Source: Eledone cirrhosa (lineage: Eukaryota). Taken from it: a stretch of 64,000 nucleotides of DNA. The notes beneath the pieces were generated by a model, which saw only the letters and a list, made by a program, of their open reading frames with translations, had not been told where the DNA came from and ran no database searches. Where the stretch lies: contig OZ024743.1 in assembly GCA_964016885.1 (NCBI GenBank), positions 68,138,001 to 68,202,000 of the forward strand. Reading direction: 5' to 3'. Positions 1-64,000 of this stretch are shown in pieces. The stretch's first letter is position 1. Each line of letters begins with the position of its first letter. The position numbers were made by a program, and so were the translations under genes.

Positions 1-97
1 TTGCGGGAGAATAGAAAACAATATTTTCATTCCCGTCAAAACACTCAGCCAACGTGTCTCAAACACAAATTAATATTTATATCTATATATATATATA

Positions 98-255
98 AAA
101 ACAATGATTGCATAACTGCATCAATAATTGCGTAAATATCTAACGAAGTCACATGTATAACCATGTAACATAAATATATATAACGCAATGAAAGATTCAG
201 GTGACTTCGTCAGATGTTTACGCAATTATTGGTGCACTTATGCAATCTTTGTTAT
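98..255. repeat. ~55-bp imperfect inverted repeat (98-152 vs 201-255) between TA tracts; carries a CTGACGA half-motif
   Basis: AATAATTGCGTAAATATCTAACGAAGTCAC is the near reverse complement of GTGACTTCGTCAGATGTTTACGCAATTATT. Confidence 0.6.
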
Positions 256-307
256 ATGTGTAACAACTAAAATAAACAACACTCTTGTACAATATATGTA
301 TATATAC

Positions 308-380
<73 letters not shown>

Positions 381-401
381 TATACATATATATATATACA
401 C

Positions 402-507
<106 letters not shown>

Positions 508-1895
508 CGACTGGGCTACAGTCGTTTCGACAGCTAGATCCTGTGTTATTTGACAGCTATAAAGATGTTATTTGAGAGATACTTGGCTGTTATTTCTGTT
601 ACGTCAGTCTAGCAGACTTATGAAAAAAGGACGTTCAATCAGTGATCGTCTCATCTTTTATCTAGATATAGATTGTCTGTTATCACATTATCCAATTTAT
701 CGTTCCATCTTTTTTGACAGTAATATCTGATTAGAGATTGATTTGTCTCTACTTCCAGTTCGTCTAGCAACTACTAGCAACTACTAAAATCTCTTTTTTT
801 GGTTCCCCGATATTATGTATGTTTATTCCAATTGAAACATATATCTAAATTTTACTTAATATATGTCATGTGTATGTTGGTTGACTGGCACTCGGGTTTC
901 GCCAAGCCAGCGGCTAATTCGTCCGTAAAGAATGAATGAACCATATGACATATAATAAATATAACCGTGCTACATGTTTCTGTCCCCGTAACAGTAAATC
1001 ATTGATGCTATTTCTATACCAATAAATCCTAAATCCATAACACAACATTAATAAAGTTTACTTCAAAATTTCCTTTTTCTGTTCTTCTACAACTATCTGT
1101 ACCTTTTGAATCTGCTCGGTATATGTTGGAAAATATTTTCTTTTCCTTGTAGATTCAATCCATGTCTTCCTAACATTTATGGAAATAAAGTAAAAAGCAA
1201 ACTAAAGGATTATAGCTTCATATAACCATACAAAATAAAAATAACATTTTTGCTTTAGCCCAAATATATTCTCATTATTTATTAATAAGAACGTTATGTT
1301 ATATAAATGTATGAAAATGTGTCTCTCAGTGTATGTGAGATTGAATGAGCATGTGTGCGTTTGATCGTGTAGGTGTGAGTGCATGGTTTTATGGATACAC
1401 ACATATACATGGATACACATACACATACACATGGAAGCACTCAAACACCCACCCACGCCATATTACATCAGTCAATCAGTGTGTTATTGAAGTCAATAAA
1501 GCTAGTGAGTATTTTCATCCCACAATTTAACCGTCCATGTGTTGGCTGACATAGCTCTAGATTTGGAGGATTCAATCTGATTGCCAAGTTCAGTGAGATA
1601 GCAGGCTATCATAAATGTCACTATATGTATGAATGCGTGTATCTATGCATACGCGCGCGCGCGCGCGTGTGTGTCTGTGTGTGTATGTGTGTGTGTGTGA
1701 AAGTAAGTAGCTTCTGCGGTGAAAAGCTACATCAATTCATGGTTTAATTACATAATAGACGGTTATCACGTGCCAATAAACCCTGGAGTCTGGAAATGGA
1801 ACCAAATATATGCCTCATGTCGCGCAGCCAGACAATAGACTTTGCATTTACTACTTACAAATAGAGAGATAAATCGACACGTCAAAGAGGTAATT

Positions 1896-1959
<64 letters not shown>

Positions 1960-2194
1960 TATATTTAGAGTTATAAACTCAAACAGTCCTTTACAATTAA
2001 TTAGCTCAAAGAAAGAAGCATTTCTGAGCCGTGAAATACGGTTATTGCCAATATGGGTTTGTTTTTATTGATTTATTATTTTAAATCGAGACAGGCAAAC
2101 TACATTTATTTGAATTAGTTTATTTCATTCTAGCTAACTTGGTCTTTATAATACAAACACTTATGTGTTTATCATATATTAATTTATATTAACT

Positions 2195-2260
<66 letters not shown>

Positions 2261-2263
<3 letters not shown>

Positions 2264-2453
2264 CGTAGGAGTTGTGGTAAGGAACCAGATGGACCATAAC
2301 GCACCAGAGTAATCAATACTTAGGGTAGTTGAGTGGGTAAAAGGATAAAGTATGACCTCGACGGCAGGGCTCAAGCAATTTCGACCACTATTTCTGGACT
2401 GAAATAGCCGTCAAAACGGCTTGAGCTCTGCCGTCAGGGTCAAACATTTTCCT
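2261..2453. mobile_element. Short PLE pLTR-like fragment with internal inverted copy (family also at 505-545, 12412-12580, 12960-13120, 47432-47590)
   Basis: Shared GGTAAGGAACCAGATGGACCATAACGCACCAG...CAATACTTAGGGTAGT sequence; inverted arms GACCTCGACGGCAGGGCTCAAGC / GCTTGAGCTCTGCCGTCAGGGTC; TA flanks. Confidence 0.6.
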
Positions 2454-2723
2454 ATATATATATATACATATATTTATATATCAATGTATATATATGTTAC
2501 TACACACACACACACAACACACACAGAGACACACACACACTCATATATATAATATATATAAAGTAATAATAATAAAAATAAATGTAAAGATCCCGTTAAG
2601 GGTGAAAGCACCCATTCTTTGCTTAAACTTTAATCTCTTATTTTAATTTATATATATATATATACTTATATATTAACATATAGACAGACACACTAATATA
2701 TATATAAATATATATATATATAA

Positions 2724-2885
<162 letters not shown>

Positions 2886-2997
2886 TAAAATAACAGATTA
2901 AAGTTTAACTCGTTCCATGGACTGAGTGCTCTACCACTACGGATATTACCTTCCAGTGTTCTACCTCTATAATATAAAATATATATATTATATATAT

Positions 2998-3074
<77 letters not shown>

Positions 3075-3318
3075 GTGTGTGCGTGTGCGTCTGTGTGTCT
3101 GTGTCTGTTTCCGTGTGGGTATGCGTATGCGTGTGAGTGCGTGTGAATGTGTGTATTTTTCTATTCAATAAAGGACACCCTCTGACGCTACAGGTCTGTT
3201 TAGATTTTTGAAGAGTTTAGTGAGTGCATTTGACGTATTCTACATGTGTGTATAGTGTACAGACTCCATTTCCTCCCACACAGAGACATGGACATAATCT
3301 CATTGACACATAGATATG

Positions 3319-3403
<85 letters not shown>

Positions 3404-3534
3404 GAATATATATGTATTCATATATGCATGTATATATATATATATATACATACACACAAACACACACATACATGTATATGTATATATATATATGTATTTG
3501 TATATATATGTATTTGTATATATATATAATAATG

Positions 3535-3601
<67 letters not shown>

Positions 3602-3854
3602 GTATATACATATATAGAAATACAGAGATAATGCGGCACATATGTTGGTATATATATTAAGGTAATAACTAACAAGTAAATAAGGAGTGCAGGTGGTGTA
3701 TAATGTAGAAGAGCAGTTATTCTGACGTCAGTATTTTCTTATACATTTTCACAACTTTATTAATGCCAGGGATAAACAGAATCTTGAAACTATCGTAGAC
3801 AATATATGGGTTAAAAAATAATTGACTATAATTATGTATGTACGTATGGATGTT

Positions 3855-3904
<50 letters not shown>

Positions 3905-3905
<1 letters not shown>

Positions 3906-4111
3906 ATATCGATTGACTATCGTCAAATCGGACCGACTAAGCGGTCTTTCCATTTCCTAGTACTATCTACCGGTCGCAACTCCAGGTAGCAGGGGCAACG
4001 TGAAATAAAGTGTCTTGCTCAAGAGTATAACGCGTCACCTGGTCCAGGAATCGTACTCACAACTTCAAGATTTATGAATCCAATTCTCAAACCTCTCAGC
4101 CGCGCGCCTTC

Positions 4112-4112
<1 letters not shown>
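3905..4112 (-). mobile_element. tRNA-derived CORE-type SINE
   Basis: Minus strand has a tRNA-like head with A/B boxes followed by CTTGAGCAAGACACTTTATTTCACGTTGC; homologous to 53487-53700. Confidence 0.75.
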
Positions 4113-4207
<95 letters not shown>

Positions 4208-4562
4208 GTATATATGTACACACACACACACACACGTATATATATATATATATATATATAGATATATATATACATACATATCTATATATATACATACATT
4301 TATGCAGACCGGATAACTATGTTGCTTGTTTATTCCCATCCTTGCGTTGCTTTCATCCTTCTATGTTGTTACTTATCTCACTCGCTTTACGCGATTTACT
4401 TGTCCCAATAGCTTTTTTAGTTATTGCTCACACCAACCTGAGGTATATGATTTGTAATGCCATGCAATATCAATGATTGTTGGCAAATCACTGACGAAGG
4501 ACTATTTTTATCATATGTAACCCATGTGCAACCACGCAGTATTCTTCATTCTTGTCAAGTTT

Positions 4563-4788
<226 letters not shown>

Positions 4789-4817
4789 CATGTGTATATA
4801 TATATATATATATATAT

Positions 4818-5494
4818 AAGTATGTACACGTACATACCTATATGTATACAGACGTACAGTAGTATGTATATATATATACATACTTGCACACATATATACA
4901 TGTACGTATGGATTCCTCGAACATTTATTATAATGCTCGGTGTGTTTGTAAACAAACATCTCGTATTAAGCTGTAGTGTCTAGCAATCATCGTTGCTCGT
5001 TTGTTCAACACTGACAAAGGAACGCTGTACTAGTTTAAAGCTTATTAGCTATCGTCAGCAACGTATACCTTCCTGCCAGATTGTTGAACGTATATACTTA
5101 CCTTATGCATATTAACGTCTGAGTAGGCCAATTTGCATATCGAGTGGGTTAATCGGCCGGGTGCACCGAAAACGATAAACGAAAAAAATGAAACGAAATT
5201 TAATTTCCCACTCTTAGTACGGCTGTACTAAGAGTGGGAAATGAAATTTCGTTTCATTTTTTTCGTTTATCGTTTTCGGTGCACCCGGCCGATTAACCCA
5301 CTCGATATGCAAATTGGCCTACTCAGACGTTAATATGCATAAGGTAATACGGGATGTTTGTTTACAAATACACCGAGCCTTATAATAAATGTTCGAGGAA
5401 TCCATACGTACATATATATATATGTGTGCATGTATGTATATACATATACATACTACTGTACGTCTGTATACATATATGTATGTACGTGTACATA

Positions 5495-5500
<6 letters not shown>
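4818..5500. mobile_element. Fold-back copy of ~470-nt HHR unit (family A)
   Basis: Near-perfect hairpin with apex 5221-5224; homologous to 20035-21319; right arm lacks ~4969-5097. Confidence 0.8.
5021..5065 (-). ncRNA. Minimal hammerhead ribozyme, core mutated (GAAA->UAAA)
   Basis: ACGUUG CUGACGA U-AGC-UAAUAA-GCU-U UAAA C-UA-G UA CAGCGU; stem I differs from the 20-kb copies but still pairs. Confidence 0.7.
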
Positions 5501-5560
<60 letters not shown>

Positions 5561-5805
5561 TATTTGTTTTGCGTGGTTTTCGATATGAAATCGTGTGTCG
5601 AAACAAATATAGTTATACTTTGGGAGGGTCATATTTTTGTAATAATATTGCCAGAATTAATAACAGAACACACTCACTGTTTGGTTGGTTTTCGCTTCTG
5701 TATCTTTTATATCAGTTACTGCATTCGCTCCTCAATATTTACTATTGACTGAACAACGGTCAAAAATACAGATTTAATATAGATATAAACACATATATAT
5801 AGTCT

Positions 5806-5847
5806 AACAAAGTTCTTTCGTTGCACATCTGCAACATCTTCAGTGGT
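5806..5847 (-). ncRNA. Minimal hammerhead ribozyme (pLTR)
   Basis: CCA CUGAAGA U GUUGCA-GAUG-UGCAAC GAAA GAAC UU UG; stem I weak. Confidence 0.6.
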
Positions 5848-5903
5848 GATATTATGTTCCTCCTATTTGTATTGTATATTTACGCCATCTTTATTTAATT
5901 TGT

Positions 5904-5934
<31 letters not shown>

Positions 5935-6179
5935 TTTTTGTCTTCTTCTCTGCGCATACGTTTGCGTGATTGTATAGTATTTGGTCTGTGTATAATGTAG
6001 GGTGTGTGTTCGCGTTTGGGTGACTGTGTTTTGGTTATTGTATTCTATCTTAGTTTACTAACGTGTGTTTCTATTTGTTTGTTGTTATTGTGCTTGTGCA
6101 TATATTTATTTATTATTTATTTATTTATATTTCTCTTAGGTCAGTATTGTTTGTTTGGGTGCTGTTGTTATTCCATTAA

Positions 6180-7095
6180 TTTTTTTATGTTTAGCTTTGG
6201 CCTTCTAATTTCTATTTCACCGGCCTCTCTGATTTGCTTATCTGCTGGGTCATTTCTATGCTTAGATATTATTTTATTTTCTATGTTGTCTATATTACCC
6301 TCATGTTGTTGTCTGGCGTGTTCGTATAGTACTGAACCGTTTTTTCGTCCTTTTAGTTCCTCCCAGTGTTGGTCTATCCTTTCGCCTATGCTACGAGCTG
6401 TCTCGACTATATATGTTGTTATGTTTCTGCAAGTACTCTCTGTACATCTGATGCTATATACTGCGTTTCTAGTTTTACAGTTTATCCGGCGATTTATTTT
6501 ACATATAATACATTTCCTATTAGAATATGGGGTTTCTTAAAAGGGTATGTTTTGCTAATCAGGGATTTTATGGTAGTTCCTGGCTTTTCTACCACATTAA
6601 TCTTTAAATGGGCCTTTCTCAGGGCCTTTCTACACTGGGTAGCTAATTTCCCTCCATGGGAAACGTCCACGAACATGACACTCTGGTATCTCTGGTGGTT
6701 GTATTATAAGGTGGCTTTCCTTGTCATATGTTTAGTCCTATCTAAGCTATTCCATGATTTGCTCCTGTGTAATGGGCAAATTCCTTTAATGTCCAGTTCT
6801 ATGAGGGTCTTATACTTCTCCGTAGCTCCTTCGTATACTCTGATTCTGTCTCTTTCGTTGTAGCCAGAGGACTGCATATGGTTGATGAAGTGTTGGATGT
6901 ATCTTTCCATTTCTGTTGGGTGGCACATGTGGGACATGTTCTTCATCACTCGTACCATGTCTGCGATCAGAATAGTAAACTTAGCACTACTGGACATTAC
7001 TCCACCTCACTCTCACTGATTATCTCCACACATTTTTCCACAACAAAATCAATGTTAATGGATGGGTATAGTGATACTACGTGCTTAATGCCTCT
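6180..7095 (-). pseudogene. Degenerate, internally deleted PLE RT-GIY-YIG ORF
   Basis: Fragments VVSLYPSI (RT), MFVDVSHGGKLA..VVEKPG (linker) and NAVYSIRC..YIVETARSIGERIDQH (GIY-YIG). Confidence 0.8.
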
Positions 7096-7278
7096 TATGC
7101 AGTTAGATGGCCTCCAAATACCTGATACTCAAAAACACAGCAATGTCCAAAACACAGTCACCCAAACGCGAACGCTCCCCAAAAACTATACACACACGCA
7201 AAAATGTATAAATAAATAAATAAACAGATTAAATAAAGATAGCGTAAATATACAATACAACAGGAGGAACATAATAGC

Positions 7279-7320
7279 ACCACTGACGATGTTGCAGATA
7301 TGCAACGAAAGAACTTTGTT
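7279..7320 (+). ncRNA. Minimal hammerhead ribozyme (inverted pLTR copy)
   Basis: CCA CUGACGA U GUUGCA-GAUA-UGCAAC GAAA GAAC UU UG. Confidence 0.6.
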
Positions 7321-7544
7321 AGACTATATATATGTGTTTATATTTATATTATATCTGTATTTTTGATCGTTGATCAGTCAATGGGAAACATTGAGGAAGC
7401 ATGAATTAACTGATATAAAAGATACAGAAGCGAAAACCAACCAAATAGTGAGTGTGTTCTGTTATTAATTCTGGCAATATTATTACAACAATATGGCTCT
7501 CCCCAGTATAACAATATATATACATATATATATATATTGTTATG

Positions 7545-8090
7545 CTTTGGGAGGGTCATGTTGCCAACAAGTAACACGTGCGCCCCTTTCTTTCACTCCA
7601 ATTTATTATAAATTAAATTTATAAATTTCCGGTTGCTCGGTTTATTCCACAACCAGACGGTTGTTCATATATTGTCAAAGTTCTTTCGTCACACATTATA
7701 TGACCTCTTCAGGAACTGGGGATCCTTTTCTTTGTTTTTTGTGCCTCTGCTTTGTTCTGTCCTACGCCATCAGCAGATAGGCAAACCAGAGAGGCCATCT
7801 ACACAAAAACAAGATGGCGTAGGACAGAACAAAGGAGAGGCACAAAAGCAAAGAAAAGAATCCCAGTCACTGAAGAGGTCACATAATGTGTGACGAAAGA
7901 TATTTGACAATATATGAACAACCGTCCGGTTGTGGAACCAACCAACCAACCGGAAATGTATAAATTTATAAATTTATAAATTGAATTTATAATAAATTGG
8001 AGTGAAATCAACTAGTGCGTGTGTTTCTTATTGGCAACATGACCCTCCCGAAGTATAACAATATCGGTTTCAACACACGTTTTCAGATAA
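7545..8090. mobile_element. Non-autonomous fold-back pLTR pair (7545-7771 vs 7813-8090)
   Basis: Inverted arms each with an HHR (7674-7716 minus, 7866-7908 plus); terminal motif GGGAGGGTCAT shared with 5620 and 48475. Confidence 0.75.
7866..7908 (+). ncRNA. Minimal hammerhead ribozyme
   Basis: GUCA CUGAAGA G GUCACA-UAAUG-UGUGAC GAAA GAUA UU UGAC; stems I and II pair. Confidence 0.7.
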
Positions 8091-8322
8091 AGAATCTTGC
8101 TAAAAAAATTCAGAAACGAAATATATATATATAATGCATCAAATATTCTACAACAGAGAGTTTTAGAATGCTTGATACATTGTTGAATAGGAAACATGAA
8201 TTAAAATAACTTTTAAAACCATACTATGCACTAGAAAGAAAACCAAGTTTGCTAAGGTAACAAAATAATTTTACCTTTGTAAATTTCTTAATAGCAAATA
8301 TTTGGGATTATCAAATATACAC

Positions 8323-8415
<93 letters not shown>

Positions 8416-8606
8416 TATAGGATTATCCAAGATGTAGTGATGGTTAATTACTACACTGGATATGGTTGACGTATGGTAAGAGGTTACTCTACGAGTTATG
8501 GAAGAATTGTTCAAGAAATTTAGTTCCTGATCCTTCAGTATTCCGGAGTGTATATAAAGAATGAATAATAACAGTTAGACATCATAAAAAGGTAGTTTAT
8601 TCCGTG

Positions 8607-8718
8607 TGCTTACAAGTGTTTCCACGGTGGTACTGCAGCCTAGTTCCGCTACGTGCAAATTCACAAGTATTTGCAGAACTCGAATATCCAATGTTGTGAC
8701 CACTGTTTCCTCAGAGCA
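8607..8718 (-). ncRNA. Type I hammerhead ribozyme with extended stem II
   Basis: UGCU CUGAGGA A ACAGUGGU..(~70 nt)..ACCACCGU G GAAA C-ACUU-G UA AGCA. Confidence 0.75.
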
Positions 8719-9211
8719 GAATGGTAAATATACAATGTAAAAACCCTTAAGTGGGGTTGTTGGGGGAAGATAGAGTGGAACAGGAAGAGAGAAAAGTAGG
8801 GAAGAAGGAGAGAGAAGGAAAGATATGCAGGGGTTGGAGAAGTGGGAGAGAGTGGCTTGTAGATATCTTAATCAAAATGTTATGGTAGGGATTTTATTAG
8901 TTACTTTTGGAGAGATGCGTAGATAGTTGAGGTCGGAATTATTTATTGCCCCAGAGGTCAAGTTCATAGATGTTGAGAGGGAGGTAGGTCAAAGGTGAGA
9001 GAGAGAGAGTGTAATGGATGTAGAGAGAGATATATAGGTAGAGAGGGGACAGATAAATATGTGTGGTGAGTGAACTTTTTGTATTGTAGTAGTATTCTAG
9101 GAGTTGTACTGAGTTACCATGTATAGTGATAAGCAGTGTATTGTCTTGTAGTGTGGGGGGGAAGAGAAGGTTGTTAGCTAGAAAGTGGTGTTGTAGTTAC
9201 GGGTTCGAATG

Positions 9212-11311
9212 TTAAGTTATTTTATAGTGAGAGAATTTAGCTTTTAGTTTGTGGTTGCAGTATAATGATCGTTCAATTCTATCGTTAAGTAGTTTGTTTT
9301 TGGATTTTAGTATGTAAAATAGCTCAAGGTTACATAACCTGCAGTACTTCAAACCACTCCGATATGCATTTGCGCTGGAAAGTATATCCCATTTTAAGGT
9401 GAACTGTTGGTTGTGTTCACGGAGTTGCCAGGTCTTGTTGGCGAGCGTGGTCACAAAACGGTGATTCTGATGTTTGATTGAGAATCGATGACGGTACCAG
9501 CGAGATTTAAACGATGTGGTGGTAGATCCGATATAATACCATTTCTGGTCGTCCGATTCAACCGTGCATTGGTAAACAATGTTGGACTTTAGGCATTCAT
9601 TCTGCAATGGACATCTTTCAGGTAGATGGCAGTTACATGCTTTGTTGTGGGTGGCGGGTATACCATGGATAGGTTGTGATAGCGGTACAGGTGGGTTGTG
9701 CAATACCCGTCTCCCATTTAGTGGTTGGGAGGCAGATATTGCGTTCTGCCCATCTGTTACTAAAATGTTTTGTTTTGTAGAGTTGTTTAATTGCCTTAAG
9801 TTAAGTTTTTTTATGTATGCTTCAAAGTTTGGTGCCGTGGAGTATGATAGTCTAATAGTTTTGGAGTTCAGAATTTTGCTGTACTTATGGGAACTAGGGA
9901 AGTGTTTATTGATTAATTTAAAGAATGAAAGAGATAGTTTTGTACTAATCGAGGCATTAAAAATAGGATTATACCAGATATACTTTCTACAACGTGATTT
10001 ATTTGGTGGTGATCTTCTATTATTAGTATGTCTGGTAGTACAGTGTGTGTGTGCTTGTGTTTTAGTCCCCCGGTTACGTATACCTAGATTACGTGTAGAG
10101 CTATGTGTGTTGTGGAAATTACTATCGATGTATTCTATTGTATCCCGGTGGTCAGCATTCCTTAATGCATTATTGTAGTATTCAGCATGTTCGCTAAAAA
10201 TATCAGAGTTAGACGATAGGCGAGAGATTCTAAGAGAAATACTCCGGGGAACTGATTTGATCATGGAGAGTGGGTGGTTAGAGTTAAAGTCAATATACGT
10301 AAGGTTCTCATTTACCTTGTGGAAGGGTCGTATCTGTCCGGTATTTAAATTAAGAGTTACGTCCAGAAAGTTTACTACCTTAAGATTGTATTCGTATGTT
10401 ATTTTTAGACCCAGTTCACTAAAAGATTTTCTAATATTTTTCCGTAGCCTTTCAAGATTTTGGTTATTCAAGTTATTAACTAATAAGAGCCCGTCATCTC
10501 TATATATCCCCCCCTGTAGATTACTACATCTACTATGTAATATGTGGGCTATGTAAATTCCCACGAGATCCGTGACCTCCGCCGAGTCGTTGGAACCCAT
10601 GGTAATATCGAAATTTGTGGGTCTGTCCTTACGTTCCCAGTAGCAGTTATCGAACTTAATAATGGTTTTTCTAGCCTCGAGAATAATATTAATTTCGTCC
10701 TCCGTTAGGTCGGAATTGGCCTTAGCAAACGATAGGGCCTTACGAAAAGTGCTTGGTGAGATGGAAGAGTAGTATTCGTCTATGTCAAATTGTATAAACT
10801 TAGATTTATTCTTATTCTTAACATTATTAAACCAGCGAATTGCTTCGCTAGTGTTGCCCCATAATTTAATTTCAATTTTCTTTTTCACTTGAGTTATTAC
10901 TCTGTCAAGTATATGTTTACTAATTTTCCCTATGTCTGATTTAGAAGGGCATATAAGTCTTATCTTAGGGTTAGAGTCAAAATTTACCTTATGGTCCTTC
11001 AGGTTGAAGGTGGGGGTAGCGGGTATAATCGGCTCGGTTCTATCGTCTATCTTGAGATTCTTTACCACTTTATATGCCTCGTTGTTAATATTTGCTAGCG
11101 TAGTTTCATTTGTTTTTCTATATTTTTTGTGTAGTTCTTTGCGTATGAAGTTATTATACGTATCGATATCCATGGTATACACGTTAGAAGTCTTGTCAGC
11201 TTTCACAACAATTCCATTGGTATTTTGCAATCTTCGGAGTAGTGCTTTCATGTTGTTCTGCAGCTCATTATTTCTATGTCTGTTGAACTTAATGTTCATG
11301 GTAGTTTTCAA
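9212..11311 (-). CDS. PLE reverse transcriptase + GIY-YIG endonuclease (Naiad-like); uninterrupted frame, truncated at ~11339
   Basis: Motifs ADKTSN, QFDIDEYYSSI, FDITMGS, GGIYRDDGL, FLDVTL, CNCHLPERCPLQNECL, IVYQC..YYIGST..R, CRLCNLE, CNH. Confidence 0.93.
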   Translation of the reverse strand: MKTTMNIKFNRHRNNELQNNMKALLRRLQNTNGIVVKADKTSNVYTMDIDTYNNFIRKELHKKYRKTNETTLANINNEAYKVVKNLKIDDRTEPIIPATPTFNLKDHKVNFDSNPKIRLICPSKSDIGKISKHILDRVITQVKKKIEIKLWGNTSEAIRWFNNVKNKNKSKFIQFDIDEYYSSISPSTFRKALSFAKANSDLTEDEINIILEARKTIIKFDNCYWERKDRPTNFDITMGSNDSAEVTDLVGIYIAHILHSRCSNLQGGIYRDDGLLLVNNLNNQNLERLRKNIRKSFSELGLKITYEYNLKVVNFLDVTLNLNTGQIRPFHKVNENLTYIDFNSNHPLSMIKSVPRSISLRISRLSSNSDIFSEHAEYYNNALRNADHRDTIEYIDSNFHNTHSSTRNLGIRNRGTKTQAHTHCTTRHTNNRRSPPNKSRCRKYIWYNPIFNASISTKLSLSFFKLINKHFPSSHKYSKILNSKTIRLSYSTAPNFEAYIKKLNLRQLNNSTKQNILVTDGQNAISASQPLNGRRVLHNPPVPLSQPIHGIPATHNKACNCHLPERCPLQNECLKSNIVYQCTVESDDQKWYYIGSTTTSFKSRWYRHRFSIKHQNHRFVTTLANKTWQLREHNQQFTLKWDILSSANAYRSGLKYCRLCNLELFYILKSKNKLLNDRIERSLYCNHKLKAKFSHYKIT

Positions 11312-12167
11312 TAAGTCCTGTTCGAAAGCTTCGAGGTGAGAAATGGTATTATATCGGATCTACCACCACATCGTTTAAATCTCGCTGGTACCGTCATCGA
11401 TTCTCAATCAAACATCAGAATCACCGTTTTGTGACCACGCTCGCCAACAAGACCTGGCAACTCCGTGAACACAACCAACAGTTCACCTTAAAATGGGATA
11501 TACTTTCCAGCGCAAATGCATATCGGAGTGGTTTGAAGTACTGCAGGTTATGTAACCTTGAGCTATTTTACATACTAAAATCCAAAAACAAACTACTTAA
11601 CGATAGAATTTAACGATCATTATACTGCAACCACAAACTAAAAGCTAAATTCTCTCACTATAAAATAACTTAACATTCGAACCCGTAACTACAACACCAC
11701 TTTCTAGCTAACAACCTTCTCTTCCCCCCACACTACAAGACAATACACTGCTTATCACTATACATGGTAACTCAGTACAACTCCTAGAATACTACTACAA
11801 TACCAAAAGTTCACTCACCACACATATTTATCTGTCCCCTCTCTACCTATATATCTCTCTCTACATCCATTACACTCTCTCTCTCTCTCACCTTTGACCT
11901 ACCTCCCTCTCAACATTTATGAACCTGCCCTCTGGGGCAATAAATAATTCCGACCTCAACTATCTACGCATCTCTCCAAAAGTAACTAATAAAATCCCTA
12001 CCATAACATTTTGATTAAGATATCTACAAGCCACTCTCTCCCACTTCTCCAACCCCTGCATGTCTTTCCTTCTCTCTCCTTCTTCCCTACTTTTCTCTCT
12101 TCCTGTTCCACTCTATCTTCCCCCAACAACCCCACTTAAGGGTTTTTACATTGTATATTTACCATTC

Positions 12168-12279
12168 TGCTCTGAGGAAACAGTGGTCACAGCATTGGAT
12201 ATTCGAGTTCTGCAAATACTTGTGAATTTGCACGTAGCGGAACTAGGCTGCAGTACCACCGTGGAAACACTTGTAAGCA
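12168..12279 (+). ncRNA. Type I hammerhead ribozyme with extended stem II (inverted copy)
   Basis: Core CTGAGGA 12172-12178, GAAA 12264-12267, GTA 12273-12275, stem I TGCT/AGCA. Confidence 0.75.
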
Positions 12280-12326
12280 CACGGAATAAACTACCTTTTT
12301 ATGATGTCTACCTGTTATTATTCATT

Positions 12327-12411
<85 letters not shown>

Positions 12412-12414
<3 letters not shown>

Positions 12415-12580
12415 CGAAGGAAATGTGGTAAGGAACCAGGTGGACCATAACGCACCAAAGTACTCAATACTTAGGGTAGTAGAGTGGGTAATAGGAACGA
12501 GTAGGACCCCGACGGCTGAGCTCAAGAATTAGCCGTCAAAACGGCTTGAGCTCAGCCGTCGGGGTCCTACTCGTTCCTAT
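12412..12580. mobile_element. Short pLTR-like fold-back fragment in (TA)n
   Basis: Perfect arms ATAGGAACGAGTAGGACCCCGACGGCTGAGCTCAAG / CTTGAGCTCAGCCGTCGGGGTCCTACTCGTTCCTAT. Confidence 0.7.
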
Positions 12581-12602
12581 ATATATATATATATATATAT
12601 AT

Positions 12603-12770
12603 AATAATTTTCTGCTGGCACAAGGCCAGTAATTACCCAGTGCATTACTGAGAGTTTATGTTATCGACCGCATACGTATGAAAAGCAAAGTTAACCTTGG
12701 CAGGATTTTAATTCAGACCGTAAAGGGCCGTAACTGTGTGATCCAAAGTATGGCATCGGACCACCCTACC
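12603..12770 (-). mobile_element. tRNA-derived SINE with Meta-domain-like core
   Basis: Diverged reverse complement of the 23-kb SINE consensus. Confidence 0.7.
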
Positions 12771-12808
12771 TTGTTTCACCTTAGCGGATCCTCATCTCGT
12801 AATCATTA

Positions 12809-12846
12809 CGAGCTGAGGATCCGCTAAGATGAAACAATTGTTCTCG
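12809..12846 (+). ncRNA. Minimal hammerhead ribozyme within hairpin 12771-12837
   Basis: CGAG CUGAGGA UCCGCUAAGAU GAAA C-AAUU-G UU CUCG; palindromic stem III ACAAUUGU. Confidence 0.65.
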
Positions 12847-12911
12847 GTATGGTGAACTAAGTGTTGTGTAACCACTTCTAGAATATATTATATATATTAA
12901 TAATATATATA

Positions 12912-12954
<43 letters not shown>

Positions 12955-13218
12955 GATAAATCTACCAAGAGTTTACGGTAGTGTCCAATCCGTATGGTAA
13001 GGAACCAGATGAACCATAACGCACCAGCGTACTCAATACTTGGGGTAGTAGAGTGGGAATAGGAAATAGTATGACCCCGACGGCATAGCTCAAGCCGTTT
13101 CGACGGCTATTTCTGGACTAAATTAGAATATGTAGGAGAGTTTGATGGTGTTTTAGTTAATTATGTTGTGGTAGCGGTGTTTTAGTGGGAATTGTTTTTT
13201 GTGGATTTTATAGAGGAT

Positions 13219-13749
13219 TTACCCGATAGGTTTTGCCACCTCGGCATCATGGGGAAGATTGAACCACGTTACGTTGCCTGAGCGGCGGTGTCGCCTGCTG
13301 GTTCCGTTAAGGGAAGCAGCATAAAAGGATATTTCCTCCCGGAAGCCAATCCGCTTGAGCGCCTGGTTGTAATGAGGCGCGTGTTCGTCGAATATCTGCT
13401 TATTAACGGACAAACGAGATATGCGGAGGGAGATGTTTTTAACCAGGTTATTGGTGATGTTTCTAGGATGGTTATTGGTGATGTTTCTAGGATGGTTAGA
13501 GCGGCGGTGGATATAGTGCAGGTTGTCGTTTGGTTTCCTGTATGGGTAGTACAGATCATTTTCGGCGTTAAGGGTAACGTCCAGGAAACTTACTCGGGTT
13601 AGGGACATTTGTAGGGTGATTTTAAATCCCCAGTCCCGGAAGAAGTTGATTAGTTGTTTACGGACCCGGTCTGTACTACTGGGGTTGTATCCTTTGATGG
13701 TGAGGATCCCATCATGCCGGTACAATCCACTGCCGAATGCAGGAAACAT
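13219..13749 (-). pseudogene. Naiad-like PLE RT fragment
   Basis: [40 protein letters not shown]; 21-bp internal duplication (NHPRNIT x2). Confidence 0.85.
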
Positions 13750-13786
13750 TACGGTGAATTAAATAGTAGGAATAATCCTATATATA

Positions 13787-13914
<128 letters not shown>

Positions 13915-13940
13915 CATACCCCCGACTGAACCCGTGATAA

Positions 13941-13984
<44 letters not shown>

Positions 13985-13987
<3 letters not shown>

Positions 13988-14140
13988 TTTATCCCGGGTT
14001 CAATGGGGAGTAACCACAGTAAGTAAGGTACTCAATACATAGCAGAGTATAATTATTTAATATAGAAATGACTTGTACAGGATTATTACTGCTTCATTCC
14101 GGAGATATCATCAGGATATATCATATACATTGAAATCACA
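13985..14140 (-). mobile_element. pLTR fragment with decayed HHR (14071-14119), related to 54445-54570
   Basis: CUGAUGA UAUCUCCGGAAU GAAG CAG..CUGUA; downstream GTATTGAGTACCTTACTTACTG shared with 54519. Confidence 0.6.
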
Positions 14141-14514
14141 TATATATATATGCAAGAAGCAAAGCAAATTTCAGTAATACGAAACATTTCCTGGTGGAAG
14201 TTCAGGTATACTCCGGGTTGGTATCCAGTTTCGGGTTGAAAATCCAATTTGAAAATCCAACGGTTATTTCTGTTTACCTTTTACATACATATATATTTAT
14301 CAACACCGAGCCACACTGCAGCCCTAATGAACTCTCGCAGAAACATAAATCGCTATACATATATAAAATTGTTTTTAGTTCACTTATTCATATTTATGTG
14401 TACTTAGTAAAATGTCACAGTTATATTTATATTTACGCACCAGGTTTGTTGGTTACCTCGTTTATTACTGAATCCATTACTATAGCGCTTTCCTTCACTT
14501 GGCGACAATAATTT

Positions 14515-14703
14515 AAGTAGCTTGGCAGTATCGGTAGAGTGTGTGACGCCATGCTTTGCAGCAAAAGAGTTATAGTCCTTTATGGTCTGAGTTCAAATCC
14601 CGCCGATGTTAACTTTGCTTTCATCCTTACGGGGTCGATAAAATAAAGTACCCGTAATACACTGGGATAATTGCTGGCTTTGTGCCAAAAGTAGAAACAA
14701 TTG
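14515..14703 (+). mobile_element. tRNA-derived SINE with Meta-domain-like core
   Basis: TGGCAGTATCGG A box, GAGTTCAAATCC B box, CTTTCATCCTTACGGGGTCGATAAAATAAAGTAC core. Confidence 0.8.
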
Positions 14704-14709
14704 TTACAA

Positions 14710-15035
14710 AAGGTGTGAACCGTGTGGTTTAGACTTTAGGGTATTCGGTTCAGGACCCTATGACATTGATGACATTTCCGGCGGCGTGTTGTTTCCTAGA
14801 GTAAATCACTTTATTTCACGTTGCTCCAGACCACACAGCTAGCGAAACTGAGTTGTATCTGTATTTTGAAGGGCCCCAATTTGTCACAGTATCTCACGCT
14901 GAATCTTTCTGTGAACTACGTTAAAGGAACGTGTGTCTGCTGAATACTCAGACACTTTCACGTTAATTTAAAGAGCAGCCTGTTTCCTTGATTGTATCAT
15001 GTGCTTCCCTCGTTGTTGTAACCGACGGAAAGCAT
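14710..15035 (+). mobile_element. Diverged CORE-type SINE
   Basis: CACTTTATTTCACGTTGCTCC core shared with the 53487 copy. Confidence 0.55.
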
Positions 15036-15379
15036 GTTAATTATAAAAGCTTATATTCTAATTCATGAGAAACAACAATTTACACAAATACTTATTCCTG
15101 AAAATAATCACGATATTCATAGGATTTTTTGATCGACCATGTGAGGAAATTGACCTTAATCACCTGAGATGGAGAAAGACAATATTATGCCATATGTAAA
15201 TAGGATGTGTTAGTCATTTGGGTGCAGGAAAACATCATTCGAAGATCTTTACATTTGAGCAGGTGCGTGATGAAATATTGTGGACAAACTAAAGTTTTTC
15301 TGTAAGACAACTTCATTGATATCTACACCGGAGAACCTACCTCGGTCAAGCTCGAAGGTATTTTGATAACATGAAATGT

Positions 15380-15670
15380 AGGTTCATATATGAATGGATG
15401 ACAAAACACACCGGGAAGTTACTAAGTTTAGTGCAAAAGCAAAGTGCATATTCTGGCACTTACGAAAGGAAGAATTTAGAAACATCCACAGGAAGAAACC
15501 GTTGGTTTTAACGATTTAAAAAACGGCGTAACCTACCCGAGACTATGTTTAATGAAACCGTGTGTGCAGAACCTTAAGTAGCAGGAAATGGTCTCATGTT
15601 CTTAAGAGTGACAATTTCCCACCGCAATTTTTATTCAATGAAGATGAAACATGCCTTTATCTGTGAAATA
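15380..15670 (+). pseudogene. pogo/Tigger transposase relic
   Basis: Translates to RWF*RFKKRRNL (CENP-B-type HTH) and LFNEDETCLY (first D of the DDD triad). Confidence 0.65.
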
Positions 15671-15950
15671 GTTCCAACACGGTTAAGAGAAAATATTTTT
15701 TACTTTTTTTTTTGTCTCTATATTTGTCGATTCCGCTTCATGAAACCTCAAGCTAAAGCTTATGTTAATTTTTCTATCAGAAAAACTCGGACTATAGAGA
15801 CAATTAATTGCTTAACGAGTGGTGTGGATGTACAACTGGAAGGTGAGGGTGATAAAAATGATTAAGATTTTTTTTGTCGTGTTGGTTTTTCATTATCTTG
15901 TCAAAGTGAAGAAATATTGTGAAAAGTATAACTGAAGGCATTGATGTTGT

Positions 15951-16166
15951 TTAACCTTTTAGTATCCATATTACTCTATATTTACTATTGTGTTTCCACA
16001 GAAAAGGCTATAACTCACATAATATCGAATCTATAAGATTTTGATATCATTTATTTTGAGAACAATACCTTAAAGTCAGTTTGAGGTGCCAGTTATGGCT
16101 GGTTTGACCCGAAATAGGTGAGGGAATTCTGGCCTGATACGGCCGGTTTAAATTCTAAATGGTTAA
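15951..16166. mobile_element. piggyBac-type MITE
   Basis: TTAA-CCTTTTAG ... CTAAATGG-TTAA termini. Confidence 0.5.
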
Positions 16167-16976
16167 TACTACTCGAGGCCCCACCAAATATATGGTATAT
16201 GGACACCTCTCAGAGATACATTTCTGTAAAAGTACCGTACCTAGTAAGAAAAACCTCTACTTTACTTGATCCAGCCCATGGATCAGCCTAAAAGTTTGAA
16301 TGTCAAGACCTACTACCTTCTACACATTTTAAATAACTTGCTGAAGAAATTAATCGCTAACTGAAAAAAACCTACATGAACCTTTGATTATGAATTCATT
16401 ACATCACGAAAGCTATACTTAAAATGAAAGAACCTAGGAATACAGACAACCACATACAATCACACATATATACATGTACACACAAACACATACAATCACA
16501 CATATATACATGTACACACACCCATATACACAGACTGAAACCTCGTATATACATAGATGAGAGAGAGAGAAGGTGAGGGTGATTTGGTGTATATGATTCC
16601 TGTTGTTTGTCATTATGTAGGAACACAAAGTCTTTAAAATAATTACTTACAGTTTAGTTAAGATGGTTTACAAACAAACCATCCAACTGACATTAATTTT
16701 TCTGTTGTTTTAAAACAGTTTCTCATGTAATACTTCTATCTAGACTTCTTTCTACTTCTATTACCTCACACCCCACCCTGTTTCACTTACTCCTTGTCTA
16801 TATATCAACTTCACCCTCCTCCTCTCTTGTTATAAAGTATCGTCACTTTAACTCCATCACCTTCGCTGTATTTAGCAAAAACTCCCCATTAATGTTTAAA
16901 TCAGCCATCATACACAAACACAATCACATATGTATATTATACAAACAAACATACATTTATATATGTATCTATATCT

Positions 16977-17007
<31 letters not shown>

Positions 17008-17071
17008 AATATATATATGTATGTGTGTGTGTGTATATGTATATATTTATATATGTATATAAATAAATAAA

Positions 17072-17133
<62 letters not shown>

Positions 17134-17170
17134 TTTATTTATTTATATACATATATAAATATATACATAT

Positions 17171-17232
<62 letters not shown>

Positions 17233-17575
17233 ATATATATATACATACATATATGCATACATATATATGATTGTTCATATATGTATAAACAGGGGAAGTC
17301 TATCTGACAGTTACATCTCAAAAACTTATGTTCATAAATAAAGAACACCTACCACATTATCCCACTCCACTTCACCGACGATCGTTTCTACTTATTTTGT
17401 CACAAACAAAAACTACAACTTCATAAATTTAAGCTAAGTGTACTGGGAGACGGACTCCTTTACACATCCACATTAACATACATATACACACGAAAGCACC
17501 GACACAATTAGTTCGAATATATATATATATGAATTTATACACACACACACACATAAAAGCTCGCATATAGACACA

Positions 17576-17626
<51 letters not shown>

Positions 17627-18261
17627 GAAAATAGAGAAATTAATGTGAGCAAGAAGCCAACAGTAATTCATACATATAAGTGACTATTACGTCAAGATGG
17701 AAAATATTTAACCACAGATTTTGTGTAATCCAGGGGAAAAAACTAATAGAGTCTTAACTCAGGATAAAATTAAGGGTAAATACTTATCCTTCACTTTGGA
17801 AAAATCTACAAATGCCCTATATCGTCTTAAAAAGACTATTTCACGAACATTTTCAGTGGGGTTAGTCACGGTTATAATCGTTCATCGGTAGAGCTCAACA
17901 CGATAACTAAGAACCACAGCTAAAATATGCCAAAAGGGAATTTAAAAGCAGGCTAGTTACACCTCGTGTGGAATTAAGATAATAAACACACATGGAGAAC
18001 AGGGCTATTGACGTCAGAATGAGACGAATGACTGTTTACAAGAAACAGCAGTCAAAACATTCCGAAAAAACTCAACAAAAGGTATGGAGTTCTGCATAAA
18101 GCAATATTTTCGCGTTCTAAAAAAAAAAACCGGGATTAGTCAGAAATAATTTTAAGCACTCTCTCTATATATAATCAATCTACATATATATATATATATA
18201 TTTGTATATATATATATATACATATATACATATACATATGTATATATGTATATGTATATAC

Positions 18262-18362
<101 letters not shown>

Positions 18363-18567
18363 TATATACATATATATATATATATGTATATATATGTATA
18401 TATATATATGTACATATATATACATATACATATACATATGTATATATGTATATGTATATACATATATAATTAATTTAAATTAAGGGAGTCTTTAGAATTG
18501 CAACACGTGCGACGGGTCACTCACAGATTTGCATTTGATGTGTAAACACAGATAGTTAAATCTTCCC

Positions 18568-18650
18568 CCTTGCTGAACATCCAAGATTTGGCTACTGTGA
18601 CTTTACGGATTATTGATGACATATATTTCTTTAATGAAATATATACAAGG
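18568..18650 (+). ncRNA. Hammerhead ribozyme, core G8C mutated
   Basis: CCUUG CUGAACA ... GAAA UAUA UA CAAGG. Confidence 0.6.
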
Positions 18651-19112
18651 AGGATTAATCATTTTTAAAAAGGTAATATTTGAAGCTCTAGTTAAACTTT
18701 AGCTACCTACCTAGCTGTGTGTGAGTACACACTTTACAAATTATCTCCTGTGATTGTTTCATGTGTTTATTTTAAATATATATATATGTCAATCAATTTC
18801 TAGTTGATATAAACTGCTCAGATCTATTCATTGGAATCTTTGAGCTTATTCTACGGAGGATATGGCGCATTTCTCGGACATGATTCCCTTAATTTAATTT
18901 AATTTAATTTATTTTGCATATATAAAGTGCTCCTTAATTGTAGAGCTAAATCGGTTGAAAGGACTCGGCTACTATTTATAGCTGTCGATTACCCTATTCA
19001 TGCCAATGGGAGGACGCTAGCATGTTGTTAGTAGTTTTAGAATTGCAACACGTCCGATGGGTCACTCACAGATTTGCATTTGATGTGCAAACACAGATAG
19101 TTAAATCTTTCC

Positions 19113-19193
19113 CCTTGCTGAAGATCCATGATTTGACTACTATGACTACGGATTATTGGGGAAATATATTTCTTTAATGAAATATATACAAGG
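19113..19193 (+). ncRNA. Hammerhead ribozyme with long stem II region
   Basis: CCUUG CUGAAGA U..U GAAA UAUA UA CAAGG; perfect stem I, palindromic stem III. Confidence 0.72.
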
Positions 19194-19348
19194 AGGATTG
19201 ATCATTTTTAAAAGGTAATATTTGAAGATCTAGTTAAACTTTAATTAGTTACCTACCAATGTGTGATTACACACTTTACAAATTATCCCCTGTGATACTT
19301 ACATGCGTTTATTTTAAATATATATATATGTCAATCAATTTCTAGTTG

Positions 19349-19400
<52 letters not shown>

Positions 19401-19891
19401 ATAATAAAATTGAAGACTAAAATCCAAAGAGGGCTCGTATCTGTTTGCGTGTATGTATTTATTTGTTTCTATTACTTCTGTATTGTATTTATTTACTTTG
19501 TTCTTAACTCTGTAGCGGAGATTCATTTGGTCTCCTAGTTAGAATTTTAGTCTACGACTTCTGCTATACCATTTACGTGGTTTTGTCTTTGCATGCTATC
19601 GTTCTCTATGCTCCACATATGACTTATTATCTTCGTTTTTTCGTTCATTACCAGAGAACGTCTCTATGCACCACCTAAGAGAACATTAGTCTACGACCTC
19701 TTTTATACCATAAACGTAGTTCTGTCTTTGCGCGTAATTGTTTTTCACCGCTCCTATTAATGACGTATTATTATTGTTTTCCCTTTCTTTGCTAGGGAAT
19801 GTTTCCACGAACCAAAGTATCGTCTTCCTGTCTTCCTCCGGTTGAAACGTTTTTTGAAATATCCAGTTCCGCGTTTATGATTGACTTTGTT

Positions 19892-19942
19892 AGTTTCAGA
19901 AGATCCCGTTAATGGTGAAAGCAGAGATTCATTGCTTAAACT
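19892..19942 (+). ncRNA. Hammerhead ribozyme relic (U4A); 3' part also at 2587-2629
   Basis: AGUUU CAGAAGA U CCC-GUUAA-UGG U GAAA GCA..UGC UU AAACU. Confidence 0.6.
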
Positions 19943-19962
19943 TTAATCTGTTATTTTAATAA

Positions 19963-20039
<77 letters not shown>

Positions 20040-20269
20040 AGTATGCATGTATACGTACATACATATATGTATACAGACGTACAGTAGCATGCACATATAT
20101 ATATATATATACATATGCATACAGGTACACATACATATATGCACGTATCAGTTTAGCGGCGCTTATTATAACGTCGCTTTGTTCATTTGTAAACAAACTG
20201 AACAGCCTGAATTTATGCCATACGGTGTTAAGGCAACCACGTCACCTTTTTGTTCAACACTGACACAGG

Positions 20270-20314
20270 AACGATGTACTAGTTTCAAGCTTGTTAGCTA
20301 TCATCAGCACCGTT
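20270..20314 (-). ncRNA. Minimal hammerhead ribozyme
   Basis: AACGGUG CUGAUGA U-AGC-UAACAA-GCU-U GAAA C-UA-G UA CAUCGUU. Confidence 0.85.
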
Positions 20315-20741
20315 TACCCATCTGCCAGATAGTTGAACGTTCGAAAGTATATACTTTCCTTATGAAAATTAATGGCTGAGTAGCCTAATTTGCATATTGA
20401 GTGAGTTAAATCGGTCAGGCATACCGAAAACGATAAATTGAAACAAAATGAAAACGAAATTTCATTTCTCACTCTTAGTATGGCACTTACTTAAATGTAA
20501 GTATGCATGTATACGTACATACATATATGTATACAGACGTACAGTAGCATGCACATATACATATATATATACATATATATATACATATGCATACAGGTAC
20601 ACATACATATATGCACGTATCAGTTTAGCGGCGCTTATTATAACGTCGCTTTGTTCATTTGTAAACAAACTGAACAGCCTGAATTTATGCCATACGGTGT
20701 TAAGGCAACCACGTCACCTTTTTGTTCAACACTGACACAGG

Positions 20742-20786
20742 AACGATGTACTAGTTTCAAGCTTGTTAGCTATCATCAGCACCGTT
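20742..20786 (-). ncRNA. Minimal hammerhead ribozyme
   Basis: Identical to 20270-20314, 472 nt away. Confidence 0.85.
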
Positions 20787-20965
20787 TACCCATCTGCCAG
20801 ATAGTTGAACGTTCGAAAGTATATACTTTCCTTATGAAAATTAATGGCTGAGTAGCCTAATTTGCATATTGAGTGAGTTAAATCGGTCAGGCATACCTAC
20901 TCAGCCATTAATTTTCATAAGGAAGGTATATACTTTCGAACGTTCAACTATCTGGCAGATGGGTA

Positions 20966-21010
20966 AACGGTGCTGATGATAGCTAACAAGCTTGAAACTA
21001 GTACATCGTT
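20966..21010 (+). ncRNA. Minimal hammerhead ribozyme
   Basis: CTGATGA 20973-20979, GAAA 20994-20997, GTA 21001-21003, 7-bp stem I. Confidence 0.85.
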
Positions 21011-21954
21011 CCTGTGTCAGTGTTGAACAAAAAGGTGACGTGGTTGCCTTAACACCGTATGGCATAAATTCAGGCTGTTCTGTTTGCTGACAAATGAACA
21101 AAGCGACGTTATAATAAGCGCCGCTAAACTGATACGTGCATATATGTATGTGTACCTGTATGCATATGTATATATATATGTATATATATATATATATGTG
21201 CATGCTACTGTACGTCTGTATACATATATGTATGTACGTATACATGCATACTTACATTTAAGTAAGTGCCATACTAAGAGTGAGAAATGAAATTTCGTTT
21301 TCATTTTGTTTCAATTTATATATATGTATATAACTAGAAATTGATTGACATATATATATATTTAAAATATATATAATAAATAAATATATATATATATATA
21401 TATTTAAAATTTATATAATAAATAAATATATATATATATATATATACATATATCGTATCCTTCATAAATGCTCAATGTCTTACATTATTGTGTCACTATC
21501 CTGTTATTGTTGAAACACCATATTTAACTTCAATTATAATATAAATGTATAATGAGGACCGCGAACTACACTATGTCCTTATATAACCATTTTGGAATTC
21601 GATACGAACAACGCTGCCTCCCGTCGATTCAATCATCTAAGTTGAATTCATAAATGGTAACTAAAGAATAACATCACACCATATATATGAATAATTATTG
21701 CAAAGGGTTAACGTTATCTAGGCGAAAGAATCACCTGTTCTGGTTTATCCTTTTTTTTACGATGGAATCATTTAAAATTTCCCTGTCAAGAAGATCTTAC
21801 TTAATTAAAATGCCAAATATTTTATCTATTGCTATGATAAATGCTATTCAAAATGTTGAAATTCTTATATTCATCCTTGACATCACTTTGTTTTATCATT
21901 CTAATTATTCTCCAAGCCTACAAAATTGTACTTTTATTAGTTTTTGTTCATAAC

Positions 21955-22510
21955 ATGAGGGCGGAAGATTGGCAGGATCGTTAGTGTCTTGGGGAAAATG
22001 CCTATTGTTATTTGTAAGGAGACTATATATTTTGAGTTCAAATTTGCCGAGGTCAGCTCTGATTTTCATCCATTCAGGATTCGATAAAAATAAAAGTATC
22101 AGTTGTATACTGGTTTACTTAATTTCCCCCCGCAGCCACATTGCAGGCCTTTTGCTGAACTTAGGAAATATTATTGAGACAACCTACGGTGGTGGATTGG
22201 CAGAATCTTTCGAGTGTAACACAAAATGTTTTATAGCAATTAAGTACAATCGAAATTTTGCTATTCCCACTCCAAAGTTTGACCTTGTGCCGAAATTAGA
22301 AGTCATTATTTATATCATTTCAGGTGGATTGGCAGTATCGGTAGAGGGTCGGACGCCATACTTTCCAGCATAGTTACGTCCCTTTACGATCTGAGTTCAA
22401 ATCCTGCCGAGGTTGACTTTGCCTTTCATCCTTACGGGGTCGATAAAATAAAGTACCAGCAATGCACTGGTTAATTGCTGGCCTTCTGCCTAAAGTATAA
22501 ACAATTATTT
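21955..22510 (+). mobile_element. Cluster of Meta-like SINE copies (best copy 22322-22510)
   Basis: Repeated GATTGGCAG head and GCCTTTCATCCTTACGGGGTCGATAAAATAAAGTACC core. Confidence 0.75.
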
Positions 22511-22964
22511 ACCTCCCCTTACCATTGATTAACCTTAGTTATTAGTATTTCAGCTTCCTATTATTTAACTTTCTTTAGATTATAGAACTATTTGTGTAAC
22601 TTACGAAACGCCATAATGTGATAATTATTCGATTCTGCTTACAATTAGGAATATTTTGCCACATTATTTCATTTATAGCCAGAGTCGTATATAGGCAGAA
22701 TTGTTATTGTGTCAGATGTAATGCATTGCCTTTGCAGTATTTTGTCACAGCCCTCTACGTTCTCGTCTAAATACATTATAGCGGAGGTTAATAACACAAA
22801 TACCAGTCAAGTATTGAAATCAATACAATCGAGTTTCCCTCCCAACACTATCGATAGTGTTGTGCCAAATTTAGAAATAATTACTTCATGTATACAAAGA
22901 TGGTGTGTTAGCGAAATCTTTGCAGCGTTGGACAAAATATATCGCGGCCATTTACATTCGTAGC

Positions 22965-23053
22965 TGTTGCTGCTGTTACTCTACTACTACTACTACTGCT
23001 GCTGATGATGATGATGATACTACGACTACTACTACTGCTGCTACTGCTGCAGA

Positions 23054-23102
<49 letters not shown>
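22965..23102. repeat. (CTA/CTG)n microsatellite
   Basis: Direct reading. Confidence 0.9.
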
Positions 23103-23103
<1 letters not shown>

Positions 23104-23104
23104 A

Positions 23105-24125
23105 TGTTGGCAGTAGATTGACATAATCATCAGAATGTCGAGCAAATGCTTAGCAGACCATTGTTCCGATTTTTACATTATAAATTCCGATTAAACTGAG
23201 TTAAACTTCTTCTATATAACCCTCTGGGGTCGATAGAATAAAGTACTAATCACAGACTATATAAAGACAACCAACTTTTCTTGCCACAAATTGTAGGGTT
23301 TGTACCTAAAAGAGAAATCAATATTTTAAGCTACCATTATACATAATTCTATTTACTTAATTCAAAATTCCCTATTAAATAATAATTCTTAGTAACTGCT
23401 TACTTCTAACAATGTTTAGCCTCCATTGGGTTGGCAGTATCGGTAGAGGGTCGGACACCATGCTTTGACGCATAGAGTTACGGCCCTTGCCATTCTGAGT
23501 TCAAATCACACCGAGGTTAACTTTGTCTTTGATCCTTACAGGGTCGATAAAATAAAGTACTAGTAATGCACTGGGATATTTGCTGGCCTTGTGCCAAAAG
23601 TAGAAACAATTATATCTTGTTTAACTTTGCCTTTCACCCTTACGGCGTCGATAAACTAAAGTACCAGTAATGTACTGAGTATTTGCTGGCCTTGTGCCAA
23701 AAGTAGAAACAATTATTTTTTCTATGCTGTGAATTGGCAGTATCGGTAGAGGGTCGCACGCCATGCTTTCCAGCATAGTTACGTCCATTTACGGTCTGAG
23801 TTCAAATCCCACCGAGGTTAACTTTGCCTTTCATCCTTACGGGGTCGATAAAATAAAGTACCAGTAATACACTTGAATAATTGCTGGCCTTGTGCCAAAA
23901 GTAGAAACTATTATTTCTTCTATGGTAAGGGCGGTGAATTGGCAGTATCTGTAGAGGGTCGGACACCATACTTTGACGCATAGAGTTATGGCCCTTGCCA
24001 TTCTGAGTTGAAATCCCGCCGAGTTTAACTTTGCCTTTCATCCTTACGTGGTATATAAAATAAAGTACCAATAATATACTGGGATAATTGCCGGCCTTGT
24101 GCCAAAAGTAGAAACAATTATTTTT
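23105..24125 (+). mobile_element. Head-to-tail array of Meta-like SINEs (23105-23325, 23428-23612, 23618-23718 half, 23728-23915, 23930-24125)
   Basis: A/B boxes, Meta-like core and GGCCTTGTGCCAAAAGTAGAAACAATTA tail repeated. Confidence 0.85.
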
Positions 24126-24299
24126 TCTATGCTATGTCAATTTTTTGCAATGAATTACTAATGATAACTAAATCAATTGATCTTTAAACTTATATTATCT
24201 TACTTTAGATTAATATTGTTCAGTTACCTAATACTAAAATAACTCGTTTTCGAACATCCTCCATTCGTTAACATTGATAAATGTCTTTTTCCATATGTA

Positions 24300-24535
24300 T
24301 TTGTATGTTTATCTTCTTGTTCGTCGCCCATTTATTCCAGAGAGGTTCATCGGGTCAGTGTCCTCAAACACTCCTTCCAGTGGTCCTGTCAGAAACAACC
24401 GTCTCCAACTAATCCGGTTGGGTCTCCATGTGAGACCAGCCAAAATCATGGATATTATCCAACCATCTTGCTCGGGGTCTAACCGTGGGTGACCTGCCGG
24501 TTGGATTTGTCCGTAAAATCTGTCCATCGATTCTT
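24300..24535 (-). mobile_element. RTE-type LINE 3' fragment
   Basis: Minus frame [32 protein letters not shown] resembles the RTE C-terminal GRPRxRWxD motif. Confidence 0.65.
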
Positions 24536-24582
24536 TTATGAGACATTCTAACCACAGGCACCATAATGTATACATATATATA

Positions 24583-24622
<40 letters not shown>

Positions 24623-24627
24623 TATAC

Positions 24628-25315
<688 letters not shown>

Positions 25316-25679
25316 ATGTATGTACGTATGTATGTGTGTGTGTGTGCGTGAGTGTGTGTATGTGTGTGTGTAAAACATCTGATGAAATGCTTTATTATAT
25401 TGGTTCCAGCTCTCATCTCTCTCAGGTCACATGCCGCCGACGTAAAATTTGCCTTTCATACTTCCGAAGTTGATTAGAAGAATGTACCTGTACCTTACTG
25501 GGATCGATTCGTGCTCTATATTTGTTTCTCACTTCATCTTGTTCATTATCATTGTTTACTGTGGAATACATTGGCGGGATTCAACGTGGAGCCAGGATGT
25601 TGTTCGCCAAGTTTTAATTAGTACATAAGAAATACCGTATATCACTGCAGCACTCTACGATTCTATCAAAAATTAAGAG

Positions 25680-25721
<42 letters not shown>

Positions 25722-25860
25722 AACTGCTTTAGCGATTCAATGTGAAACGGGATATGCTAAGCATGTGTTTACGATATATATAAATATGTTTATGCATATA
25801 CAGGCAATAAGTAGATGCACACACACACACACATGTATACGAACACGCACACATATATAT

Positions 25861-25907
<47 letters not shown>

Positions 25908-25940
25908 TAAATAATTACCTTATGTTGTTTATTACATAAC

Positions 25941-25973
<33 letters not shown>

Positions 25974-26205
25974 ACATGTATACATATATACACAGAGAGA
26001 GAAAGAAAGAAGGAGAAAATGGATGAAAATGTGTTAGATGAAAATACAACGAGGTATTGCAAATGTAAGCAACAGCGTCATGACAATTATTTGATGTAAA
26101 ATAAAACAAATTAAATATTGAATTGTTCACCATCCTCTCTATTTCTGATATAATTATTATGTTGTAGATGGTGAGCTACAGAAAATAACATGTCTTGAAA
26201 TTAGC

Positions 26206-26242
<37 letters not shown>

Positions 26243-26247
<5 letters not shown>

Positions 26248-26967
26248 AATTAAGTTAAAGTGTACATCTACATATGTATACGGAAGTACTAGTATGCATA
26301 TAAATACACATATGTATACACATGTACATGTACCGAGCTTTTCACTATACACTTTACAGTGAGTGTCCAGCTAGTCTGTATGTAAACACACAGACGAACC
26401 GGGTTTTAAAGTCATACGGGTTTTCAAGGAAACACACTTCCTCTATCCTCCAGAGAGCCAGACAGGAATATTGGACTAGTTTCGATGTTATTACATCTCA
26501 TCAGCAATATATACCTATCTTCTGGCTTCTCCGGAGAATTGTAAAAGCACATATCGTTATATGCTTTTTCTATGAAAATCAGTAGTGGGCAGACTAATTT
26601 GCATAGAACGTGAGTCATTGTACGCGCCGGTTCAGCGGAAACGATAAAAACAAATAACGAAACGAAATTAAATTTCAATATTCCTGTCTGGCTCTCTGGA
26701 GAATAGAGGAAGTGTGTTTCCTTGAAAACCCGTATGACTTTAAAACCGGTTCGTCTGTGTGTTTACATACAGACTAGCTGGACACTCACTGTAAAGTGTC
26801 TAGTGAAAAGCTCGGTACATGTACATATGTATACATATGTGTATTTATATGCATACTAGTACTTCCGTATACATATGTAGATGTACACTTTAACTTAATT
26901 GTTTAAGCGTCAGTCATACAAAAGTGAGTTAGAAGCGAAACGAAATTTAATTTCGTTTCTTTATTTG

Positions 26968-26973
<6 letters not shown>
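26243..26973. mobile_element. Diverged family-A HHR unit: minus copy 26243-26676 plus inverted, circularly permuted copy 26676-26973
   Basis: 26676-26905 = reverse complement of 26243-26473; 26942-26973 = reverse complement of 26644-26676. Confidence 0.85.
26468..26510 (-). ncRNA. Canonical minimal hammerhead ribozyme
   Basis: AUAUUG CUGAUGA GAUGU-AAUA-ACAUC GAAA C-UA-G UC CAAUAU; all stems perfect, GUC cleavage triplet. Confidence 0.92.
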
Positions 26974-26993
<20 letters not shown>

Positions 26994-26998
<5 letters not shown>

Positions 26999-27940
26999 CA
27001 TAAAACATGTCGTTAGAATCACTAGATATAATATATACCATTTCCTCTCCCAATTAGCATAATTAACCATATTCAAAATCAATTAGACCAAGCTATAAAA
27101 ATAAAGGCTCCTATGAAGAAGCTCCGACAAATAACCGAAAGCAGCCCCTTCGCGGTGGCTACGATGGAGTATTTATCGAACATTTCGACAGCATGTAGAA
27201 ATCGACCAGATATACAGTCAACCAAACACAATTAGTTGTAAAATCAACCTTAGAAGAAATGCGTACATACCAAATTACCTCTACCATGGTTTCATCCGTA
27301 TTTTAAGACATCCGATAACAGGGAATGTCTAGAGCTTCGGATTCATCAGGAGTGAGCTCAAAATTAGACATTTAATTTTCCAAAGTGATCGCGCCAAAAA
27401 TACATTAAATAATGGCTAAGAATCGTGACGTGGCAGTGGTCAAGTTAGAAAGGATGTGATTAGTTGCTTACGGCGGGTAGGCTTATTGCTAGAAAACGCA
27501 GCCCAATATAGCCAAATTGTATCTCAACCTGACGGGAGATTATTACCATTAAAGGTTTACATATATATAAAGTCATAGATATATATGTGTTTTGCAACAG
27601 GTCACGTTGTGGCTCAATGAAGAATTAATAAATTAAATAATCAGAGCTATATATCATAAAACATGTCTTTAGAATCACTAGATATAATATATACCATTTC
27701 CTCTCCCAATTAGCATAATTAACCATATAAAAAATCAATTAGAACAAGCTATAAGAATAAAGGCTCCTATAAAGAAATCTCCGACAAATAACCGAAAGCA
27801 GCCCCTTCGCGGTGGCTTCGCGGTGGCTTCGCGGTGGCTTCGCGGTGGCTACGATTTTACACCTAATTGTGGTTGGTTGACTGTATATCTGGTCGATTTC
27901 TACATGCTGTCGAAATGTTCGATAAACACTCCATCGTAGC
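26994..27940. repeat. ~250-bp local duplication (26994-27245, 27651-27940) with internal micro-inversion and 11-bp tandem
   Basis: Direct sequence comparison. Confidence 0.8.
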
Positions 27941-28098
27941 GTTTTTTTCAAACATTTACCTCAACCTCATTTACATATTCATTTGCATACTCATCTTAAC
28001 AATTTTGATAAATCTGTTTTTAAGTCCACTATTCAGGGAAAATTTCAACCGTTAAGGTATGTTCCTTGGCTATGTCAAAATTTATAAAACACACTTTA

Positions 28099-28160
28099 TA
28101 TTACATCTGATGAAAGCGTACCAAAGTTTTTGGTACCCTTGAAATATATATAATAGAATA
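28099..28160 (+). ncRNA. Hammerhead ribozyme candidate
   Basis: CUGAUGA AAGCGUACCAAA-GUU-UUUGGUACCCUU GAAA UAUAUA UA; stem I has two mismatches. Confidence 0.6.
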
Positions 28161-28302
28161 AATATGGTTTTATAAATATAGTTTCCATTTATTTAATATC
28201 ATTGAATATTATTCTCCAGAAAACTTGTCGAGTGCTCTGAATCAGTTATAAACATTTATATTTGTTGAATTACCAACAAATTTAACATCCCTTCTGCTTA
28301 CT

Positions 28303-28371
<69 letters not shown>

Positions 28372-28589
28372 TATATGTATGTACATATATTTGTATATAT
28401 ATATTTATGTGTGTATATTTGTACGTAAAAGAGTACATATAAAGAGAGAGAGAACGAAATGAGAGGCAGAAAGAAAGAGACACTTTCATTACATCAAAAT
28501 ATTTAAGCCTACATTATTAAATATTTACCTATGTTTCGTCTTTGTAAGTATTTTTTTTCTACATATCACACACATATAAACACATAAAC

Positions 28590-28672
<83 letters not shown>

Positions 28673-28882
28673 CACATGTATACGTGTGTATATATACATA
28701 CATATATGTATATATATATATATATATATACACGCATACATATATCCAAATATATATGCATATATATTATGTATCATATTTTATAATTATATATAAAAAA
28801 ACATCCATACATTTCTACATATATACTTAAATGCATGCATTCTAACGTACATATATATATATGTACACACATACACAGACAT

Positions 28883-28948
<66 letters not shown>

Positions 28949-28955
28949 GCACACA

Positions 28956-29011
<56 letters not shown>

Positions 29012-29161
29012 AATGTGTGTATGTAAGGGCGTGTGTGATGTGTGTCTATATGTATAATGTGTGTATCTGTGTGAGTGTCAGTGTGTGTGTGCCAGCGTGT
29101 GTGTGTTTGACTGTGTGTGTCTGAGTCTATGTATGTGTGTTTATGTGTGTTTGTATAACTC

Positions 29162-29212
<51 letters not shown>

Positions 29213-30542
29213 TATTTTGTGTGCTTCTGTCTGTGTATTTTCGGTGAAAACATAATAAGATATGATTAAATAGATATGTCTGAAATTGTTTTATGATATC
29301 AGATGTGTAGGTAAAGTATGTTAATGGTAAATGACAAAATTCTAACCAGGAAAAAATAGATAGCACAACAAAACACACCAACATCTTTCATAACACTTAT
29401 GTACGCCACATCTATTTATTTATGATTACTTCCCTTAGATTTTCTTTCCTTCCTCCTACCTTGTCTTATTTCATCGTCTTATGGTTACTCTTATCTATAT
29501 TAGTTCTTTCTTCAATTTCTTCTCTTGTGTATCAAATAGAAAATCTGATTATGGAAGAAAACTGCCGTTTAACAATGAAATTACATCGTTATTAGATGAA
29601 TCTCATATGCGCAGACATGTACATGACTGTTAGTGGATGTTATACCTACTTATATACCTAGCTAACTGTATGTAGACATATATGCGGGTGTATATACATA
29701 TATGCGGGTGTATATACATACATGCATACATACATATATACATATATACATACATGCATTCAGGCATACATTCTTATATACACACTTACATACATACATG
29801 CATGTATACGTTCATCTATCCATACATACATCCATCCATACATACATACGTACATACATACATACGTACATAAATAGATATACACATACATACATTCAGG
29901 CATACATTCATATATACACATGTATGTATACGTTCATCTATCCATCCATATATACATACATATATACATGTATACATACATGCAGGCATGCATACATACT
30001 TGTATGCATGCATACCAATATATATGCACACATAACTACCACCTTCCAAATTTACCACCAGCACCACTACCGCTACAACCACCACCACCACCACCACCAC
30101 CACTACTACTACTACCAACACAACAACCACAATCACAAACGCCACCACAAACCCAATCACTACCGCCAACACAACTACCATTACCACCAACCCCAGCATC
30201 GCAGCACATCCGATACCAACACACTCACGATCACTACCATCACCAGTCCCCCCCCCACACACACAACCACCATCACCATCTCCATCCCCACAATCCTATC
30301 ACCTTCACATGACTCATCATTATCTCTCACCCAAGTAGTAATCATTTGTTGTTCACCTGTAGATAGCTGCTATATGTATTAGACTCACAATCTATCTATC
30401 AAGTTCCAATACCATCACCTTAATCTCTCCCCTCCTTCAAGTAGCTCCTTTGTCATCTACGTAAACTTCCCCGCTGAAGTGTAGCTCCCATTACCTTTTA
30501 CTTAATCTCACCTACTCTCTCTCTCCCTCTCTCTATTTTGCA

Positions 30543-33500
30543 ATACCATCAACTTAATCTCACCTTCACCCTCTCAAGTGCTCCCCCATACCATCAATTT
30601 AATCTCACCTTCACCTTCTCCAAGAACGCCATCATACCATCAACTTAATCTCACCTTCACCATCTCCAAGTACTCCCTCATGCCATCAACTTAATCTCAC
30701 CTTCACCCTCTCCAAGTACTCCCACATACCATCAACTTAATGTCACCTTGACCCTCCCCAAGTACTCCCGCATACCATCATCTTAATCTCACCTTCACCT
30801 TCTCCAAGTACTCCCTCATGCCATCAACTTAATCTGACCTTCACCATCTCCAAGTACTCCCACATACCATCAACTTAATGTCACCTTGACCCTCCCCAAG
30901 TACTCCCCCATACCATCATCTTAATCTCACCTTCACCTTCTCCAAGTACTCCCCCATACCGTCAACTTAATCTCACCTTCACCCTCCCCAAGTACTCCCC
31001 CATACCATCAACTTAATGTCACCTTCACCCTCCCCAAGTACTCCCCTTACCATCAACTTAATCTCACCTTCACCCTCCCCAAGTACTCCCCCATACCATC
31101 AACTTAATCTCACCTTCACCCCCCCCACCTCAACTACTCACCCATACCATCAACTTAATCTCACCTTCATCCTCCCCAAGTACTCCCCATACCATCAACT
31201 TAATCTCACCTTCACCCTCCCCAAGTACTCCCCATACCATCAACTTAATCTCACCTTCACCCTCCCCAAGTACTCCCCCATACCATCAACTTAATCTCAC
31301 CTTCACCTTCCCCAAGTACTCCCCCATACCATCAACTTAATCTCACCTTCATCCTCCCCAAGTACTCCCCCATACCATCAACTTAATCTCACCTTCACCT
31401 TCCCCAAGTACTCCCCCATACCATCAACTTAATCTCACCTTCACTCTCCCCAAGTACTCCCCCATACCATCAACTTAATCTCACAATCACCTTCTCCAAG
31501 TACTCCCCCATACCATCAACTTAATCTCACCTTCATCCTCCCCAAGTACTCCCCCATACCATCAACTTAATCTTACCTTCACCCTCTCCACTTACCCCCC
31601 CATACCATCAACTTAATCTCACCTTCACCCTCTCCAAGTACTCCCCATACCATCAACTTAATCTCACCTTCACCCTCTCCAAGTACTCCCCCATACCATC
31701 AACTTAATCTCACCTTCACCCTCTCCAAGTACTCCCCCATACCATCAACTTAATCTCACCTTCATCCTCCCCAAGTACTCCCCCATACCATCAACTTAAT
31801 CTTACCTTCACCCTCTCCACTTACCCCCCCCCCCCATACCATCAACGTAATCTCACCTTCACCCTCCCCAAGTACTCCCCCATACCATCAACTTAATCTC
31901 ACCTTCACCCTCTCCAAGTACTCCCCATTAGCATCAACTTTATCTCACCTTTACCCTCTCCAAGTACTCCCCCATACCATCATCTTAATCTCACCTTCAC
32001 CCTCTCCAAGTACTCCCACATACCATCAACTTAATGTCACCTTGACCCTCCCCAAGTACTCCCCCATACCATCATCTTAATCTCACCTTCACCTTCTCCA
32101 AGTACTCCCTCATGCCATCAACTTAATCTCACCTTCATCCTCTCCAAGTACTCCCACATACCATCAACTTAATGTCACCTTGACCCTCCCCAAGTACTCC
32201 CCCATACCATCATCTTAATCTCACCTTCACCTTCTCCAAGTACTCCCCCATACCGTCAACTTAATCTCACCTTCACCCTCCCCAAGTACTCCCCCATACC
32301 ATCAACTTAATCTCACCTTCACCCCCCCCAAGTACTCCCCATACCATCAACTTAATCTCACCTTCACCCTCCCCAAGTACTCCCCCATACCATCAACTTA
32401 ATCTCACCTTCACCCCCCCCACCTCAACTACTCCCCCATACCATCAACTTAATCTCACCTTCATCCTCCCCAAGTACTCCCCATACCATCAACTTAATCT
32501 CACCTTCACCCTCCCCAAGTACTCCCCATACCATCAACTTAATCTCACCTTCACCCTCCCCAAGTACTCCCCCATACCATCAACTTAATCTCACCTTCAC
32601 CTTCCCCAAGTACTCCCCCATACCATCAACTTAATCTCACCTTCATCCTCCCCAAGTACTCCCCCATACCATCAACTTAATCTCACCTTCACCTTCCCCA
32701 AGTACTCCCCCATACCATCAACTTAATCTCACCTTCACCCTCCCCAAGTACTCCCCCATACCATCAACTTAATCTCACCTTCATCCTCCCCAAGTACTCC
32801 CCCATACCATCAACTTAATCTTACCTTCACCCTCTCCATTTACCCCCCCCCCATACCATCAACTTAATCTCACCTTCACCCTCTCCAAGTACTCCCCCAT
32901 ACCATCAACTTAATCTCACCTTCACCCTCTCCAAGTACTCCCCCATACCATCAACTTAATCTCACCTTCACCCTCTCCAAGTACTCCCCCATACCATCAA
33001 CTTAATCTCACCTTCATCCTCCCCAAGTACTCCCCCATACCATCAACGTAATCTCACCTTCACCCTCCCCAAGTACTCCCCCATACCATCAACTTAATCA
33101 CACCTTCACCCCCCCCCCCCACACCTCAACTACTCCCCCATACCATCAACTTAATCTCACCTTCACCCTCCCCAAGTACTCCCCCATACTATCAACTTAA
33201 TCTCACCTTCACCTTTCCCAAGTACTCCCCCATACCATCAACTTAATCTCACAATCACCTTCTCCAAGTACTCCCCCATACCATCAACTTAATCTCACCT
33301 TCATCCTCCCCAAGTACTCCCCCATACCATCAACTTAATCTCACCTTCACCCTCTCCAATTACCCCCCCCCCATACCATCAACTTAATCTCACCTTCACC
33401 CTCTCCAAGTACTCCCCCATACCATCAATTTAATCTCACCTTCACCCTCTCCAAGTACTCCCCCATACCATCAATTTAATCTCACCTTCACCCTCTCCAA

Positions 33501-33800
33501 GTACTCCCCCATACCATCAACGTAATGTCACCTTCACCCTCCCCAAGTACTCCCCCATACCATCAACTTAATCTCAGCTTCACCCTCTCCAAGTACTCCC
33601 CATTAGCATCAACTTTATCTCACCTTTACCCTCTCCAAGTACTCCCCCATACCATCAACTTAATCTCACCTTCACCCTCTCCAAGTACTCCCCCATACCA
33701 TCAACTTAATCTCACCTTCACCCTCTCCAAGTACGCCCCCTTACCATCAACTTAATCTCACCTTTACCCTCTCCAAGTACGCCCCCATAACATCTACTTA
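30543..33800. repeat. 46-bp tandem satellite, ~70 copies, with degenerate flanks out to ~30390 and ~34110
   Basis: Unit TACCATCAACTTAATCTCACCTTCACCCTCTCCAAGTACTCCCCCA. Confidence 0.95.
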
Positions 33801-34249
33801 CAATCAACCCACCCTTCACCTAGCTCTAATACCATCCTCTTAATCTCACCTATCCCCCATACCATACATCTAACCTCAACTCCCTAACAACTAGCTCCTA
33901 TACTCTCTATTTAAACTCACACACACAGGTCCCATACCATCTGCTTAGCCTCAACTTCTCCTTCTCCAAACTAGTTCCGATGGTATATGTTTAACCACAT
34001 CCCATCACACACATAGCACCAATACCATCCTCTTAATCTCACATAGCTACCATACCATCATCTATTTAACCTCTCCTCTCCTACACATAGTTCCTATACC
34101 ATCCTAGTAATACCCCCACCCCACTCCCTCAGCTTTGTTAGTCCTCTTAGTCATACGCACCATATTACACAAACCCTAATCATTTCCTGTCAGCTACAAA
34201 CTTTCCCTTCACTCAATCCAATATATTTAGCTACATGCGCACCTATCGT

Positions 34250-34307
34250 TTCACCATCATCACAATCATCATCGTCATCATAATCATCACCACCACCATC
34301 ATCATCG

Positions 34308-34346
<39 letters not shown>

Positions 34347-34811
34347 CCATCACTATCATCATCATTGTCGTCAGCATCATCAATAGCATCATCATTATCA
34401 TCACCACCGATACCATCATCATTATCTTACACCTCATCATCATCATCATCATCATCATCATTATCATTATCATCATCATCAATACCACCATCATCATCAT
34501 CATTATCATCATCATCATCTTCTTCATCGTTATCATCCACATCGTCATCGTCGAGGTCGTCGTTATCATCATCATAATCACCACCACCACCACCACCACA
34601 ACCACCAAGACCACCACCACTAACACTACCACCACCACCACCACCACCACCACCACCACAACCACCACCACCACCGCCACCATCTCCACCACCACCATCT
34701 CCACCACCACCACCACCATCACCACCACCACCACCACCATTTCCACAAACCATCACCACCACCACCACCACTATTTCCACCACCACAACCACTACCACCA
34801 CCACCACCACC

Positions 34812-34843
<32 letters not shown>

Positions 34844-34960
34844 CAACACCACCACCATCTCCATCACCACCACCACCACCACCATCTCCACCACCATAAC
34901 CACTACCACCACCACCACTATCACCATCACCATCTCCAGCACCACCACCACCACCACCAT
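34250..34960. repeat. (CAT)n grading into (CAC)n microsatellite
   Basis: Direct reading. Confidence 0.9.
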
Positions 34961-35094
34961 TATATTCCCCTATTTCGTATACACCTTATCCAGCTTGTTA
35001 TCAAACAAAGACCGGTTCCAGGTGGATACACCAACATTTTGTAATAATATATATTGAATTTACTGGCGGGATTTAAAGGAAATGGAATTCTGTT

Positions 35095-36110
35095 AATACA
35101 TCAACAACAATAGCAACATCAACAACAACAACAACAACAACAAAAATAACAGCAACACCAACAACAATAACAGCAACAACAACAACAGCAACGATAGCAA
35201 CAATAACTGCAACAACAACAGGAACAACAACCACCACCACCACTACAACAACAGCAACAACAACAAAAGCAACAACCACTACCACCACAATAACAATAAC
35301 AACAACAACAGCAGCCAGAACGACAGTAAAAACAACAGTAGCAACAACACAACAGCAACAACAACAACCACCACCACCACAACAACAACAATAACAACAA
35401 TAACAACAGCAACAACAACCACGACATTAAGAACAACAACAGTAGCAACACAACAGCAACAACAACAACAACCACCACCACCACAACAATAACAACAACA
35501 ACAACAACAGCAACAACAACCACCGCAGTAATAACAACAACAACAGCAACAACAGTAGCAGCAACAACAACACAGCAACAACAACAACAACAACAACAAT
35601 AACAGCAACAACAACAACCACTACCACCACAACAACAATAACAACAACAACATCAACAACAACAACCACGACATTAAGAACAACAACAGTAGCAACAACA
35701 ACAACACAACAGCAATAACAACAACAACAACAACTACAACAACAAACACGACAACAACAACAGCAACAACAACCACGACGTTAAGAAGAACAACAACACT
35801 AATAACAACAACACAACATCAACAACAACAACAACAACCACCACCACAACAACGATAACAACAACAACAACAACAACCACCACCTCCACAACAACACCAA
35901 CAACCACGACAGTAAGAACAACAACAACAACAACAACACAACAGCAATAACAACAACAACCACCACCACCACAACAACAACAACAACCACGACAGTAAGA
36001 ACAACAACAGTAGCAGCAACAACAACACAATAGCAATAACAACAACAACAACCACCACCACCACAACAATAATAACAACAACAACAGCAACACGTAAAAC
36101 AATAATGACA
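35095..36110. repeat. Degenerate (CAA)n microsatellite
   Basis: Direct reading; abuts a SINE tail. Confidence 0.9.
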
Positions 36111-36301
36111 ATAATTGTTTCTACTTTTTGGCACAAGGTCAGCAATAATAGTACATTACTGGTACTTTATTTTATCGACCCAGTAAGGATAAAAGGCAAA
36201 GTTAACCTCGGTGGGATTTGAACTCACACCATAAAGGGACGTAACTCTATGCTTCAAAGCATGGTGTCCGACTCTCTACCGATACTGCCAATCCACCGCC
36301 C
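36110..36301 (-). mobile_element. Meta-like SINE
   Basis: Full-length reverse complement of the 23-kb SINE. Confidence 0.8.
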
Positions 36302-36780
36302 TAATAATGATAATAATGATTTCATTTATTAGCCATAAGGGCCGACATGTAGGGGATATATGTAGGGGATAATACGAAGACAGGGACAGTGGGCGGTTTC
36401 CAATAAGGTCGAGTAAAAGTGTACAATGGCAAGACTATTTTAACAATGAAGATATAAAAATAGAAAATAAACTATGCATAAATATAACAAAATAAATTCC
36501 CCGATAGGGGGTGGACGACGCTGGGGTGACTCAGGTATCCCACCAATCCTGAACCAACCTGCGCTTCTAGGGCACCCAGGAGCGCAGCCCTCTCCTCAAG
36601 TTAGCTAGCCTATAGGCGCATGTCAGAGTAGACCCATTCACACGAGCCATTCTCGCCACATTCATCCACCTTTTAGTAAATGTACTGGGGGGAGGGGGCA
36701 GCACTTCTCTCGCCCCCCTCACCTTCCTTTCCAGGTGAAACTTGAAGAAGTTGATGAGGGATTGGCCGAAGAGAAAAAAT
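36302..36780 (-). mobile_element. L1/Tx1-clade LINE 3' fragment
   Basis: LINFFKFHLERKVRGAREVL..FTKRWMNVARM resembles a Tx1 ORF2 C-terminus; AATAAA and an ATT/ATC tail follow. Confidence 0.5.
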
Positions 36781-36914
36781 GCCAATAATGACAACAACAC
36801 TAACAACAATAACAATTAGGGGACACAACAACAATAAAAATACAGGAATTACAACAGCAACATCGTACAACAACCTGTGGTTGCCGTTGGTTTTAGTCAA
36901 TATCCTGTAGTGTT

Positions 36915-37285
36915 TATTGTTGTTGTTAGTGTCGTTGTTGTTGTTGTTGTTTTGTTGTGATAGTTGTTGTTGATGCTGTTGTTGTTGTGGTTGTTGTTGC
37001 TGTTGTTGTTATCGTTGTTGTTATTGTTCCTAGAGGTTTGTGTTGATGTTTATGTGGCTGTTGCTGGAATTCCTGCAATGTTGTTAACACTGCACCGTTA
37101 CGGCTGCTACTGCTATTTAACTACAACTACTACAACTACGGCTACTACTCCTACAACTACTACTACAACTACTGTTGCTGCTGCTGCTACTACTACTACT
37201 ACTAACACTACTATTACTACTACTACAACTACTGATGTTGATGCTGCTGCTACTACTAATACTACTACTGCTGCTGCTGCTGCTG

Positions 37286-37326
<41 letters not shown>

Positions 37327-37347
37327 GTTGCTGCTCTGCTGCTGCTT

Positions 37348-37396
<49 letters not shown>

Positions 37397-37421
37397 ACCT
37401 GCTGCCGCTACTACTACTACG

Positions 37422-37452
<31 letters not shown>

Positions 37453-37482
37453 TTACTACTGCTGCTGCTGTTGCTGCTGCTG

Positions 37483-37529
<47 letters not shown>

Positions 37530-37760
37530 GCTGCTGCTGCTATTGCTGCTGTTGTTACTGTTGCTGTTATCTAATTTAAGCACATGTTCAGCAAATTAAT
37601 TGGGGTGGTGAGTCGATAATATCGATCCCGATGTTTGATTGATTCATATATTTATTGTCCTCGGGAGAATGAACGACGAAGTTGAACTCGGCGGGATTTG
37701 AACTCAGATCGTAAACAGGCGGAACACTTACTTGCTAAAGATGTGTGGGAATAATGAAAC

Positions 37761-37795
<35 letters not shown>

Positions 37796-37871
37796 CAGTA
37801 GTAGTAGTAGCAGCAGCATCAGTTGTTGTAGTAATAGTAGTAGTAGTAGTAGTAGTAGTAGCAGCAGTATC

Positions 37872-37918
<47 letters not shown>

Positions 37919-37985
37919 TAGTAGCAGTAGCAGCAGCAGCAGTAGTAGTAGTAGTAGTAGTAGTAGTAGAAGCAGCAGCAGCAAC

Positions 37986-38025
<40 letters not shown>

Positions 38026-38050
38026 CTAGTAGTAGTAGTAGTAGTATTGT
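36915..38050. repeat. (GTT)n, (CTA/CTG)n and (TAG)n microsatellites around a SINE relic (37560-37750)
   Basis: Direct reading. Confidence 0.85.
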
Positions 38051-38139
38051 AATAATTGTTTCTACACTCCACAGAAGCAAATATAAATCATGATATTGAT
38101 ATTCTAGATAACAATAACAATAAAAATAACTTCAACGAC

Positions 38140-39040
38140 CAGCCCCGTAAGAATGAATGGCAAGGCTGACCTCGCCGGGATTTGAACACAGATGGTAAGC
38201 GGGCGTAACTATATGTGTGTGACAACTCACACCTATGCAGGTTTAGCTGGCCTACTCCAAGGTATATCTCGTTGGAGGTGTCTTGGGTAATTTAATGATA
38301 GGGACCCCAGTCCTATCATCTCATTTCTACAGCTGAGTAAACTGAAGCAACTTAAAATAAAGGGTCTTGCTCAAGGAAACAACACATCACCCGGTCCGAG
38401 AATTGAACTCACAACCTTTCGATTGCAAACCCAATGCTTTAACCACTAAGACATGCGCCCTCACATGCGTATCTATATGCTGTAAAGCATATTTTCCGAC
38501 GCTCTACCGATACTGCCAAACTAACTCCCTCGTAGATTCTGAAATAGGCACAACGCCAACAATTTAGGGAGCGAGGTTAACCGATTAAATCGATTAGTGT
38601 GTGACTGGTACTTTATTTTATCCACCCTTATAAGTGAGAAATTCAAAACAACCTCAGTCTGATTTAATCTCGGAAATATAAAAGGATGTAACCATGCTGC
38701 GAATCAGGCTGTCCGACGCCTTACCGGTACAGCCAATCATAATGATAAAAATAATAATTGTTTCTACTTTTGGCACAAGGCCAGCAATTAACCACTGAAT
38801 TACTGGTACTTTATTTTCATCGACAACGTAAGGATGAAAGGCAAAGTTAACCTCGGAAGGATTTGAACTCAGACCATAAAGGGATGTAAGTATGCTGGAA
38901 AGCATGGCGTCTCACCCTCTACCGATACTGCCAATTCACCGCAATAATAATTGTTTCTACTTTAGGCACAAGGCCAGCAATTAACCAGTGCATTACTGGT
39001 ACTTTATTTTATCGACCCCGTAAAGATGAAAGGCAAAGCA
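38140..39040 (-). mobile_element. Cluster of minus-strand SINEs (CORE-type 38335-38465; Meta-like 38750-38943, 38945-39040 and fragments)
   Basis: Matches to both SINE consensuses. Confidence 0.75.
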
Positions 39041-39554
39041 AACAATAAAGATGATACAAATAATTTTGAGAGAAAAAGGACAATTAACAATTTATCAGTC
39101 CGCCATATTGATTCTGTTTCTTCATCTTTCCTCACTTCGTTTTCTGTATAGTTTTTAGTTACTTTGTTTCATATATATATATATATATATATACAAATAT
39201 ATATTCATATGTATATATATATATATATGTGTCTGTGTGTGTGTGCGTGTGTGAGTGTGTTTGTATTATATATTATATATATATTTATATATGTGTATAT
39301 ATATATGTATATAAATATCTATCTACATATATATGTAAATATACACACACATGTACACACTTACACGCACGCACATACACACACACGCACACACACACAC
39401 ACATATATATATATGTTTATGCATATTCATCTGTGTGTGTGTATGTCTTTATATAGGTATTGGCTGTTTGTGTTTGTGTGTGTACTTTTAGTTATTTCCC
39501 CGAAACCAATTTTCCAGTTATGATAATATTGATACCAGTTAGGAACAACTACTG

Positions 39555-39642
<88 letters not shown>

Positions 39643-40127
39643 CGATGAGAGTAACGATAAACGTTGTAATAATAATAGTAAAAATGCTAATAATAATATA
39701 AATAATATAAGGACAACGCCAACAACAGTAATAAGACCAAAACCAACAACAGCGATATCAACAGCAACAACACCCTCAGTGACTGCAGATAACTGCACAC
39801 TACGCCAAATATTTCGTTTCGCTATGATAAAGATCGCCCTGTATTTTAGCTGTCTTTACCATCTTTAATCTACGCCTTTTCCTTTCTATTATCTCATCTC
39901 GGAGAAATTCTCTGGAAACTCATATCTCTGTCATCATTTCGTCTTCAGGCCAAAGTTGCCACCAAAGTTGTAGATATACGTACACGCATACATAGGCATA
40001 CATAGACATACATAGTCACTCAAACACATTTACTCACGCTGGGTTTCAACTCACAAGGATAAATATACATGAATTCACATACACGTATACATATGAACAC
40101 AATCATACACACACGCATACGTATGCT

Positions 40128-40177
<50 letters not shown>

Positions 40178-40202
40178 CACACACAAGTATATATATATAC
40201 AG

Positions 40203-40326
<124 letters not shown>

Positions 40327-40351
40327 GCATATATATATATATACATACATG

Positions 40352-40399
<48 letters not shown>

Positions 40400-40429
40400 C
40401 ATATATATGAGTATGTGTGTGACTATATG

Positions 40430-40476
<47 letters not shown>

Positions 40477-40874
40477 TCATCTTCCTTGTAGTCGATATAA
40501 AGAGTAATGACGATATATGCTGTTATTATTCAATGCCATTTAATATTCTTTTATTTTCTCCGTGAACATTTTTCTAGGAAATTATTATGAATTTCTCCTG
40601 TTATTATATTAATGTGTTTTCAATTTATTCTTACACCTTTATCAAAGGAAGTACACCCGGAATTCATATTTCATCTTCTCAATTTTGGTTTCGTATATTT
40701 TAAAAGTAAAACGGTGGATCATCCGGAAATATTTTGTTATACTAACAGTGTTTTTACTCTCGACGTTGATTGTTTAATTAAGTAATCCTTCTGTATACAA
40801 CATTTACATCAGTATTGCACTGTGAGATAAATGTGACTGCCATCTTTGGCTGAATCTGAACAATATTTGTTACA

Positions 40875-41092
40875 ATCGACAGACTTTCGTCAAATCGGAT
40901 CTAGAAAACAATGCTTCCATCGCTCTTTCCAATTGCTAATATTATCTATCGGTCGCAACTCCAGGTAGAAGGAGCAACGTGAAATAAAGTGTCTTGCTCA
41001 AGGAATTAACGCACCACCCGGTCCGGTAATCGAACTCACAACCTCACGATTGCGAATCCAATTATCTAACCACTCAGCCACGCGCCTTCACA
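40875..41092 (-). mobile_element. CORE-type tRNA SINE
   Basis: Reverse complement of 53487-53700. Confidence 0.8.
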
Positions 41093-41226
41093 ATATACAT
41101 ATGCATAAAATACTAATTTTCTCTTGGTCGGAAAATAGTGTAAATTTCCCTTCCGAATACAGGAATAAATCCATTTTTCCCTATCCATACACAATTATAA
41201 TCAGTAGGATTATTAAGCCTTATATG

Positions 41227-41272
<46 letters not shown>

Positions 41273-41280
41273 TATCTATC

Positions 41281-41667
41281 TAAGGCGGGTAAAATTCCCG
41301 AGATCCATGGACGAGTTCTCTCCAGCGGTCTCTGTCCCTCATTATAGCTGCCATGTCCTGCATCTCCAACAGACCAGTGTCTGTCCTTAGCGCATCAACA
41401 TACGTTAACCTTGGTCTTCATCTTCTAGTGTGCCCATGTAGGGGCTCCCAAAGTAGCACTGAGTGCAATGTCAACTCTGGATGTCGGTGAGTATGTCCAG
41501 CTAACCTCAGTCTCGTCTGTGTCACTTTTGAGCTGACTTTTGGGATGCTCCCATACAGCTCTGAGTTTTTAATCCTCAGTGTATACTGATTAATGTTCAG
41601 AGCCATCCTCAGCATTCTCGTGTAGCACCCATCCACCATCTGAGTGAATTTATTGGTCAGTGTCCAT
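41281..41667 (-). mobile_element. 5'-truncated RTE LINE, same family as 60961-61690
   Basis: [30 protein letters not shown]..; high nucleotide identity to the 61-kb copy. Confidence 0.9.
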
Positions 41668-41694
41668 ATATATACACACACACACTCACTCAGA

Positions 41695-41750
<56 letters not shown>

Positions 41751-41761
41751 AACACACACAT

Positions 41762-41813
<52 letters not shown>

Positions 41814-41829
41814 GTGTGTGTGTGTGTGT

Positions 41830-42400
41830 CTGTGTGTCTCTGTATTACCTATAGGGGCCTACATCGTACGACCGATTTTCATGAACATTTACAGGCTCAT
41901 AGATTAGTCATGGGGGAGTGTTTTCTATATATCAGCGTATCGTTTTTTTTTTATTCTGGGGTCATTCTGCAGATAAAATTCGATAGGGTTGGTCACCTTT
42001 TTTTAGGTTTCGAAAAATAAGGTTTTTAGCTCTAGCTCCCACATTTTGCCACCGATTTCGTTCAAAATTTAAAGCAAAATAGAATTTATCATTGCACATC
42101 CTGTAATCATTTTATATTTTGCATTTATTGTTCAGGGACGGCGTGGCAGCCGCTTAGATATTGAAAAATACCACTTTTAGACTCAAATTTCCACTTTTTC
42201 GGCTCTAGCTCCCACATTAATCAACCTACTTTGTTCAAATTACACTTCGCTAGATCTGATTATTGTACGTCTTAAAGTGGATTTTTCTTCAGGAACAGGG
42301 TGGCAGCCGCTTAAATATTCGAAAATACCACCTTTTAACTCAAATTTCCGCCTTTTCGGCACTAGCTCCCACATTTTTCAACCGATTTCGTTCAAATTCG
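41830..42400 (+). repeat. ~160-bp tandem subrepeats, possibly a DINE-1/Helentron-like element
   Basis: TAGCTCCCACATT at 42033, 42206, 42363; microsatellite followed by ACCGATTTTCATGAA. Confidence 0.45.
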
Positions 42401-42595
42401 AAACTCCCCCCCCCCCAGCATTCCTCTTCGTCAGTCACCTGGGTTTCTAAGTGATAGAGCTCATCACCACCCTCCCCCGGATGGCCTGTGTTTGGCCATA
42501 GGTTAGTCATCGAGAAGCAGTCGCTAAGACCAACAGCTTTTCACCAAAGCAGATATTATTTTACCTACCCAGGAAACGCTGGGTACTGCTGCTAG

Positions 42596-42666
<71 letters not shown>

Positions 42667-43626
42667 ATATGGTTTCATAATCCCACTGATTATAACTCTA
42701 TATGAATAGGGAAAAATGGATTTATTCCTGTATAGTAAAATGATACTACCTACTAATTGTCGCACAAATACATACACTAGATATATATATATAGTGCACG
42801 AATGTATTGCATATGCATTATGTAGCTTGTTATGTAACTTCCAGGAATCCGAGTAACCTATTTGAGATTTTATCGATTATGTCTATTCTAATGAACAAAA
42901 GAAGGTCCAGGTTATATTTCAACCTTTCTGTATTTATCGTTGTTGCGCTACAAGTTTGACCACTGCCTTCGGTCGAATTTCGTGGTGTCAAACGCCTTAA
43001 CAGTGGTGCTTACTGAGGACGCTAATTTATTAACTTCTCGTTCCATTTAGTGACATGCGATTACCTCAAATAACTCAACGAACTATTACCGGCTCGTCCA
43101 AGTGTGGCCACTCGCGCCAATAGGGTCACCATTTCGTTCAGCTTCGTGTTGACACCAAACCCAGTCTTTCGAACGTCCAAAACACATACCAATACGCCTC
43201 CACGTCCGCACCTTCACACACGATACCTTACATGCTCGCACGCACACACAAACACGGACATAAATGTGTGAATACACGCACGCATAGTTGCCCCATTAAT
43301 AATACCACAATACCCACATACGTCCACAAAAAAGTGCCGATGCTTATATATACACCTTTCATCTCACAAACCACTACAAAAATATGTTGTTGTTTTTTTT
43401 GTCACATCGCCACTCTGAAGAGCATATTTATAGTTAATTCGGTTCCAGAACTTGTATGGGTGATGTTGAGGAAATATTCTGCAAAAGGCGCGTAGTAGAT
43501 CAATACACAATAATTATATTTCATATGTAACCACGAAACTTCCTCGTTTTTCCTCTGATATATACATTCTGCATGTGCATAGATTGCTTGCTTTGATTCC
43601 AACACCAATAATTCACTGAACCACCT

Positions 43627-43682
<56 letters not shown>

Positions 43683-43709
43683 ATTTATTTATATATATAT
43701 ATATTTTTT

Positions 43710-46700
43710 TTTTTACCCTTTACGCTCTTTCCTACATTCCTCTACACGCTACAGTCTTATACACGACACGCATCTCAACGTACACCCACTTACATCTCTC
43801 TCTCTCCCGGATATTTACCCATCTGCATTGTCGAGGCTTCCAAACGACTTAAAGAAATTTACCTTGTTCTTCCACAATGCTTCAAGCAAACTTCAATACT
43901 CTCTTATCCTTACACCTGAGCCAGGAATTGTTTGCATCCGTAAGGGAACTGTTTAGACTGTCGGATAAATGGGCCAATGCTGGCTGTCAAATTATTTTCC
44001 TGAAACGCTGCCTAAAAAAACGATGTCATCCCCAAAACCATGAGGAACATCCGCTTACCAGTAAGCCTACGTACACCAGCTTTCCAAAACACCACTAACC
44101 GCATACATTGCACGTGTATTAAACAGATCCTGAGACATCTCAACCGCCAATTACACATCCATAAGCGGGCACTCTCAGAGCGGACACATCGACTGCCAAT
44201 AGCACCCGGAGACTTGCTCCTAAATATCACTAAAGCAATCAACCAGTGCTACCACTCCAGAGTCCAATACGATACCAAGCGGCTCAAGCGGAAATATGAG
44301 TGGATCTTGTCTAAACTCCACAAGGAGAACATCGACACTAACGTACAGGCGGACCAGAACCACGTGGAAAACTACAACGTAACAACCGCCACCGCCGCAT
44401 CCACCAACACCGAGCCACACCTCAACGATGCGACGCACCTGGTCACCGACCTAACCGGCACTCTCACGAGTGACGAGCTGAAACTCCTACACCTCGGACG
44501 CAAATTCATCGTCTCACAACGACTCGACGACAGACTCAAACTCGACATCGAGGCCAACTTTTGTCGATCCGCTTACCAACTTAAATGGGTGACGGACATC
44601 AACAGCGCCCACGGAACCCACCCCAAGCTCCCCACTTACCACCCCGACAACCCATTCCACCTCCCACCCACCAAACACGAACTCGACATTAAACTCATCA
44701 CGCTAAAACACTCCATCTCGGATATACTTCACAAACACACACACACACGCACAACACACAACCTCACCAAATATTAACTCACCACTCTCTCCAACCTAAA
44801 ATCGAAGAACCTCATCTACCTCCCCTCCGACAAGGGAAAAGAATTCTGCGTCATCAGCAGAGAGGCCTACAACACCCTGGACCTCCAACACCTTGACGAT
44901 GACAACCTCTACTCCAAGGTCACGGGAATCACTCCCGTGCAGATAGAATAGCACATCAACGCCGCCTGGACCAACATCTGCGACCGGCGGAAGCTCCCGA
45001 AGAAGCTGAGATACAACCTCCTCACGAGGAACAGCAGACTACTCGCCTTCTACCACGTCGTGAAAACACACAAACAGGGACCCGACCTGAAGATCAGGCC
45101 CATTGTATCGAGCGTGGAAGGACCACTCTACAAAATTTCATGGCTCCTTGCCAGAATACTCAAACCCTTGCCGGGACACGTTAACAGCTCCGAGGAGGTG
45201 TTGAAGCACCTGCATCAAATGGATCCGACACCAGAAAGAATAACAGATATGTCTTCAGCCTTGATGTAGTCGCTCTCTACACCTCGGTCCCGGCACTCCC
45301 GGCCGTTAATATACTGATGGAACGCGTCCAATCCACCGACCTACACTGCTTCGGGCTCACCACCACTGACATCCACCAACTCCTATCCATCGTCGTCGAC
45401 AACACCTACTTCGGATTCATTGACCAAACATACCGACAAACCTCGGGGCTGCCCATGGGATCCCGCCTGTCGGGTGTGCTAGCGATCTCTTACATGGACA
45501 GCCTCGAGCGCAAGGCACTCAATGCCTGCCACCCCAACGCTGTCGCCTTTTTCTCAAGGTACGTGGATGATATCCTCATCTTCACATCTTCCCAAGACAT
45601 GGCGAACAGAATCTATGAGACGTACAACAACACGGACGAAAACATTGACTTCAGTGTTGAACACCCCAACGAAGACGGGTCACTTGCCCTCCTCGACTTC
45701 CGAATCAACATCACGGAGCAGGGAGGGATCCACTGCAACTTCTACCGAAAGGCAGCCTGCAGGGACCTGTTTGTCCACTACAAGTCCGTCCTCCCTAACA
45801 GTGCCAAAAGAGGATACACCACGAACGAGATCTCGCGAATCAAAAACAGATGCAGTACCCGCGAGTGGTGTCACTCATACCAAGCGATTCCTCGAGGTGC
45901 TGGAGACGAAAGGGTACCCTACCTCGCTCACTGACAGAGTAGGAAACACCCGACACAAGAGACAGAGAAGCACCCAAGGCAAGCGCTTCCTTAAAATGCC
46001 ACTCATGGGCGAGAATACCACCAACGCTATCCGCAAGGCTATACGGAGGGAGGGCCTCGAGATCCACCTGGCCCACTCGGGCCCCTCCCTGCGAAGATGC
46101 TTCTCCAGGAAACCCGGGAAATCAACTGATGCGTGCTCTCTCAGTGACTTCCCGATCCGCCATGCGAACTGTTGCCTACGCGCATACGTCGTGTATAAGA
46201 CAGAATGTAACAAGTGCAACCAATACTATATAGGTAGCACAATCCGGCCGTTGCACATCCAGATCAGGGAGCACACTAACACCAGGGCCTCGTCTTGCCG
46301 GAAACACATAGCCAAATGCGGAAACAAAGACGGAAGGCCCATTGTCACAATTCTAGCGACAGAAAGAAACGTCGGCACATTACGTATCAAGGAAGCACTT
46401 TGGATCAAACACCTAGGGCCACAATTAAACAACCGATCCGAGAGAAGCGAAATGAGGTGGTTGGTTTAAGTTAACAAACGATGCAGCAACAAACGCACAC
46501 ACACACACAAGCGGGACAGCAACACACGCACACACACTCGCACAGTAGCATTCCACCATACAAACATACTACAATGCCAATACAGAGGAACAAGGCAACA
46601 ACACACGCACACACATACTCAAGCCAGACAACAACACACGCACACACACACACACACACAGTAACATTACCAAACAGGCAGATAGTACTATGGGCTGACA

Positions 46701-47183
46701 GCTAGCGCCACACCACTCCCACAATTGAAATAACTACTTCGGCCGCTGACCCCTGCCTGGCCGACCCCATTTCACGCGCACGCACGCTCTGCTGAATATC
46801 TCAGATATTCAAAACGACGAACAACGGAAGACACGTTTCGCACCTTTCCGACAGACAACCCCCCCCCCCCCCCCCGAAAAAGATCCAGTTGATGGATGTG
46901 AATCCGAAATATATAGGGACAATTAAATCTCTCCCAAGGTAACTCTATCTCGTGTTGTTTTTTTATTTTTATTTTATCTTTTACGGTTTTTCCTTCATTC
47001 CTCTACACGCTACAATCTTATACACGCCACGCATCTCAACGTACACCCATTTACATCTCTATCTCCACCATCGGATCTTGTTACCCGGCGATTTACCCAT
47101 CTGCATTGTCGAGGCTTCCAAACGACCTAAAGAAATTTACCTTATTATTCCACAATGCTTCAAGCAAACTTCAATATTCTCTT

Positions 47184-47185
<2 letters not shown>
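43710..47185 (+). mobile_element. Near full-length Poseidon/Penelope-like PLE with direct pLTRs (43710-43905, 46975-47185)
   Basis: Direct repeats include the ORF start ATGCTTCAAGCAAAC; TA flanks; decayed HHR-like motif at 46884-46919. Confidence 0.88.
43877..46469 (+). pseudogene. PLE RT + GIY-YIG ORF with frameshifts and stops
   Basis: SDKG, KTHK..IRPIVS, DVVALYTSV, GLPMGS, SRYVDDI, VVYKTECNKCNQYYIGSTIRPL. Confidence 0.9.
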
Positions 47186-47227
<42 letters not shown>

Positions 47228-47353
47228 TATTACTCCAAGAATAACCTGCATAACTAAGGAAATCTCTTGTTGAGTGAAACAGCGCTGTACGTTAAAGCCA
47301 TCCATAGTACAGAACACTCACAACCTCTACATGGATTACGTAAGACGATAATC

Positions 47354-47432
<79 letters not shown>

Positions 47433-47609
47433 ACAAAGAAGGTGTCGTAAGATACCAGGGGTACCATAACGCGCCAGATTACTCGATACTTGGGGTAGTA
47501 GTGTGGGTAATTTGAAAAGAGTCAGGATCCCAATGGCCGAGTTCCGGCTTTTACGACAGCTAGACCCTCGGGGTCCAGACTCCTTTCATATATACATATA
47601 TATATCATA

Positions 47610-47812
47610 TTGACAGTAGTACTAAGACAGCAGCGCTTAAATATTAGAGGGTCGGACTCTATGCTTGCATCAAAGAGTTACGGCCCATTATGTTCAGAGT
47701 TCAAATCCCGCCGAGTTTAACTTTGCTTTCCATCCTTACAGGGTCGATGAAATAAAGTACGAATAATACACTGGGATAATTGCTGGCTTTGTGCCAAAAG
47801 TAGATACGATTA
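47610..47812 (+). mobile_element. Meta-like SINE
   Basis: B box GAGTTCAAATCC and conserved core/tail. Confidence 0.75.
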
Positions 47813-48219
47813 TATGTGTGAATATGTACACATATATTATATACTTATATACAATAAATTCGTGGGTATGCTTGCTATCAAAGAAAACATCATTATGTTA
47901 CGAATAATGTATGTTGCTTTCTTTTCCTCTATAAATATATCAGAGAGATGCCACTTGGGCTGAGAATGTCAGACTGCTCTCTTTCAAGACAATTCATCAT
48001 TCATCATTGACATTCAGTCATCATCTACTGGCATACAAATAGACTAGAGTTTATATAGATTTTCGCGTGATGAAAATATGCTTGAGATCCTCATTTGCAT
48101 ATTGTGCAAACAAGGCTGCTTATAATTAATTGTCAGTAGGAGTAAGACAGCACTTAAATATAAAAGGGTAATATATGAAACCATATATAAAATGTATTAT
48201 ACATACACACATACACGAA

Positions 48220-48257
<38 letters not shown>

Positions 48258-48271
48258 TTTTAATATAGATG

Positions 48272-48322
48272 AGATTCTACAGGACTAGAACTGTTTCATT
48301 CTTTAGAAATCTTCAGGAATCT
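48272..48322 (-). ncRNA. Type I hammerhead ribozyme
   Basis: AGAUUC CUGAAGA U-UUC-UAAA-GAA-U GAAA CAG-UUCUAGUC-CUG UA GAAUCU. Confidence 0.82.
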
Positions 48323-48900
48323 GGGTATCAAAAAATAAGTATGGTATTAATAGGTCTCTACAAGTGGTAGGAGAGGGTGGGGAGTGGGATGGGTGTAGGT
48401 CATTGGTTGATAGAAAAGGGAATTCATTAAAAGCTAATTCTACAAAGCTATAGTTTATTTTTATTTTGTTATACTTGGGGAGGGTCATATTTGCGTAATA
48501 TTTTAGCGTAACAAAGGCAGACAGAATTCTATAAACAGGTTCAGGATGGCAAGCCATTCCTTGTTATTAAGTTTCTCTTAAGGTAACAGGTGTCTATAAG
48601 ATCAGTGGAGGGTCAGTCATGGTAGATAGATTTAAAGGGAAAGGGAGATTCTTTAAAAGCTAAATTCATTAAGATTCTACTAAGTGACAAAGGTTTAGAG
48701 AATTCTGTAGACAAATTCAGAATATTGAGTGCATATCTTACAATTATCTTAAAATTTCTCATAAACAATTCAACTATATGCCAAAAATCAACAGACACAT
48801 TCACAAAACACACTCACTCACACACTCGCGCGCAGCCATAAACACACATACATATACACAAATACACACATAAAAACACACACACACATATAAATATATT

Positions 48901-48937
<37 letters not shown>

Positions 48938-49023
48938 ATATATATCTATATACATATATATATATATATACACATATACAAATACACACACGCACACATA
49001 CATACACACATATATACATGTGC

Positions 49024-49086
<63 letters not shown>

Positions 49087-49103
49087 TATATACACATACA
49101 CAT

Positions 49104-49184
<81 letters not shown>

Positions 49185-49189
49185 CATAC

Positions 49190-49224
<35 letters not shown>

Positions 49225-49332
49225 TACGCACACACACGTATACGTACACACATCTATATATACATATATATATATATATATATACAAACACACACATATA
49301 CATATATATACACACATACACATACACACAAA

Positions 49333-49398
<66 letters not shown>

Positions 49399-49399
49399 T

Positions 49400-49440
<41 letters not shown>

Positions 49441-49467
49441 CATACGTACACATACACATACACATAT

Positions 49468-49518
<51 letters not shown>

Positions 49519-49529
49519 TACACATATAC

Positions 49530-49560
<31 letters not shown>

Positions 49561-49596
49561 TACACACACACACACACACGTATACGTACACACATC

Positions 49597-49654
<58 letters not shown>

Positions 49655-49696
49655 TAGGTAAATATACACGGGTGTGTATGATTATGTATAGAAGAT

Positions 49697-50691
49697 TATA
49701 TTAATAAGAGGAATTCCAACTTTGTCTGATTTACTCGTTTTATTTACAATCCTTTAAAATATATCTAATATAATATGGTATTATAATGAAATAGTATGAT
49801 AAAATATTAAATTCTAAGTGTTAATTGAACATGTACTTTCATGCTTTCGCAATCTTCAGGTTCATGATATGTGGTGACAGTCGAGTTTGCAATTTTCAAC
49901 TGTAATGAGATGGGTAAATTTACTACTTTTATACATTTTATACAGAGAAAAGTGGTTCCGGAATGCAAAGCCCTGTAAACTGTATTTCGACCAATCAGTG
50001 TGTAGTTTCACTGAATTACTACATCTGATTGGTTTAAGCGTCACGGCTGGTTGAGCATGCTAACGACCAATAGTCATACCCAACGTATCAATTGTTTTGC
50101 TTTTTGAAATGATGAAAATAGCATTTTCTATTAATCATCACCATCAACATCACTTTTCTTTTTATTATTATTGTTGTTGTTGTTGTTGTTAGTGGTCGTG
50201 CTCATAGTGGTAGTAGAAGTAATACCGCTAGGCGTTATTATTGTTCATTTAGCTTGGGTTTGAATTTATCAATAAAATTCTTTTCTTTGATTTTTCTCTT
50301 GATTTCACTTGGGCTGTGTAATTTGTAGAATGGGAATATTATAAATATTCCCTGACCACATGTTGCCAGGTGGCCGCTTAGGGGTATCTGACGGACATTT
50401 GGGTCTCTGATTTGTTGACGGGTACACCGTCAACAAATCAGAGACCCAAATGTATAAAATGTATAAAAGTTAGTAAATTTACCCATCTCATTACAGTTGA
50501 AAATTGCAAACTCGACTGTCACCACATATCATGAACCTGAAGATTGCGAAAGCATGAAAGTACTTGTTCAATTAACACTTAGAATTTAATATTCTATCAT
50601 ACTATTTCATTATAATACCATATTATATTATATATATTTTAAAGGATTGTAAATAAAACGAGTAAATCAGACAAAGTTGGAATTCCTCTTA

Positions 50692-50697
<6 letters not shown>
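49697..50697. mobile_element. Nested non-autonomous fold-back element (49697-49935 vs 50455-50697; central hairpin 50393-50452)
   Basis: Inverted arms with HHRs at 49826-49864 (minus, U16.1 mutated) and 50532-50570 (plus). Confidence 0.8.
50532..50570 (+). ncRNA. Minimal hammerhead ribozyme
   Basis: UGAAC CUGAAGA U-UGC-GAAA-GCA-U GAAA G-UA-C UU GUUCA; palindromic stem III AGUACU. Confidence 0.85.
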
Positions 50698-50771
<74 letters not shown>

Positions 50772-50788
50772 TATATATATACATATAC

Positions 50789-50825
<37 letters not shown>

Positions 50826-50925
50826 TACATACACATATACATATACATACATACATACATATAAATACATACATATACATATATATACATATATATATAT
50901 ATACACACATATAAAAAAAATCATC

Positions 50926-52733
50926 TAATCTTTATGTCTCCTCCGATAAAACCAAAAACGTTTAGGAGGTAGACCCACAGACCTACAATAAGCTGGCAAA
51001 AAATTCCATCACGACCACCTAAAAAAGGTAATAGAGATGGCACTGACTGAGACAAACGCGGCCGGAAAAGAAATCGCCAAGTCCCTTAAATTACACGACC
51101 GAACCGAACCTTTAAGGGTAAAGACCCCGCACTTTACCCTGAAGGACCATAAGGTAACTTCTTCAACAAACCATCAGTCAGACTTATCAACCCCACTCGT
51201 TCTGACATCGGCTCTATCAGTAAGAAGATCCTGGATAGAGTTCTACCATCATTGCGGGCTGCCTCACCACTTCCACTCTGGAGCAGAACATCTGAGGCAA
51301 TATCATGGTTCCAAAAATTACCCGACAAACACCACACTCGCTTCCTGCAACTCGACATAGAAAACTACTATGCCTCTATCTCGGAGCCCCTCCTGAAGTA
51401 CGCAATTAACTTTGCCAGGAATTTTACCACCATTACCGATGCTGAGCAAGTTGTTATCCTCCACGCTCGTAAGACCTTTCTATACCACGATGGATCATAC
51501 TGGATCAACAAGAAATCTCAGACCCCATTTGATGTTAGCATGGGAGCGAGTGACTCGGCTGAACTTAGCGACCTTGTGGGCCTGAACATCCTACATCACC
51601 TGAAGAACCTCTTTACCGGCCTAACGGGAGGCTTATACCGAGACGACGGCCTTTTCGCCCTGCATAAGGTTAACCCCAGAACCACCGATGGGTTTCGGAA
51701 AAACTTAAGCTCATTCTTCTCTAATCTAGGATTTAGTATAACTATAGAATCTAATTTGACTAGGGCCAACTTCTTAGATGTCACTCTCGACCTAGATACT
51801 TCCCTCTATTACCCGTACCACAAACCTAACGAGTCCCTTAAATATATTAATGTTAATTCAAACCACCCCCAAAACATCACTGATAACCTAGTAAAAAGCG
51901 TCTCTATTAGAATATCTGGCCTCTCCGCCAACAAAGATATTTTTAACGCATCTGCCTCCTACTACAATGACGCCCTCGCCCGTAGCGGATTTAAAGAAAA
52001 GATAACATACCTAGAAACCACCGCAAGATTACAGAGGAGGAATAGACATAGGCAGATTAGCTGGTACAACCCTCCCTTCAATAGAGAGGTCTCTACTCCG
52101 ATAGCTAGCATTTTCTTCACTTTGCTGAAATTACACTTCCCCACACAACATAGGTACCACACCATCTTTAATAAGAACACAATAAGACTCTCCTACTCCA
52201 CCACACCTAACCTAGCTAGGAATATAGCCAACCACAATTCTAAAAAATTAAATAAGCCAACCACCTCCGAACCCAATCCCCGGACTGGGGCTCTGTGTAA
52301 TTGCCTAAATAAGGAAGCATGCCCACTTGAAAACAAATGCCTCACAAATGATATCGTATACAAATGCGATGTCATCTCAGGCACCGATGATTGCAAAAAA
52401 ACTTACATCGGCATGACCTCCAACAACTCTAAGACCCGTTGGTATGCCCATACCCACTCCTTCAGAAGACCGGACAAATCAAACCAGACAACACTCGCCT
52501 ACTACCTCAAAAGGAACTCCACCCCCTTCACGCTTAAATGGAAAATACTCCAGAAAGCGCGCTCTTACAACGGAGGACACAAGGGCTGCGAACGTTGTAT
52601 TTCAGAGAGCTACGAAATTTTATTCGCCAAGGGCCCGCTACTGAACAAAATCTCTGAACACTGCCCGAACTGCATGCACAAGAACTTTGCAACTTTCAAA
52701 CACTTTAAGCCAGTGTTAAAACCCGATGGCTAA
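50926..52733 (+). pseudogene. Naiad-like RT + GIY-YIG ORF (5'-truncated; stop and frameshift upstream of the 51252-52733 frame)
   Basis: SDKTKN, QLDIENYYASI, GGLYRDDGL, CNCLNKEACPLENKCL, IVYKC..TYIGMT, CERCISE. Confidence 0.9.
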
Positions 52734-53111
52734 AAACGACCTCCTCCTATTGGCCCCTATAACTCCTTCCCACCCTACCCCCACCCCTCCTCAACCTGAA
52801 ATACGGCCACTATGGTTATGTGAGTACCTCTTACCTCTCTACATTTTCTGACCGTAGAGGTGTTTTTATGTGCCTGCGTATATGCGTATATTTATTGAGT
52901 ACTTATTTATTTGTATGTGTATATATTTGTGTGTATGTGTGTATATGTATGTGTATGTATATATATATATGTGTGTATATGTGTTTATTTATGTAGTTAT
53001 ATGTATATATGTGTATATATGTGTGTATATATATGTATATATGTGTGTATATCTGTGGGTGTGTGTGTGTGTGCGTATATGTATGTATATGTATGTATGT
53101 ATATGTGTGTG

Positions 53112-53200
<89 letters not shown>

Positions 53201-53486
53201 GTATGTATATGTATATATATATGTATATATGTATATATGTGTGTGTGTGTGTATATGTATGTGTGTGTGTGCATGTGTATATATATATATATATGTGTGT
53301 GAGAGTGTATATATATGTGTGTGCGTGTATGTGTGTATGCGTGTATATATATGTATATATATGTATATGTGTGTATGTGTGCGTATAGGTGTATGTATAT
53401 ATGCGTGTATATGTATTTGTATATGTCTGTGTATGTATGTGTATGTATATATATATATATATGTATGTATATATATATATATATAG

Positions 53487-53700
53487 TGAAGGCGTGTGGC
53501 TGAGTGGTTAGAGAATTGGATTCGCAATCGTAAGGTTGTGAGTTCGATTCCTGGACCAGGTGATGCGTTATGTCCTTGAGCAAGACACTTTATTTCACGT
53601 TGCTCCTTCTACCTGGAGTTGCGACCGATAGATAGTATTAGCAATTGGAAAGACCAACGGAAACATTGTTCCCTCGGTCCGATTTGACGAAAGTCGATCG
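53487..53700 (+). mobile_element. CORE-type tRNA SINE
   Basis: TGGCTGAGTGG A box, GAGTTCGATTCC B box, TGTCCTTGAGCAAGACACTTTA core. Confidence 0.82.
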
Positions 53701-53704
53701 TTCG

Positions 53705-53753
<49 letters not shown>

Positions 53754-54444
53754 ATGTGTATATGTATATATATATGTATATATATATGTATATGCACATG
53801 TATATATGTTGGTATGTATGTGTGTGTGTGTGTGTATTGTATATGTGTATATATATATATGTATATATATATATAAGTATATATATATATATATATATAA
53901 ATATCTTTATATGTGTGTGTGTGTTTTTATGTGTGTATTTCTGTATGTGTATGTGTGTTTACGGTTGTGCGCGCGAGTGTGTGAGTGAGTGTGTTTTGTG
54001 AATGTGTCTGTTGATTTTTGGCATATAGTTGAATAGTTTATGAGAAATTTGAAGATAATTGTAAGATATGCACCCAATATTCTGAATTTGTCTACAGAAT
54101 TCTCTAAACCTTTGTCACTTAGTAGAACCTTAAAGAATTTAGCTTTTAAAGAATCTCCCTTTCCTTTAAATCTATCTACCATGACTGACCCCCCACTGAT
54201 CTTATAGACACCTGTTAGCTTAAGAGAAACTTAATAACAAGGAATGGCTTGCCATCCTGAACCTGTTTATAGAATTCTGTCTGCCTTTGCTACTCTAAAA
54301 ACAAAAATAAATAAAAATAAAAATAAACTATAGCTTTTAATGAATTCCCTTTTCTATCAACCAATGACCTACACCCATCCCACTCCCCACCCTCTCCTAC
54401 CACTTGTAGAGACCTATAAATACCATACTTATTTTTTGATACTC

Positions 54445-54487
54445 AGATTCCTGATGATTTCTAAAGAATGAAACAGTTCTAGAATCT
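54445..54487 (+). ncRNA. Hammerhead ribozyme with 8-nt deletion in stem III
   Basis: AGAUUC CUGAUGA UUUCUAAAGAAU GAAA CAGUUCUA GAAUCU compared with the 48272 copy. Confidence 0.6.
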
Positions 54488-54569
54488 CATCTATATTAAC
54501 ACTTTTATTCTCTGCAATGTATTGAGTACCTTACTTACTGTTGTTACCTCCGATTCAACCCGGAATAAC

Positions 54570-54640
<71 letters not shown>

Positions 54641-54646
<6 letters not shown>

Positions 54647-55258
54647 GTTAGAAACACAGAGTAGTCGCTTAAAATTCAATAACTCTAAGAAAAAGCTTTT
54701 CCTAGCCGTGTAATATAATTGAATAAACAAGAGAGATGAATACTAATATAAACATTCATGTGTTCGAATCGTAATGCCTGGGTTAGCTAGGTTGAAAAAA
54801 ATACTAACTACAGCAATATGGTTTGTCAGACTTAATGTTAAGTAGTAAATTAAGAAAAATAACAGACCTATATCGGGCCTGGTAACAACTAGACAGTTTT
54901 GAAAACTGTTTCGTAACATCTTATTAAGTGAAGTCAACACGTTTCTCTGCTCCTCAGTAGACGTTGAGAAATTAGCGATCTTTTCTCTTCTAAAAATATT
55001 AGAAGACTGAATTGTGTGCGACATGAAATAGCGCACGTGTCACCGGAACCCAGCTTGTCTCGAAATCCTATGCCGCTAAAGATAGCAGTCTGGTTAGCAA
55101 GACATTAACATTACCTCTACATGATGTAAGCCGACAAATATATAGTGAGTTAGAAACTCAGAGTAGTCTCTTACTATTAAATAGCTCTAAGAAAAAAGCT
55201 TTTTCCGAGCCGTGTAATATAATTGATAAACAAGAGAGATGAAGACTAATATAAACAT
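54641..55258 (-). mobile_element. ~502-nt terminally redundant HHR unit (family C)
   Basis: 54641-54755 is repeated at 55143-55258; related fragment near 1965-2070. Confidence 0.7.
54886..54966 (-). ncRNA. Hammerhead ribozyme with long stems II and III
   Basis: CUA CUGAGGA G..C GAAA CAGUUU-UCA-AAACUG UC UAG. Confidence 0.68.
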
Positions 55259-55741
55259 ACTCTGAGTTTACTAGTAGACTTTAATGCGAAGAAATACCAA
55301 TGATAATCAGCAGACTACTGGTGATGGACAGTCGTGTCTCGGTATATTTTCTTTCATATGTTCTCATTCGCAACAACGCAGCACGCCATTTTTCATTCAT
55401 ATATATATATATCACAGAAAAAAAAAGAATCAGTGGAATTTATTGGACATATCTGACAATCGCTAGGTACTCAGATACGTTCTTGATGCTACGAAGCAGA
55501 TTTTCAGAGTGAGGTTCGATCATCACATCGATCATGGCTCGAGTTAGTCGCCAGAATAAGGATTGTAATATGTCCAATAAATACCATTCGTCACAACACT
55601 GATTGTCTTTTTTTCTGTGATATCATACTCTATGAGAGCATCGAGTGCTCATACGGCCCACCGCATACGGATGTTTAAGCATCCAACACCAATTATATAT
55701 ATATATATATATAATGTATAATAAACAATACAATATAATTA

Positions 55742-55811
55742 CCTCATTACCACAGGTTTCCCGAATAAGACGAATACGAAAGAAACGTCCTCATTCGTTC
55801 GTCGGACAAGG
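55742..55811 (-). ncRNA. Hammerhead ribozyme with CCGACGA (U4C) core; decayed copy at 60002-60071 (+)
   Basis: CCUUGU CCGACGA A CGAAUGAGGACG..CGUCUUAUUCG G GAAA CC-UGU-GG UA AUGAGG. Confidence 0.68.
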
Positions 55812-56493
55812 CAATATAAAACATAGTGAAATATTTGGAAACTCTCCTCAAGAAATGCAAAAATATATATATATATAAATAAAGGTAATGCAATAGACAT
55901 ATAAAATATATAAAAAATATAAGGAAATATAGTTAGGTGTGTATATATGTATGTATATACACTCACAAATGTACACATGTATGTATGTACAAATGCGTGT
56001 ATATGATGAAAATGTGTGCGTAAGTACATATATGAGGGCAAGTATATTTGTGTATATGTAACCACAAATACGTATATAATCTAGTTGACAAGAATCCAGA
56101 AGCAGATATTAGATACACATATGAGTATGAAAGCACGCGTATAAACACACACACGCGCGCGATCACATATATGCGGAAGATAAAGGGGGAAGGGAGTGTA
56201 ATAGTTAAAAGAAAGTGTCATTCTCGATATATGTATAACAATGAATCAATATATGAGAAAGAAAAAAAATTTAAATGAAAGAGAAAGTAGTCAATTAACA
56301 CTAGAGAAAAGAAAAGAAAAGAAGAGAAGATACACGCGTACATACACATATATCTATAAAAAAAAATATATATATATATACACGCAATACGTACAGACGA
56401 AAGCGTATGCATGCGTACATACATACACAGGATGCACGTATACATATACATACATATCGCCCCATGTATATCTAATCATACGTACGTACGCGA

Positions 56494-56549
<56 letters not shown>

Positions 56550-57002
56550 GCACACATACACACCCATACGTACAATACATATATACACACATACACACAA
56601 ACATATTCACATACATTGACCCGCTTACACGCACACACATAAAAATAAGAATGTAAGAAACATAGATGTAAAAACACAGATATAAAAAAACACACATACA
56701 TACACATATATATACACGCGCGCGCGCATACGGAGGCGTTCGTGTACATATACAGAACGTATACACACATAAAGAAGCTCAAACACATAGATACAGGGTG
56801 TAAAGCAGCCTTATGAATAAATGAGTACAAATATACAAATATAAATTTGGCTGCGAAATAACAGAAAATATCTGGAGTGGAAAACGCAAGTGACCACTGT
56901 AATCAGGTAGTAAAGAAAATAGGGAAGTAAAATGTGGAAAGTGAAGATATTAGGAGAGTGAATAGAAGAATAAAGGGGTGGGGGTTACTGGTGGGTGTGA
57001 AG

Positions 57003-57047
57003 TAAAAATAAAAATAAAAATAAAAATGAAAATAAAATAAAAATAAA

Positions 57048-57078
<31 letters not shown>

Positions 57079-57180
57079 TAAAAATAAAAATAAAAATAAA
57101 AATAAAAATAACAATAAAAATAAAAATAAAAATAAAAATAAAAATGAAAATAAAAACAAAAATAAAAATAAAAATAAAAT
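57003..57180. repeat. (TAAAAA)n microsatellite in the PLE 3' UTR
   Basis: Direct reading. Confidence 0.9.
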
Positions 57181-57257
57181 TAATAATAAGGTTAAAAATG
57201 AAAGTAAATCAGAAAGAGTAGTCTTTAAAGAGAATAATTTAAGTGAAGAAAAAGAGC

Positions 57258-58815
57258 TTATGGAGGATAAGTATCTGAAAGTGAGTTAAGTTTATATGAG
57301 CTGGCAAGCAAGTGTGATTTCATGTGTGGGCAACTGGTGAACATTTCTGTCTTTTTATTCAGGCAGGTTTTTGGTGATTTAAGATTTTGTAAAATCCAAT
57401 ATTTTTCGTTTATGCAGAGTGTGCATTTTCTTGTTCCTCTTGCATATTCTTTAGATTGGTTCAAAATTGACCAATCCAATTTATATTGGATACCTTGTCT
57501 TTCAAATCCCATATTCTGCTAGCCAGAGCTGTTGTGAATCTTTTTTCTGGATGCGAAAGGATGCGACATGTGAGTAATAACGCGTTTTGAATTTGTTTTG
57601 TTTCATACCCACATATCGTTCACTGGTGGCTGGTTCGTTGTTGCTGATGGTTGTCACTTTAGCCGCATATACAATGGCTTTGGTGTTGCATTTACCTTGT
57701 AATGGGCATTCACTTTTGACTCTACAGGAGCAATTTTGATGTTCTCTAGGTGATTTTTTGTTGATGATATAAGATTTAATCGGGGGACCGCAGGAGTAGC
57801 TAATTTTGACACAGTTTCTATTAAAGATCTTATAGTATCTATGTGTTCTAGGGAAATGTTTATCTAAGAGCTCTGGGAATGTTTTGCCTACATTAGTTTT
57901 AACTGCTAGAGAGTAGGGGGTGTGAACTAGATTATTTTTCTTTTCCTCTTTTTATGTTTAAAAGAGTTAGTATAGTTGGGTATGTATTTAATCGGTTCGC
58001 TAAATCCGCTATTTAGGAGGGCTTTATTATAGTAGGGGGATGCCTTATTGAAAATAGATTCTGAGGAAGAGAGGGTGGAGATCCTACGGCTAATATTAGG
58101 GATAAGGTTTTTAAAAACTATAGGAGGATAGCAAGAGCCTTTATTTATATATTTTAAATTTTCATTAGGTTTATGGTATGGTTTATAAGAAGCAGTAGTC
58201 AAATCTATGTTTATATCTTGGAAATTAACATTGGAAAGGTGAGTGTCAATAGTAATTTTAAGTTTAAAACTAGCAAAGGTTTTTATTAAGTCTTTCCTTA
58301 ATCTATCTAAGTTATGGCCTATGGTGGTATGGGAAAGTATTAGACCATCGTCGCGATAAAGCCCAAACATATGGTTAGGGAATTTTTCTTTAAGTGTGTG
58401 TAGGAGGAATAGGCCGACTAAATCACAAACATCAGCACTATCAAAAGAGCCCACTGAGACATCGAATGGGCTCTCTGGGTTAGATATTTTTACCCAAGTG
58501 TCATTATCAGTAAAGAGTAGAGTGTTTCTCGCGTGCAAGATGACATTCTCTTCAATCTCAGAGATATTGGTTAACATTCTAGCGAAATTTAAATCTTTCG
58601 CTAAAAGAGTCTGAGTGATAGATGGGTAGAAATCTACAATGTTAAATTGGGTGAATCTAGAACTATTTTTATCTTTAATTTTATTAAACCAATGTACTAC
58701 GGAAGAGCTATTAATCCATTGGAGTAATTTAGATTTACTTCTAATGTGTGTTTTTATATTATTTAACGTTTTTTTGCTGGCAAGGCCGATATCAGTCTTA
58801 GCAGGGTTGATTAAA
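57258..58815 (-). pseudogene. Naiad-like RT + GIY-YIG ORF, truncated and disrupted
   Basis: FGLYRDDGL, CSCRVKSECPLQGKC, IVYAAKV..RYVGM, CTLCINE, CPH. Confidence 0.9.
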
Positions 58816-59266
58816 CTACAACTACCCCCCCCCCCCCTTTATTATTCTATTCACTTTCCTAATATCTTCACTTTCCACATTTTACTTCCCTATTTTCTTT
58901 ACTACCTGATTACAGAGTTCACTTGCGTTTTCCACTCCAGATATTTTCTGTTATTTCGCAGCCAATTTTATATTTGTATATTTGTACTCATTTATTTATA
59001 AGGCTGCTTTACACCCTGTATCTATGTGTCTGAGCTTCTTTATGTGTGTATACGTTCTGTATATGTACACGAACGCCTCTGTATGCGCGCGCGCGTGCGT
59101 GTATATATATGTGTATGTATGTGTGTTTTTTTATATCTGTGTTTTTACTTCTATGTTTCTTACATTCTTATGTTTATGTGTGTGCGTGTAAGCGGGTCAA
59201 TGTATGTGAATATGTTTGTGTGTATGTGTGTATATATGTATTGTACGTATGGGTGTGTATGTGTGC

Positions 59267-59304
<38 letters not shown>

Positions 59305-60176
59305 TCGCGTACGTACGTGTGATTAGATATACATGGGGCGATATGTATGTATATGTATACGTGCATCCTGTGTATGTATGTACGCATGCATACGCTTTTG
59401 TCTGTACGTATTGCGTGTATATATATATTTTTTTTTTATAGATATATGTTTTTGTAAAGATATATGTGTATGTACGCGTGTATCTTCTCTTCTTTTCTTT
59501 TCTTTTCTCTAGTGTTAATTGACTACTTTCTCTTTCATTTAAACATTTTTCCTTTCTCATATATTGATTCATTTGTATATATATATCGAGAATGACACTT
59601 TCTTTTAACTATTTCGCTCCCTTCCCCCTTTATCTTCCGCATATAAGTGATCGCGCGTGTGTGTGTTTATACGCGTGCTCTCATACTCATATGTGTATCT
59701 AATACCTGCTTCTGGATTCGTGTCATCTAGATTATATCCGTATTTGTTGTTACATATACACAAATATACTTGGCCTCATATATGTACTTACACACACATT
59801 TTCACCATATACACGCATATTGTACATACATATATATGTACATTTGTGAGTGTATATACATACATATATACACACCTAACTATATTTCCTTATATTTTTT
59901 ATATATTTTATATGTCTATTGCATTACCTTTATTTATATATATATATTTTTTTGGCATTTCTTGAGGAGACTTTCCAAATATTTCACTATGTTTTATATT
60001 GCCTTGTCCTACAAACAAATGAGGACGTTTCTTTCGTATTCGTCTTATTCGGGAAACCTCTGGTAATGAGGTAATTATATTGTATTGTTTATTATACATT
60101 AAATTCTGCTCTGGTACTTACTTAAGAGCACTCTTCACTCCTATGACTTTTTCAATTTTTAACGGAAACTTCAATA

Positions 60177-60260
<84 letters not shown>

Positions 60261-60299
60261 CATATATTATACATATTATATATAATGTGTATTATATAT

Positions 60300-60343
<44 letters not shown>

Positions 60344-60701
60344 AAAACTCGATATATATTTTATTTTTTATTTGTAGAACACAAACTACTTTAATTTAAA
60401 TGATAACAGAGAATCTGTAGGATTCCTAGACAGTGTTTGGTAATAAAATGTCAAGATAAATATTGATTTAAATTATCTCATCCGAAACTAAACCATATCA
60501 TTTAATTAATTGATTGATTTTCTATGAAAATATACTTTTAATATTCGTTTAAAATAACGTTTATTTTCGTGTAAATTACACACTCCATACATTCCCCGCA
60601 CACACAGACACACACACACACATAAATACTTATACATTTAGAGGGAGCAAGATACGCTCCCATGACGCTCACACACAGATCTATAAACATATAGATAGAT
60701 G

Positions 60702-60733
<32 letters not shown>

Positions 60734-60734
<1 letters not shown>

Positions 60735-60885
60735 GAGGGGATGCTGAAACGTTCTTGGAATAAGGGTAACTCGAAAGTGTAGAGCTGTTACCTTTACAGT
60801 GAAAGTATGGCCGCTGTAATCCTAATTAACTGATCCGCCTGTATTACCTTTCACCGAAACCAGGAACATCTCAGCACCGCCTGGG
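60734..60885. mobile_element. Tc1/mariner-type MITE
   Basis: Imperfect TIRs GAGGGGATGCTGAAACGTTCTTGG / CCAGGAACATCTCAGCACCGCCTG, TA context. Confidence 0.5.
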
Positions 60886-60887
60886 AT

Positions 60888-60953
<66 letters not shown>

Positions 60954-60960
60954 TTGTGAC

Positions 60961-61690
60961 CAAAACTATGTCGTCGAGGATTTGATGCGGGAGGTTGAGA
61001 CTATGTCGATGAGTGTGGGGCTGAGAATGAATGAGACTAAAACAAAATATCTGGTAGAGAATGTTGAGAAGCCAGAGGGGATCACTAATGAAGGCGGGAA
61101 GCCGCTAGAATTGGTTGAGGGCTTCCTGTATTTGGGAGCAAAGATTGGGAATACGGAAGATGATGTGGTTGAGAGGAAGAGCAAGGCCTGGGCGCCGTGC
61201 CACAGCTTGAGAACGGTGTGGAAGTCGGACCTTCGTAGAGACCTGAATGTCCGCCTCTTCATTGCTGTAGTGGAGTCTGTGCTGCTGTATGGGTCTGAAA
61301 CTTGGACACTGACCAAGAAACTCACTCAGATGGTGGATGGGTGCTACACGAGAATGCTGAGGATGGCTCTGAACATTAATCAGTATAAACTGAGGATGAA
61401 AAACTCAGAGCTGTATGGGAGCATTCCAAAAGTCAGTTCAAAAGTGACACAGAGGAGACTGAGGTTAGCTGGACATGCTCACCGACATCCAGAGTTGACA
61501 TTGCACTCAGTGCTCCTTTGGGACCCCCTACATGGACACACTAGAAGAGGAAGACCAAGGTTAACGTATGTTGATGCCCTAAGGACAGACACTGGTCTGT
61601 TGGAGACGCAGGACATGGCAGCGATAATGTGGGACAGAGACCGCTGGAGAGAACTCGTCCACGGATCTCGGGAATTTTACCCGCCTTATA
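60961..61690 (+). mobile_element. 5'-truncated RTE-clade LINE (C-terminal RT region)
   Basis: [44 protein letters not shown]; runs directly into (TA)n. Confidence 0.9.
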
Positions 61691-61698
61691 TAGATATA

Positions 61699-61814
<116 letters not shown>

Positions 61815-62639
61815 TAAATTAGACAATTATCAAAGTTGTGTTCAAATCATTTAATTGCTGACAATCGTTTCTTCCAAACTTTCATTTGGAATAATCGGAG
61901 CATTATCAATGTTTGTACATATAATTAACCTCCTATTCAACTGAACAATAATATAGATACATATATATATTGATGTTGTGAGCAACAGTTTCGTATTTAC
62001 AGGGTATACTGGATGCGACATATATTATACGAGAATTAAAATTAAAATTAAAATTAAAAGAACAGAGTGAAATATATGCGACATATAATACAAGTCTAAT
62101 AATTACAGACGCATTGAGAAAGAAGCATTGAGAAAGAATGAGTACATTAGCAGATAAAAGGAGACGTGTAGAATGTGCACATGCGTTAGTCATATATATG
62201 AGAAGGAAATAAGCAAAGTTATTATGCATATATAGATAAATAAACAAATGAATACTGTATGGTAAGCAAATATGTTAATGTATTAAAATTTATGGCGGAA
62301 TTAATATGATGATAGTATTCGAATTTGTGTGTGTTGAGAAAATCAAAGTTATTGTAGTCCATTACATATGTTTAATTATATTTTAGTTAATGTTTATATT
62401 GAATGTTTTAAGTTAGTTACAGCAATGGATTGTAAATTGGTCTTATTGTATTCTTATTCATGGATTAGAGTTGTTCAACATGGAGGTTTCCAACGGTTTA
62501 ATTTTCGGAAGTGAGTATGAGATCCAAGATTAAGGGGAGCTGATGCATAAGGGGACGTAACTAGCTAATTAAATTGAATTATTTAAATTCTTTGCTCTAA
62601 TACACATTATATTGCGATACAAGTGAATCTCTATTACAT

Positions 62640-62808
62640 AATTGTTTCTACTTTTGGTACAAGGCCAGCAATTACCCAGTGCATTACTGGTGATCGTAAG
62701 GATGAAAGACAAAATTAACCTCGGCGGGATTTGAACTCAGAATGGCTAGGGTCGTAACTCTATTCGTCAAATCATGGCATCTGACCCTCTACCGATACTG
62801 CCAATCCA
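62640..62808 (-). mobile_element. Meta-like SINE
   Basis: Reverse complement of the consensus with a small deletion. Confidence 0.75.
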
Positions 62809-63296
62809 TAATGTTATATATTTATACTTAATTTTAAATACAGTGTATTTTCCCATAATACATTAAAGGTCTCATTAGATTGTTATCTATCCTTAACTGG
62901 ACAAGATATATGTTATGGAAAATTGTATAGCTGTTTACATGTCCAAATAATTAGATTATTTGTGTAATAATATATATTGTTGTGTTAAAAGTTAATCCCT
63001 TATATACAATTTCAATATTTAATTATAAATGTATATATAATTTATTATTACATTAAATGTCTCTACATATTATATATCCATTACTGTATATAATATAATT
63101 AAGCTATAGTAGTTATATTAAAAGGTGGTAACTTTATGTTTAATTCTAATAGATATTATGGAGCATAAGGTTAGAGATAAATAGGAGTTGTGTAGAGGAA
63201 AGAGCTGATCAAAGAGTGTGTTGCTGTGGGGGCTGATAACTCCTAGAGGTGTAGTGTTAATAGTGGTGAGGAATTCAAATCTCACATTGTTATATA

Positions 63297-64000
63297 CTAG
63301 CAGCTAGGTTTAAAGTTATGGAACGAGTGTCGGTAGTGGTGCTGGCATGAGGAAATTATTCTGATTTTCTATTTAGGAGGTCTAGTTTCGAAAAGATTAT
63401 AGTACGGGTCTTTAGAAGACAGAGGGTACACAATGTATTCGGTGGTTTTTAGGATGTGGCCCTACCTACTACTTCCCATTGAAGTGAAAATGATCTATTC
63501 CTAGTTTTCAGAGAGTGTACGTAGCTAGATAAAGAAGTGGAGTTGGCTAGATTGTGTTTTTTGAAAGAGTGGAGGTGCGAGTTGTATCTCGTCTTGAAGC
63601 AGTTCGAAGTAGAGCCAATATATGTTTTAGAAGAGATGTTTGTATTGACTGTGCATGAGTAAATGATGTCTTTGATTAAGCAATTTTTACCTAAGGGGCA
63701 AGTTGTATTATTTCTACAGTTTCATTTATTCTGGATCTTTGCTTGCCGGTTACTATGTTGTGTAGAAGTCTGGTTGCTAGGGATAGCATTAGGGTAATGC
63801 TGGCTGTCGTTCCTATTGTTATTGATTTCATTAGTGCTATTACCATTATTACCATTACTACTAGGATTTACCGGTACTAAGTTTACCTCCTGTTGTGTTT
63901 TAATTAGTTGAAAATAATTATTAATCTTCCTTTTATTACTACTAGCTATATGGTATGCGATGTTAGGTATGTTAGAGTAGGAGATTTTAATGGTATTTTT
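63297..64000 (-). pseudogene. Naiad-like PLE linker + GIY-YIG relic running off the window
   Basis: *NCRNNTTCPLGKNCL, IIYSCTV..TYIGSTSNCFKTRYNSH, CTLCL, LLNRKSE, CQH. Confidence 0.85.

Follow-up and report, generated by a model that had tools for sequence, protein, structure and literature searches.

The window, by which we mean the whole 64,000-nt stretch of the Eledone cirrhosa assembly that was analyzed (contig OZ024743.1, positions 68,138,001 to 68,202,000), contains at 26243 to 26974 a short repeat in which two arms are joined head to head between two (TA)n target microsatellites, one on the left (26208 to 26244; 18.5 copies by tandem-repeat count) and one on the right (26972 to 26998; 13.5 copies). 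The repeat is built from a unit that we number from the first base 3' of a predicted self-cleavage site, GUC^C (26474/26473, minus strand). Arm A (26243 to 26676, minus strand) comprises unit positions 268 to 469 followed by 1 to 231, crosses the cut site, and has its outer end, the A site, on (TA)n; arm B (26676 to 26974, plus strand) comprises unit positions 1 to 300, and its outer end, the B site, also abuts (TA)n. The arms meet at 26676, a base that the alignment assigns to both, which gives 1 nt of microhomology between unit 268 of arm A and unit 1 of arm B. The plus arm from 26676 to 26905 matches 26473 to 26243 over 231 nt (98.3%), 26942 to 26974 matches 26676 to 26644 over 33 nt, and the arms differ at 4 of 262 common positions. 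The stretch between the two fixed ends, unit 232 to 300 (26906 to 26974, plus strand), forms a tail with a hairpin at unit 262 to 288; it is nearly invariant across subfamilies, as is unit 215 to 300 generally.

Much of this anatomy had been recognized in a preliminary description of the locus. The minus copy with its hammerhead (CUGAUGA...GAAAC-UA-GUC), the minus arm from 26676 to 26243 and the predicted cut at 26474/26473 agree with the sequence, and the plus copy does begin at the cut (26676) with 1 nt common to the other arm. The circularly permuted unit of about 470 nt, obtained there as 231 + 36 + 203, is arithmetically right, and natural cut-to-cut units of 469 to 470 nt exist in tandem elsewhere in the genome. 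The proposed 36-nt linker (26906 to 26941) is correctly placed but is not a separate linker: it is unit 232 to 267, the first half of the 69-nt tail.

The ribozyme is predicted to be a type I hammerhead with a helix I, a 5-bp helix II, and a 2-bp helix III with a UA loop. The Rfam search of the window gave no match at the gathering level; below it, Hammerhead_HH9 matched 26452 to 26522 on the minus strand (34.2 bits, E 1e-6, against a gathering score of 52). The region has a fold z of -3.55, and 6 of 13 ribozyme pairs show compensatory changes on both sides among six sequences from two families, a modest degree of support because the structure was drawn from the same sequences. Self-cleavage at GUC^C is thus predicted from the motif, the HH9 alignment and the covariation. 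A search with the core motif recovered 114 distinct natural units, with a type I hammerhead in each repeat unit. The units form head-to-tail repeats from dimers up to large multimers, and a satellite-like array of more than 55 kb (G000:C1, about 95.62 to 95.68 Mb; L060-L067 and L296) starts with an ordinary A end on (TA)n. No open reading frame of 120 aa or longer overlaps the copy in the window, and the GC content of 26001 to 28000 is 0.347. The hallmark of an autonomous Penelope-like element (PLE), an open reading frame with reverse transcriptase (RT) and GIY-YIG domains, is absent from the element and occurs elsewhere in the genome. Judged by its sequence, the element is a non-coding non-LTR retrozyme, as all features assessed are present, and its style of insertion is PLE-like: an inverted 5'-truncated copy placed head to head, a one-sided tail, and (TA)n targeting, with (TA)n flanks in the retrozyme insertions inspected. 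It is a new member of an element class that is itself already known.

Several other features lie in the window. A different repeat occurs twice, at 26992 to 27163 and at 27648 to 27850, with a spacing of about 656 nt; in its second copy an 11-nt unit is expanded four times. From 30543 to 33800 there is a minisatellite in which a 46-nt unit recurs about 70 times and the strand skew is extreme. Open frames of 715 codons (9212 to 11359, minus strand) and 526 codons (51153 to 52733, plus strand) match no Pfam family, nor do any of the seven long open reading frames of the window that were compared with Pfam.

Genome-wide, exact pattern searches counted at least 1,992 B ends (arms ending at unit 300), which puts the family at about 2,000 copies. 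The most frequent A end, unit 226 with TA following, was counted 1,017 times, versus 3 for the reversed control. The patterns for A ends and for the subfamily group of the window copy demanded TA, whereas the B-end pattern did not. We sampled 90 of the first 100 B-end places, 30 of 34 and 30 of 36 places in two further sets, 90 of the first 100 A-end places and, for the subfamily group of the window copy, 60 of the first 100 of 277 places; most sampled loci are on contig C1. Since sampling was anchored on outer ends, the inner junctions are unselected. Circular dynamic programming, with natural copies of each subfamily as the reference, was used to call junctions. The following were set aside before counting: four loci at which the match proved to be a point variant within the unit; the duplicates L097, L189 and L199; records of L210, L260-262, L374 and L381 that were repeats or nested; and 12 rows that arm length paired with a row of another set, although one of these 12 may represent a separate locus.

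The strongest regularity of the family is its fixed and paired outer ends, which the cut-site reading of the preliminary description does not account for. A ends lie at about unit 222 to 236, mostly at 226, 228 or 231, and B ends at 293 to 301, mostly at 300. In 158 of 280 insertions the opposite arms have one A and one B end; only 3 have like ends, far fewer than free choice predicts, as independent choice of site at each end would make about half of the pairs alike. The rest comprise 17 insertions with a stub of the expected opposite arm, 23 that end elsewhere, 45 without an opposite arm and 34 cut by the edge of the locus. The same arrangement is found in a second hammerhead family, for which 897 exact B ends were counted genome-wide. 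Of 30 loci of this family, 10 have a complete opposite arm on TA, and all 10 of these arms end 59 to 65 nt before B; the other loci comprise 14 in which the arm runs off the locus, 3 without an opposite arm and 3 with an end elsewhere. A copy of this family is present in the window at 20032 to 21319; it has a 472-nt unit with a GUA cut and the same head-to-head, two-end anatomy, and its inner junction (20897) is off the cut. Among coding elements with RT and GIY-YIG domains, both ends were seen in 6 of 10 loci, and all 6 are A plus B. The CX2-5CxxC linker of these coding elements suggests that they belong to Neptune, by the criterion of PMC8557442.

The inner ends tell a less orderly story. 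The preliminary description read the exact start of the plus arm at the cut as a footprint of reverse transcription of a self-cleaved RNA, and predicted that breakpoints collected from all copies would peak there. No sharp peak was found, and that part of the expectation was rejected: among 373 inner ends of arms longer than 100 nt, 4 fall at unit positions 0 to 2 versus 2.5 expected (p 0.25), and in the window copy's subfamily group the count is 0 of 162. The 23-mer that follows the cut has only 7 exact genome-wide matches preceded by a base other than C, 6 of which are point variants inside read-through repeats; a further 573 matches have the preceding C. The window copy is thus the one true junction among 580 exact matches. 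Moreover, of the 344 arms that extend into the zone, 306 continue across the cut. What does exist is a broader excess within 30 nt after the cut: unit 1 to 30 holds 56 inner ends versus 24.7 expected (2.3-fold; scan p 0.0007, and still p 0.0005 after correction for an overdispersion of 2.3), and the best 30-nt interval, with all 469 tried, starts at 468, 469 or 1. The flanking intervals are depleted (13 versus 29.8 and 15 versus 25.7), and both arm types show the excess (23 versus 9.1 and 23 versus 9.9). The excess is real and comes mostly from subfamilies other than that of the window copy (41 versus 13.1, compared with a nonsignificant 15 versus 11.7 in the window copy's group; p 0.002 for the difference, post hoc). 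The 60 newly sampled loci of that group alone give 10 versus 5.7 (p 0.064), and the second hammerhead family gives 3 versus 1.7 among 27 events, which is not significant. A split by cleavage triplet was dropped because it is biased: a locus that stops short of the cut lacks the triplet.

How the ribozyme enters into this can be read in different ways. If the plus arm of the window copy were the full run-off of an RNA self-cleaved at this very site, with breakpoints peaking at the cut, one would expect what is indeed seen in the window, an arm that starts at unit 1 or 2, and also the position of the top-scoring interval and the three other arms that begin at unit 1 (L196, L255 and L336). The exact-site counts, the single junction among 580 matches and the frequency with which arms cross the cut make this strict form unlikely; as a family-wide rule it already fails. 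The excess itself might instead reflect stalling of the RT in helix I, or transcript starts, rather than ribozyme cleavage. On the one hand, the enriched zone coincides at both edges with the 3' strand of helix I (unit 2 to 29), its profile is flat rather than decaying, and no significant enrichment of junction inserts as a whole is seen there (9 of 34 versus 15 of 95, p 0.2). On the other hand, other helices show no excess (1.36 versus 1.53 per kb), and helix I is no stabler in the enriched subfamilies (about -32 versus -29 to -37 kcal/mol), yet the excess differs by subfamily. Both points somewhat favor cleavage, and we regard stalling or transcript starts as a credible but lesser possibility. 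Cleaved RNA likely templates a minority of arms, and the window junction is not identifiable as one of them; its exact start at the cut is probably due to chance, mostly a coincidence within a weaker real signal. In several insertions (e.g., L123, L128 and L336) one arm stops at the first cut and the other runs past it, so that a single linear cleaved RNA cannot explain both. In L319, L320 and L196, homopolymer inserts (T11, an A-rich 26-mer and TTT, respectively) occur where an arm starts at unit 1 to 19; they resemble untemplated run-off additions.

The two arms of an insertion are independent in extent and related in sequence. A fold-back copy must lie within its template arm, so insertions that break this containment exclude fold-back; containment is broken in 52 of 152 paired insertions, and independent lengths, modeled by shuffled pairing, predict 51.5. 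In 24 of the 152, including the window copy, each arm has sequence that is missing from the other. Arm lengths correlate weakly (rho 0.25). The junctions have 0 to 3 nt of microhomology in 119 of the 152 insertions, more in 8, and an insert in 25. B arms halt near the A site on the first pass more often than expected (14 versus 6.2, p 0.005), and the collision signatures at unit 291 to 312, and at 221 to 240 on later passes, are not significant. An excess of fold-back at junctions, sought in an earlier set, was rejected (starts of the two arms within 15 nt of each other in 15 of 127 versus 9.9 shuffled, p 0.065).

Divergence between the arms of one insertion is 0.66%, versus a subfamily median of 2.1%, and is below the median in 98 of 103 insertions; an arm is closer to its own partner than to every other locus in 55 of 103, tied in 16 and farther in 32. 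Private variants shared by both arms number 29 (in 22 loci), with 126 in a single arm, and the shared rate is 0.72/kb versus 0.016/kb in cross-locus controls. Half of the arms (222 of 440) are longer than one unit, and successive passes share 69 private variants (1.26/kb). Adjacent units differ by 0 to 7 nt in 12 of 14 long dispersed arms, mostly by 0 to 5, and eight units are identical in L351, whereas adjacent units of the large array differ by 6 to 12 nt in 9 of 9 pairs from two stretches. These data suggest that the arms of one insertion stem from a common source, and the near-identical units fit an RT circling a monomer; the inference of reverse transcription from a tandem or circular template, made in the preliminary description together with the permuted unit, has held up. 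The shared variants could also be compatible with gene conversion, a homogeneous multimer, or two RNAs of one source locus. In L145, L357 and L380, the differences between adjacent units tend to climb along some long arms (e.g., 0, 0, 2, 2, 3, 4).

The direct observations are the unit and its ribozyme motif, the two fixed ends and the way they pair one of each, arms that cross the cut, and the private variants that are shared. From these we propose, with reasonable confidence, that the head-to-head insertions arise when both ends of a (TA)n break serve a Penelope-like RT-endonuclease as primers, likely on circular RNA. In such a scheme, tandem transcripts would self-cleave and the monomers would be ligated into circles. 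A Neptune-type protein, possibly a dimer, would bind the invariant unit 215 to 300 and cut both (TA)n strands; one 3' end would prime at about unit 226 to 231 and the other at 300, with 1 to 3 nt of T/A pairing. Each RT would then travel a variable distance, often more than one turn, and the two cDNA ends would join through 0 to 3 nt of microhomology, followed by fill-in. A minority of arms (about 8% of ends; an excess of about 31 of 373) likely stop at the 5' end of ribozyme-cut RNA, losing 0 to 30 nt. Extended to PLEs as a whole, the proposal is that insertion proceeds by obligate site-assigned twin priming, in which the break ends use different fixed sites of one RNA, that retrozymes record an RT circling circular RNA, and that the ribozyme leaves a subfamily-dependent footprint on about 8% of arm ends; we hold this broader statement to be somewhat better than evenly balanced. 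If it is true, one rule accounts for the tandems, the inversion of the pLTR and the presence of the tail on one side only.

Other routes to the same geometry can be envisaged. Priming might occur once, at B, followed by a switch to antisense RNA or by self-priming, with the A end produced by endonuclease resolution of an intermediate. Self-priming on an antisense template has been proposed for PLEs (PMC3846280), and resolution by the endonuclease has been proposed as the origin of the PLE tail (PMC8557442). ATT, the in vitro cut motif (PMC11167929), is present in the A site, which is AT-rich, and an A arm made as a copy of B is compatible with 75 of 152 insertions. Pure fold-back, however, is excluded in just the number of insertions that independent arms predict, the two starts lie within 15 nt of each other at only 18 of 152 junctions, and A arms show a post-sense-cut excess equal in kind to that of B arms; we therefore consider single priming improbable. 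Twin priming could alternatively take place on uncleaved linear multimers rather than circles, with homogeneity coming from young multi-unit sources or gene conversion. In vitro, cleavage is dispensable and unprocessed RNA is the main substrate (PMC11167929), in both L021 and L029 a 10-nt step between units occurs once, and the L021 array alternates units of 470 and 432 nt, which suggests a heterodimeric template or later duplication. The greater distance between array units than between units of most long dispersed arms tells against this route, and the sharing of private variants shows no increase with arm divergence (rho -0.15), contrary to what conversion would predict; linear templates thus appear doubtful. 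There is next to no likelihood that an assembly error or a subsequent DNA inversion produced the junction, given that the like anatomy, with different inner junctions, recurs on several large contigs in 152 further insertions that are fully resolved or comparable, and that the arms of the window copy carry differences between them. Twin priming at two assigned sites, probably on circles, remains our preferred reading.

A mobilizing partner was sought among coding elements. No terminal sequence or pLTR homology to the retrozyme unit was found among 48 GIY-YIG loci, drawn from 150 listed of 10,596 candidates. At L086 (2769 to 3034), unit 85 to 126 continues in the sense orientation, and without TA, into RT sequence that shares 95% identity with the L285 PLE family, which has 6,463 exact A ends; this fusion is a possible template-switch chimera that may point to the mobilizer. 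It remains a single lead, because no exact A end of the L285 family is at the expected place among the matches listed. At L069 (710 to 898), a retrozyme B arm adjoins an inverted C-terminal fragment of a PLE open reading frame with 73% protein identity to L281.

How tandem and inverted PLE structures originate has been described as unsolved (PMC8557442), what follows priming is unvalidated (PMC11167929), and the mobilization of retrozymes by PLEs from circles has only been proposed (PMC7229834; bioRxiv 10.64898/2026.07.22.740005). About 2,000 short natural insertion records that discriminate between models supply countable evidence on an open mechanism, and a 470-nt substrate with two mapped ends suits the in vitro assay already established. 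Builders of RNA-templated insertion tools would be interested in a system able to write both strands of a break from circular RNA.

In LINE-1 twin priming, both target ends prime on the element RNA, yielding a 5' inversion joined by microhomology; first priming is at the poly(A) and the second at a variable site, and the arms are not known to overlap. The retrozyme insertions resemble this in the priming of both target ends on element RNA and in an inversion with a microhomology joint. Unlike in L1, both sites are fixed and internal and the arms overlap in 110 of 127 pairs, which sets these insertions apart from twin priming of the L1 type.

Known non-LTR retrozymes are short non-coding tandem units with one type I hammerhead each, for which circles and PLE mobilization have been proposed (PMC7229834; bioRxiv 10.64898/2026.07.22.740005), and the present family shares all of these traits. 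Its unit size is above the 170 to 400 nt of PMC7229834 and inside the 51 to 972 bp of bioRxiv 10.64898/2026.07.22.740005. Inverted arms or paired ends appear in the main text of neither: the word "inverted" occurs 0 times in the former and once, in a reference, in the latter, where "tail" occurs 0 times. With Neptune, Poseidon and Naiad PLEs (PMC8557442, PMC3846280) the family shares partial tandems, an inverted 5'-truncated copy placed head to head, a tail that is often at one end only, and (TA)n targets; the inverted copy and one-sided tail were thus already known for PLEs from these sources. Unlike those elements, the retrozyme has no open reading frame, and its tail is 69 to 74 nt rather than 30 to 40. 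In the available text of those papers, the tail is optional and the geometry is attributed to self-priming or endonuclease resolution, whereas in the retrozyme the pairing has been counted and is near-obligate.

The closest biochemical parallel is PAc Poseidon, for which two internal start sites bound the tail in vitro and both target strands are cut and extended (PMC11167929). In the scheme proposed above, the retrozyme shares with it two tail-bounding starts, the use of both strands, AT-rich targets and a predicted dimer. In the PAc study as available, the strands show no difference in start site, no reads end at the ribozyme site, the later steps are left open, and the two sites are not connected with inverted arms. 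Without a strand preference of that kind, the one-of-each rule would have to arise within single events. A literature search of openly accessible main texts found no published site-assigned PLE twin priming, count of end pairing, exclusion of fold-back or account of this geometry in retrozymes, and PMC12910113, in its available text, adds no mechanism. Circles as templates have been proposed in PMC7229834, and self-cleavage, ligation and reverse transcription beyond unit length were proposed for PLE tandems in PMC4209133; what is a proposal there gains genomic support here from the near-identical units and the shared private variants.
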